Shown here: positions 1-64,000 of the stretch, one piece after another
Position numbering within the stretch: position 1 is the first letter of the stretch
How the letters are laid out: every line of letters starts with the position of its first letter
Assembly (NCBI RefSeq): GCF_018350175.1
Contig: NC_058368.1
Span: 97,528,001-97,592,000 of the forward strand
Direction: 5' to 3'
Source of the DNA: Felis catus
Lineage: Eukaryota
Length of the DNA: 64,000 nt
Notes under the pieces: generated by a model
Database searches by the model: none
What the model was told of the DNA's origin: nothing
Seen by the model: only the letters and a program-made list of their open reading frames with translations
Translations under genes and position numbers: made by a program

Positions 1-92
1 ACCTTAATGCTAATGTACTTGATTGTAATTAAGAAATCAAGATTGCTAAGAAGCCACAGGGCCATTCCTGCTGTCATTCCTTTTCTGTCCTA

Positions 93-1243
93 CAGACAGT
101 CCTGCACTGTTCTCATATACACATTATAGTTACTTGGTCCTTCAGTAAGTAACATGAGTCCCTCAACAACATGGCTTAAAGTTTCCACAATATATTAACT
201 GTGAATAACTGCATAAAGTACAAACCTCCCTGCTGGCTCCTCAGTCCACAGTTCAGTATGGAAATAACACATGTACCTCATGTTCAGTGACCAATCACAA
301 CAGTTCTTTCAAAGTCTATTGGTGATTAGTACCTGTTAGTTTATATGCAGACAGAAAAGTGTGTTGCTGTCTTGGCTCCCATGATGAACTCAAGTGACAT
401 TTTCTAAAGTTGCATAATCACAAGAGGGAACTGGCTCACAAAGATGGAAGTGCAACACAACAGTGAAAGGTGGTAGCACTATAAGTGAAATTCAAATCAA
501 ATATAAATGAAGTTGTGGAAAAAATAGCAAATTGTGGGATCTCTGACATTACTGTCATTCGAGAGACTCTAGTGCAGCCAGAAGACTTAGGGAAGGCTGA
601 CTTGTCAACACGAATGAGGAAAGTGTGACAAAAAGATGACCATATTCTAGAGATAGTGAAATTGGCAAAAACAAAACAAACAAAAAAAACAATCTTCATG
701 TTAGAGTAACTCCGGGTAATATTTCACAACGTTGAAGGTGCGAAGAAGAAAATGTTGGAAGCTGATACCAACTTGGAAACAAATATGATGACGATTTGCC
801 AGTGATTAGAAAAGATGTTTGCTTTGTATCCTAAATTACAGAGTTAGAATGCAGGGACTATTCAGAGTACTCTTGATAAATTTTTTATAAAGACATAAAA
901 CACTTAATTCTCAATATTTCTAATATTTTAATTACAGTGTTCTAAATAAATATTTTTACTATTTTTTTCATTTCCTTATACATTTATTGCCTACCATAAG
1001 TGTTCTTAATGTTTTGAAAAATATTTTTCATAGTCATAGAATATTTGTAATTTTTCCTTTGTTTAATAAAATTGCCTTGGAGCACCTGGGTGGCTCAGTC
1101 AGTTAGGCATCTGACTTTGGCTCAGGTCATGATCTCAACGTTGTGGGTTGGAGCCCCTCATCAGGCTCTGTGCTGATAGCTCAGAGCCTGGAGTCTGCTT
1201 TGGATTTTGTGTCTCCCTCACTCTCTGCCCCTCCCCCGCTAGT

Positions 1244-1284
<41 letters not shown>

Positions 1285-1413
1285 AATAAACAATAAAAAA
1301 AATGAAGAAACGTCAAAAAAAAGAAAAAAATTTAAAGATTGCCTCATAGTGACTTCAGCTTGCATGGTTGTTTTCACATTCCTGTGCTACCATGCACATG
1401 CAGAAAAGGCCTG
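93..1413. mobile_element. TcMar-Tigger DNA transposon relic (MER82/Tigger6-like), interrupted by a SINE
   Basis: Starts TA|CAGACAGTCCT; degenerate Tigger-type internal sequence (gatatttcacaacgttgaa...aaaatgttggaagctgat) and terminal cttcagcttgcatgg...ctaccatgca. Confidence 0.7.
1079..1334 (+). mobile_element. Can-SINE (SINEC) nested in the Tigger element
   Basis: gcacctgggtggctcagtc head, (CT)n, A-tail; attgcct on both flanks as a TSD remnant. Confidence 0.92.
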
Positions 1414-1699
1414 AATGTATCTTCTCCTTTTCCTACGATCAGCCCGATCCCTAACATTCTCAACTTCCCGATGTTCTTAATATTTTGTTGTATTAATTGA
1501 CACTGAACTATTTCTGGTGACACCAGTCCCTCAGGCACATTAAGCGTTAGCTTTTATTTTTCGTTTATTGTACAATGCGTGGGCTAAAGACAGGTATTCG
1601 TATCTCCTTGTTCCTCATTGCCTTTTACAGAGTCATTCATTCATTCATTCAGCAAATGTTTATTGTTGCTATGGGAATATATATATGTCATCTTCATTT

Positions 1700-2215
1700 C
1701 TCAAGCACAGTTTGAGTTGATAAAGGATTCTTGATCAGCACGGCCTTCTTTAGCTCTCTGTATTCCTGGACCTTGTTAAATTTCTGGCTGCTCTGCCCTT
1801 GTCCCACTTTATATCATAGCCTCAGGCTAATTGAGATGTTAGCCTTTCCTAGCTATTTGGTAATGAGATCTCTGTCATTTTTGACTGTGCCATTGGGGTG
1901 GGATTTTTTATTAAAGTGTCAGCCCTTCTGGCCATGCAGCAGAGTTCTCAATCCTCAAGGATGCCCTGCTGGCTCCAGTGGACCCCTGTCACACAGAGTG
2001 GCAAGGGTGGAGTCGCAGAGACCCTGGCCAAAATGCCAGGTGCTTCTCTGTGTGTTGTATATATTGATCAATTTCCAGTTTCTTTTAAAGGACCTTTTTA
2101 CAACATTGTTCAGTTTTCCTGTTGCTTTCTGGTGAGAGGACTTACGAAGCTCCTCATTCAGCTCTTTCAGAAGTTCTGCCATCCATGCTATTTCTTCACC
2201 AGGCTGCCCTAGACC
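1700..2215 (-). mobile_element. Ancient L1M 5' region fragment
   Basis: Minus strand resembles old L1M 5' ends (gagcttcgtaagtcctctc...aaagcaaca...ggaaattgatcaa; gcagccagaaatttaacaagg). Confidence 0.45.
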
Positions 2216-2954
2216 AAAGTAACTTCAGACTTCCCACGTCTCCTCCTCCGTCCTCACCCTTAACTAATGCCCTCATCTTACAAGTCATTAGAAAGGTAGA
2301 ATTGCACAAAACTGTCACTGTCCTATCATGAAGCTATAACTACATCTTATTCCTTCCTTCTGTTATTATGGAAGAAGAGTCCTTCTTGTCACAGGCTCCA
2401 TTTCTGTTCTGAATCCCCGTCGTGCTTTCCTGTCTACTCTTCACTATGTTTTCAGTTCTCTTGTCTCTACAGGCTGCTTCCCATCGGGACAAAAATGTGC
2501 TCTCCAGTCTCCCATTCCAAGTCCTGCTTTGATCCCCAGACTTTTCTCAGCTATTACCCCATTTCTCTGCTTCCTCTTATTCAACTTTTCAAAACTGTAC
2601 ACACATTTTTTTTCCTATTACCTTAGGTCCCTTTCATAATTCCCCACTGTGCGACTTCTGACACAGCTACCCCTCTGAAGCTGCTGTTATTGAGATTCAG
2701 GGGGCATCCTTGTTGTCACATGTAACTGAAACTTCTTTATCATCGTCCTATTTAAATTCTTAGCAAAATTCAACACATACGACCATTTCCTCCTTTGAAA
2801 CACTTTTTTGTCGTCTTCTCTTAATGCCAATCTCTTCTGTTTTTTTCCCTAGCCTTACTATTTATTCTTTTGTGGTCTCCTTTCTTTGTCCTTCCTTTTC
2901 TACCTGATCTATAATCTTAATCTTATTCAAGATTTGGGTTTTTGATTAGTTTCT

Positions 2955-3189
2955 TTTTTTTTTTTTTTTTAAATTTTTTTTGTTTTCAACGTTTATTTAT
3001 TTTTGGGACAGAGAGAGACAGAGCATGAACGGGGGAAGGGCAGAGAGAGAGGGAGACACAGAATCGGAAACAGGCTCCAGGCTCTGAGCCATCAGCCCAG
3101 AGCCTGACGCGGGGCTCGAACTCCCGGACCGCGAGATCGTGACCTGGCTGAAGTCAGACGCTTAACCGACTGCGCCACCCAGGCGCCCC
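2955..3189 (-). mobile_element. Young felid SINEC_Fc
   Basis: CpG-intact SINE; perfect 18-bp TSD aagatttgggtttttgat at 2929-2946 and 3190-3207. Confidence 0.95.
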
Positions 3190-3451
3190 AAGATTTGGGT
3201 TTTTGATACTCACTTTGTCCACTACTTCCCTCTCACAACCAGAGCTCCCTCAATTTAGTAGATGGCATCTTCCTCCTAATAGTTGCTCAAGCCAGAAACC
3301 CAGAAATAGTCTTTTTTCTCTCTGTTCCTTGCTCTCCGTATTTATTGGCACATCTGGCAGTGCTTTCCCCCAAATACACCATCAGTATGTTATTTCTCTC
3401 CATCTTCATCACCTGTTACCACGTTGTCAAAACCTGACCTCTGTGCTCTAG

Positions 3452-3860
3452 AGCTGAAACATACCGTGAAGACAGCGTTTGGGGATAAAGAGGAACACTG
3501 GTTTTAATGCTTTGCCAGGCAAAGGAGGCTGAAGCAGGCTAATGCCTTCAAAGCTACAGATCCACCTGTAATAAAAGGTTAAGGGTGGTTTTAGGAAAAT
3601 ACAGGATCTGGGCAGTTTAGAGAACAATCTGGTACATATGCCAGGCGGGTTGTTCATGTTTCTTGACTACCTCAGGCCTGGCCATCCGAGTCTCGTTACT
3701 GGCTATGCACCGAGGTCAGGGAGATGTCCACATTGATACCAAGTTCATGGAACAAAGGATTCTACAGAACAACACATGAAGGGAAGAGGGAGGCTTCAAG
3801 AATGAGGAAGAGAAAAATTCGTTCAGTTTAAAGGCAAGCCTTGCCGAAGCACTAGTGTGT
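3452..3860 (-). mobile_element. LTR-like element (ERV1-class, probably carnivore/laurasiatherian)
   Basis: Motif tttaatgctttgccaggcaaaggaggctg...gctaatgccttcaaag resembles known ERV LTRs; boundaries approximate. Confidence 0.45.
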
Positions 3861-4358
3861 CCATCTTAATTCCCATCTGCCTTTACGTTTCTGTAGCGGT
3901 TTCATCCAGACTGTCAACTCTTGCCTAGTTACTGTCTCCGTTTCTACTCTTGCCTTTTGAGTTTTGTCTCATAAGAGAGGGGCATTGTAATAGTCTTAGA
4001 ATGTAAATCTCAATACCTGTCCTTTCCTTAAAACTGACTAGTGACATTCCATTACCCTCTTGACTGTGACCTACAGACACCCTGCCCCACCTATCACCTA
4101 CCACTGTCTTGAGTGTTCATTGCAACACTTACCCTCCTGCATTAGTGGCCTTCAGTCAAACTACTTTCTTTCCACACCAAACTCTTTCCCGTAGGAAAAC
4201 CTCTCTACCTACTCTTTCCGCTGCTCAAAATGAGCTTTTCTTCCCTTCTGATCTGTGGCTTACTTCTTGTCCTTGCAGTCTCACACGCCACTTTTCAAAG
4301 AGGGCTTTCATGATGAGCTCATCTCTGTTCTTGTTGCTCTTCTCCATCCCAGCCATCC

Positions 4359-4359
<1 letters not shown>

Positions 4360-4394
<35 letters not shown>
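4360..4394. repeat. (GT)n microsatellite
   Basis: Read directly from the sequence. Confidence 0.97.
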
Positions 4395-4397
<3 letters not shown>

Positions 4398-4765
4398 CAT
4401 ATATCACAACTACATACAGTTTGTACTTCCTTTTCTATTTTTTGCCATTTTTCCCCCTAAAATGTAAGCTCTTTGAGTTCAGTGACTGTGTATATGTCTC
4501 AAAAATTCTTATAGCAAGTATACTTTTTGATGTGTTGATACTTGATGAATTTTTTGTTGAATGGCTGAATTAATAAAGAATTCTGTCAAGAGAAGTCAGA
4601 GGCATAGAATGTCAGAAAAGAAGCAGCCAAATACTGGTTACTTTACTTTCTTACAATGAAGTGCCTGAAAATGAGATAAATTGTTAATATTAGACTCTGT
4701 CATTGAATGTTTTAAATCAGGGAGTTGAATGATAAATCCCGTAACTTTTTTTTTTTTTTTTATAG

Positions 4766-4902
4766 CCTTTTCTCCCTCCTTCACAAAGTAGAGCAGAGTA
4801 TGATTCAGAAGAGAGTCTGGAGAGTGATGATGATGATGATGATGATGATGTTTTAGCTTCTGATTTCCATCTGCAAGAGCATTCTAATTCAAATTCATAT
4901 AG
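4766..4902 (+). CDS. DMXL1: DMXL1 coding exon (first in window): PFLPPSQSRAEYDSEESLES(D)8VLASDFHLQEHSNSNSY
   Basis: Poly-T tract + tatAG acceptor (4764-65), donor AG|GTATGG; 137 nt, phase 0 to 2; joins in frame with the next exon. Confidence 0.93.
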
Positions 4903-5599
4903 GTATGGAATATTTAATTTTAAGTTTCTTTTTAAAAATTTCTCATGGCTTATATACATAATATTTTTGAAAATAGTTCATGTAAAATTAATAGCTCATT
5001 GAATTAAAACACCTAAGTCAAATTTCTTTAGATGAAATTGTTAGATACCTTTCTTTAACAATAATTTCACAGTTTATTTATTATGTATGAATCAGTCCTC
5101 ACAAATGCTATCAGACTATTCCTTGCCCTTTGCTCCCTGAGATACACAAATCCCACTGTTTTAGCCTAGAAGACACAATATCTTTTCAGTGTAATACTAA
5201 TGCTCTAACATGTCAGTGATTTTTGTCTTAAAAATGTCTTCCCCATATTATAAAAATCATAAATGTTCAAAATGTTCACCCTCGGCTCCGAAGCTGCATT
5301 ATCCTTACATGCATGGATAATGGTGTATTATCTTATCTCTGTTGATATGTTGTATATGTCTGAAAGGTGTATACATTTTATTAAGACATTGTATGTTATG
5401 GTATGATAGAAAAATAGAAATTTTCCACAAGCAGTAAGTAGGATATTAGGGAAAATGAAGTAGTCCTTTATCGAAAGGAAAAATTATGAGATTTTTTACT
5501 TACTAGTATACTGTTGTTGATTTCCTGTTGACCTGATTTTGTTTTTTGAATACACAAAATATTTACATGGCTCAGAAGTCAAACTGTATAATTTAATAT

Positions 5600-6490
5600 C
5601 AACAAAAACAAAACAACCCAATTTAAAAAGCGCACAAATGACTTGAATAGATGTTTTTCCAAAGCAGATATATAAATGGCCAATAAGCACATGAAAAGAT
5701 GGTCACTATCACTGATTATTAGGAAAATGCAATTTGAAGCCACAGTGAGAGTTCACTTCATACCTCTTAACATGACTGCTCTCAAAAAGAAAATAGCAGT
5801 GTTGGCAAGAATGTGGAGAAATTGGACCCTTTGTGCCCTATTGGTAGAAATGTGAAATGGTAACACCACTGTGGAAAACATTATGGCAGTTCTTCAGAAA
5901 TTAAAAACAGAATTACCACATGACTCAGCAATTTCATTTCTAAGTATATATACCCTAAAGAATTAAAATAAATAAGGTATTGAATAGGTATTTGTACAAA
6001 CATGTTCATGACAGCATTATTAATAGTAGCCAGGGGGTAAAAGTACCAAGTGTCTGTTGACAGATAAATGCATAAATAGAAATAATAGTATATACCTACA
6101 GTGGAATATTATTCAACCTAAAAAAGGATGGAAATTCTAACACATGTTATAACATGGATAAACCTTGAGGACAACATGCTAAATGAAACAAACCAGTCAC
6201 AGAAAGACAAATACTGTATAATCCCACATATGAGATACTTAGTAGAGTATCATAGAGTAGTCCGATTCATAGAGACCTTTTGTCTCTATGAATGGTGGTG
6301 GCCAGGGACTAGGAGAAGGGGGAAATGCAATTGTTGCTTAATAGAGATAGTTCTAATTTTGCAAGATGAAAAGAGTTATAGAAATAGGTGGTGGTGATGG
6401 TTGCACAAAAATATGAATGTACTTAATGCCACTGAACTAAAAAATAGTTAAGATGGTAAACTCTGTGGTATGTGTATTTTACCACAATTG
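5600..6490 (+). mobile_element. L1 (L1MA/MB-type) 3' fragment
   Basis: ORF2 3' end motifs (aaatggccaataagcacatgaaaagat; aaccttgaggacaacatgctaaatgaaacaaaccagtcaca) and 3' end tatgtgtattttaccacaat. Confidence 0.88.
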
Positions 6491-6687
6491 AAAGTAGTAA
6501 AAAGCCAGTACTCTAAGAAATAAATGTGTTTCACTTTAAGAGAAGCTAATATTTCTTTTTTCAATTAAAAAAGCAAAAACTATATAAAAATGTGAAATCG
6601 GAAGTGTCACATTTCTGTCTTCCACCCATTTCCTCCTCTACACCCATTTTTATTAGTTTCTGTTTTATCTGCCTTTTTGCAAAATAA

Positions 6688-6689
<2 letters not shown>

Positions 6690-6730
<41 letters not shown>

Positions 6731-6741
6731 TGTGTGTGTGT
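6690..6741. repeat. (GT)n microsatellite, one interruption
   Basis: Read directly from the sequence. Confidence 0.97.
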
Positions 6742-7125
6742 AAAATCTTATTTCCCTGCTTTCTTACATGGAAAAGCATACTGTGTATAATGTTCTATAA
6801 TTTGCTTATTTATTAATACATACTGGAGTTCATTTCATATTAATACTTTGAGATCCTTCTTCATTCCTTTTTTATGGCAACTTTTTTCTGTGGTTCAAAA
6901 CCATAGTGTTTGAACCTGTATTTTCTTGGTGGATAATTGGTTGTTTCTGCTCTTTTGCTATTTTAGATAAAGCTGACATGAGTAACTCCATGCTTATATT
7001 GTTTTGGTTTTGGGAAAGTATATCTGCAGACTAGATTCTTGGTGGTGAAATTGTTGGATTAAAGAGTGGTATACTCTTCCAAAACCCTAAGTAAGTTTTT
7101 AACACATCTCCTGTTTTATTTTTAG

Positions 7126-7211
7126 TTGGTCATTGATGCGCTTGGCAATGGTGCAGTTGGTACTCAACAATTTGAAGACTTTCTATCCCTTTGCAGGTCA
7201 CGATCTTGCAG
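7126..7211 (+). CDS. DMXL1: DMXL1 coding exon: (S)WSLMRLAMVQLVLNNLKTFYPFAGHDLA(E)
   Basis: tttttAG acceptor, CAG|GTAATA donor; 86 nt, phase 2 to 1. Confidence 0.93.
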
Positions 7212-7810
7212 GTAATAAATATCTTAACATGAACTAATATTCCCAGTGCTTTTGAATTACTATTTTGTATTTTTTTTCAAATAGTGGAGAAAAACTTTAG
7301 TGACTTACTATTGTAGAAGATAGGTTTCTTTTAACCAAACCAACCATCTATAAATATTTTCTATAGGTGCCCTTAGGAGGACATCATCTAAGAAAGCTGG
7401 GGATCTGAACCTGTTGTGATTGACTGTATTGAGACTTTATTTATAGCTGTAGCCAGGTGTTGAGGGATTTAATAGCAGTAGACACTTAGAAAACTAACCA
7501 CGTGCAAAAACTTAGTGATTATTAACTCCAGGGGAAGAAAAGATTGTACAGAAAGGTACATGATAGTATACCACGTGGTTCAGCTATGATCTATATTTAT
7601 AAATAGATATAACAAGTTAAACCTGAAAACATCAATTTAACCAGAAATTATTATGTGACTATATTGCAGTGATGGAGAGACCGTTTATTTTTATGTTCCA
7701 TAGTAATAAATTAGTACGTCATTTCTAAAATTGAAAAATCATGAATTCACAGTATTATCCTGTTATTTAGATCTTCAGAGGTAAATAGGAATAGCTAAAA
7801 GTTGAAAGTA

Positions 7811-8030
7811 GGGCTACCCAGGTGGCTCAGTTGGTTAAGCATCCGACTTCGGCTCAGGTCATGATCTCACGGTTCGTGAGTTCAAGCCCCGCATCAGGCT
7901 CCGACAGTTCAGAGTCTCGAGCCTGCTTCAGATTCTGTGTCCCCCTCTCTCTTGGCTCCTCCCCCGCTCACACTGTCTCATTCTCTCTCAAAAATAAATA
8001 AACATTAAAAAAATTTTAATAAAATAAAAG
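7811..8030 (+). mobile_element. Can-SINE
   Basis: SINE head, CT region and A-tail; degenerate TSD taaaagttgaaagtag / taaaagttgagagtgg. Confidence 0.92.
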
Positions 8031-8708
8031 TTGAGAGTGGAATGAGGAGTCATGTGAATGAAAGTTTACAGAACCAGAAAGTGTTGAATTTACTGGTAAA
8101 TATTATTTAAGGTTTTTTTTTCTTTACTTTCGTGTATTATTTTAATTTTCTAAACAAGTTTTAAATATACCCATATAGATTTGGGTATGTGTGTGTCTGT
8201 GTGTGTTGTGTATGTATGTATATGTACATACATACACTGTATATATGTACATACATATATATGTACATACATACACTGTATACCATATATACCATATAGA
8301 AATATATACCATAAAGAAATTAAATGTTAAAAGCTATTATTTTTTCCTCTCCAATATATTTTTATAATATGCAGGTATATTTTTTCTTGTGAAATTAAAG
8401 CCAGAGGCAGTAATTGATATAGCAATCAATACTTTATATCATAAGTCATAAATATTATTCCAAGTTATACTTGTAAAGCTATGATATAATTTCAACTTAG
8501 ATTTCTCTTTTTTTTCTGTTGCTGAGGGTCACCTAATAATGTTGAAATAAAGATTCATTACATCTTTTTTTTTTAATCCTTTGGGTTTCTGTGCCCACCT
8601 CTCTTCCACATCTCCTCTGCCAGAACGTGTCTTCTCTCATTCCTACAGTTGAATGTAACATTTTACTGCAGAAGACAAATGTGGGTCATTTTTATTTTCT
8701 CTTTTTAG

Positions 8709-8910
8709 AACTTCCAGTTAGTTCACCACTTTGTCATGCGGTTCTGAAAACTCTTCAGTGTTGGGAACAAGTTCTTCTCCGACGACTTGAAATCCATGGT
8801 GGGCCACCTCAAAACTATATCTCAAGTCATACCTCTGAAGAGAGTGTGTCTGCAGGCCCTGCAATTCTCCGCCATAAAGCTTTGCTGGAACCTACAAACA
8901 CTCCTTTTAG
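8709..8910 (+). CDS. DMXL1: DMXL1 coding exon: LPVSSPLCHAVLKTLQCWEQVLLRRLEIHGGPPQNY...EPTNTPF
   Basis: ctttttAG acceptor, TAG|GTAGGT donor; 202 nt, phase 1 to 2; lies within ORF-track entry 8591..8914. Confidence 0.94.
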
Positions 8911-8939
8911 GTAGGTTTTCCTATAGATCCTGTTTTTGA

Positions 8940-9158
8940 TTTTTTTTTTTAATGTTTATTTACTTCTTTTTGAGAGAGCGAGAACAGCACAAGTGGAGGG
9001 GAGATGGGCAGAGAGAGGGAGACACAGAATCCAAAGCAGGTTCCAGGGTCCGAGCTGTCAGCTCAGAGTCCTACGTGTTGTTTAACCCCACAACTGCGAG
9101 ACCATGACCTGAGGGAGCTGAGTCAGACACTTAACCAACTAAGCCACCCAGGCGCCCC
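8940..9158 (-). mobile_element. Can-SINE, ~30 nt downstream of a DMXL1 donor
   Basis: Poly-T, gagacacagaatcc...gccacccaggcgcccc. Confidence 0.92.
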
Positions 9159-9300
9159 CTATGCATACTGTTTTTACGTCAGAGTTACTAAATCAGAATG
9201 CTATCAACTAGTAATTTAAAAAAAAATACTTAAGGCCTTCTGTGTCTAATTTGCAGTTCTTGGCTCGTATCTGTGTCTTTGTTAGATGTATATTGTAGGC

Positions 9301-9525
9301 CAGAGGTTACCAAACATTTCCTGCAAAGGCCTAGAAAGTAAATATTTTAGGCTTTGCAGACCCTAGAATCCTTGTTGCAGCTCTTAAACTGCCATTGTAC
9401 AGTGAAAGCAACCATAGACAATAAGTAAACAAATGGTCATGGCTGTGATCCAATAAATTTTATTTTTGAAAATGAAAGGCAGGCTGAGTTTGACCTGTGG
9501 GCCATAGTTTACTTCCGCCCACTCT
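9301..9525 (+). mobile_element. hAT-Charlie MER58A-like element
   Basis: gtaaatattttaggctttgc...gcaaccatagacaa...ggctgtgatccaataaa...gggccatagttt. Confidence 0.8.
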
Positions 9526-9837
9526 GGAACAGTGCCCTTCAAAATATTTAGTTAGCAAACTGTTTTACTGTCCGTGGGGAGATGAAGCATTTGCACCAAA
9601 AGGTAAATCGATGCAGTGCTTGTTTCATCAATAAAGCCTTGCTACCAAATGTTAACTGAATTAAACTGTACTTACAAGCTTAGTTATACAGTTGATACAC
9701 ATTATTTCACAAGTTCTTAACCATAGTGAGCATCAGTAACAGTTCGTGGGCTGATATGTGTCCTCAGACACTTGGAGTAGCTCTGCCTCTAGATCTCTTC
9801 CAGGAAGTCTAACTATTTTGGTAGATCTTCTGTTCCT

Positions 9838-10050
9838 GGGGGTCGGAAACTGCAGCTTAGAGCCAAATCCACCCCTCCTCCTGCATTGTAAACAAAATTT
9901 TATTGGATTACAGCCACACCCTTTGATTTTAATATTATCTATGGGTGGTTTCCTTCTTCAGTAGCTGAGTTGAGTGGTTGAAAGACCATGTAGCCTGAAA
10001 GCCTAAAATCTTTACAATCAGGTTCTTTAAGAAAAAGTTTGCAGACTGCT
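9838..10050 (-). mobile_element. MER58-like element
   Basis: ggggtcggaaact...ttttattgga...cagccaca...aagcctaaaatctttac...aaaaagtttgcaga. Confidence 0.7.
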
Positions 10051-10174
10051 GCCTAGATGATGTGATCTGATTCTAGTTCATTTATTATTATAAACATTCT
10101 TACAGCACCAAGGAAATGTGGTCAAGTTAATCAGAAATCTCCAAAGTGTATAATTAAATATCCTGTCTCTGCAG

Positions 10175-10292
10175 ATCCAAACACCATCTGGCACTGTCTG
10201 TGAAGAGACTTTGGCAGTATTTGGTGAAGCAGGAAGAAATTCAGGAAACTTTTATCAGAAATATATTCACGAAGAAAAGATGTCTAAATGAG
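10175..10292 (+). CDS. DMXL1: DMXL1 coding exon: SKHHLALSVKRLWQYLVKQEEIQETFIRNIFTKKRCLNE
   Basis: ctctgcAG acceptor, GAG|GTCTGT donor; 118 nt, phase 2 to 0. Confidence 0.93.
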
Positions 10293-13200
10293 GTCTGTAT
10301 AAGTTAAAACCTTTTTTTTTTTATTACTGAAGTCTTGTTTTATGTACCTATAAAGAATAAGTTGTATTTTACAACCCACTTTTATACCATAAACGTATAT
10401 TATGCAGTTAATAAATAGATACAGTAATAGAAAAGGAGAGAGAGCTGGTCACTATTTTCTGAAGTCAATTTAAAGTAACTAATTCAGATGTATTTGGAAC
10501 TTTTTTTTCCTAAAAAGGTACTGTTTGAGTGAAGATTGTGTATCTTGTTTGGTGTGCTTTGAGTTGTCATGATTGCCATTTTAGGAAATAAAGTCGAATT
10601 TTCCCATGATTTTCAGAATGTGATCGTTAAAAGAAGTTATCTTAGAAGTTTTATTGAAACTGGGTTTGTATACTGAGAACATTTCAAATATGTACATTTT
10701 CTTTTTATTCTTTCTATTATGCTTCTTAGTGAATTTTGTAAGTGCAGTTTATAAATATACTGTGGTTATTTATACTTTGATGTTATCATTATGATTATTT
10801 TTAACATTTAGTTCAGTGCTTTAAAAAGTTCCATTTTGACGCTATGGAGAATTTGCACCTGAGTGTAGATTAACATGTTGCTTCCTTTTCTGTGACAGTA
10901 TTGCTATTTAAAAAATACCCGGTAAACTCAGTGGTGGACTTAGTGATGACACTAATTCTTATGTCCTCATGGACTCAAGACCCTCAGCTGGTGTGTGGAT
11001 CGTATTTTGAGAAGCACTGAACTAGTCTGAAAGCAAGTTTTGTATGGTTCTTGAAGTGGGGGGAAAAAAAGAAGGTATTTCACTTGGAGAAATAAGGAAG
11101 TAGAACGGCTTTTTTTCCTGATTTTTAAAAAAAAATTTTTACTTGAGTGTAGTCAACATACAATGTTACATTAATTTCAGGTGTACACCATAGTGACTCA
11201 GCATGTTTATACATTAAAGTGGCTTCTTACTAGACAAGTTAGCAAAAAGCAAGATGGCATATAATAACCTTAATGAAAATCAGAAAAATTACATAGATCT
11301 GATGGGCTCTCGGTTTAAGCACTATTTTATAAGAGGCAACTGCGGGTGCTGATACTTAGCATTCACCTGGTGATGTAAATATATTTGAATTAGCCAAGCC
11401 AGGAAACAAAATACATAATTTTTTGCAACTTAGAAAACTTGTGAAATATGTATCTTAGGATAACATTGAAATCTAAGCCAACAATAGATAAAATAGAATA
11501 AATAAAAGTAGTTTTATTTAACTTTCCATAAGATGTATCTTAAATATTTAGTATATGAATTACCATTAAACAGTTCAAGAAAATTTTGGGATAAGTAAAA
11601 TTAAAAATGTACTGGATCAGAGACTAATTAATTAGGGTGTGTTCATTGGTGAGGTAATGTTTCTGATTTTATTTTAAATATATCTTTGCCTAAAATAATG
11701 TATTACAAGTTGAAACATTTCCATAATAGTGAATAAAGCCCTCCTTCTTTATACACTTTATACCTGCTTACTGTGGAAAAAGTATGTTTACTGTGCTTGT
11801 TATTTCTTGGGTTTCTCTGACCTACCTTGTATAGGTATAGATGTATGCAAAAATCATTTTTTAAAGAACATGGCCATATTTGATTAATATAGTTGTAAAT
11901 ATAAAAACTATTTCTCTACTGCTGATATAGGGAATTTGGAATATAGGTATTTGGGAAATTAAATAATTCTCAAAACAAAATAAAAAATTCTTCACCACCA
12001 GATTGTCTAGTTGAATCAGGAAATAGAACCACTAAGGGAGGGGAGTAGCATGACTAAGCCAGATACATGAGGAAGAACAGCAGGGAAATGAGTACAACTA
12101 CATCTTTTAAATTCCTTTGCTGTTTGAGTTTTCTTTCAGAGTTCGATGATACCTTAAGAAAATTTTAATTTTTTTGTTAGTAATTAAATGCATGCTTATG
12201 AATGTTGGACTGAGAGAAAGCTTTATAATTAGTGAGCTAAATATTTTCTCTGAATTTTAGGGGTTTTTTCCCTTGCAAAATTAATTTGGAATATTTTAAC
12301 CGGTAGATCTTATTTACTTAAAACTTGGCGTCATTAATGGTAGTTATTAGAAATTAATTGCTACTGCATTATTGTTTTATTCTTCATGTTTTATTCTTCA
12401 CTTTTTAAAAATAGTGACATTTTGATAAAGGGAATATGAAAATGAAAACTTTGGTGAACCACAGATGGGATGGAATTAAGTAGAATATTAACTCTATAAA
12501 GTTAGTATAATGTTTAATCTTTACTGGCAAGTTGATTAGCTTGTTCTTGATGTTAACAAAATTATCTTCCATGTCTTTTTTTATAAAATGATGATTATAT
12601 TTAAATAGTTTGAGTCCACGTCACTGTGACTTTTCATATGGTTAGGAAATAGATACATGACAGGCTCTGTATTTTGGACGGGAGAATTTTGAGATGGTTT
12701 CTTTATTCCTTATGTGTGTGAAAATGAAATTTTCTCCATCTGATGTTTAAATCCTGGTGTATGCTCAGATCTTTTCTTTTCCTATACTGCGTTTTTAAAA
12801 TAAAAGATCTTTCCTTTTTATACTTGGAAATTGAATACAGATGGCTGCAAATGAACTATATCTGAATGATCCCCAGCCAGAAAAAAATACTTGACAGCTA
12901 TCATCTTTGTCCCTACTTTGTATTTCTGTTTTCTTTCATTTTCTGAGAACCAGAGGTCTTGAACCAGTTTTTTCTAATATCCCCTTTTTAGCAAGATGTG
13001 TGCCTCCAAGCAGTTTATTATTTCTGGCTAAATCAAGAGAAGGAGAGAATTAGAAACCTAGAAATTAAAAGTTTCTAATCAGGAGGTTTTCCTGAGGAGT
13101 GAGGTACCATAATGGAGACAAGGCATAGTAGCATATGTGAAAGAGAACAATTTGACTTTAATTTTCAGCTGAGAGTACTGTGGATCAGTAGCTCTGAAAT

Positions 13201-13516
13201 TTGTAATATTAAGAACTTGGGGCTCAACTTTGCTTTAATGTCAACATTTCAAAATAAGTAAGTTAAAATTTCTTGCAAGGGCAAATAAAATTTATGGTGG
13301 TGGTTAATGAGTTCTGAGGGATTCAGTTTTGCCCAGCCTTATCCATGCACCTCCACATGTGCTTCTTTTAAGATGTATGAACTTGAAAAATAACAACTCA
13401 GTCCAGTGTTGTTTTCTAGTAAATTTAGTTTAAAATATTATAAAAATATCCCCGGTATTTTGCATGTTATATCTCGTCTTTACTCTTTGTCATGTGGTTA
13501 TTCTTTCTTGATGAAG

Positions 13517-13579
13517 TCATTAGAGGACAACTGTGAAACCATCAAAAATTCTATGATGGAGGAGCCAAACATCAATAAG
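13517..13579 (+). CDS. DMXL1: DMXL1 alternative cassette exon (21 aa): SLEDNCETIKNSMMEEPNINK
   Basis: ttctttcttgatgaAG acceptor, AAG|GTACAA donor; 63 nt, phase 0/0, open frame; the 21-aa size matches the recalled length difference between human DMXL1 isoforms. Confidence 0.8.
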
Positions 13580-14689
13580 GTACAAAATATCATTCAACTA
13601 AAATGAGAAATTGCATTCTTTCACAAGAAAAACACATTGTTTGCATTTGAGTTTTGAACCGGACTTTGTTTCCAGTGCAATTAAATTATTGTTCCCTCAG
13701 ATTATTCTTACTTGATTTCAGTAGCTTAAATATGCAATCATAAAAATTGTTTCTGTTTTGTTAATAAGAGAATGCAATTTTAAAGAGAGTTGAATGTAAC
13801 CTGTTTTGGCTACACATTTTTTTGAGTAAATGCTACTGAAGTTCTTAATAAGGTGTATTACAATAGCCATTGTAGAATTGTAGCAGTATTGTTCTGTTTT
13901 ACAAGTGTCATTTTGGAAGTTAACAATGTCTTCTGTGATGTTAGTTCCTTAAAATATATCAGATGCTAAATGTAGCATTTATTGTGCTGGTAGGAATAGC
14001 ACATAGCACATTGCCTTGTATGTAGCAATTTCTGCTAACACTTGAGAACAGAGCAAGAATGGTAGGAATTGGTGTAATCATGAAATATCTCCCAAATGTT
14101 CTATGATCATATATTCAAATGTGAGTTTTATTAAATTGACATTTAACTCACTCATGTGTTTCTTACTCTGATTTTAAGACCATCTCAACAAAGTAACTTT
14201 TAGAGGAAAACTTTCTTGAAGATAATTTTTTAAGGTTACTAATTCCCCCTGCTAATTCTTTTCCAAAGAAATTCTTCTGGTTAAAATAAGAAAAATAATT
14301 CTGTATAATTAATAAAAAAGACTGATTAGCTGTCAAGTGTATATTATAACTCAAGTTTGGCAAAATAAGTATATTTAGTCCATACTTTGGAAATGTCTAA
14401 TGGCCTTTGGCAATTTTGAAAGAATATAGTTGAAACTTTTAATCAGTTTACAATAATTCCTTGCCTAAGTTATCATTAATTACTAGTCTGTACATTATCA
14501 TGAAATCTCATGCAAATATTTTAATAAATATTAAATATTTATAAATATATTAAATTTAATAAATATCAGAATGTGGTATTTCTATAGTCATCACATTACA
14601 TTCAAAGGTAGTCCTTCTGTGTGTTTAGTTAACATCAACCATTTTTGGGCAAGATTTTCCAAACATCTGCTATAATTTTGTTTTAAATA

Positions 14690-17100
14690 GCTTTATCGTG
14701 TATACCTGACTTAAAATAACCGCACATATTTATTAAGTACAGTTTGATTAATCTTGGAGTATGTATACACTGGTAAAGCCATCACCACAACCAAGAAAAT
14801 GAATATAGTCATCACTCCCAAAACTTTAATCTCTTTCTTACTCCTTTCTTTTTTTCATCTGTGCCTTCTTCCTCTACAAGCAGCTACCAATCTGCTTCTT
14901 CATATTATAGATTAGCTTGCATTTTCTGGAATTTTATGTAAATGGAATCATGCAATGTATACTTTTTCCCATAGCATAATTATTTTGATATTCCTCCATG
15001 TTGGATATTTCATTAATTCATTCTTTTTTATCGCTGAGGTGTGTTCATTGTATAGCTGTACCATAATTTGTTTATTCTTTTATGTGTGGATGACCACTTG
15101 AGCTCTTTCCATTTCAGAACTGTTTCAAATAAGAATGCTCACGTTAGTCATATACAGGTCCCTTTGGTTGGGCGTATGCTTTCATTTCTCTTGTGCAAAT
15201 GCTTAGGAGTGGAATGGCCAGATTTTATTGTATGTGTGTGGTTAACTTTTTGAGAAACTACTCAAGTATTTTCCAAGGTGATGGTACCCTTTTATATTCC
15301 CAGCAGCAGTACATGGTATCTCAGTTGCTTTACCTCCTCACCAGGGCGTGGTATGGTCAGCCTTTTTATTTTAGCCATTCTAGTAGGTGTGTACTAGTTT
15401 TAACTTACTTTGACCATCTTCCGTGTGCTTTTTTATATCATTTGTATAATTTTTTGGTTGAAGTGTATTTTCAAATGTCTTTTTTTTTTTTTTTTTTTTT
15501 GATTGGGTTGTTTTCTTGACAGAGTTCTAACAGTTCTTTTTATTATTTAAATAAATGGTGTATCACATTTGCAGATATTTTCTCCTACTCACATGTCTTT
15601 TGATTCTCTACAATTTATTTTAAACTGAGAAGTTTTTAACTGGTACATCGAACCTCATCAAAATTTGTTTTGTGTGTGGATGTTCTTTTTGGTGTCATAT
15701 CTAAGAAATCTTTGCCTAACCTAAAAATCACAAAGATTTTCTCCACTTCTGCTCTCGTGTTAGTTTTACAATTAGTGAAGGCTACTTCCATTACCACAGC
15801 TTTCCAGTTAAAAACAGAAATCTAAAGCTCTGCCCTACAAAGAAATTATAACACGAAGGCAGTGTTTAAATCCTACAAAAAAAATTTTTGAGTCAATTTT
15901 TTAATATGGGTAGAAAGTATAGATTGCAGTTGCTTTTTTTTTTTTCCCCATGTGTGTATCAGTTGTTCACCATTGTTTAATGAAAAAGTTATCTTTTCCT
16001 CCACTGAATTGCCTTTTCCTCCTTTTAAAAAAACCAGTTGACATGGTGCCTGGGTGGGGTGGCTCAGTCGGTTAGGTTAAGCGCCTGCTCTTTGCTGACA
16101 ACTGAAAGCCTGGAGCCTGCTTTGAATTCTGTGTCTCCCTCTCTCTCTTTCCTTCCCTGCTCGCACTCTGGCTCTCTCTCTCAAAAATAAAGGTGAAAAA
16201 AAATTAACAAAACAAAACAGTTGACCTATGTGTGTTAGGGACTCTGTTTTGGACTATTGATCTATTTATCTTTATCCTAATCTCCCACTGTCTTACTGCA
16301 CTGGCTAGAACTTTCAGTCCCATGTTGAACAGAAATGGTCAAAGCAGACATTTTTATCTTGTTCCTGATCTTGAAGAAAAGCATTGCGTCTTTTGTCATT
16401 AAGTATGCTGTATTCTATAGGGTTATTATAGATACTCTTTATAAGATTGAGGAGGTTTCTTTCTGTTCCTAGCTTGTTGAAAATTTTTAATCGTAATAGC
16501 TGCTGGATTTTGTCACCTCTCTTTTCTGTTGTTACCACTGAGATGTTCATATGGTTTTTCTTATTTTAGTCTGTAAATATGACTAAATACGTTGATGGAT
16601 TTGTTTGATGTTAAACAAACCTTGCATTCTCTGGCTAAGCTTCATTTGGTCGTGCTGTATTTATTTTTTTTATATATTGGTATATTTGTTAAAATTCTTG
16701 TTAAGATTTTTGCATTTATGTTAACGAACATAAGTTTTCCTATAATGTTTTGGGGTTCTTTTTTTGGTTTTAAACTAAAGCTGGACTCATAGAATGTGTT
16801 GGGAAATACTCTCTTTAATTTTTTGGGAAAAAAATTGTGTAGAATTAGTATTGTTCCTTACTTAAGTGGTAGAATTCACCAGAGAAACCATCTTGGCTTG
16901 GAGTTTTTTATCTACAAATTCAATTTCTTTAACATGTAGGGCAAGTCGGGTTATTTATTTCTTCTTGAATGAGCCTTAGTAGTCCATGTCTTTAAAGAAA
17001 TATGCTTCATTTGGGGTGTCAAATTTATTGGTATAAAATTATTCATAATATTCCCCTATTCTTTTAATATACAAGAAAATTTATGGTGATGTCACCTCTC
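14690..17100 (-). mobile_element. Old L1M fragments (3' end plus ORF2 pieces), with an embedded truncated SINE at ~16043-16215
   Basis: Antisense L1 motifs: aatggaatcatgcaatg, ggtgtcatatctaagaaatctttgcctaac, cttgttcctgatctt, ggtagaattcaccag. Confidence 0.8.
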
Positions 17101-17589
17101 ATTTCACTGCTAGTTTTGAAAACAAAATTACTTCTTGAATATTTTTATTTCGTAATATTTAGAGTATTTGTCTTCTTTTGTATTCACTTGCCAGCTTCCC
17201 ATTTCCTTCCAATATGCCTTTGATATTGTTTAGATCTCATTTTACTCTATGTTGTATTTAATTATATTATTAGAGCAGTGCTGAAGTGCAAGCACTCAGC
17301 TTTACATCATAGAAGGTGATAGTAGCTGAAAATCACTAATGAGACCTAGAGTCTCACCTTAGCTTTTCTATAGCTCTGTTGTGGGACCTTGGGCTCTTTA
17401 TGTCCTTGAAGCCTCATTTACCTTAATGTATCAAACTGGGTTGATAATTTTAAACATGCTAACTGCTCTAATTAAAATAGTAGTGAAGTCCTGAAGTTAG
17501 TCTGTTATGTTCCTCTCTTCTTCAGTTCTTAAAGGAAGGTCTGCAGAACCTGAACATTTTTTAGATCATCACCTGTATAAAATGTACTC

Positions 17590-18150
17590 TTTTTACAAAC
17601 TGTGGCAAAATATACATGTAAAAATTTACCGTTTTAGTTGTTTTAAGTGTATAGTTCAGTAGCATTAAGTACATTGACTTTGTTTGCGACCATCAGCACC
17701 AAACATCTGCAGAACTTGTTCATATTCCCAAACTGGAGCAGTAGCTCTCCACTTTCTCCATCCCACTTAGCCTAGCCCCAGCTAACTCGCGTCCTCCTTT
17801 CTGTCTCTATGAATTTTACTACTCTGGGTGTCTGTGTAAGTGGGAACATAATATCTGCCGTTTTGTGACTGGCTCATTTGACTTAGCATAACATCTTCAA
17901 GCTTCATCCATGTTGTAGTATGTCTCAGAATCTCCTCCCGTTTTAAGGCTAAATAGTATACCATTGTGTACATGTCACATATATTGTTTATCCAGTCATC
18001 TATCAATGGATATTTGGGTTGTTTTCATCTTTTGGGTGCTGTGAGTAATGTTGTGAAAATTGATGTATATATCTGTTTAAGCCTCTGCTTTCAGTTCTTC
18101 TGGACACATACCCAGAAATGGAATTGCTGTCATCTGTGGTAATTCTTTCT
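17590..18150 (-). mobile_element. L1MB-type 3' fragment
   Basis: taagtgtatagttcagtagcattaagtacatt...cttagcataacatcttcaagcttcatccatgttgtag. Confidence 0.85.
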
Positions 18151-18238
18151 TTTTTGATCTGTGTAATCTCTTAAAATCTCTTCTGGTACTAATATTTGGA
18201 TTCTTTTTTCCTCACAAATCCAGCCCAATCAGATTTTA

Positions 18239-18654
18239 TTTTATTTATTTTTAAATTTACATCCAAGTTAGCGTATAGTGCAACAGTGATTTCAGGAGTA
18301 GATTCCTTAGTGTCCCTTACCGATTTAGCCCATCCCCCCCCCCACACCCCGTCCATTAACCCTCTCTTTGTTCTCCATATTTATGAGTCTCTTATGTTTT
18401 GTCCCCCTCCTTGTTTTTATATTATTTTTGCTTCCCTTCCCTATGTTCATGTGTTTTGTATGTTCAAGTCCTCCTGTGAGTGAAGTCCTATGATATTTGT
18501 CTTTCTCTGACTAATTTCACTTCGCACAGTACCCTCTAGTTCCATCCACGTAGTTGGAAATGGCAAGATTTCATTCTTTTTTATTGCAGAGTAATATTCC
18601 ATTGTGTATATATACCACATCTTCTTTATCCATTCATTTGTCGATGGACATTTG
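18239..18654 (-). mobile_element. 5'-truncated carnivore/felid L1 with perfect TSD
   Basis: Minus strand encodes the L1 ORF2 end (KCPSTNEWIKKMWYIYTMEYYSAIKKNEILPF); 18-bp TSD cagcccaatcagatttta at 18221-18238 and 18655-18672. Confidence 0.92.
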
Positions 18655-18991
18655 CAGCCCAATCAGATTTTAAACCATGGCCTGAAACCTTTCGTTAAGG
18701 TTTACATTAAACATAGATTAAATTTTACATTAAGATAGTATTTATTGTGATTTTTTTTTTTACTTTGGTTTTATATTGTATGGCCTTTAGCAAATTAAAT
18801 TATGTTCATAGCTGATGCAGGTTCTCTGTTTTGAGCATATCATGTTTCCACTTCTTTCTTTCCCACCTTAGATTTCATGATTCATCATTCTGAAAAATCC
18901 TCAACCCTTTTGTGCCATTCTCTCTATGGTGTATTTGCCTTGAAAATCCCCAAACCTCTTTACATGCAACTCTCTGTCTACTCTGTGCCTT

Positions 18992-19567
18992 TGTAATAGA
19001 ACATGAGTTCACTCCTTGATGAGTCACAAACTGCATCAGGTTGCATTTTTGCACAAAGAAAACTTTATTAGCAGCAAATAAGGAGATTGTGAGGAATGGC
19101 TTCCAAAGCCATGATCCTGGCACAAGAGTGGATGGGTTCCTTTTATTTGGGATTAGGATGAATATTTAGATAGAGAAACCTTATTATCCTATGTAGTGGC
19201 GGGCATAAGGTCACACATGTGCCTTAAGGAAACGTGCCTATACACACATTGTATATTGTATAAGGCTTGTGCTCCTCCTTGGGCAGATATTTTAGTATTA
19301 TAATGAGGGAAAGGTAGTGATAGGTCATTCTAGAGATCCCTCTGTGGTCCATCTGTGTAGTCTGGAGTCAGGGGTTAAGTTCAGACTGGCCTGGCAGTCT
19401 TGTCAGGGCAGTTGCTTATTGCCAGAGGGGCAGTGTTGACTTCTGTTTGCCTGAGTTAAGAGATAAGCTGGAAAGAAGAGCTTAAGGAAGAAAGAATATA
19501 GGACAAAGGTCAGTGAATACAAGCAAGTGGATAGTAAAGGTCAGATCCTGGGGATTAGCTGGTGACA
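18992..19567 (-). mobile_element. Solo LTR (ERV1-like)
   Basis: TG...CA termini (tgtaat...gtgaca), TTTATT (antisense polyA signal) near 19063, near-identical 4-bp flanks cctt/tctt. Confidence 0.6.
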
Positions 19568-19599
19568 TCTTCACCTCAAGAGCTGAACGTGGATGAAGA

Positions 19600-21300
19600 A
19601 AAAGCACAAACAGTGGGGGTTTGCCTTACTTAAAATTTATAGCCACAATTCCCAAATTACCCAACGATCAAAATAAATTACTCTGTAGTACTTGTTTTGT
19701 TTTGTTTTGTTTTTCATTCTCCCCACTTTTACTCTCTTTCCTCAAACTTCCAGTACTCCTTGACTGTTTGCCACCGATGACCTTGTTCTGTCATCAAAAT
19801 AAGTGCAGTCATCGGGAATGTAGACTAATCTTTCCACCACCAAATCTTACTTCTGCTCTATATGCAGATGTTTCATTAACTTCTCTAACAGTAGATAGAC
19901 TGTCACTCTTTTGTCCAAAACCAGATCTTCCATTTGTACGCTGATCGTATGGGCTCTTACCTACCCAAGGACTTTGCTTCAGTAGTTATCCCTCCTCCCC
20001 CACCTCCGTCTTCATTAATAAATATTTACCTCTCTGATTATTCTCTACATAAGCAAATATATTTTATTGTCTTTCTTTCAAATAAAAACCAAAACACCTA
20101 CCTTTGAATCGGTCTACTATCCCATTGCTTTAATTTCCCTATCTAGGAAAATTCATTTATAGAATTGCCTATAAAGTCATTATAGAAGACTTAAAGAGTA
20201 ATGATGCAGACACTCCCTGGAGGAACCACCCAGTTTAAGAAATAAAATATTATCAATTCATTTGAGTGCCTCTGTGAATCTTCCCCAATGGATTTACCTC
20301 CCTATTCACCATGTGTCTTTAAACTAGTTAAGTGTTATCTCCAGCCCACTACACTGAGATGTTACTAGTCAAAGTCACCCTTGACTCCCACTATGCTAAA
20401 TTCAGTAGTTGATTGTGTCTTCCTTTAATTCAATGTTTCAGTATCTTTTGATACCGTTGACCACAGCCACCTTCTTAAAACTCTTGCTTCACTTGGTTTC
20501 TATTAACATCATATTTGATTATTTAGTATTCATACTTGGAAAATGTTCCTTGTTCTGTCTGTTTATTCTGTCAGTATTCCTCTTTCCTAAAACTACTTCC
20601 ATTTCGAATTGACCTTCCCCCCCCCCTTTTTTTTTGTGGTACATCTCCTTTATTTCCCCCTTTTTTGAAACATGGGGTATACCAGGACTTAGTTCTGTAA
20701 CATTTTCTATTCCCTATTTTTACTTTCTCTTTGGTTTATCTCATGGTTTAAATATCCTCCATAGGCCGATAACTCTTAAATCTCTCTAGCCCATTCATTT
20801 CCTGAACTCTGGACTTGACTTCTTAATCTAATAGCTACCTCACCCTGAATGTCAAGAGTAGAATTTTCTATCTTCTCATCTTTATCTAAATCCTTACTTT
20901 TCCTTCACTTTTGTCTCATTAAATGGTACCTTCACTTACCCAGTTTTTAGGTCTGAAAACTAGGAGTTATACTTGCTTTTTTTTACTCTTACTATAATTT
21001 CATTTCATTAGCAAAATTTACCCTAATTCCAACCAACTATCACTACCACCATTGCTACTACCCTAATTAAACCCACCTTTACCTCTTCAGCAACTAACGT
21101 AGCCTGTTGACTGTTTTCTGGCAACCATTCTCACACCCTTTATACTTTACCTCACAACTTGCAGAACTGTCTAAACCCTGCAGTGTCTTCCTAGCTCCAA
21201 AATAAAATCTGAACTCTTCATTGTGGCTTTTAGGACTCTTTGCAAACTGAATCTTGCCTGGTATTCAATCTCCTACCACTTGTCATTGTTTTCTAAATTA
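19600..21300. mobile_element. Degenerate L2 fragments
   Basis: Pyrimidine-rich L2-like motifs (gtcaaagtcacc, catggtttaaatatc, aaactaggagttatacttg). Confidence 0.5.
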
Positions 21301-21647
21301 AATACTAAGTTTTTGAGATGCTAAACACCATTCCTTCCCTCTCCCTCCACTTGATTTTAAAGCAGGTGATCTTGAGACCACAATATTAAGAAATAATGTT
21401 TTATTAAATAAAGATTTTGAGAGGACAGGCATGTATTTTCACATTGAAGAAGCTTTTTAAGTTTATGCCTGCAGGAGCCTGTTTCCCTATCAGGTAAAGT
21501 TGGAAAAAGCTCTGCAGCTAAAACTAGTATGTTTCCCCCCACCCACCCGTTATCAGCACATAACATACTCCTCCACTTCCTGCAAACATCATTTGTCTCT
21601 CTTTCCAATTTCTTCAAAATCTAGTAGTAGACACTTAGTATACTTTA

Positions 21648-21864
21648 TTTTTTTAGTTTTTTTAAATGCTTATTTATTTTTGAGACAATGCAAGAGACAG
21701 AGTGCAAGCAGCAGAGGGGCAGACAGAGGGAGACACAGAATCCGAAGCAGGCTCCAGGCTCTGAGCAGTCAGCCCAGAGCCCAACGCGGGCCCGAACTCA
21801 CAAAGTGAGATCACGCCCTAAGCTGAGGCCGGACGCTTAACCGAATGAGCCATTCAGGCGCCCT
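21648..21864 (-). mobile_element. Can-SINE
   Basis: TSD gacacttagtatacttta / gacactcagtatacttta. Confidence 0.93.
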
Positions 21865-23207
21865 GACACTCAGTATACTTTAGATACTAGATATTATAGA
21901 TAGGTCACTAAGTTGGGATTCTGTCATAAATTACAGAATTTGAGATAAGATTTTTGTTAGAAAAGAGGTTGACCCCAAAATCAACCAAAATGTTTGGCAA
22001 ACACTGAAAATCTTTGGTTTGTTATCAGATTGTATTTTAGATTCGAACATCTTTGGCATCATTACATCTAGTGACTAGGAGTTTAGTTGGCATAGGATTA
22101 TTTGAGTTTTTATCTTAGGCATCTCACCTTTGCAATTCAACAGTCTTTTATATTTGCCATTTAAAAAATACTGCTAATTCTACTCGGTTCTGTTGGTGAA
22201 ACACTGGACAGGCATTGGTGATGTTTTTATCTAAACTTTGCAGGACTTAAATTTGTTATATTCTTATTTTAGATTAATAACGTCCGCACTTCTCAATGAG
22301 TTGTGAACCATTTTATACTAATTCATCTTAAAGAATGAAGGTTAGGGATATAAAATAAGATGAAACACTATCCTATATTAACATTTTTAATTCTTAATAA
22401 TTACCTTCTCTTTTTACCTCTGTTTAGTAAATATTGATTTATACAGTATTCTCTTCTGAGTTCAAAGGCCTTGTATGTACCTTCTTTGGGGTAAGCTAAA
22501 GGTCAGATTATTTCCCTCATCTAAAGTACATTGAATTATGGTTTATTCAGCTATTAAAAATGACTACTGACCTAAAATGACTTACTGACCCTGGGGAAAT
22601 TACTGTGCCTTTCAGGGTTTCAGGTTGTTTTTTGTTTGTTTGTTTGTTTTTATAAATTAAAAGCCGTTTTAGACCAGGATTCAGTAAGCTGGCCATATTT
22701 GACCTGTTCTTTACAGGCAGTAAACTAAGAATGGTCCTTATATTTTTAAAAGGTTGTTCTAAAAAAAAAAGAAAAGATAAATATACAACAGTGATCTTCT
22801 ATGACATGCAAAACATATAAAAATATTTACTTTCTGACCTAATATTTATCAAAAGATTATAATACTAAGAAATAGGGTAAACAGATCTTGTTTTAATGAT
22901 TAGAATGTCTTGATCCTTTAAAGTTAATTCATTGCTGTTAACTTATTGGGAATGTGAGCAATTAAGAAGTTGTATTTTGTATCAACTGTCTTTTTATATA
23001 TGAAAAGGCAAGCTTGAAAAAGTTTAAATTTCCCTGTTCGCATGAGTTTTATTTTAGGGATGAGTAGCATGTAAAACAATACCTTTAGATATGAAATATT
23101 TAAAAAGTTTCTTTAATTTATACAAGTATTAAATGACAGATTTGCATATATTATTTTTCCTGTGATTAAAATTACTATATTTTTATGTTCTATTTCCTTC
23201 TGTTTAG

Positions 23208-23294
23208 ATAGAAGCAGACTTGGGATATCCTGGAGGTAAAGCAAGGATTATTCACAAGGAATCTGATATCATTACTGCCTTTGCTGTTAATAAA
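23208..23294 (+). CDS. DMXL1: DMXL1 coding exon: IEADLGYPGGKARIIHKESDIITAFAVNK
   Basis: tgtttAG acceptor, AAA|GTAAGT donor; 87 nt, phase 0/0. Confidence 0.94.
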
Positions 23295-25655
23295 GTAAGT
23301 AGATAGACTTTTTTTCTTTGATGACTAAGTATTCATGGTTGAAGAAAGTCCCGTTTTGTCAGTTTATTCGGTATTAGTATTTTTCTGTCTGAAAGCTACT
23401 TCCCATTGCCTAAATTGCAATCTGAATAAGTTATTTTATTTTATAAAATGATTATATTGTTTGATAATTATATATTGCATATGTAGGAGATAAAATAATG
23501 TTTAATTACTACACAGAGAGAATATCAAGTATTTATATATGCAGTAGCCTTGAGAATTTTATAACACATTACAGCATTTAATCCAAAGAAAAGATTTTTT
23601 ATTTTCCTTATATGAATATGTTGAATGTGATTACTAATATTAGATTAAATTTAAGCTTTTATATGACTTACAGAAATTCTCTCTCTTTGACTTACAACCA
23701 TAGTAGCTGCCTAACTAGTGTTTCTTTTACATTCCTTAGTTTTCTACTCAACATCTTCCTCAAAAGTGTCTGTAAGCTACTTATAGAAGAGATATAACCT
23801 TAGATATACAGTAATGTAAGGTCAAAAATTACTCTAATCATTTTCTTCTTTTCTCTTACCTAAATGCTTTACTGCACAATTTTATTTATACACACGTGCA
23901 CACACACACAAATATATATATTTAAGTATGTATATCTTCTTTTTCAAGTATTCCTAATTTTAAAATAATTTTTAAATATTATTTAAGTAAATATTCTATG
24001 GCATTACCCCTGCATTAATCATTTCACCAGTTGTTTCTCCATCATCCTATTCTGTGTCTTTCTTTCTATTTCTCCTAGGTAGTTCCTTTGTCATTCTGCC
24101 CTCATCTTTCCCTGTGTCTTTTGTCTCGTTTCTCTCTTCTACACACCCCCAAACAGTGACTGATTCTGTTGAAGACAAGCAAGTTTGGAAACAGCCCCTT
24201 AGCTAGGCAGTTCTCAGTTCTAATATCTATGTAATATGATATATTACAGCCTCTTTTTTTTTTTTTTTGGATGTATATAAGTAACAAAAAATGAACAATC
24301 ATCCACATATATAAAATCTGTGTTCCACTATATAAGAATAGGGTACCTGTTTAATTTTTATTTCTCCTGATTTATTATTGTTTTACATCTTGCTAAATTT
24401 GTATTTGAGGAACAATACCTTTTGCTTTAAATTGCATTATTTTAAAATGTTGATGAGATTGAACTTTTTCCCATTTGTTTAGTTGTGAATTATCTGTGAC
24501 AATTTTTCCCTGCATTCAAGCTAGCAAGTTAGCTTTCTCAGTTTAACGAATGCTGTAAGAAGACACAGACTCTTGGACCACAGACCATTACAGTTTATTA
24601 CTAATAGCAGAAGTAGTATCCAGGAATATTAGCATTTATGCTCTGGTTCCCTGTGTTCAAATTACCACAGAGTGGCAGGGAGAAGGTCAAATGATAACTG
24701 CACAGAATGGGTTGTGTGTGGTAAGGAAAGGAACATAGAGTTTAGGAAACCTAAATCTCTCTAATGAACATTACATATACCTGCCCTTTGATCTGGAGAG
24801 AGACACTGTAGGTATGTAGCCATCCTCCAGAACAAATAGCAGTCAGTAAGTCGCTCAGAAAAGATGGAGAAATGGAGGGACCCGTAGAGAATTCCTTATC
24901 CATTTATGTCTGGGATATTCATTTTTTTTGTTTTAGTTTGTATTAGCATTTTACATAGTGGAAATATTAACCTTGTTTTCTCTTTGCTGTCAGTATCCTT
25001 TCATTTTCTCTTTTAGAGGTGTATATTTTCAGTTCATAGATGGTTAAAATTTTAGGTCATTTAATCTCACCAGCATTTAATTTATGATTTATTCTGGCAT
25101 ACGTCCCCACTCTTTTTCTACTCCCTGCATCTCTTCTTTGTGACCATTTCTCAAATTGTGTTTTTCTTGTCTAGGACTGAAAAGCTTTAGGTGAAAGTGG
25201 TACTACCTTATTTGAATAATGCACCATTATTTTAGTGTGATGCTCCTTATTTCCCTCACCTTTTTCTACCTTCTAGAGCTTCTGTCTTTTTTCAACAGCT
25301 CCTTCAAATTTCTGAACTGTGTCAAAACCTTGGGGAGATTGTACCATACTAACAAACTGGAAAGACAATGCTGGGAGAAGAAATAAAGTAGTATATGTTT
25401 TACCATGTAGAGGAGGCTTTCTGTTAGATGCTCTTGAATTCTTTGAACATAAACATATCTCCAAGATCAAGCTGAAAATAATTACACTCAAGATTTAATT
25501 ATTAGAATTAATTTTAAAGAGTCATTGGTGAAAATGCTATCTTTTCTATATCTTAAAGTTACCATTTCTAGGGGCTATTTTGTAGTTTCCATTTTCAGAA
25601 GTAGCTCATATGCATGCTTTTTTATTTAAAAGTTACCATATGATTTGTTTTTCAG

Positions 25656-25777
25656 GCAAATAGAAACTGCATAGCAATTGCTTCAAGCCATGATGTTCAA
25701 GAGCTGGATGTTTCTGGAATTCTGGCTACACAGATCTATACTTGGGTAGATGATGATACTGAAATGGAAAACAAAGG
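25656..25777 (+). CDS. DMXL1: DMXL1 coding exon: ANRNCIAIASSHDVQELDVSGILATQIYTWVDDDTEMENK(G)
   Basis: tttttcAG acceptor, GG|GTACTT donor; 122 nt, phase 0 to 2. Confidence 0.93.
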
Positions 25778-26145
25778 GTACTTTTATACTTTGTTTTTAT
25801 TCAGTAACATTGTGTTAAAAATGATGATATCCACAGGACTGTAACTTTCAAAAGATATTTAGAGGAATATTCCTAGATTGTAAATACAGTGGTTGCCAAT
25901 ATGCAAAAGAGTGCAAAGGGGGTGGCAGGAACTTTAAAGAAAGGAATTGAGAGTTGGAAGAGAATAAAGTGAGAGGACCTAAAATTGTTCACATATGAAC
26001 TTACTGTCTTTGAGTTGGGGGTTAAGAGCTGAAGAAAATTAATTTTGGAGGGAAATAGAAAATCATATATTAGAGCTTTCATGTATAACAGAAGAAATGA
26101 AGAACTGATGGGATTGCTTTCATTCCGGTTGACATTCTTTTGTAG

Positions 26146-26287
26146 ATCAGAAGATTTCTTGGTTATACATGCTCGGGATGATTTAACAGCTGTGCAAGGT
26201 ACAACCCCATATACACACAGCAATCCCGGCACTCCGATAAATATGCCATGGCTTGGAAGTACACAGACCGGCAGAGGAGCCTCTGTG
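26146..26287 (+). CDS. DMXL1: DMXL1 coding exon: SEDFLVIHARDDLTAVQGTTPYTHSNPGTPINMPWLGSTQTGRGASV
   Basis: ttttgtAG acceptor, GTG|GTACGT donor; 142 nt, phase 2 to 0. Confidence 0.94.
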
Positions 26288-26567
26288 GTACGTCAAGTTA
26301 AAAATGTGGTGCATAAATGTCCTTTTTTCCCTTCTAGCTTAATAGAATAGGGGTGATCTAAACATATTTTTGAAAAATTCCCAACTTTTTAGTAAGTCAT
26401 AATTGCTGGAAATTATAAATTTTGATTATGAAGAACAACATGTTTCCTCTTGAAAAAGATAAGAAAATGATTTTAAATAAAATACAGAGAGTTGCGTTTT
26501 ACATAATTATTTGGAACTTACTGGTACACATCAGCCTCAGCAAGCTAAGATCTAGGGTCAAATCCTG

Positions 26568-26814
26568 CTTTTTTTTTTTCTTCAACTTTTTTTCAACCTT
26601 TTTTAAAAACTTTTTTTTAAACATTTATTTATTATTGAGAGACAGAGAGACGCAGGGGACGGGTACACAGAGGGGGAGACACAGAATCCGAAGTAGGCTC
26701 CAGGCTCTGAGGTGTCAGCACAGAGCCCGATGTGGGGCTCGAAGTCACAAACTGCGAGATCATGACCTGAGCCGAAGTCGGTGGCTTAACCGACTGAGCC
26801 CCCCAGATGCCCCT
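26568..26814 (-). mobile_element. Can-SINE
   Basis: TSD gggtcaaatcctgcttt on both sides. Confidence 0.93.
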
Positions 26815-28364
26815 GGGTCAAATCCTGCTTTACCAGCTGTTTCTGTATAGACAGCCTGCTTAAGGATAGTGTTTACATTTTTCAGTGCTACAGGAAGAAT
26901 CAAAAGAAGAGTGGTATTTTGTGACACATAAAAATGATATGAAATTAGATTTCATTGTCTATAAGTAAAGTTTTATTGGAACATAGCCACAGTAATTTGT
27001 TTATATTTTGTCTGAGGATTTTCTTGAGCCCTGAGTAAGATGTGATCCATGTGTAAACCTCCATGAGATTCTTTTATTAATACTTAATGATACATAGAGT
27101 CAGAGAAACCCAGCACCAGTAATTCTTTCAGTGGCTCTCTGGGGGTGAGGTTATTTTCAGTTTCCTCATTCCTACAGTATTCTTTCCTTGGCCTCCCCCA
27201 CCAAACTTTTTTACTAAGGGTAATTATTTAAGTAAAGGCTTAATCATCTTTAATAATACCTGACAGTGTTTTATATTCATGTAGTTCTGTCAGTCATATA
27301 ACCTTATTTTTTGTCATATAACCCTTTTATTCTTTGAGGTATCTGTTGAGATGGCTGTTATAACTACTCCTGCTTACCATTTTTTAGATGAAGGTTGAGT
27401 TCCAAGAAGGTCTAGTGATTTAACTTAGGTCATTATCTCAAATCTGTGGTAGAGCTTATTATATTAAAGTCTTCTGTTCCTCTTAGCCCGTGGATTTCAG
27501 GTAGGAATGTTTTAAGTATTGAAGAATTTGAAAAGCAATATAGTAATTATTCAAATCAAATGACTTGGTCATTTATAGTTCATTTTTTTCAACTGACAGA
27601 TATATTAAAATACATTAATTATAAAACTTACTGATATTACCATCTTTTAAAGGGAAACTTAAAGAGAATATACAAAATATAGACATAAAAGACCATTTTT
27701 CCAACTCCAGTTTCAGACAATGTATTACAGCTTTTCCTGTAACAGATTTCTTGCTGGTCTCTGATTCCATACTTGCTCCCTCTGTTCTGTATATAGCGGC
27801 CAGAGTTGGTGTTTCCTAAGCATCATTTAGGTTGTCACTCCACTGTTTATTTTACTTGTTTGATTGATTTTTAAGTAGGCTCCATCCCTATTGTGGGGTT
27901 TGAACTCACGACCCGGAGATTAAGAGTCACGTGCTCTCTTACTCCGGTGTTTAAAACTTTCAAATTTCCTGGTACAGCTTTAAAAAAACAAGTCCCTAAC
28001 ATGGCACTAAGGTCCTGTGTGTTTCGACCCCTGCCAGCTTCTGCAGCCTCATCCTCTGTTCACTCCATACCTGATTCACTTTGCTTTGCTTACAGTGGCC
28101 TTGTCTCCATCTCTGGAAGCATGAAGTGCACTGCCCTGTCCACAGCCTTTGCCATGCTTGCTGCTTCATATACTCTTTTTTCTTTTTGACCTTTCAGATC
28201 TCAACTCACATTCCCAGAAATTTCCCTTGCTTCCTTAGTGACAGCATCTGCTCCTCTCTCCCCTCCCCGTAGTCACTCAGTATCATATTATCCCATTTTA
28301 TCATATTTATGGCCTTTATCAGTTTTGAAATTATCTGTTTATTATTTAGTTGACTTTTTTGGGT

Positions 28365-28570
28365 AACGTTTATTTATTTAGTTTGAGAGTGAGCATGTGA
28401 ACAGGGGAGAGGCAGAGAGGGGGGTGGAGAAGAAGACAGAGAATCCCAAGCAGGTTCCGCTGTGTCAGTGCATAGCCTGACGTGGGGCTCGAACAAAGGA
28501 ATCGTGAGATCATGACCTGAGCCGACATCAAGAGTCAGATGTTTAGGCCATTGAGTCACCCCAGCAGCCT
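28365..28570 (-). mobile_element. Can-SINE
   Basis: agagaatcccaagcagg...gagatcatgacctgagccga. Confidence 0.9.
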
Positions 28571-29943
28571 TTTCTTTCGTTGTCTTTTTTAATGGTGTAA
28601 GTTCCCTGAGAGATTACATTATGCCTCCCTTAGACACTGATGATCTCTAACCAGAATAGTGTTTAACATATAGTCAGTGCTCAGAAAATACTTGTTTATA
28701 CTCCAAAGCATTATAATACAGAAATTTACCTTTGTCATTCCTGTTAGGACTGAATTTTCTTTCTGTCTGCATCTTACAAGGACATGTTTTTAATGGAGAT
28801 GATCGTGATTTGTAAGCATAATGAGCTGAACGAGCCCCACGTCATTAAGTAAAAGACCCAGTATAATACAATGGTTGTTTTTTATATGGATCTTCTAAAA
28901 TAAGTAACAATTTATTTCCTTTGTAATGTTCTGTACATGCTCTGAGAGATTTTTTAAACCTCTGTTTATGTATTTTTTTACTTATGGTTTTTCTTGGATA
29001 CTTTAGTCGAAGGAAAAAGAACAGGAGTATTTAAGCATTTCTTAATTAAAAGGAACATGAGATTTCAACACGAAATTTACTAAACAAAAGAAACATTCAG
29101 CAAGTTTTCTTTTTTTGTGGAGGATTAATAAAATATTTTCTTTACTGATTTATTCAATTACAAATTCGAACAAAAAAGAATAGTTGTCATGACCAACTTC
29201 TGCTTTGGGAATATAATCACAACCATAAACACCTTTTAGTGTTTGTGTCCTTCACCATTTGTGCTGTCCTGCTCTCTTCCCTCCCTACCAAATCCCCACT
29301 TTACTCACAACTTCAGTGTAATGGGAAGTTTAAAATTCACAAGACAACAACAAAAAAATCTACTCAAGACTGATGCTACAAACCTAGGATAGCATATAAT
29401 TATACTTATAGTGCTATATAAATAGGAATTGTTCTATTAATTAAAATTATCCCTTTAATTTTGCATATTTATTCTTATTTGACAGGCTACTTAAATCATT
29501 CAAAGCATGACTTAAAAATGGGTAACTAAACAATTCCAAACTAGCAATTAAAAATTTGTACAATTTCTGTTTACCTCTTTTTTTTTTTTCACATGCTTCT
29601 GCCTGTCTTTTTAACCTTATACTATTCAGGATTATTCCAATAAATTTAATGGGATCAGAAAAGAATTGGCAAGAAAGGAGGTAAGAGTAAATTCTCAAGG
29701 TGAATTTGTTCTTAGAGCCTTGTCAGTGATGCAGAAAATGTATGTATACTTAAATGTAAGAGAGCTGAGCTATTAAGTTTAATTTCTGCTAACCGTGCTT
29801 GGTATTTTTAGCACCCATAATGGTAGTTATGGAATCACATAAAAATAAATAAATAGATGTTATTTGAATTTCCTGTCACAATTTGTATCTTTAATACTAC
29901 TTTTTAGCATAACTATAGAAGAACAATTTTTCTTTCTTAACAG

Positions 29944-30004
29944 ATGATTAAGAAAGCCATTAATAATGTCAGAAGAATGACTTCTCATCCAACTCTTCCG
30001 TACT
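29944..30004 (+). CDS. DMXL1: DMXL1 coding exon: MIKKAINNVRRMTSHPTLPY(Y)
   Basis: ttcttaacAG acceptor, ACT|GTAAGT donor; 61 nt, phase 0 to 1. Confidence 0.93.
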
Positions 30005-31512
30005 GTAAGTTGATCGTAATTAGCCCATGTTCTAAGCAGTTTAAAGGAAGCTTTTAGTTTCAATTGAAAGATAGTCAAGTATTTTACTTTTTTTGTAGAG
30101 AATGTGTGCTAGTAAATAAAATCTTCATTTCAAAATTAGATAAAAATAGAAAAAGAAATTTTCTGGAATTAATAGAGAAGGCTAACTTGATGCAGTAAAT
30201 TTTTACCATTTTGACTGCGTATTTCTAAGTTAGCACATTTTATTTTTGAACATTACTGGTTATTATTTTAATAGGATCACTCCCATATTTTATTAAGTAA
30301 ATTAGAATGATATTGTGGTCACTTATTGCCTCATCATAATCAGTTTGTATTTTATTAATATTTTGTCCATTTGCCTTTTATCAGACACACTAATTAATAG
30401 TAGGCATAGGAAATGGTTAGTCGTAAGTTCTTATACTCTCAGGCAGGATATGTTATTTTCAGTTAATTATTTCAGTTATAGTAATAAGCATAGTGCATGT
30501 TAATTAAGAGGTATTCATGTCCCTTCAACTTAATAACATATAAAAAAATTTTACGACTTTTTTTTATGAGAGATACTCTGATAAAGTACAGTTGACAAAA
30601 CCAGTGTCCTTTTCTTCTTCACTGTTCTAAGTGCCACAAGCACCTGTTTTCCAAATTATATACCATATGTAACAAAAGGATTCAAGGGTTTATATTTAAA
30701 ATGAAGAGAGTAACTTTTGTTACTTATACTAAAGGTATAAAATAATCTAAAAATTAATCAGTGTTTTTAATACATTGGATACCACCTTACCACTGATAAT
30801 TATACTTAACATAAATTGAGTCCTACATGTTAGGCATATTTCTAAATGATGTATATGGTTTATCTCATTTCCTTCTAACAACTGTCCATTAACTTATATA
30901 TCATTATTCCCCTTTTACAGGACAATATGAAATAGGCTCAGGGAGATTAAATAAGGTTCCTAGCATCACCAAATTAGGAATTGGCAAAGTAAAGAATTAA
31001 TAATTATTTAGCTTATTCATATTCCTCAGTGAAACATACAACATATATTTGAGCTATCCGGTCAGTCAGAATAAGTGTTAGAAGTGATATCTTTCTTTAC
31101 CATGCATGACGTTCAAGGCTTCCTATAATCTTTTTTTTCCCACAGAAAATGTATGCATTTAAACATTAATAGTATGACTGATAAGAAATGACTCATTTGT
31201 ACACCCAAGAATTTGTTAACTGGTTATTGTACAAAGTATTTATTAAAGGCTGTTAAAACCTCTTTGAGATAATTTCAAAAGGAATAAAATTCTTAGAGGT
31301 CTGATTTAATTGCTTCTGCCATGTAGTGTTTAGTCAAATGAAAGTCATCATAAAACTGTTTTTAAGATTCAAAATATTCAATTGAAATTTCATAACAATT
31401 GACTGTGATTTATTTCATAGGTGTCTCTGTCATAAAGGTTTGCACATTGGATTCACAAATTAACTTACCAAAGATTCCTGTAATAAATTGACAATATTTG
31501 TCCTTTTTGCAG

Positions 31513-31640
31513 ATCTGACAGGAGCTCAAGATGGAAGTGTCAGAATGTTTGAATGGGGCCATTCTCAACAAATAACCTGTTTTCGATCTGGTGGCAATTC
31601 AAGAGTTACAAGAATGAGATTTAACTATCAAGGAAACAAG
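31513..31640 (+). CDS. DMXL1: DMXL1 coding exon (WD40): LTGAQDGSVRMFEWGHSQQITCFRSGGNSRVTRMRFNYQGNK
   Basis: tttttgcAG acceptor, AAG|GTAGCA donor; 128 nt; WD40-type TGAQDGSVRMFEW motif. Confidence 0.95.
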
Positions 31641-31827
31641 GTAGCATATGAAAATGTAAATGGGAATATGGTTTGATTATGTTGGAGGTTTATAAATGTT
31701 ACTAGTCTGGGTTTCTGAAGAGAACAGCTCAGTGAACTTATGATAAAGTGTTAATCCATGTGAATTCTGTTTCATAAAATTCTTCCCCAAGAACACTTAA
31801 TGTTCAGTTGGTTCTTTCTGGAACAAC

Positions 31828-31829
<2 letters not shown>

Positions 31830-31872
<43 letters not shown>
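31830..31872. repeat. (GT)n microsatellite
   Basis: Read directly from the sequence. Confidence 0.97.
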
Positions 31873-31875
<3 letters not shown>

Positions 31876-32160
31876 AGTGTATGTGTATGTCTGTATATAT
31901 ATCCATTAAAATTCACTTAAGTGATGCTTAAGGACCAAATGATTATAGGACCACCATATATTACACATTTTTTATAAAATACTTGTACTTTCTTTGTCCT
32001 CTGGAACCTAATCAAAGTACGGACAAGTAGTGAGTAAAATCTGGGGGCTTATTAAAAATACAGATTACTTTACTGCAGACCTACTGAATCGCTATCTGCG
32101 TTTTAATCAGATTCTTTTGTGATTTATACCTACATTAAACTTTTGAGGAATGCTTTAGAA

Positions 32161-32350
32161 CAGGGCATCAACAAATTATGACCTAGCCATATGTTTTGTA
32201 AATAAAGTTTTACTGGAACACAGCTACCTCACTCATTATTTGTTTTCATGACTACTTTTCTACTACAACAGTGGAGTTCAGGAAAGCAAAGACTTTATAG
32301 ATAGCAAGCCTACTATATGCCCCTTTAAGAAAAAGTTTGCCGGCCCTGCT
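32161..32350 (-). mobile_element. MER58A-like element (preceded by a MER5-like fragment)
   Basis: cagggcatcaacaaatta...tttgtaaataaagttttactggaacacagc...aaaagtttgccggcccctg. Confidence 0.7.
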
Positions 32351-33029
32351 ATAGAACTTCTACTGTCTTCACTTCACACAGTCCTGTTTTCATCTGACTG
32401 CCTCTCTGCTCCCCTTGCATCTCACTGTCCCTTTAAACAACAATTAAAGGAGAAGTCGGGCTGCTCTTCATCTTCAGAGCCATGCTTCACAGAAAACACA
32501 CAGGGGCCTCTCAGATGGGCCATCTTGCTTTTCCTTTCCTCTCAACTTACAAACCTTCAACCCCCCTCGTGTGTTGCTCGTATCATGGTGCGGCGCAGTC
32601 TTTTTGCCTACCATATTCATCACTTAGCTCTCTTACCATTTCACAAAAGTCAATGATAATTTTTTCATGTAGCTATGAGACAAAGTTTGAGAGAATGTGG
32701 ATTCTTAATATCAATTAGCAACGTTCTTTACCCTTTAATGGGAAATCGAGGGTACTTAATCTAGAAGCTTTTAGAGTACTACTGTAATTTCATTTGTGTA
32801 ATGTATACTCGTGCTTTTTTATTTTGTTACTATTATATTGCTCCTTAACTAGTCCCTGTACCTCAACCCTTACCTTTCTAATGCATCTTTCATGATGCCA
32901 GCACGACATCATTTGTTATTCCATAACAAATAACATAGTTACATAATTACATTATAAGGGAGATGAACATGACTGTTCAAGAGCCTTTCAAGGCTCCTTA
33001 TTATATATGAAGCCAATATTCTGTTAAAA

Positions 33030-33239
33030 AAATTTTTTTAACGTTTATTTATTTTTGAGACAGAGACAGAGCATGAATGGGGGGAGGGTCAGAGAGAGAG
33101 GGAGACACAGAATCAGAAGCAGGCTCCAGGTTCTGAGCTGTCAGCACAGAGCCCGACGCGGGGCTTGAACTCACGGACTGCGAGATCACCGCCTGAGCTG
33201 AAGTCGGACGCTTAACCAACTGAGCCACCCAGGCGCCCC
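33030..33239 (-). mobile_element. Can-SINE
   Basis: TSD tgaagccaatattct at ~33008 and 33240. Confidence 0.93.
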
Positions 33240-33664
33240 TGAAGCCAATATTCTTTACCTTGCCGTTTAGTACCTTCTACAGTCTGAATTATTCTATAGA
33301 CTTAACACTCATTATAGCCTTCCACTTAACACTCAGTATAGCCTTCCACATACTCTATTTTAAAGCACAGAAAACTGTTTTCCATTGCCTACCCGAGTAT
33401 ATTTAACAGTCAACTTACCATTCATTTACCTTGGCCATGATGGAGCTAAATAGCATAACAACTAAGCATGCTATCTCCCTTAGTAGGGAAGGCTACTACA
33501 GTAAATAGAACAGATGACAGTAATGCTGATCAGTTTGTCAATTGTGAACAGAAATGGGCTACCAGAATTCATTGAGCCTAAAATAGGCATTAAGCAGAGT
33601 AAATGACCTGTGAGAAACAATTTTCAGGAAGATACTACATTCTTTTTTATTATTCAAAAAAAAA

Positions 33665-33879
33665 ATTTTTTTTTTTAATGTTTATTTACTTGTGAGAGTG
33701 AGAGAAACAGAGCATGAGCAGGGGAGGGGCAGAGAGAGAGGGAGACACAGAATCCAAAGCAGGCTCCAGGCTCCGAGCTGTGAGCACAGAGCCCGATGAG
33801 GGGCTCAAACCCATGAGCTGTGAGATCGTGACGTGAGCCAAAGTTGGATGGCTAACCAACTGAGCCACCCAGGTGCCCC
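33665..33879 (-). mobile_element. Can-SINE
   Basis: Poly-T tail and gccacccaggtgcccc end. Confidence 0.92.
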
Positions 33880-34864
33880 TTCATCTGCCAATTTTAAATG
33901 ATGTCATTTGATAAAGCTTTCCCATTTCTAGATACATATTGTATGTAAATACTCAAAGATATATGTATCAGAATATTTAAAGCAGCACTTTGTAATCAGG
34001 AAAATTAGAAACTATAAGGGAGAAGTTTTCAAAAGTTATAATACAACTATATAGTGTAATACAGCACAAGAATGAAGTAGATTAAATGTACTGATGTGAA
34101 AAGATGGCCATAATAAGTCAAAAATGTAATTGTGGAATTGTGTATTTGTTATTATTTTAATTTTTTTTATAAAACCCTATATGTGTGCATGTTTGAATAA
34201 TCAGAGAATAAATCTGAAATGGAACACCTCAGATTGTTAATAGTTGCCAGATATGGACATGGGAGAAGGCAGGAGTTCAGAATAGACATTTATTTTATAA
34301 ACTGTTCAGTAAACATTATTTTTGTAATCTAAAGAAAAAAATGTTTACTCTTATTCATCCTTCTAGATTTGTGACATATACTTCCCCATTGTATAATTTT
34401 GACATTTTCCCTCTGAAATTACCTTGAGTTTCCATAGTAGGAATTCATTTACTGTAAAAATCTGTGTTTCATTTTACTTTCTACTGTTGTTTGCATGTTT
34501 TCCTTGCTGAATATTCTAGAAGTCCTTATTTTGTCTTTTTGAAAATGAACAGTTTTCTATTTTATATATCCTAAAAGTTTGTTGTCACATGTCTTAATGT
34601 GTAAATCCAGTATCCTATTTTTTGAGTACTTTTAGAGAATATATAGACTATGCTCTTGGTTAGTATAATACAATGTGTCTGTTTGTTTCTTCTGTGTCAC
34701 CTGGAATTTTTTTTTAAGCAGCAGCTAAATGTTTTTCTGGACTAGATCCATGCATAGGTGAAGTAAAAGTCAATTTATCAATTAAATGTTAAAGATCAAA
34801 ATAGATTCACAGTGAAGGTATGGGTAGATATACTTAATACTTAAAAAAATTTTTTTTCTCTAAG

Positions 34865-34957
34865 TTTGGAATAGTTGATGCTGATGGATATTTAAGCCTG
34901 TATCAGACAAACTGGAAATGTTGTCCAGTAACTGGAAGCATGCCTAAGCCATACCTG
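34865..34957 (+). CDS. DMXL1: DMXL1 coding exon: FGIVDADGYLSLYQTNWKCCPVTGSMPKPYL
   Basis: ttttctctaAG acceptor, CTG|GTAAGC donor; 93 nt, phase 0/0. Confidence 0.93.
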
Positions 34958-36287
34958 GTAAGCCAAATTTTCTTACCTTTAAACTTTGTTCAATTTTTAT
35001 TTTAAGGAAAACAAGAATATATGTTTGAGGCAATACATATTAAAGCCAAAATGTAGTTCTGTGTATTCAGTCACTTTACTGTAAACTCCTGTCCTTGTAT
35101 TATGTGAAAATTAATCTGTGAGGTCTTGGTCTCTAGTGCCTTGGACAATTAACGTGTATAGAACAAACATGGTACCTCCGGAGGCTCATGTGACCTGTGG
35201 GTTACTCAAGCCCTTTTCCAGCCTCACTGAGCTGCAGTAAAGATTATACCTAAAAAGAGTGATCATCAGATCATCAGTCTGTGGTTTTTCTGCAATTGGT
35301 CCTCTATGAACAAAGTAGAAAGGATATGTTATAGCTGGTACTATTATTTTCTTGTCTATGTCTTTGGAAAAAAGAAAAGAAAGAAACAACTGATGATCTC
35401 TATTCAGGACTGCACAAGCTTCATGAACCTCCTGTAGCTCCACAGAGCAATGAGTTTGGGGGCAAAAAAAAACCCACTGAGTTTGTATTTAATATATTCT
35501 TTAGTGAAGCCCTTTATAGGACTAAGCAGTACCTATTTAAAAAAATCAAGAAATGGGTGAAGGTTCTGGTAATTCACTCAAGGTTATATTCTGGAATACA
35601 GTACCGATCTAAGTAAAAGCAAGCAAAGCAGAGAGGGCTGGTGAGGTATTTCAAAAGAATTTTTTTCTTTTTTAAAGAAAACCAACATAAGGTTTAAATA
35701 TGTAAATTTACATTCCCTAAGGGGCTGCCTTTTTTTTTTTTTTAACATCTAAAAAGATAAATTGGATTGAAAATGTACATTATTGGCTTTGTGGGGTTAA
35801 AGTACATTTTGTTTGTTTTAAGGACATATGATCATCCAGCTCCAGTGATGGTCAGATGGAATGGGGAAGTGACTCAAAGGAAAAATATTTGATGTGATAA
35901 TTTTGACATACTTAAGTCATTTTTGATTGAAGAGAAATATCTGAACACATAAAACTTGGAAGACTTTATAATTTGCTAAACCTCTCATATTAAGTCACTG
36001 TTACTGGAATATTCAGAAACGTAAATTTTCTGAATTTGTTGACTCTTAATATGTTTTTATTCACATATTTGAAAAATTATTTAAAAGCTTAAATATTTCT
36101 GAAAATTCATTCTCAGATAATCTAAAATTCTGGGTTTTTTCTAAGAGACAAATTTTCACAAATATTCTAAGAAATATTTAACGTTTAACCTCCTTTTGTT
36201 TTCTTTTTAACTTTTAGATGAACAAAAGCAAAAGGTCTTATAAGAATTTATAATGCAGCTTATTTATATGGTCCAGGGAAAGTGCAC

Positions 36288-36288
<1 letters not shown>

Positions 36289-36328
<40 letters not shown>
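36289..36328. repeat. (GA)n microsatellite followed by GGA-rich tract
   Basis: Read directly from the sequence. Confidence 0.97.
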
Positions 36329-36331
<3 letters not shown>

Positions 36332-36579
36332 GAGGAGGGAAAGAGGAGGAGGGACAAAACAAATGTGGCAAAATGTTAAAAATTGGTGAATCTTGGTAAA
36401 GAGTATATGAGAATTCTCTGTTTTACTCTTGAAACTTATCTACAAGTTCAGGGTGAAAAAAAGATACAAGGGGATTTAAGTAAGCCACACATTATATGAT
36501 CCCTTTTGGTGAATGCATCCACTTGGTTATAAAATTGTTACTGACAGCAGTAACATTTGTTTCTTCATAACCATTCCAG

Positions 36580-36671
36580 ACCTGGCAGTGTCATAACAAA
36601 ACAGCCAATGATTTTGTCTTCGTTAGTTCCTCCTCTTTGATAGCTACAGCTGGTCTTTCAACTGACAATAG
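36580..36671 (+). CDS. DMXL1: DMXL1 coding exon: TWQCHNKTANDFVFVSSSSLIATAGLSTDN(R)
   Basis: ccattccAG acceptor, TAG|GTAAGA donor; 92 nt, phase 0 to 2. Confidence 0.93.
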
Positions 36672-37753
36672 GTAAGAGATTGTAACTGAAATGTAAGTGT
36701 GTGTCTCTATAGCTCAGCTTTATTTCTTATTTGCTTTACGTTCTTATATCTCAAGATTGTTTTCAGAATTGTGCTTTTCAATATTTTTATTATAAAGATT
36801 TCCTTCTTAGAGCATTTTTAGTGTTCTAATTGTAAGGCCAAGGAAATTCTGGTGGCATTAAAAACATCCGTTCCTTCTGTATTTTTAATATTCTGATTTT
36901 TTTATTTTAAGACTTAAAGAGAAAAATGATTTGATAGTGAAATTAATTTTTCTCCGTATTATTCCTTATGTGTTAAGAAAGCTTGAGGCAAAGGAAAGAA
37001 CCATTATTTCTTGACCCTGCTCTTCTGTTAATCCTTATAGTGGCTCTCTTAGATAGATATTACCAGTGTTTCACGATAACGAGAAACTCAAAGACCTCTT
37101 TGAGTTGTACGATAGATAGTAAGTGGCAGCCTGTCCACATTTCCCCCAAAACCTTAAATAGGTAAGAAAATGTCTCCTCCTGCCTCCGTCTCCACACCCC
37201 CGTGTTTTACTTCCCTCACACTGCTGAGTTCTGAGGTAAATGTCTACTGAGGTTGCTGAGTTTTTCTATTTATTTGTGAGGCCTCACTTTGCACTAGAAA
37301 TTGGATTGTAAGAATATGGAGTCTCCAGCCCATCTGCCATAGAAATCCTTACATATATTTGTGTCTCTTCTGTAACTCATAGAACGGAGTAAAAGTGCTC
37401 CCGTTCAGAGCAGAAATAAGTTTTATTTGTGCTCGGGGAAATTCAGTGTATCCTGCTAATGGTATTTGCCATCTGTTAGGTTACAGAATGAGCAGATACA
37501 AAAGGTATTTCCCGTGTTCACACTTCATACAGTATTATTTGTAAATACATGTCAATCTAGAGCTAATCAGTTTTGTAAGTTAGTAGTTTTTAAAATTTTG
37601 TGTAAAATTTAATCATACATAAATATATTGGTTACTTGTATTTGAATTTTTTGTTAGAGCAAGGTTTGAATGTTATGTAACTATATGAAACAAGCTTACT
37701 TTTTATTCTGTTGTTAAATTTTTGTGTCACTCAAAGGTAATTTTTTTTTTCAG

Positions 37754-37806
37754 AAATATATGTTTGTGGGATACTCTTGTGGCACCTGCCAATAGTTTAG
37801 TCCATG
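37754..37806 (+). CDS. DMXL1: DMXL1 coding exon: NICLWDTLVAPANSLVH(A)
   Basis: T10-cAG acceptor, ATG|GTAAGT donor; 53 nt; contains the WD dipeptide. Confidence 0.93.
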
Positions 37807-38244
37807 GTAAGTTTTGAAAGCATTTTACAAATTTTGAAAGTCAAGAATTTGACTAAAATCAATAAACTAATTTTTTAATGAATTTGTCTTTAATGACACA
37901 AACTTATTAGCCTGTGAGGTTTATTTTGCCCATGATGGCGTAGAGTTTAAAAACAGAAAAATACAACATATATAATTAACTTTGCACTGTACTTCATGAA
38001 GGACAGTAGAACATACATAATATAAAAATCATATGTTTTTACTTTGAATCTGATAGCCACAGGTCATCTTTGTGAGCATCAGTTGTTGTACAGTATTATG
38101 CCCATTCTCTCCACTCCTATTCAGAATGGTACTCAGAGTCCTAACTAATGCAATAAGACAAAAGGAAATAAAAGGTGCACATTAGGAGGAGAAGAAATAA
38201 AACTGCCTTTATTCACAGAGGACATGATTGTTTAGAAAAAAAAA

Positions 38245-38459
38245 TTTTTTTAATTTTTTTTAAATGTTTGGGTTTTTTTTTTGAGAGAGAGACAGCGTGT
38301 GAGCGGGGGAGGGTCAGAGAGGGAAATACAGAACTTGAAGCAGGCTCTAGGCTCTGAGCTGTCAGCCCAGAGCCCAACATGGGGCTCAAACTCACAAACT
38401 GTGAGATCATGATCTGAGCTGAAGTTAGCCACTTAACCAACTAAACTACACAGGCACCC
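38245..38459 (-). mobile_element. Can-SINE
   Basis: SINE body on the minus strand inside L1. Confidence 0.9.
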
Positions 38460-38907
38460 TGATTATGTAGAAAATCTTGAAGACTATATACAAAAAAACA
38501 AAACAAAAATAAGGTAAAAACTTTTGAAACTAAAGTGTAAGTGTAGTAGAGTCACAGGATACCGGGTCAACATACTAAAGTCACTTGCTTTCATATATAC
38601 CAACAATGAACAATTGGCATTTGAAATTTTAAAAAATCACCATTTATAACAGCACCCAAAATAATGAAATACTGAGGCATAAATCTAAAAAAAATATGTA
38701 TAGCTTCTGTTGGGGAAAACTATAAAAAAGATAAATCAAAGATTTAAATAAATGGAGAAATAGCCCATATACACATATTGGAAGTCTCAATGAAAGTTGT
38801 TAAGATGCCACTGCCTCCTAACTTTATAGATTAAATACATTCCCAGTCGAAATCCCAGGAAACTATGTTGTACATACCACCGAACTGGTTCTAACAATTT
38901 CTGTAGA

Positions 38908-39172
38908 GGGGGTGCCTCAGTGGCTCAGTTGGCTAAGCATCTCACTTTGGCTCAGGTTATGATCTCACGGCTTGTGGCTTCAAGCCTCGTGTTGGGCTCT
39001 GTGCTGACAGCTCAGAGCCTGGAGTCTGCTTTGGATTCTGTCTCCCTTTCTCTCTGTCCCTCCCCCTCTCCCGCTTGGTGTATGTCTGTCTGTCTCTCTG
39101 TCTCTCTCTTTCTCTGTTCCTCTCTGTTTCTCACACACACAAAATAAACATTTAAAAATATAATAAAAATAA
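38908..39172 (+). mobile_element. Can-SINE
   Basis: ggggtgcctcagtggctcagt head, CT tract, A-tail; TSD aatttctgtagag / aatttctatagag. Confidence 0.92.
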
Positions 39173-39234
39173 AAATTTCTATAGAGAGGCAACAGACCTA
39201 AAATACTGGATACTGAAGAAAAACAAACTTTAAA

Positions 39235-39437
39235 ATTTTTTTTTTTGTTTATTCATTTTTGAGACAGAGAAACAGCATGAGTGGGGGAGGGGCAGAGAGA
39301 AAGGGAGAATCTGAAGCAGGCGCCAGGCTCTGAGCTGTCAGCACAGAGCCTGACGTGGGGCTCCAACCCACGAACCGTGAGATCATGACCTGAGCCGAAG
39401 CTGGATGCTTAACTGACTCAACCACCCAGGCTCCCCT
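39235..39437 (-). mobile_element. Can-SINE
   Basis: TSD tgaagaaaaacaaactt on both sides. Confidence 0.92.
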
Positions 39438-39892
39438 GAAGAAAAACAAACTTGAAGGACTCACACTATTACTGATTTCAAGACTTACTGTAAAACTACA
39501 GTAATAAACACATGTTATTGGCTTTAGAATAGAGATCATGGAACAGAATAGAGAGCCCATTTATCAACCCATACGTATTTAATAGACTGATCATTAATAA
39601 AAGTACAAAGGCACTTCATTGGAAGCATAGTGGTCAAAGTATACTGTAACAATTGGATGGCAATATGTAGAAAATGAACCTAGGTACATACCTCACCCCT
39701 TTCATAAAAATTGATTTAATGTGAATTATCTACATGTGAAATTCAAAACTATAAAATTTCTAGAAGGAAATAGAGAAGAAAATCTAGGTGACCTTGGGTT
39801 TAGTCTTGAGTTTTTAGATACAATACCTAAAGCATAATCCATGAAAGAAATGATATATTCAAGACTTTAAAAAATGACCATCTTCTCAGTAT

Positions 39893-40199
39893 ATTAATGG
39901 CAAGTAAGCGTATGAAAAGGTGGCTAACATGATCATAAGATACTACTCTATATACTAAAATGTCCAAAATTAATGATTCTGGAATACCAAGTATTGGTGA
40001 GAATATAAAGAACCTGGAACCCTCATGATTTGCTGAGTCTAAAATGATTAATGGCAAGTAAGCATATGAAATGTGGTTAGCATCATCATAAGATACTACT
40101 CTATATAGTAAAATGTCCAAAATTAATGATTTTGGGATACCAAGTATTGGTGAGAGTATAAAGAACCTGGAGCCCTCATGATTTGCTGAGTCTAAAATG
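39893..40199. repeat. Two-copy ~154-bp tandem duplication
   Basis: 39893-40046 and 40047-40199 both read attaatggcaagtaagc...gctgagtctaaaatg; about 11 differences by manual alignment. Confidence 0.95.
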
Positions 40200-41896
40200 A
40201 TACAGCTACTACGGAAAACTGACATTTTCTAATAGAGTTAAACACGGACCTAGCATGATCCAGCAGTATGTATTTTTACATATATGTCCAAGAGAAATGA
40301 AAGCACACATCCACAGAAGGACTTGTATAGCAATAATATACAATTATATTAATACATTAATGTAATAAAACTTAGCAGCTTTATTTATAACAGCCCCAAA
40401 CTAGAAACAACACAAACACATCCAATAGGAAAGTGGTCTATTTATGTAATAGAATACTATTAACCAATTAAAAAAAAAGCATAATCTGCTGATATATGTG
40501 ACAACATTCATTAATCTCTTAAACATTATGTTGAAGGAAAAGAAGCCAGTCACTAAAGAGTATGTACTGTAAAATTCCATTTATGTGAAGTTCAAGAACG
40601 GAGGCAAAACTAATTAGAATAGTGATTGCCTTTGTGGGAGAGGAGGGTTGACTGCAAAAAGGCATGAGGGAACTTTCTGGGATGATGAAAACATTCTGTG
40701 TCTTGACCTGCATGATGGTTACACAGATGTATCCATTAGTCAGACTTCATCACGAGTTAGAATTTCAGCATTTTATTCTGTGTAAGTTATATCTCTAAGT
40801 GCTGGTCACATTCAAAGAATCTTTCCCTGTAATTTTCTCTTTAGATTCTTAGAGTAACTAAATTTTATTGAGTACTTAGTATATGCCAGGAACTGTACAT
40901 GTTTTAAATATGTCAACTAATTTAATCCTCACAGAAACCTATTAGGTGGGCTGGGTTTTCTCCTTTTTTTTTTTTTTTTTTTTTTTTACAAATGATGAAA
41001 CTGAGACATAGGTTAAAAAAAAAATTACCTAAGGTATATATTGAAATCCATGCAAAAACCAAGATTTAAATCTTGACAGTCTAACTCCCAAATCTTCACT
41101 CTTCATCATTATGCCATATTGTCTTTGAGCTATTGACAGGCTTTTTTTTTTCTTTAAGATTTGTTAAGATCCACTTCTTTTTTAAGAAAAGAATACTCAT
41201 TGTATTTTTGTTAGTTCTCATACTGGTATGTCTTCAAGTTTCACCATTTTTGTTTTTGCATTGTTTAATCTGCTCTTAACCCCATGTAGTACATGTTTCA
41301 TTTGACTACTGTAGTCTTTAATCTCTGGTTTTTTTTTATTTGTATCTCTTTTTTAATGACTTGTTAATTTCTTTATCTACTAATTCCATCACCTGTGTAA
41401 TTTTGGGGTTAGTTTCATTGGATGGATTTTCTTCTCATTATGGGTTGTATTTTTCTCCTTTGTATGCCTCTTGGTTTTTTATCAGATGCCAGGCATTACA
41501 AATTTTACCTGCTTCTGAGGCAAAACCCTTCTGAGGACAAAACAGATTTTGTCCTTTGTGAATTAAGAGGTTTTCCACTATGGCTGGTGGAAACAGCAAC
41601 CCAGACCAGCTCGGGTTCCCCTTGCGCCTTGGCCAGAAAACCCTCCATAGGCAATAACAGGGGCAGTCGTATGGCTCACCCAGTTTGCTTCCCATCTCTT
41701 AGAGATCATTTTTCTTTGCCTGGTGTCCATTGTCTCCAACCATTATTTCCTGTATATCATTTAATTTTTTAAATGGTTTGAGGTAGGTGGGTGAATCTGG
41801 TGATCTATCATTCTACCTTGACCAGAAGTCAGAAGTCTCTTGCTTACACTGTTAAATGGGTTTTACTTCATGATTTACTTCAATTTTAATTTTCAG

Positions 41897-42114
41897 CTTT
41901 TACTTGCCATGATAGTGGAGCTACTGTTTTAGCATATGCTCCAAAACACCAGCTACTAATATCAGGTGGCAGAAAAGGCTTTACATGTGCATTTGACCTT
42001 CGGCAACGACAGCAGAGGCAGCTTTTCCAGAGCCATGATTCTCCTGTTAAAGCCATTGCCATTGATCCAACAGAAGAGTACTTTGTTACAGGATCTGCTG
42101 AAGGCAACATAAAG
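41897..42114 (+). CDS. DMXL1: DMXL1 coding exon (WD40): FTCHDSGATVLAYAPKHQLLISGGRKG...HDSPVKAIAIDPTEEYFVTGSAEGNIK
   Basis: ttttcAG acceptor, AAG|GTAAAT donor; 218 nt, phase 1 to 0; WD40 repeat motifs. Confidence 0.95.
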
Positions 42115-42848
42115 GTAAATATGGTAATGCCACAGTGTCTACAAAATGAAGAGAAATCTTCAGAATCCTTAAGTGTTTACACGTATTAATGATACCATTC
42201 TATTTAAATAGTAGAAATATTAACTCCTTTGTAGGCAGTATGTTTGTTGCTATTTAATAAATCTTTTAATGAATGAAATAATATTTAACTTGAAATTGTC
42301 TCTTTTTCAGTTTTCAAATAGGCTTAATTAATGTGCAAAAGCACTTGATTTTCCACAGATAAAACATATTTCAAACATTAGAATTAGTCTTGACTCCCAT
42401 TTTCAGAGTTACCAAATTCAATTTCAGATACTGTGAAATGCAGTAATATTTTCCTTTATCCTGAATACTGTCCATTTTTTCATTTATATAGTATTAGCAT
42501 CCAGCCACTCAGTGCCTGATTCAGAAGTTAGGGACATACCTAGATAAGCCCTGTGCTTCTCACACTCCACCATGTTTAAAAGTTAGAGGTTATTTAAAAT
42601 GTTAAGCAGCTTATTAAATGCATCCCATCCCAGAAGTACTATTGCTAGGTACCTGTATGCATTTTTACAGTACATACCTAACAGTTTTGTTGGAGAGTCC
42701 TCTGGCCACACTTGGAAAAATCTCTAGGGGTAAGTCAGTTTAGACTAGTCCCTAAGTTATTGTAATGGCCAGCAACCCACTGAAGGAGTCTACATTCGTA
42801 GAATCCATTAATTTAACCCCTAGTGAGACTACTAAGTAAGAATAAGTT

Positions 42849-43050
42849 TGGGGGTACCTGGGTGGCTCATTCAGCCAAGTGACCAACTTGAGCTCAGTCA
42901 CTTGGTGAGTTTGAGCCCCACTTCAGGCTCTGTGCTGAGAGGTCAGAGCCAGGAGCCTGCTTTGGGTTCTGTGTCTCCCTCTGTCTTTGCCCCTCCTGCA
43001 CTCATGCTGTTTCTCTCCCTCTTAAATTAAACATTAAAATAATAAGAAGG

Positions 43051-43136
<86 letters not shown>

Positions 43137-43160
43137 GAAAGAAAGAAAAGAGAAGAAAAG
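42849..43160 (+). mobile_element. Can-SINE whose tail has expanded into a (GAAA)n microsatellite
   Basis: SINE head; ~20 GAAA units at 43052-43135; aataagtt on both flanks. Confidence 0.92.
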
Positions 43161-43276
43161 AGAAGAAAGAAAAGAAATAATAAGTTGGGCTACTTTTATT
43201 TTACAACATGCATATTGTTATCATAATTGCCAGCCAGAAAAAAAATTAACTAGAATTGTGGAATTTTAAAAATGCT

Positions 43277-43488
43277 TTTTTTTTTTTTTTAATGTTTATT
43301 TATTTACTTTGAGAGAGAGAGTGCAAGCCGGGGAGGGGCAGAGAGAGAGGCAGACACAGAATCCAGAGCAGGCTCCAGGCTCCGAGCTATCAGCACAGAG
43401 CCCATTGTGGGTCTCAAAGTCAAGAACCACACGATCATGACCTGAGCCAAAGTTGGACACTTAACCGACTGAACCATACAGGAGCCCT
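43277..43488 (-). mobile_element. Can-SINE
   Basis: Poly-T and SINE body. Confidence 0.92.
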
Positions 43489-43716
43489 GAAAAGGCTTTT
43501 CCTAAAATCAAATATATACACTAACTTCCATACATAATTATTTTCCTTCAGTTTGAAGCTAGTTTCTTACTTGAACTGCCTTCATTTTAGAACAAGTTGT
43601 ATTAGGTTTTATATTAGTTCTTTATATTAGTTTGTGCTCTGATTTGGAGGTTTATTATTTAATCAAGTAAAAACAGATTTGAAAGTTTACTGCATAGTAT
43701 TCAGAAGTCACAACTT

Positions 43717-43922
43717 GGGGCGCCTGGGTGGCTCAGTCAGTTAAGTGTCTGACTCTCGATTTCAGCTCAAGTCATGATTTCACAGTTGTGAGATCGAGCC
43801 CCAAGTCAGGCTCTGCACTGAGCATGGAGCCTGCTTGGGATTCTCTCTCCCCCACTCTGTCTCTGCCCCTTCCCTGCTCACATGTGTGCTCTCTCCCTCA
43901 AAACAAATAAACATTTAAAAAA
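43717..43922 (+). mobile_element. Can-SINE
   Basis: ggggcgcctgggtggctcagtc head; tcacaactt flank repeat. Confidence 0.92.
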
Positions 43923-44347
43923 TACATGTTTAGGAATCACAACTTAACAATCAAGTCTAGAGTAATAGGTACTAATGAATTTCTTAGGAAAAAGTAAGTT
44001 TTCCAAAAAAAGGGATCTCAAAAAATCAGGACTATTTTGGTTTCCCTAAAGTTAAAATGGATGTCCTAAAAGCATTTAAGTCCGTCACATACTTGAACAT
44101 GCTTATAAATTACTTTGTAAGTAATTTACTTTAGGAATAGTTGCATTTATTGTGGTAGGGGCTAAAAAGAGAAAATCTTAGTAAATTAAGTTTGCTGAAG
44201 TTGTGATAATTTATCTTGCGGGTGGAACATAGTTTTTCGTTTTCTGAGGCCTTCTTTCCAGTGGGTCTAATCGCTTGCTAGGTATTATAAGGGGTTACCC
44301 CATTATAAACTACACAGCACAAGCTTTGCTGAGAGATAAGAAGTCTT

Positions 44348-44563
44348 TTTTTTTTTTTAATTTTTTTTTTGATGTTTTTATTTATTTTTGAGACAGCATG
44401 AGCAGGGGAGGTGCAGAGAGAGAGGGAGACACAGAATCTGAAGCAGGCTCCAGGCTCTGAGTTGTGGGCACAGAGCCTGACGCAGGGCTCGAAGTCATGA
44501 GCTGTGAGATCATGACCTGAGCTGAAGTCGGACGCCCAACTGACTGAGCCACCCAGGTGCCCC
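44348..44563 (-). mobile_element. Can-SINE
   Basis: 15-bp TSD gagataagaagtctt at 44333 and 44564. Confidence 0.94.
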
Positions 44564-44899
44564 GAGATAAGAAGTCTTAATTGTAGTCCCTACAATATTA
44601 CAAGTTTCTTTAGCTGTGTACACTTGACCTCCTAGTACCTAAGTTCTCATCTCCAATGCAAGGTTTAAATTACCTTTCTGTTTAATGAGTAGATTTTGAA
44701 GAATGTGATAATATCAAAGGGAATTGGGAAATTGCAACACAGTATCCAAAGGTTATGACCTTAGGCCTACACAGATTTTTTTTCCATATTTGTTTTAGAA
44801 ATTACTTCTTTGCACAAGAAAACCGGCTTAAAATTTTCATTTGGATTTTTAATGTAATTGTCAATGTCAATTTTTAATTTTGTTTCTCATATCTTTTAG

Positions 44900-45124
44900 A
44901 TTTGGAGTCTGTCTACCTTTACTCTTCTCCACACTTTTATCAATGAACATGCTCGGCAGTCCATTTTCCGGAACATTGGAACTGGAGTGATGCAGATTGA
45001 GACAGGGCCAGCAAACCACGTGTTCTCGTGTGGAGCCGATGGTACAATGAAGATGAGGATACTGCCGGATCAGTTTAGCCCACTAAATGAAGTGTTGAAA
45101 AATGATGTGAAATTTATGCTCTGA
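44900..45124 (+). CDS. DMXL1: DMXL1 terminal coding exon: IWSLSTFTLLHTFINEHARQSIFRNIGTGVMQIETG...NEVLKNDVKFML*
   Basis: tcttttAG acceptor; 75 codons ending in TGA at 45122-45124; C-terminus DVKFML recognised as DMXL1. Confidence 0.95.
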   Translation: MWSLSTFTLLHTFINEHARQSIFRNIGTGVMQIETGPANHVFSCGADGTMKMRILPDQFSPLNEVLKNDVKFML

Positions 45125-47015
45125 CAGTTTGACAATAGGATGTATAATTGATTACCTATTCCCTGGAAGTGGCCAACACATACAGTGTCCACTGATCACT
45201 CTGTCTCTGCCACAGATAAACTAATGCTTTCTTGGTTTCATACTTACTTTTTGGAGCTTTGCCCTGGATGCACTGATGCCTTAAAAACTAACAAGGTCAT
45301 TCAGAATTAGACTATATTACCTAAAGTAGAATGTATAAGTAATACTGTAATAGTACATATTTATAGTATGTTATGCTGAATACGTCGTAGTGTTAAAGGA
45401 CTTTCGTTTCCTTATTGTTGATAAACTCTTCTGCAGAAATCTCTGTATGAATTTATTTAACAGCAAAAATACCCTTTATGTAAAGGCAGTTGACATCAGT
45501 CATCACTTGACTCACCACTGTTACTTCCTTTTTCATACATAAACATCTCACACTCTTCTATTAATTAATGATAAATGATAATTGGGTAAGAATAAAAAAC
45601 ATAATGAACATATTCATTAAAAACTGTCATTAGGACTTCAGTCTTATTATATAAAGTTCTCCTCAGTGTCCTTACTGAAGCCCCAGTGTGTGTGTGTATA
45701 TATGTATCTTACACATCTTACTTGAACTTAGTTTGTGTATATATCAGAGAAAACTACAAGTCTTTTCATGTGTTTTTGTGCCATAACAATTACTGCCACT
45801 AGAATAGCAACTTTCTTTGCAACTGTTTTTTTTTTTTTCATGTTTTTTTGTTCTTAAGTTTTGAATTCCCATCCTGATTTTCAAATAATTTCAGGAAGAC
45901 ATCCAAGATTATTATTTTAAAGATTATCTTGAATCAGTTAAGTCTTAGCAGGCAATAACGATTCGGTGTTGGTATACAAGAGACACCTAAAAGTAAATTT
46001 ATAAATTTGTCAAAGGATTTTTGAGCACCAAACATTTTACTTATATTTCTTTTTCCTTTTTAGGTGCTTTTAGTCTCAAAGTTCTGAACACCTTATAGCA
46101 GTGTTTTTAGAAACAAATGTGAAGACAGTCAAATTAAATAGATAATATTTACAAATGTAAAATACCCGCCAGATCTACCACTAATAGAAAATAAATTAAA
46201 CCTTATATTTTATTATTTTTTGCCAAAATATATTATTTTACTATAAAATATGACCAAAATATTAAAAATGCACAATGCTTTTAACTTAAATGTGCTAAAC
46301 CTATTTCTGTCTGTTCTGTGCTATACCTTTTCTGGTTAAAAATTATAGAAAACTTGATAAATACTTGATTTTAGCCAAGGAGACTGGAAGCAGATGGGAC
46401 TAAGTGTTTAAGGGACAATTATATACTATTTAGCTTAAATATATTTTGTTAATAGGAACTATAAAAACATTTTTATGTAACAAAATATGGACAACTGTTA
46501 TCTGGGAAATTAAAGAGTCAAAGTGAAGAAATGAAGGGCTGGTAAAATGAATTTTGTAATATCCTCAGGATACTTTTATCTTAAAAGTATATTGTTAAAG
46601 ATTTTGTAAATTGTATTCATAATTTTAAATGTGTTAAGCTAGTTGCAGTGAAAACACTGTCATTAATTATGTAGAGAGTTCATGTGCACATAATAACCTG
46701 TATCTATAATTGTGCAATAACAATATGTGACTATTTTGCCATGGAGAAATCTGTGACAGCATTGCAAACAATGCCGTTGTTTGATACAGTTAAGCTTAAG
46801 TTATTTTTCAGTAATTTCACAAATCAAGATTCAAATGGCTTTAAACACTTTCAATGAGATAGAAGATTTATTATGCTTAATAGAAAAAAAAAGGCATTGT
46901 GGATGAACAATTAAGCATTTTCATTGAGGGTTTATATGAGTAATAAATTGTGTAAGCCCATATGTATTTACATCAGAGTCATAATATTTTAAATAAACAA
47001 TCATGCAGTGACTTT
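45125..47015 (+). other. DMXL1: DMXL1 3' UTR (AU-rich, no recognisable interspersed repeats)
   Basis: Follows the stop codon; AATAAA at 45591, 46942 and 46992, the last followed by a T-rich tract; the end position is inferred. Confidence 0.7.
46992..46997 (+). terminator. Likely major polyadenylation signal AATAAA of DMXL1
   Basis: AATAAA with upstream TGTA motifs and a downstream T-rich element (~47013-47022). Confidence 0.6.
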
Positions 47016-48481
47016 TTTTTTTAGCATGGTACTGTTTTAAGTAATATTTATGCAATTTTAGTTGACTTAAAGTATATGTGACATTTTAAAATAGAGAATT
47101 TCTGTATTTATATTTGGTAAAATATAGGAAGCATTGAGTAATTTTCCTAAATACCTTGCTCTTCCTTTTTTATAATCTTTTTAAATTAATAGATAAGCGT
47201 TATTCAAAAATGGGGAGAATAAAAAGTTGGAATGTATATCTAAATATAAAATGATGCACATATATGTAAAATTTCATCCACATTAATGGAATGGATACAT
47301 CAAAATACATTTTTTAAATTGTGTTTTTTCTGAGAATGTGGCTTTGTAATGATGGAAAAATTCACAACATTGCAAGTCTCATTTTCTGAAATGTAGAATT
47401 TTTCTTCTGTAGAATTATAGACGGTCAGTTCCTTCCTCCTTTCTTGCTCTCTTTATTTTGCCCAAATTCATTTCTCCTTTTTTTTTTTTTAATTACTTAA
47501 AAAAAATTGCAAGATTTTCTCATACTGGTCTCAACAGTGAAAACACATACAAACATACCCACTTTAAGAAATACCTTATATGACCTGAAAGTGGTGATGA
47601 CCGCTTTTTTTTTTTTAACAGGGCTGGGAACCCAGACAGACATATTTTACTAAACCAAAAAATTTAATATCATGACAGGAGACTACAGGTAGGCTAAAAG
47701 AAATATTTGTATAGTAATAGGGAAATTATTAATGTCCATATATACAAAGAGAACTTTAATGAATTAGGGCAAAGAGAACTTTAAGATGATAAATTATTAG
47801 AGAAATCAACTCACAGAACAGGACACTGAAAAAACCAGCAAGTATAAAATATGTTCATCCTCAGTAATGGTTAAAGGAATGTTGGGGGGAAAAAAAAAGC
47901 AACAGTATGATACCGCTTTTCATCAATCAGATTCATATAAAGTCAAGTGGCAACATCAGTGTTGGTGGAGATGCAAGGAAACGGGTGCACTGAAACACGG
48001 CTGCTAGAAGTACGTTCCAAAAACGTTACCTAGATTGGTGTTAACATTGAATACACATAGTTGGACTAAGCAGTCTTTTGAGAAATTATCCTATCAGGAT
48101 AAAAGCAACCTTGCACATAAGTGTAAGTACAAAGATGTTTAGTGAACTACCTGGAGGGAAAAAAAAACCCACCCTGGAAATCTAAATGGTAATTAGGTAG
48201 ATAGTTGGATAAATTTAGTACATCCTTGCAGTGCAATATTTTCTTAACACTAAAAGCATCTCAGATTTGTATCTGTTGATCTAAAAAGAGGTTAGAAAAT
48301 TTTCTAAGTAAAATGTATAATAGCCCATATTATTTCAGGGTTTTTTTTAGTCCTATAGGTATGTAGAGACAAATATGTATGGAAGAATACACAAAAGTTT
48401 AACACGGGAGAAGGGAAGAAGGAGGTAATATTTTCCTAAAAACCCTTTGAACCCCACTGGGCAACAGATTACCTAAGAGAG

Positions 48482-48483
<2 letters not shown>

Positions 48484-48532
<49 letters not shown>
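48484..48532. repeat. (GT)n microsatellite
   Basis: Read directly from the sequence. Confidence 0.97.
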
Positions 48533-48533
<1 letters not shown>

Positions 48534-48892
48534 ACGCACGCTCACACTGGACAGAAAAGCTCAGTCTTTAAACCATATAGTATTTAATGACTTTGAGAGC
48601 TGCTCTGTTGAGTGAAGTTCTTGTCAGGAATACGCTCTTGAGTTGTTGAGATATTTTGATGCTTGATTTACTAAAGTAGAAAGGGTAAAATGTTAACCTT
48701 TGGAGTACTTAGAAAAAGTGGAACATACATTATTTAAATTTAACATACATTAAATTTAAGATAATGCAGAAACATACATTATTTAAATGTTCCTATCAGT
48801 CTTTTAGAAATGTGTATAGCTTTTGCTATAGTTAATTACAAGGCTAAACAGTTTTTCATGACTTTTTTTCCCTTTCTGCTTGCTTCATTGTC

Positions 48893-49104
48893 TTTTTTTT
48901 TTTCTCTTTAATGTTTATTTTTTTAAGAATGGGAAAGAGTGTGAGTGGGGGAGAGGCAGAGAGAAGAGGGAGACACAGAATCCAAAGTAGCCTCCAGGCT
49001 CTGAGCTGTCAGCACAGAGCCAGATGCAGGGCTCTAATTCACAAACTACGAGATCATGACCTGAGCTGAAGTCAGACCCTCAACCGCTGCCACCCAGGCA
49101 CCCC
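48893..49104 (-). mobile_element. Can-SINE
   Basis: TSD ttgcttcattgtct. Confidence 0.92.
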
Positions 49105-50106
49105 TTGCTTCATTGTCTCTTATGTGTATTTGGCCGATAATTCAGGGAGATAATGCAGAGTTAGAGTATCACATGGTTTCACAAAGCTCCTGGAAAAAAG
49201 AAAAATTTCTTAGGTTCTCCTATAGCAAATACAGATGGGTGATAGAAACAATTGGTGTGACAACCCATTTGCACACTGGAGATGCTTTACTAGTACGCAA
49301 TTGTCTACCCAATGTATAGGTATGACCTATGTAATAGAACTTAAGCCCTACAGTATATCAGCCCCGAGTGAGCGTTAAATACATTTTAAAATCTGTATTC
49401 CTCCCACGTGCACGATACTTCCCAAAACTCCAGTATTTTCATCCTATTGCTTCTAGGTCAGGCTTGAGCCCCAGGATCCCATTATCAAAGTGAGGTCCAA
49501 GTGTTCATTTGGCTCCTTGAATGAGGTTCTTTGTGTAGAGTACTTCTCAGCCCAAAGACCTATCAACAAATGAGACACTTTCTGTGCCTTCCACACACCA
49601 AACACAGTTGTGAGACAGATAATACGGCTATCTCCTATTCTAAAAGAGGGGAAATCGGATTCACAGAGTAGTACCTGGTCCATAGAGATTCGTAAGTGTA
49701 AGTGGGCACCAGTCACCAGTCCCTTGAGTAATCCTCTTGCCTGGGATTAATTCTCCACTGCTCTTGCCTCCACCATGAGCTGTTTTTTGAGGTGGTGGTG
49801 GTGGTGGTAGTGGTGGTGGTGGTTGTTTAAGCACTGAGTTAGCCTTTTTCTAAAAATGGCCCATGTTTTTAACTGAAAAAGAGTGTCAGCCTATTTCTTG
49901 ATGAGAAGTTTCAGGGTTCAAAGTCTTCTTTACATTTTATGCTATCCCCATCCCTAAGTTGAATCTAGTAAATTTGCTTTTAAAAACTGTGTGTAATACA
50001 CTCAGAAGAAAGCCACACCCATGCTGTTTTCTCAAACAGCCTCTTAACTACTTGAGCTACCTCCAAATTTGCTGTGGTATACCACATTAAGATTCTTAGA
50101 AACTCC

Positions 50107-50330
50107 AGGGGTGCCTGGGTGGCTCAGTCGGTTGAGCGTCTGACTTCAGCTCAGGTCATGATCTCGCAGTTGATGAGTTCAAGCCCTGTGTCAGGCTCTG
50201 TGCTGACAGCTCAGAGCCTGGAGCCTTCTTCAGATTCTGAGTCTCCCTCTCTCTCTCTCTCTGCCCCTTCCCTGCTCATGCTCTGTGTCTCTCTGTCTCA
50301 AAAATAAATAAACATTAAAAAAGTTTTGAA
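50107..50330 (+). mobile_element. Can-SINE
   Basis: TSD aagattcttagaaa. Confidence 0.93.
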
Positions 50331-50734
50331 AAGATTCTTAGAAATTCCATTATCTCCTAAAAAGGATCTACATGGCACACCCTGAAATCTTTCTGAGATC
50401 TCAACAAAATGACTTAGTAAACAGAATTTTGGCTATATCTCTACCTTGAGACCCTTGTAATTCATAACAATATTGAATAATTTTTTTAAATAAAACCATG
50501 AAGCCATTGTTAGGTAGAGAGACCCATGTGTGCATGCACACACACACACACACACACACAGATAATTCACACATAGAAGGAGCTAGCACACCAACTCTTC
50601 TCTGCAGATTGGTAATTGGAGGAAAAAGAAGGGATGTGATTGCAGGAGAACAGCATGGGAGTCATAGCTCACCAGGTGAGGGTGCTGTGCTAGGCATATT
50701 CCAGAAGTAGGAGCCTTCCTGTTTATTGTTTTGA

Positions 50735-51155
50735 TTTATTTTAATTTTTTTTAATGTTAAACATTAAGCTTAATGTTGTGCACAAGCGGGGGAGAGGCAG
50801 AGAGAGGGAGACCCAGAATCTGAAGCAGGCTTGAGGCTCCAAGCTATCAGCACAAAGCCCAATGTGGGGCTCGAAACCACAAACTGCAAGATCATGACCT
50901 GAACTGAATTCCGACACTTAAGTGACTGAGACACCCAGGCGCCCCTTTTTGATTTTTTTTTATTTATTTTTGAGACAGAGCATGAGTGAGGAAGGGACAG
51001 AGAGAGAGGGGAGAGAGGGAGACACAGAATCCGAAGCAAGCTCCGGGCCCTGAGCTATCAGGACAGAGCTGGCACAGGGCTCGAACCCATGATCAGGTCA
51101 GATCATGACCTGAGCCAAAGTCGGGCACTTAACGGACTAAGCCACCCAGGCACCC
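50735..51155 (-). mobile_element. Two head-to-tail Can-SINEs (50735-50945 and 50946-51155)
   Basis: Two SINE bodies; the head of one (cccaggcgcccc) abuts the poly-T tail of the other. Confidence 0.9.
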
Positions 51156-51592
51156 TGATCCTTTCTTGTTTACAATCAAGTACAGGGTTGCCAACTTGGA
51201 CTAGACATTTCATGGGTAAGTACACAAGAGAACTCCATAAATAGAGCAGGAGTTTCAGACCATATTTGTAGAAAGAATCTTTTAGAGTAGAATTGTGTGG
51301 CCAAAGACAAGACAAAACAGAACAAGCCTTTGTAGTATTTGGGATAGGCATAAGTGAGGTTTGAGATGTTCAAAAAGGAGAAAATAATTGAGGTGAGTTG
51401 AGGGAGAACCCACATAGACAAGGAGTCCAGTGGTGCAGTCACAGAAAAATATGGGTTCTAACTAGGGGCAGCAGTTTTATTTCTGTACAGAATGGCTCAT
51501 AAGTTGGACACCTGGAACAGGCAGAGAACTTGTTTTCATGGGGAGGGTGGTTTATTGAATTGACCGAGATTGTGGATAAAGTCATCCTTTGA

Positions 51593-51800
51593 GGGGCGCC
51601 TGGGTGGCTCAGTCAGTTGAGCAACCGATTTTGGCTCGGGTCATGATCACGGTTTGTGAGTTCGAGCCCCGCATCAGGCTCTGTGCTGACAGCTCAGAGC
51701 CTGGAGCCTGCTTCGGAATCTGTGTCTCCCTCTTTCTGCTCCTCCCCCACTCATGCTCTGTCTCTCTGTGTCTCAGAAATAAACATTAAATTTTTTTTTT
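51593..51800 (+). mobile_element. Can-SINE
   Basis: SINE head; atcctttga flank repeat. Confidence 0.92.
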
Positions 51801-52544
51801 TAAAGCTATCCTTTGATGCAGGCAATAGTTCTAGCAAGCTTTCTTCAGAAGATCTGTGTTTTAGTTACTAAGTTATAGGAGATAAGTAATTCCGAATAGT
51901 GAAAAATACTCTGTGATGAAGGTATAATCACTAGTGATCTGTACTAGCTATGAGTGGGGGTTGTGGTCTATGGAAGTAATAGGAAAGATCATTGATTCCC
52001 AAATTTTTATTCTATCCTGAGTTTCTAGTCTGCATGATATTGAACAATTCTCCTACCCTACCCAATCTGCTCCTTGACTTCTTTTTTGGAAAGACATAGA
52101 TACTCTTGACTCATATTGTTACCTTAAGGACAAGATTATATGTTAAGATAATGCTTTGAAAAGAGAAATAGGACTGGAAAGAGTTGAAGCAGTGGGTAGT
52201 CAGATAATGATTTGGGGGATGGTGAAGTTGTAGCCATGTTTTGAGTCAGGTACATTCATTGACAAACTTAAATGAAATTATAGTTAGAGCACAAAGGACA
52301 CATAGGTGGTATTCCCATGGCTGCGTCTGAGGTGCACATCTCACTTCAGTGCTTTTGGTCTGCTGGAAAATGTTAGACCATATCTTCCTCCCCTCTTCAC
52401 ACTTCCTGGAGTGCTCTTTGCTCTGCCTGGAAAACTCCCATTCATCCTTTTTGACTTGCTTAGATGGAAGCTCTTTTGTGAAAACTCCATTCATCCCGAG
52501 AATGTGAGTCACTTCTGCTCTCCTTTGAGTATTTGTGCACACAT

Positions 52545-52760
52545 TTTATTTTTTAACTTTTTTAAATGTTTATTTTTGAGACAGAGTGACAGAGTGTGCT
52601 TGGGGGAGGGGCAGGGAGAGAGGGAGACACAGAATCTGAAGCAGGTTCCAGGCTCTGAGCTGTCAGCCCAGAGCCCGACGCGGGGCTCAAACTCACGAAC
52701 CGTGAGATCATGACCTGAGCCGAAGTCGGACCTTAACCAACAGAGCCACCCAGGTGCCCC
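52545..52760 (-). mobile_element. Can-SINE
   Basis: TSD tgtgcacacatttt / tgtgcatacatttt. Confidence 0.93.
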
Positions 52761-54779
52761 TGTGCATACATTTTTGCTGCACATTTCATGGTTCTTTGTA
52801 GTTATTTTCTTACACTGAAAAAAGGAGGCTGGCAATGAGTAAGCAGAGTTGGGGCTTCCAACAAAAGAGAAGAGTATAGGAGAAACTGGATCAGAAAATT
52901 TTTGAAAACTTTACAAATTTGTCTAAAGTTAGTTCCTACCTTCAGCTGGGCAGAAGCAAAACCAGGTATGCACAGAAGTATTTCCAGCTATCTAGCTGTC
53001 TCTAATCCATAGGATTTATAGGGTGTTGGAGTTTTGGTCTGGGAGGATACATTAATCCAGATGGAGCTGCAATTATTTAAAACTATAGGCACTCAATAAT
53101 GGACTAGGGATTAGATGATTCCTAGATCGTAATACTTTTTTTTTTATGATCCCACATTGGAAATATACAAGAGCTAGTCTGAAAGTGAAGTGATTCAAGT
53201 GTCTATTTGCTCAAGTAAGATAGGAAAGTGAATTACTTTGTTAATTTCTACATATTATTACACTGTGAAATAAGGTGGAGTCCTAAGTGTTTGCCAGAGT
53301 TAAAAGGAAGACTGGTAGTTCTCTGAAGACAGTAATGCAAGTCGCCTGAGATGGTAGAGTCCCCTTCCCCAGCCCCCTAAAGTAAGCCCGGAGGCAGTAG
53401 CCATTCTGCATGGTTTCTACCACTAGCACCTGTGGCCTGTCAGGTCTAGATGGCCCTAGTGAAGTGGGTGGCAGTGAGGGAAGGTGGCAGAGTCCTTGGA
53501 GAATTTTTAATTTCATATCATTTAAAAAATTTAGCATTTTTATGTTTTGCAAGGGAAGTATAGAACTTGAGAGGTTGAGGATAAAAGAGAAGGGATAGTT
53601 AATTGAATGTAGCCCATACAGCTAAAAGGGAGAGCTGGACAGGGGGAGGGCAGCAGAGAACCGTTGAGAGGGTTTGCTCGGATTCAGGGTGGTGAGAGGA
53701 AAGAAAGTCAAAATGAGTGGGTGCAGATGGTATTGTTGCCAGCTCCAGCAGGAAGTTGAGAAAACTCCCTCTTGATGATCTATATATTTTGTATGAAATA
53801 GGAAGTAGTAAGATGGTATATCAAGAGCAGGAAGGGTGGGGGAGGGAAAGATGTCTCAAGGAAAGGGGGAAAGATTGAACCCTTTTCATTCTACCCATGA
53901 TGTAGGAGAATATCCAGGCTCCCTGCAGATTTAGCTGAGATTAGACGCCATGAGTCTGTAGAAAGTCAAGTCTTACCTTTTTGGGTTCTTCTTGAGTAGT
54001 TCCTATGGAACATGTGGAGAGCTGGAAAAATTTGCCAGTTGAGTACAAGGAGAGGGCATTGAGGTACAGGAAAAGGAGGCACTGAGTGACTCAAGTGCTG
54101 GTTATTGGGGTTAGGCCGGGTAGGAAAGGAAGCCGACTGGGAGAAATACAAGTCTATGTGAGGTTAAAGGAAGAGTCAAAAATCAGGTCAAGCCTGAGAG
54201 ACTATAGTTGGAATATAGAATACTGAAGATAGATGATAGAATCTTTACATAGGTAAATATAGAAGGGGCTCTGGGCATTGCTGTTTTAGGGTGCAGTTGG
54301 GAACAAGGCAGATTACAGTGAAGCAATTACTGGGGTCCAGGTTGTAGCCACCATGACATCCTGGCTGACTCACAGCAGTCAAGCAGATGGTCTCCTCCTC
54401 ATCAAACACTTTGTGCTTTGTCCTAAGTCATCAAGTTTACACAGGGCAGATACATTACTAGAATTCTCGGTGGGTGGTGATGAATATCACTGCTCATGGG
54501 TATTCAGGGATCGTTTCTAATTATTTGGAGGTGGGGAAGGATGGGAGTGTACAAATTCTTCATCCTAATTTAGTTGCATCACTGCCGACTCAAAAAGTGT
54601 TTAGAAAGTAAGTGCCTTTGTCCCTCCCTCTATTAGGCAGCACCACCAAAGACTGAGCTTGCCAAACCAGAAACCCTGTGAATCAACCTAGATGACTCTC
54701 CTGCCCTCAACCCCCACATCTCATCAATTTCCAGGGCCTGCATGGGACTTCTTCTTTCCAACCACTTTTTTAGGCCTTC

Positions 54780-55278
54780 AGTGTCTGTATTCATTTTCCA
54801 CTACTGTCACAACAAATTACCACCAATATAAGGTTTTAAAACAACAAAAATTTATTATTTTACAGTACTATAGATACAGTATTGGTCTCAACAGGATAAA
54901 ACTAAAGTGTCACCTCAAGAGCTGAGTTCCTTTTTGTAGGCTCTAAGGGAGGATCCCCTTTCCCTGCTCAGTTGGGTTAATGACAGCATTCACTTCCTTG
55001 TGGTTGTAGGACTGAGGTTCACATTTTTTGTTGCTGAAGTCCAATCCCAACTTTAGAGGCCACCCATTCCTGGGCTCCTAAACCAGGCCCAGTTCCTCTC
55101 ATACTTTGAATCTCGTTCAAAGTTCACTTTATGGAACTCACATAATTATTTTAGATCCACTCAAATAATCCAGGATAAGCTCCCCATCTTGTGGTCTTTG
55201 AACTTAATCACATCCACAAAGTGTACCAGAGATTAGGGAGTGGACGTGTTTCCTAGATTCATTATTCTGCCGACCACA
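54780..55278. mobile_element. MaLR LTR (MLT1-like)
   Basis: acaaattaccac...taaaacaacaaaaatttattattttacagt...ataatccaggataa...attattctgccgaccaca. Confidence 0.8.
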
Positions 55279-56299
55279 GCATCCCAACCTGACATATTTC
55301 AATAACTTCATAAGCAAGTTTCCCAGCTCTGGCATTCTCTATGCTGTTTTCAGATTAACCTTTCTAGAACAACGAATGACATGTCTCCCATGATTTAAAT
55401 GCTTTACCCAGGGTCAAATTAATGCTCTTTAGCTCCCATAGGAAACAAAACAAAACAACCAAACAAGACACATTTGGATTTTGTCCTCTTTTGTTATTTT
55501 ACTTTCATTCCAATCTACACTTCACTTGTTCCCAACCCTTCTTAATACTTGAAAAATGCTTCCTGTGCCCATTTCTGCACCTGACTCATATTCCTTCTCC
55601 TAAACCCAGCTCAGACATCAATCACCTCCTTCAGGAAGGTTTTCCTGACACTCCCTTCCCCATAGCTATAGACACAGGAGAGTGTACTTTTCTAAACACC
55701 CTTGAGCCTTATGCATATTCCTATTTGGGGCATTAAACACAAATGTGTTGTGATTTTCTGGTCTATTTCACCTACAAAGTGTTTACGTTTGTGTCTCCCA
55801 GCCATATTGTGCCACTCCTAAATGTGTAACGTTGGGCAGGCTGTTTCACTTCACTATGCCTTCTCTTTCTCTTTGTGAAATTAAGGTAGCTATAGGATCT
55901 GTGAGGATTAGAACGGTGACCTGCACATACTAAGTTTTGCTAATATTAATATTCCCAACCCTCTCCACAGAGCCACCTTATAGGAGGTGTTTAATGGGTG
56001 TTTGTGGTATGGATGGATTGATCGTGCTCCCATTAAGGTCAGAACCTTCATGCACTGCTACCCCGGGTCAGGGCTCCTCAGCAGAAGTAAGGCCCAGATT
56101 CTGCCCCATCCCCAGAGGGAGAGCTAGCCGTTGGCCCCAAAGGCAGAAGTCCTAGTGAAGTCCGTGGAAGTGATTGAGACCAGACTAACTCCCTAGGAGC
56201 CAATTATCCTTTAACTGCAACCTCCGTGAATGGAAAGCAGGAATAATGAGTGTGTCAGACATCACCGGGTAGACTTGAGGCTAGTATAGGCTGCAAAGC

Positions 56300-56300
<1 letters not shown>

Positions 56301-56332
<32 letters not shown>
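56301..56332. repeat. Poly(A) tract, 32 nt
   Basis: Read directly from the sequence. Confidence 0.95.
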
Positions 56333-56334
<2 letters not shown>

Positions 56335-56579
56335 GGGATTGTGGGATTTGGGATTTAGGTGCTTATATATAGGGATATTTCTCATCAATACTAGTGGCAA
56401 ATGACACCAACAGTCATGCATATCTGTTTCATCTAGGCAGGGTGTAACCATGCATGAGCACATCTAACCGTCTCAACATACTGTGAGGCTGGTATCTCAT
56501 TTTTCAACTGAAGAAACAGAGGCCCAAACGTGTCCCTCAAGCCACCTGCCCCCTCCAGTGTATAGGTCTCTCCTTCCAG

Positions 56580-57720
56580 TCCGGATTCAGCTCCCAGGCC
56601 GTTGCCTGGCCCTCCTCCGCGTTCTAGGGAGCACCTGCCGCCCCACCCGGGGTGTCAGGTTGGGTTCGCCCCGTCCAGAATACCCGGTTGCTCCTCTCAG
56701 CCCCAGAGCCTCCTAGATCATTTACCTAGCCCTACTGCCCTACTTCTCCCGCGCTTTCTCCACTTCTCCTCTCCTCTTCCCGCCGGCTCAGCACGGGGAT
56801 TCCGAGCCCCTCCTCCCACCTCCGCCCCCGCTCTTATAGCTCCTTCTGGCCCCGCCCGCGGCATTATAGCTCCTCCCACACCCTGTCTCGGCTCCTCCTA
56901 CCTGGCGAGTTCGGACCGCAGCCTCCTGGCTCCGCCTCTCAGCTCCGTTTCGATCGTTTAGCCTCGCCCACATCCCCGCCCATGGCCTCTCCTCCCCGGC
57001 GGCCTCTGCCCTCACTCCCTTGGCTCCTCCTCTCAGCTCCGCCTCCGACTCCTAGCTCCTTATAGCCCCGCCCAGACCTTCTAGCTCCTCCTCCTGGCCC
57101 CGCCCCGACTTCCTAGAGCCGCCCGTAGCCCCGCCCCTGGCCCCTCCTCTCCCCCCGCCCCGGCCGCTCCGCTCCTCCCCGCGCCCGGCCCGCCCCGCCC
57201 CGCCCCCGGCCCCTGGCTCCTTTTCTCCCGCCGGCTCAGGCCCGCGCTCCGCTGATCGGTCCGCGGAAGCCCGCGAGCGTTCGAGCCGCTAGGGAACTCC
57301 GCGCCGTCAGATTTCCAGGTTCGCCTCTGTGTCCTGGCGCCACCGCGCCCTCCCTTCCGAGTAAGTGCCTCCCGGGCGCGCCGGTCTCTCCCACACCCTC
57401 GCGGGGCTCCCCCGGCCTCTGGGCTGCGGGCTGCTCCTGGGGGCGCGCTTTCCGCTCCCCTAGACTTTCGGGAGTGAGTGGGTGTGAGTGGGTGCATGTG
57501 AGCGAGTGTGTGTGTAAGTGTGTGTGCAGGCGCCCACAGCTCCGGAAACTCCCCGGAGTTTTACCCAGTTTCTCCGTCGCAGCGACTAATCTGAGACCTC
57601 CAGCTAGCAGCCCTTACCGACTTGGGCCGACCCCTTAACTTCCACCTCTTGCCCTGAGTCCCACTCGCGATTCCTTCCTTCCTTCCTTCTGTAGACGCGG
57701 CCCCCGCTATGTTGTCATGC
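56580..57720. promoter_or_regulatory. CpG island / TATA-less GC-box promoter (probable TNFAIP8 distal promoter)
   Basis: Abrupt GC- and CpG-rich segment in an AT-rich background; CCCCGCCC boxes at 56850, 56974, 57066, 57098, 57129, 57153 and ~57190. Confidence 0.9.
57215..57360 (+). other. TNFAIP8: Probable TNFAIP8 alternative first exon (5' UTR), ending at donor CGA|GTAAGT
   Basis: Consensus GTAAGT at 57361 inside the CpG island; resembles the recalled human TNFAIP8 exon 1 (ctccttttctcccgccggctc...ccga); DMXL1-TNFAIP8 synteny; start approximate. Confidence 0.7.
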
Positions 57721-57892
57721 CTGCCTGTTAACAGCTCATCCTGTCCAGAGGACTGCCCGGGTTATCACGATGCCCCAGATTGCAGACCGAGATGCTGGCC
57801 TGAGATTGTAATCCTACCCTGCATTGTAAAACGGGCAGACTAGAGTTTTTGCCTTGAGATCGTTTGGTGGAGATTTGCTTTGAAGAAGAAAG

Positions 57893-57920
57893 GTGTGTGT
57901 GTGTGTGTGTGTGTGTGTGT
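57893..57920. repeat. (GT)n microsatellite just downstream of the CpG island
   Basis: Read directly from the sequence. Confidence 0.97.
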
Positions 57921-58305
57921 CCGTCCTTGTGCCCGCTCGTGTGACACTCGAGCCCAAAGCACCTGATGCAGGAACATCTGATGAATGTCTTAGGACCCAG
58001 GGAAGCTGATAAGCATGTTCAAGCCAGGCTGACCAACCAAACTTTGACATTTCTGAAGGATGTTTATTGATTCAGTGACACAGTAATGCTAAAGCCAGCT
58101 AATTAACCAAAACACAGCACTCAGTAAAAAGGGCAGTAACCTGCGGGATCATGGAAGGAAGGGGACATATTGGAGAGCCCATTCTTGCAACAAAATCCTT
58201 GATTTACTTAAGACTCATAATTCCATGCCTCTGTAAATTATTTTATTGGGGGTGGGGTCAACACTACCTCAATATATGGTACATTTCTGCGTTAAAAAAA
58301 AGTTA

Positions 58306-58436
58306 GGGGCGCCTGGGTGGCACAGTCCATTGAGTATTCGACTCTTGATCTCAGCTCAGGTCTTGATCTCACAGTCCTGTGTTCAAGCCTAATGTTGGGC
58401 TTCTCACTGGGCATGAAGCCTACTTTAAAAAAAAAA
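58306..58436 (+). mobile_element. Short older Can-SINE lacking the CT region
   Basis: ggggcgcctgggtggcacagtc...gcctactttaaaaaaaa; aaaaaaaagtta TSD. Confidence 0.88.
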
Positions 58437-60970
58437 GTTAATTTAAAAGTTTAATTTTAATCTGTACTTGAATCCAAGCATAAAATGATTCCCTGGTTGC
58501 TGTGGTTCCATCTAATTCTAAGTCTCTGAATTCTGTATCTCGCTTTATTCTTGCTATGTTCTTGCCGTGAAAGTAGAGATCCCCATAAAATTTCCCCACT
58601 TCCTTGATAAGAATTCATTTAAGACATGCTGATATGGAGAAGACATATCAAATAGAAAATTTTCATTGAGGTGTAAGGGTGGCAGAAAACTTGGTGGCTA
58701 AAGGAAATCACCGAAACAGAGCAGCCTTTAAGTTGCCATTGTCTCTTGGCATATGAATGCACGAGTTGATAAATCACTTTAAGTGCTGCTTATCACAGCA
58801 GATATTTTTATCCTGGTTTCAATCCTGTGTTAACACAAAAGTGTTTCCACAGCGTTTTAACTAAGGAAACATTATGCTGTGAAATGTAAGCATATGACTC
58901 CATCTGTCTTAAAGGAAAGAAATAATTATCACACTTAATTAAACACCTGGAAACATTTATTGCCACCTTCTAATTAGATCTGTCATGGGGAGTTAAGTCA
59001 GCAAGTTATTGCTAATATTCTAGCTGGTAACACAATTAGCTTTTCTGTAGATTTTTGGACGGCTGTTTCCCCCACCCCCATAGCCATTAATTGCCTCTTC
59101 CGTCCCTTGCCTACCTTTTGAGTTTTTACCTGTAATTTGAGTAACTTGTTTGGGACAGTGAATTCTGCCTACCCTCCTGTAAAATGTGAAAGCTTTAGAT
59201 ATTGGATGTTTCGTATTAACTGTTTTGCATGAACAGATGTAGGCCTCCTAAGCCATTATATTCATCTAGGTTATCTGATAATAAATCACTGAATAGAAGA
59301 AAAGTATAGTGATTCTGCATGAATGGGCCCTTAAAATTTTTTTTTCTTTAAGGGAGGCCTTTAATCTCATGTGCCTTTTGGTCTAGTGTGTTTAAATTCA
59401 ATGAGAAAATGGGTGGTGTGACCTGGAAAATCTCATCTTCGTTGTCCCTTAATTTTCTGTTTCTGACTAGATTACCAGATAGAGTCTTCATCTCGATAGT
59501 GATGTGTTGTGAGCACAGGCCGTTGTGGGTTCCCAACAGAATGGAGGAAACCGAGGGTGAACGTGTACACCACAAGGACCAGAAACAGAGTTATTTTATG
59601 AGGTCTGTTCTCTGCAACTCTTTGCTCTTTTGAAATTGGAGGAAAGGATGTGTGGAGAGAAATGATTGCATCCAAACAGTACTCATTAGGAAATGCCATG
59701 TCGGGGGAGGAGTGAGTTTCTAGATGGTTTATGGCTCCGGGTAGCTTCACAGAGCTGATCCTTGCAATGGAGACTGCCATATTAATTGATCCACCTAATC
59801 CTTTTCTGCTTGGGACAGCCTCTTGGAACAAACACATTTCCTCCCGGAAGATTTCAAAGATTTCATCGGTGCTCAGTCAGAACGGAGTTTTGTTTCCGCA
59901 CCTCACAGAATTGTCAGTTCCCCATCCCCTCCATCTTGGCACACGTTGAAGGGATTGGACGTGGGGTCACCTTCAGAAGGCAGGGGAGGATCAGTGATAA
60001 CACGTAAGGGCCACCTGTTTTCTCACGGAGGGGAAAGGGAGCGTTAGTGTCATCCCAGGACCAGGAACGCTGCTTTGGGCAACGGGGCCATGCACAGGGG
60101 CCTACCTGGATAAAAGAGTGGCCAGTGTCCCCTCATGTGGCATTCTCAGAGCCTGAGCTCTGATACAGAAGTTCAGGGAAGCACTGGGTGTGGTGGTAGA
60201 TTAACTTTTATCACCTCACCCCTCCTCACGCTGACCACATCCTGCGTTTAATACCAAATGCACACAGTAAGAACTCAACAAACACTAGAAAGGAGCTTTG
60301 AACACCCGAACCTGTATGTTTTCCTGTGGGTAACAATTTACTTTCCACTCTCCTGTCCCTGGTTTTGATGACTGTGGCCCTGGAATCTGAGCCGACTGCA
60401 GTTTCTAGACTTTTGTCCATCAGTGGTGTTTACCAACAGCTGAACATGGATGATTTTTCAGGGTAAAAAAAAAAAGAAAATTCAGTGAACCTTGTTGCAA
60501 AATGTAAACGAGATCAAGTAGTATCCAGTGGACATCAGTTGGCATTCCACAGTTTGGTGTAAGAGGAGGAAATGAGCTACAAGTGGAGAGTAGATAATTC
60601 TAGAAATGAGCGGCACCAGGCCCTTTAGAGACCACATGGCCGGTGGGTCTAAGACCATAACTTTTGCTGTTGTACAAGTCTGGAGATGCATCCCCTCAGG
60701 CCATCTTGAAGGAGGGGAGCATCATTCTTTCACACAGCAGGGATTTATTGAGCTCCTACTGTGTGCACAGTCCTGCACAACCCTCTCATGTTCACACAGA
60801 GGGTTCTAGGGTTGTTGGAAACTTAGAAAGATGTTGGTAGGAACTGCCCCAGGTCTCTTGACAGTGGCAAAAGTGGGTTTAGAATTCTTCTGTTTCACAA
60901 AGTACAGGCACTTCCTTAGGATAGAAGAACCATTTTCAAAATGTTTTAATTTCACAGTAATAAGAAACCC

Positions 60971-61187
60971 AGGGACGCCTGGGTGGTTCAGTTGGTTATA
61001 CATCTAACTCTTGATTTCAGCTCAGGGCATGATCTCATGGTTTGTGAGTTTGAGGCCCGAGTAGGGCTCAGCGCTGACAGCCTGGAGCCTGCTTGGGATT
61101 CTCTCTTCCTTTCTCTTTCTGCCCCTCCCCCGCTCATGCCTGCACATGCTCTCTTTCAAAATAAACATTAAAAAAAAAAAGAAAGAA
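60971..61187 (+). mobile_element. Can-SINE
   Basis: SINE head, CT tract, A-tail. Confidence 0.92.
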
Positions 61188-61380
61188 ACTGAAATAAGCA
61201 CATTTCTTCTGATGTCTTTTTCAAAAAACCAGCAGTATAATTGTGATAATCCTGATTCCATAGGACTTTGTTTCCTTAGCTTTTTATGTCGGGCAGAGAA
61301 GTTATCTGAGAAACTTGTTTTAAAATGTCATAGGTTGTGCACTAATCACTTAATATCCACCCGTTTTTAGAGGGCTGCTT

Positions 61381-61617
61381 TTTTTCTTTCTTTTTTTTTT
61401 TTAATTTTTTTTTTCAACGTTTATTTATTTTTGGGACTGAGAGAGACAGAGCATGAACGGGCGAGGGGCAGAGAGAGAGGGAGACACAGAATCGGAAGCA
61501 TGCTCCAGGCTCTGAGCCATCAGCCCAGAGCCCGACGTGGGGCTCGAACTCACGGACCGTGAGATCGTGACCTGGCTGAAGTCGGACGCTTAACCGACTG
61601 CGCCACCCAGGCGCCCC
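61381..61617 (-). mobile_element. Young felid SINEC_Fc
   Basis: Near-identical to 2955-3189; ggctgctttttt flank repeat. Confidence 0.94.
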
Positions 61618-62039
61618 AGGCTGCTTTTTTTCTAGAAGCAGGTACTTAGGGTTCAGAACCAAGGTAGCAGAGGTTCAGAACCATCTGCAGGGTTAGACGG
61701 GCCTTGACAAATTTGTTTGCCCAGCGTTGTGCTTTTTTATGTAGAATGAGAGGGATTCTAGACCAACAGGACCGTATTTCTCTCAAGGTGACTGGGGGCC
61801 AGGGGTGTAATCATCTTCCCCACCATAAAAAAATGGGTGAGAGGTCACAGGAATGGGCCTCTGCTCGAGCACCCCAAGCTGATTTATAAACAAATTGAGG
61901 TTTGTTTCTTTAATAACAGAGAATGGAATGAAATCCAAAATTCCACTTGTTGTAGTTTCCGTAAACATTGGAAAAAGGATGATTTTTAGTTTAGTCACGA
62001 AGTGGTTGGTTCACATGAGTCTGCGGGAATCAGCTGTTC

Positions 62040-62160
62040 ATGTCTCAGCCACACTGGCTGTGTGACTTTGGACAATCCACTTAACCTCTCTGGGCCTGTT
62101 TCTTCACCTAAAAACTGGGGATAGTATTTACATCACAGGTTTGTTTTGTGGATTGAAAAG
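62040..62160. mobile_element. MIR fragment
   Basis: MIR core ctgtgtgactttggacaatccacttaacctctctgggcctgtttcttcacctaaaaactggggata. Confidence 0.75.
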
Positions 62161-62584
62161 CACAGTGTTCCTCTCCTGTTGTCCACTGTGCAGAAGGCCC
62201 CCAGAAAGCAGTGGGGTTTTCTGGCTTGGCCAAATTGGTCTCATTTCAAGAGGCTGGTGTCTGTACTGGGTTATAGCAGAGTGGAGAGGGAGAGTGATAA
62301 CTTGTACCACATGTGCTTTTAGCCTGAACTTTCTTTCTTTTTTTTTTTTTTTTCCTGTAATGATGCCAGAGGAGCCCAGAGAATGGAGTGAATATAGCAC
62401 TATTTCAATGATTCCCAGCTGCAAGGTCATGTGATTATAGAGCGAAATCTTGCTGCTCCCACTCAGGCTAAAGAGAAAGGAGCCAGAGCAGGGCATCTGG
62501 GTTTTATGTGTCTGAGCATGAGAAGAGCCACAACATCCTGGTAGCCTCCCCGTGCACGAGGGAAGCTTTAAAAATCACATTGCA

Positions 62585-62785
62585 GGGGTGCCTGGGGGGC
62601 TCAGTCGGTTGAGGGTCCGGCTTCGGTTCGGGTCATGAGTTCGAGCCCTGCGTCTGGCTCTGTGCTGACAGCTCGGAGCCTGGAGCCTGCTTTGGATTCT
62701 GTGTCTGCCTGTCTCTCTGCCTCTCCCCTGTTCGTTCTTGTTCTCTCTCTCAAAAATAAAGAAACATTAAAAGAAAATTTAAAAA
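62585..62785 (+). mobile_element. Can-SINE
   Basis: SINE head and tail; degenerate TSD ttaaaaa...ttgcag. Confidence 0.9.
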
Positions 62786-63142
62786 CCTGTTGCAGTTCAG
62801 AAGTGAGCCTTGGGTTGGCCTTTCACCCCTGGAAGTCCTTGTTTAAAAGAGGTAACAGATGAAACCAGATTATCCAAGACAGACAGGAAGATAGGTCTCA
62901 ACGGCCCTTGATGTTGCAAAGGGACTCTTGCTAGCATGTCCTCGAGGGAAGTTGTGAGGTTTTCAGAGGGCAGGGATACATCTTCGGGGCTGTCCACTGG
63001 GGCAAGGTCTGCTGGGCACACTGCTCTCTCTCTCTCTCTCACTCTCTCTCTGTCTCTCTCGCAGGGCACGCAGTAAACTCACATGTTTTTGAAAGGAGCC
63101 AACCTTCTCCTCCCCTGGTCATTATTTAAAAAAAAAAAAAAG

Positions 63143-63370
63143 TGCACCTGTGCAGCTCAGTCGGTTCAGCATCTGACGCTCGGTTTTGGCTCAGGTGCCG
63201 ATCTCACGGTTTGTTGAGATCGAGCCCCACGTCGGGCTCTGTGCTGACAGGGCAGAGCCTGCTTGGGATTCTCTGTCCCCTTCTGTCTGTCTGTCTGTCT
63301 CTCTCTCTACCCCTCTCCCACTCGAGCTGTCTCTGTCTCTCTCAAAATAAATAAACTTAAAAACAAAAAA
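63143..63370 (+). mobile_element. Can-SINE
   Basis: Degenerate head gtgcacctgtgcagctcagtcggtt, CT tract, A-tail. Confidence 0.88.
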
Positions 63371-63493
63371 AGGCATTTTCTTACAATATGACTGTCCACC
63401 AGAGTGAAGGAGGCAGGGGTTGTGGTGTGTGCTCTTGCAGACCTATTTGTATTCGTCCTTCCCCACCTCGAGCCCTGGAGCTGACTGTTCAGG

Positions 63494-63499
63494 CTCTCT

Positions 63500-63560
<61 letters not shown>

Positions 63561-63568
63561 CCACACAC
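63494..63568. repeat. Compound (CT)n(CA)n microsatellite
   Basis: Read directly from the sequence. Confidence 0.97.
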
Positions 63569-63759
63569 GCAGATACAACTGAGGAATTCTGCAGAAATGC
63601 CAGTCTTGTGAGAAAACCTGCAGACGCAATGTTGGCGACAGAATGCAGAGTTCAGAGCAAGTCTCATGAATCAGACCTTCAAGAAGTAAAGTCTCCCACT
63701 TGGTTGCAACCACTCAGTGATCAGGAAGTAATTCCTTTGTTTTCCTTGCTCCTCTCTTT

Positions 63760-64000
63760 ATTTTATTTATTTATTTATTTATTTATTTTAAATGTTGTTT
63801 TAATGTTTATTTATTTTTGGGACAGAGACAGAGCATGAACGGGGGAGGGGCAGAGAGAGAGAGGGAGACACAGAATCGGAAACAGGCTCCAGGCTCTGAG
63901 CCATCAGCCCAGAGCCCGACGCGGGGCTCGAACTCACAGACCGCGATATCGTGACCTGGCTGAAGTCGGACGCTTAACCGACTGCGCCACCCGGGAGCCC
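63760..64000 (-). mobile_element. Young felid SINEC_Fc with (TTTA)n tail
   Basis: CpG-rich body (gacgcggggctcgaactc, ccgactgcgccacc) running to the window end. Confidence 0.93.

Follow-up and report, generated by a model that had tools for sequence, protein, structure and literature searches.

A 51-nt segment of the Felis catus genome is almost certainly an alternatively spliced, frame-preserving exon of DMXL1, conserved from lungfish to placental mammals. DMXL1 is Rabconnectin-3alpha, a subunit of the mRAVE complex that assembles the V-ATPase. The best explanation overall, and one that could equally well prove wrong, is that this conserved exon tunes the ATG8- and membrane-dependent recruitment of mRAVE. 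The exon itself is no discovery, since it is present in public predicted isoforms; the main interest lies in its position beside a candidate LIR and in a same-site insert in protostomes.

The window is the whole stretch of DNA that was analyzed, 64,000 nt of Felis catus assembly GCF_018350175.1 (NC_058368.1, 97,528,001-97,592,000, forward strand), and all positions are counted within it (Table 1). It belongs to felid DMXL1, because 12 of its exons, each translated separately, are identical to leopard DMXL1 isoform X1 (XP_019325129.1) at 424 of 425 residues. Human DMXL2 is strongly different over the C-terminal region, implying that the window exons are of the DMXL1 type rather than the DMXL2 type.

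Table 1. Features of the DMXL1 window, with positions on the 64,000-nt stretch
Feature	Position	Strand	Evidence and remarks
DMXL1 alternative cassette exon, 51 nt, 17 aa, phase 0/0	29630..29680	+	Window letters and translation; 17/17 residues equal to leopard XP_019325129.1 residues 2798-2814
3' splice-site region, AG-free, pyrimidine-rich, ending in acceptor CAG	29545..29629	+	Preceding AG at 29543
5' splice site GTAAGA	29681..29686	+	Donor GAG/GTAAGA; in marsupial read-through isoforms (n=2) V-R comes next, in agreement with the window
Upstream exon, 47 whole codons, ends in phase 0	26146..26287	+	Codes for a low-confidence loop and the first 2 residues of a predicted edge strand
Codons of the candidate LIR FLVI (human residues 2695-2698)	26156..26167	+	Motif from the available part of PMC12246789, position mapped here; insertion point 40 residues further on
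Downstream exon, starts in phase 0	29944..30004	+	Codes for the remainder of the predicted edge strand and for the strand after it
Second DMXL1 cassette exon, 63 nt, 21 aa, phase 0/0	13517..13579	+	Weak acceptor ending AAG

An earlier note on this DNA, the original prediction, had proposed an in-frame cassette exon of 17 codons behind a long pyrimidine tract, matching its neighbors in phase. All of these features were confirmed. The window letters give the borders 29630 and 29680, with the acceptor AG at 29628-29629 and the donor GAG/GTAAGA; translation of this segment yields 17 codons without a stop; and a search for exon borders shows that phase 0/0 agrees with the neighboring exons. The last three exons, whose borders this search misplaced because its range was too small, were left out. 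The 70 nt directly before the exon (29560-29629) are 76% pyrimidine, within an AG-free zone of 85 nt, and a branch-like TTTTAAC lies about 16 nt upstream of the exon. Between positions 4900 and 45000 there are three AG/GTRAG donors; of these, the one at 29681 alone forms an open in-frame exon of 30-90 nt with a pyrimidine-rich acceptor. DMXL1-type records with and without the peptide bear out that a genuine in-frame cassette places the 17-mer between GRGASV and MIKKAI.

The prediction had also called the exon hidden. This part has to be withdrawn: predicted isoforms in RefSeq and UniProt already contain the exon for many species, among them a felid (leopard XP_019325129.1), a jackal (Canis aureus XP_077767431.1) and the ruddy duck (Oxyura jamaicensis XP_035165196.1). 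Introns seen in RNA-seq usually underlie RefSeq X isoforms. We assembled 351 DMXL1-type protein records from three homologue searches and two cluster look-ups, and scored each at the exon junction; 86 that missed one of two anchors were left out, some of them fragments of genomic read-through and two of them marsupial isoforms in which the exon is present but its donor is not used. The 17-mer was present in 68 records, the 17-mer with a 5' extension in 2 and an unrelated 33-aa insert in 1, and 194 records skipped the exon; these counts come from a set enriched for carriers, as one search used the insert as query, carriers being the best 52 among the 120 matches listed of 393. The 33-aa insert comes from a snailfish; it seems unrelated, and we took it for an artifact of the gene model.

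The carriers include placentals (leopard, jackal, raccoon dog, mustelids, seals, hippo, goat, deer, bats, rabbit and giant pangolin), marsupials (opossum and bilby), monotremes (echidna and platypus), many birds, squamates (five lizards and a python) and lungfish. All are predicted or automatically annotated records. The insert has a length of 17 in 68 of 70 carriers. Most placentals match the window peptide at 17/17 residues and most birds at 16/17, while lungfish matches at 11/17; for comparison, the upstream exon has 91% amino-acid identity to a bird-type record. Across 17 distinct variants of the peptide, 7 of the 17 positions are invariant, and these are concentrated in its second half. 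Inclusion and skip forms are both annotated within ruddy duck, harpy eagle, echidna, platypus, opossum, bilby and goat, so that at the level of annotation the inclusion and skipping expected of a micro-exon are both found within single species. Skipping is represented in Felis catus by UniRef100_A0ABI7YZH8 and in human by DMXL1 'isoform 6' (one fetched record each). Among the cluster members listed there was no carrier from human, mouse, other primates or rodents, amphibians or ray-finned fish, which is not evidence of loss.

Some records depart from this pattern. Two marsupial RefSeq isoforms include the exon but continue past its donor to a stop five residues later, so that the C-terminal propeller is mostly lost; past the donor at 29681, the corresponding frame of the window is open to 29776. 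The two 5'-extended forms, with 3 additional residues in a lizard and 13 in a bird (20 and 30 aa), suggest alternative upstream acceptors. Hints about the flanks of the exon come from such extended isoforms only: the lizard 5' extension ends in I-Q and the marsupial read-through starts with V-R, both matching the window. A search of sequencing runs listed 24, of which 18 held at least half of a 651-nt stretch; this query contains an intron, and the 18 matching runs are therefore uninformative on splicing.

A second cassette exon of DMXL1 lies further upstream in the window. In 229 long records, both exons were present in 48, the 17-mer only in 20, the 21-mer only in 78 and neither in 83. According to the available part of PMC12974184 and its supplement, a skipped DMXL1 exon regulated by ZMYND11 has 63 nt; judged by its length, it is probably the exon at 13517-13579. 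The 51-nt exon was rejected as the ZMYND11-dependent event for the same reason of length. A primer pair that was tried had no good match within the window. We also considered a DMXL1 isoform switch in Alzheimer disease (PMC13622813) as an event of the 51-nt exon and rejected it, as the available part of that paper concerns a decay-sensitive transcript and names no exon.

What might control the 51-nt exon? Upstream motifs of the types bound by RBFOX, QKI and SRRM4 had been proposed, and the words are present at the positions given for them: GCATG at 29505, ACTAA at 29525, and TGC at 29594 and 29600. Their number and placement do not speak for these regulators. In the 300 nt upstream, GCATG occurs once (0.22 expected), ACTAA once (0.33) and TGC five times (3.6), all at chance level; the full motifs TGCATG and ACTAAY are absent on either side of the exon, the RBFOX motif TGCATG from the whole 263 nt of the downstream intron; and the TGC words, at 30 and 36 nt from the exon, are too far from the acceptor. 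RBFOX, QKI and SRRM4 are therefore unsupported as regulators. Pyrimidine words upstream barely exceed expectation (TCTT 3 against 2.4, TTCT 4 against 2.7). In the short downstream intron, positions 29787-29799 hold a CTAAC between two TGCT words, near chance level, an arrangement that we take to be QKI- and MBNL-like. The likeliest control is by a repressor on the long pyrimidine tract, for example PTBP1, a choice that we make tentatively and would not be surprised to see overturned.

The exon falls in a part of the protein about which something is known. In the available passages of PMC12246789, the C-terminal propeller, WD40_3, is absent from yeast Rav1 and is placed near the membrane by an AF3 model, with WDR7 and ROGDI stabilizing its orientation. 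The same passages report that mutation of the candidate LIR FLVI (2695-2698) abolishes recruitment to lysosomes after TRPML1 activation, as does deletion of WD40_3 together with the LIR, and that direct binding of DMXL1 to GABARAP was undetected. By our mapping, the exon junction is 40 residues past the candidate LIR and inside a predicted edge strand of WD40_3.

The placement in a strand comes from two AlphaFold2 models. The skip form was modeled on a macaque fragment (P0191, 40 alignment rows): residues 130-181, which include the LIR, have pLDDT below 50, the mean over residues 181-190 is 74, and the junction is crossed by a strand formed by residues 189-194. The inclusion form was modeled on a pangolin fragment (P0176, 46 alignment rows, only about 6 of them with an insert); here residues 26-104, including the insert, have pLDDT below 50 and the strand is shortened to 107-109. 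The comparison is a weak one, as species and fragment lengths differ and the low confidence of the inclusion form may reflect alignment depth. In both models there are also strands upstream of the loop, implying that the loop departs from the C-terminal beta domain and returns to it. The original prediction had put the peptide just before the C-terminal WD40 repeats. This needs refining: strands of that domain precede the loop, and in these models the junction lies at the far end of the loop, inside a predicted strand. Among solved structures, the 6 that matched at E up to 1e-20 were all unrelated WD40 proteins, with no DMXL1 or DMXL2 chain. The 17-mer has a net charge of +2; an amphipathic helix was rejected, as its hydrophobic moment is not above that of shuffled sequences (P=0.27).

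These observations can be combined into a mechanism. It is likely that most mRNA skips the exon and that a restricted cell type includes it. Inclusion would place 17 residues, carrying a net charge of +2, between the two halves of the predicted WD40_3 edge strand, at the base of the candidate-LIR loop. On the models, this may lengthen the loop and loosen the conserved segment that precedes the junction. The geometry or strength of ATG8- and membrane-dependent recruitment of mRAVE, and hence of V1, would then be altered, and V1-V0 assembly and organelle acidification would be tuned by cell type. Among possible consequences of inclusion, such cell-type-specific tuning through changed mRAVE recruitment seems to us the most likely, although, resting on predicted structure, it has slightly less than an even prospect of being correct.

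Other explanations were weighed. The most serious, which we consider rather unlikely, is that the peptide acts on the architecture of the complex, through packing of WD40_3 against WD40_2 or WDR7/ROGDI, or docks a soluble tissue-specific partner, and has no part in membrane recruitment. The seven invariant positions, mostly in the second half of the peptide, resemble a binding motif, and the reported stabilization of WD40_3 by WDR7 and ROGDI (PMC12246789, available part) would fit packing of this kind; on the other side, the site adjoins the candidate LIR, the only motif of the region with a tested function, and this favors an effect on recruitment.

The exon might instead matter mainly at the level of RNA, or be included at low level everywhere, either as a tolerated minor isoform or as a switch in which an unused donor yields a truncated, decay-prone transcript. 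Skip records do prevail, 194 against 68, despite the carrier-enriched set, and the two marsupial isoforms that end five residues past the donor are of the truncated kind. On the other side, the peptide agrees between window and birds at 16/17, as high as the upstream exon (91% to a bird-type record), and keeps its length in 68 of 70 carriers. We regard this possibility as distinctly unlikely.

Still less probable is that the exon supplies a second LIR and raises avidity for ATG8. Residues 6-9 of the peptide, F-N-G-I, fit the LIR core [WFY]xx[LIV] as defined in the available part of PMC12246789, and they would lie 40 residues from the first candidate LIR. However, the aromatic residue is not conserved, being replaced by I in seals and mustelids, and the residue that precedes it is K rather than an acidic one. 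Glycine within an LIR core is also unusual. Finally, a pseudo-exon or gene-prediction artifact is barely conceivable: carriers are all predicted or automatically annotated, but the same junction, the same length and a near-identical peptide recur in independently annotated genomes from lungfish to placentals. Recruitment tuning by a conserved exon remains our preferred reading.

We also looked for inserts at this junction in more distant animals, using 50%-identity representatives, of which 30 of the 150 listed were aligned. Three of the aligned representatives, two snails and a tick, have a 28-residue insert at the same junction. In the spider mite Tetranychus, isoforms X1 and X2 (XP_015792669.1 and XP_015792670.1) differ there by 27 residues, and the records of the snail Bradybaena (BFY98259.1, BFY98260.1 and BFY98261.1) comprise a skip form and forms longer by 7 and by 35 residues; in this snail an extra optional piece of 7 aa stands right before the insert. 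The protostome insert is thus 27-28 aa long and optional within species, with a basic C-terminal half and the motif I[LV/I][DE]RSR. Between snails and chelicerates the insert is homologous (of 20000 column shuffles, 0 scored as high), whereas homology between the vertebrate 17-mer and the protostome insert was not supported (P=0.44). The insert was absent from the two mosquito, two crab, two acorn-worm, two lamprey and two human DMXL2 records inspected. In three more representatives, one from a nematode, a similar IIDRS-type motif occupies the junction and the conserved segment upstream of it is missing; these three proteins look as if inclusion had become permanent, perhaps in place of the displaced segment.

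A separate optional insert at the same site in mite and snail suggests that this is a site where insertion is useful. A bolder reading, which we think unlikely, is that the mRAVE scaffold has at this junction a splice switch dating back to the bilaterian ancestor. The WD40_3 edge strand would take up an optional basic segment at the foot of the LIR loop, with a length of 17 aa in sarcopterygian DMXL1 and of 27-28 aa in the chelicerate and mollusc proteins, and the segment may have become fixed in nematodes; by this switch one cell type, such as neurons or muscle, would get its own mode of V1 recruitment. If this were true, isoform-level control of V-ATPase assembly would have been kept, or re-invented at the same site, throughout bilaterian history. 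A strongly conserved optional peptide next to a motif needed for lysosome recruitment bears on how cell types tune V-ATPase assembly, and two constructs in a cell assay already in use would be enough to examine it.

Our literature searches found no description of the 51-nt exon, which may be listed in splicing atlases, in subscription journals or in further supplements, nor any account in print of the same-site protostome insert or of the structural placement. No DMXL1 row was present in the searched supplement files of PMC4317164, PMC8187152, PMC12064062, PMC5989265 and PMC5630039 (part of the files in each case except PMC12064062), and DMXL1 splice forms go unmentioned in the searched passages of recent mRAVE and DMXL1 papers. 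The exon appears to be real, already annotated and of a known class, and functionally unstudied as far as the literature was searched.

How does the exon compare with known systems? Leopard XP_019325129.1 (X1) has the same exon and junction and an identical peptide, by automatic annotation only. The protostome DMX insert shares the amino-acid junction, the optional use and a basic C-terminal half, but is longer and lacks significant similarity to the 17-mer. Neural microexons that depend on SRRM3/4 are 3-27 nt long, with UGC close upstream of the 3' splice site. The DMXL1 exon is likewise short, in-frame, conserved and in a trafficking-related scaffold, but at 51 nt, and with its nearest TGC 30 nt away, it departs from them in length and in UGC proximity. 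The ZMYND11-regulated DMXL1 exon (PMC12974184, available part) is also an in-frame cassette in the 3' part of the gene, but with 63 nt it is a different exon.

The exon belongs to the class of micro-exons of Li et al. 2015, described in the available part of PMC4317164 as symmetric, alternatively spliced exons of 51 nt or less, with annotation of those of 22-51 nt almost complete. The DMXL1 exon has the limit length of this class, canonical AG/GT sites, a preserved reading frame and conservation, together with a pyrimidine-rich upstream flank and a position in or beside a poorly ordered region. Downstream TGCATG, which the DMXL1 exon lacks, is enriched in the class and not obligatory (PMC4317164, same part). 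Unlike those micro-exons, the DMXL1 exon lands, on our models, in a predicted strand and not wholly in a loop.
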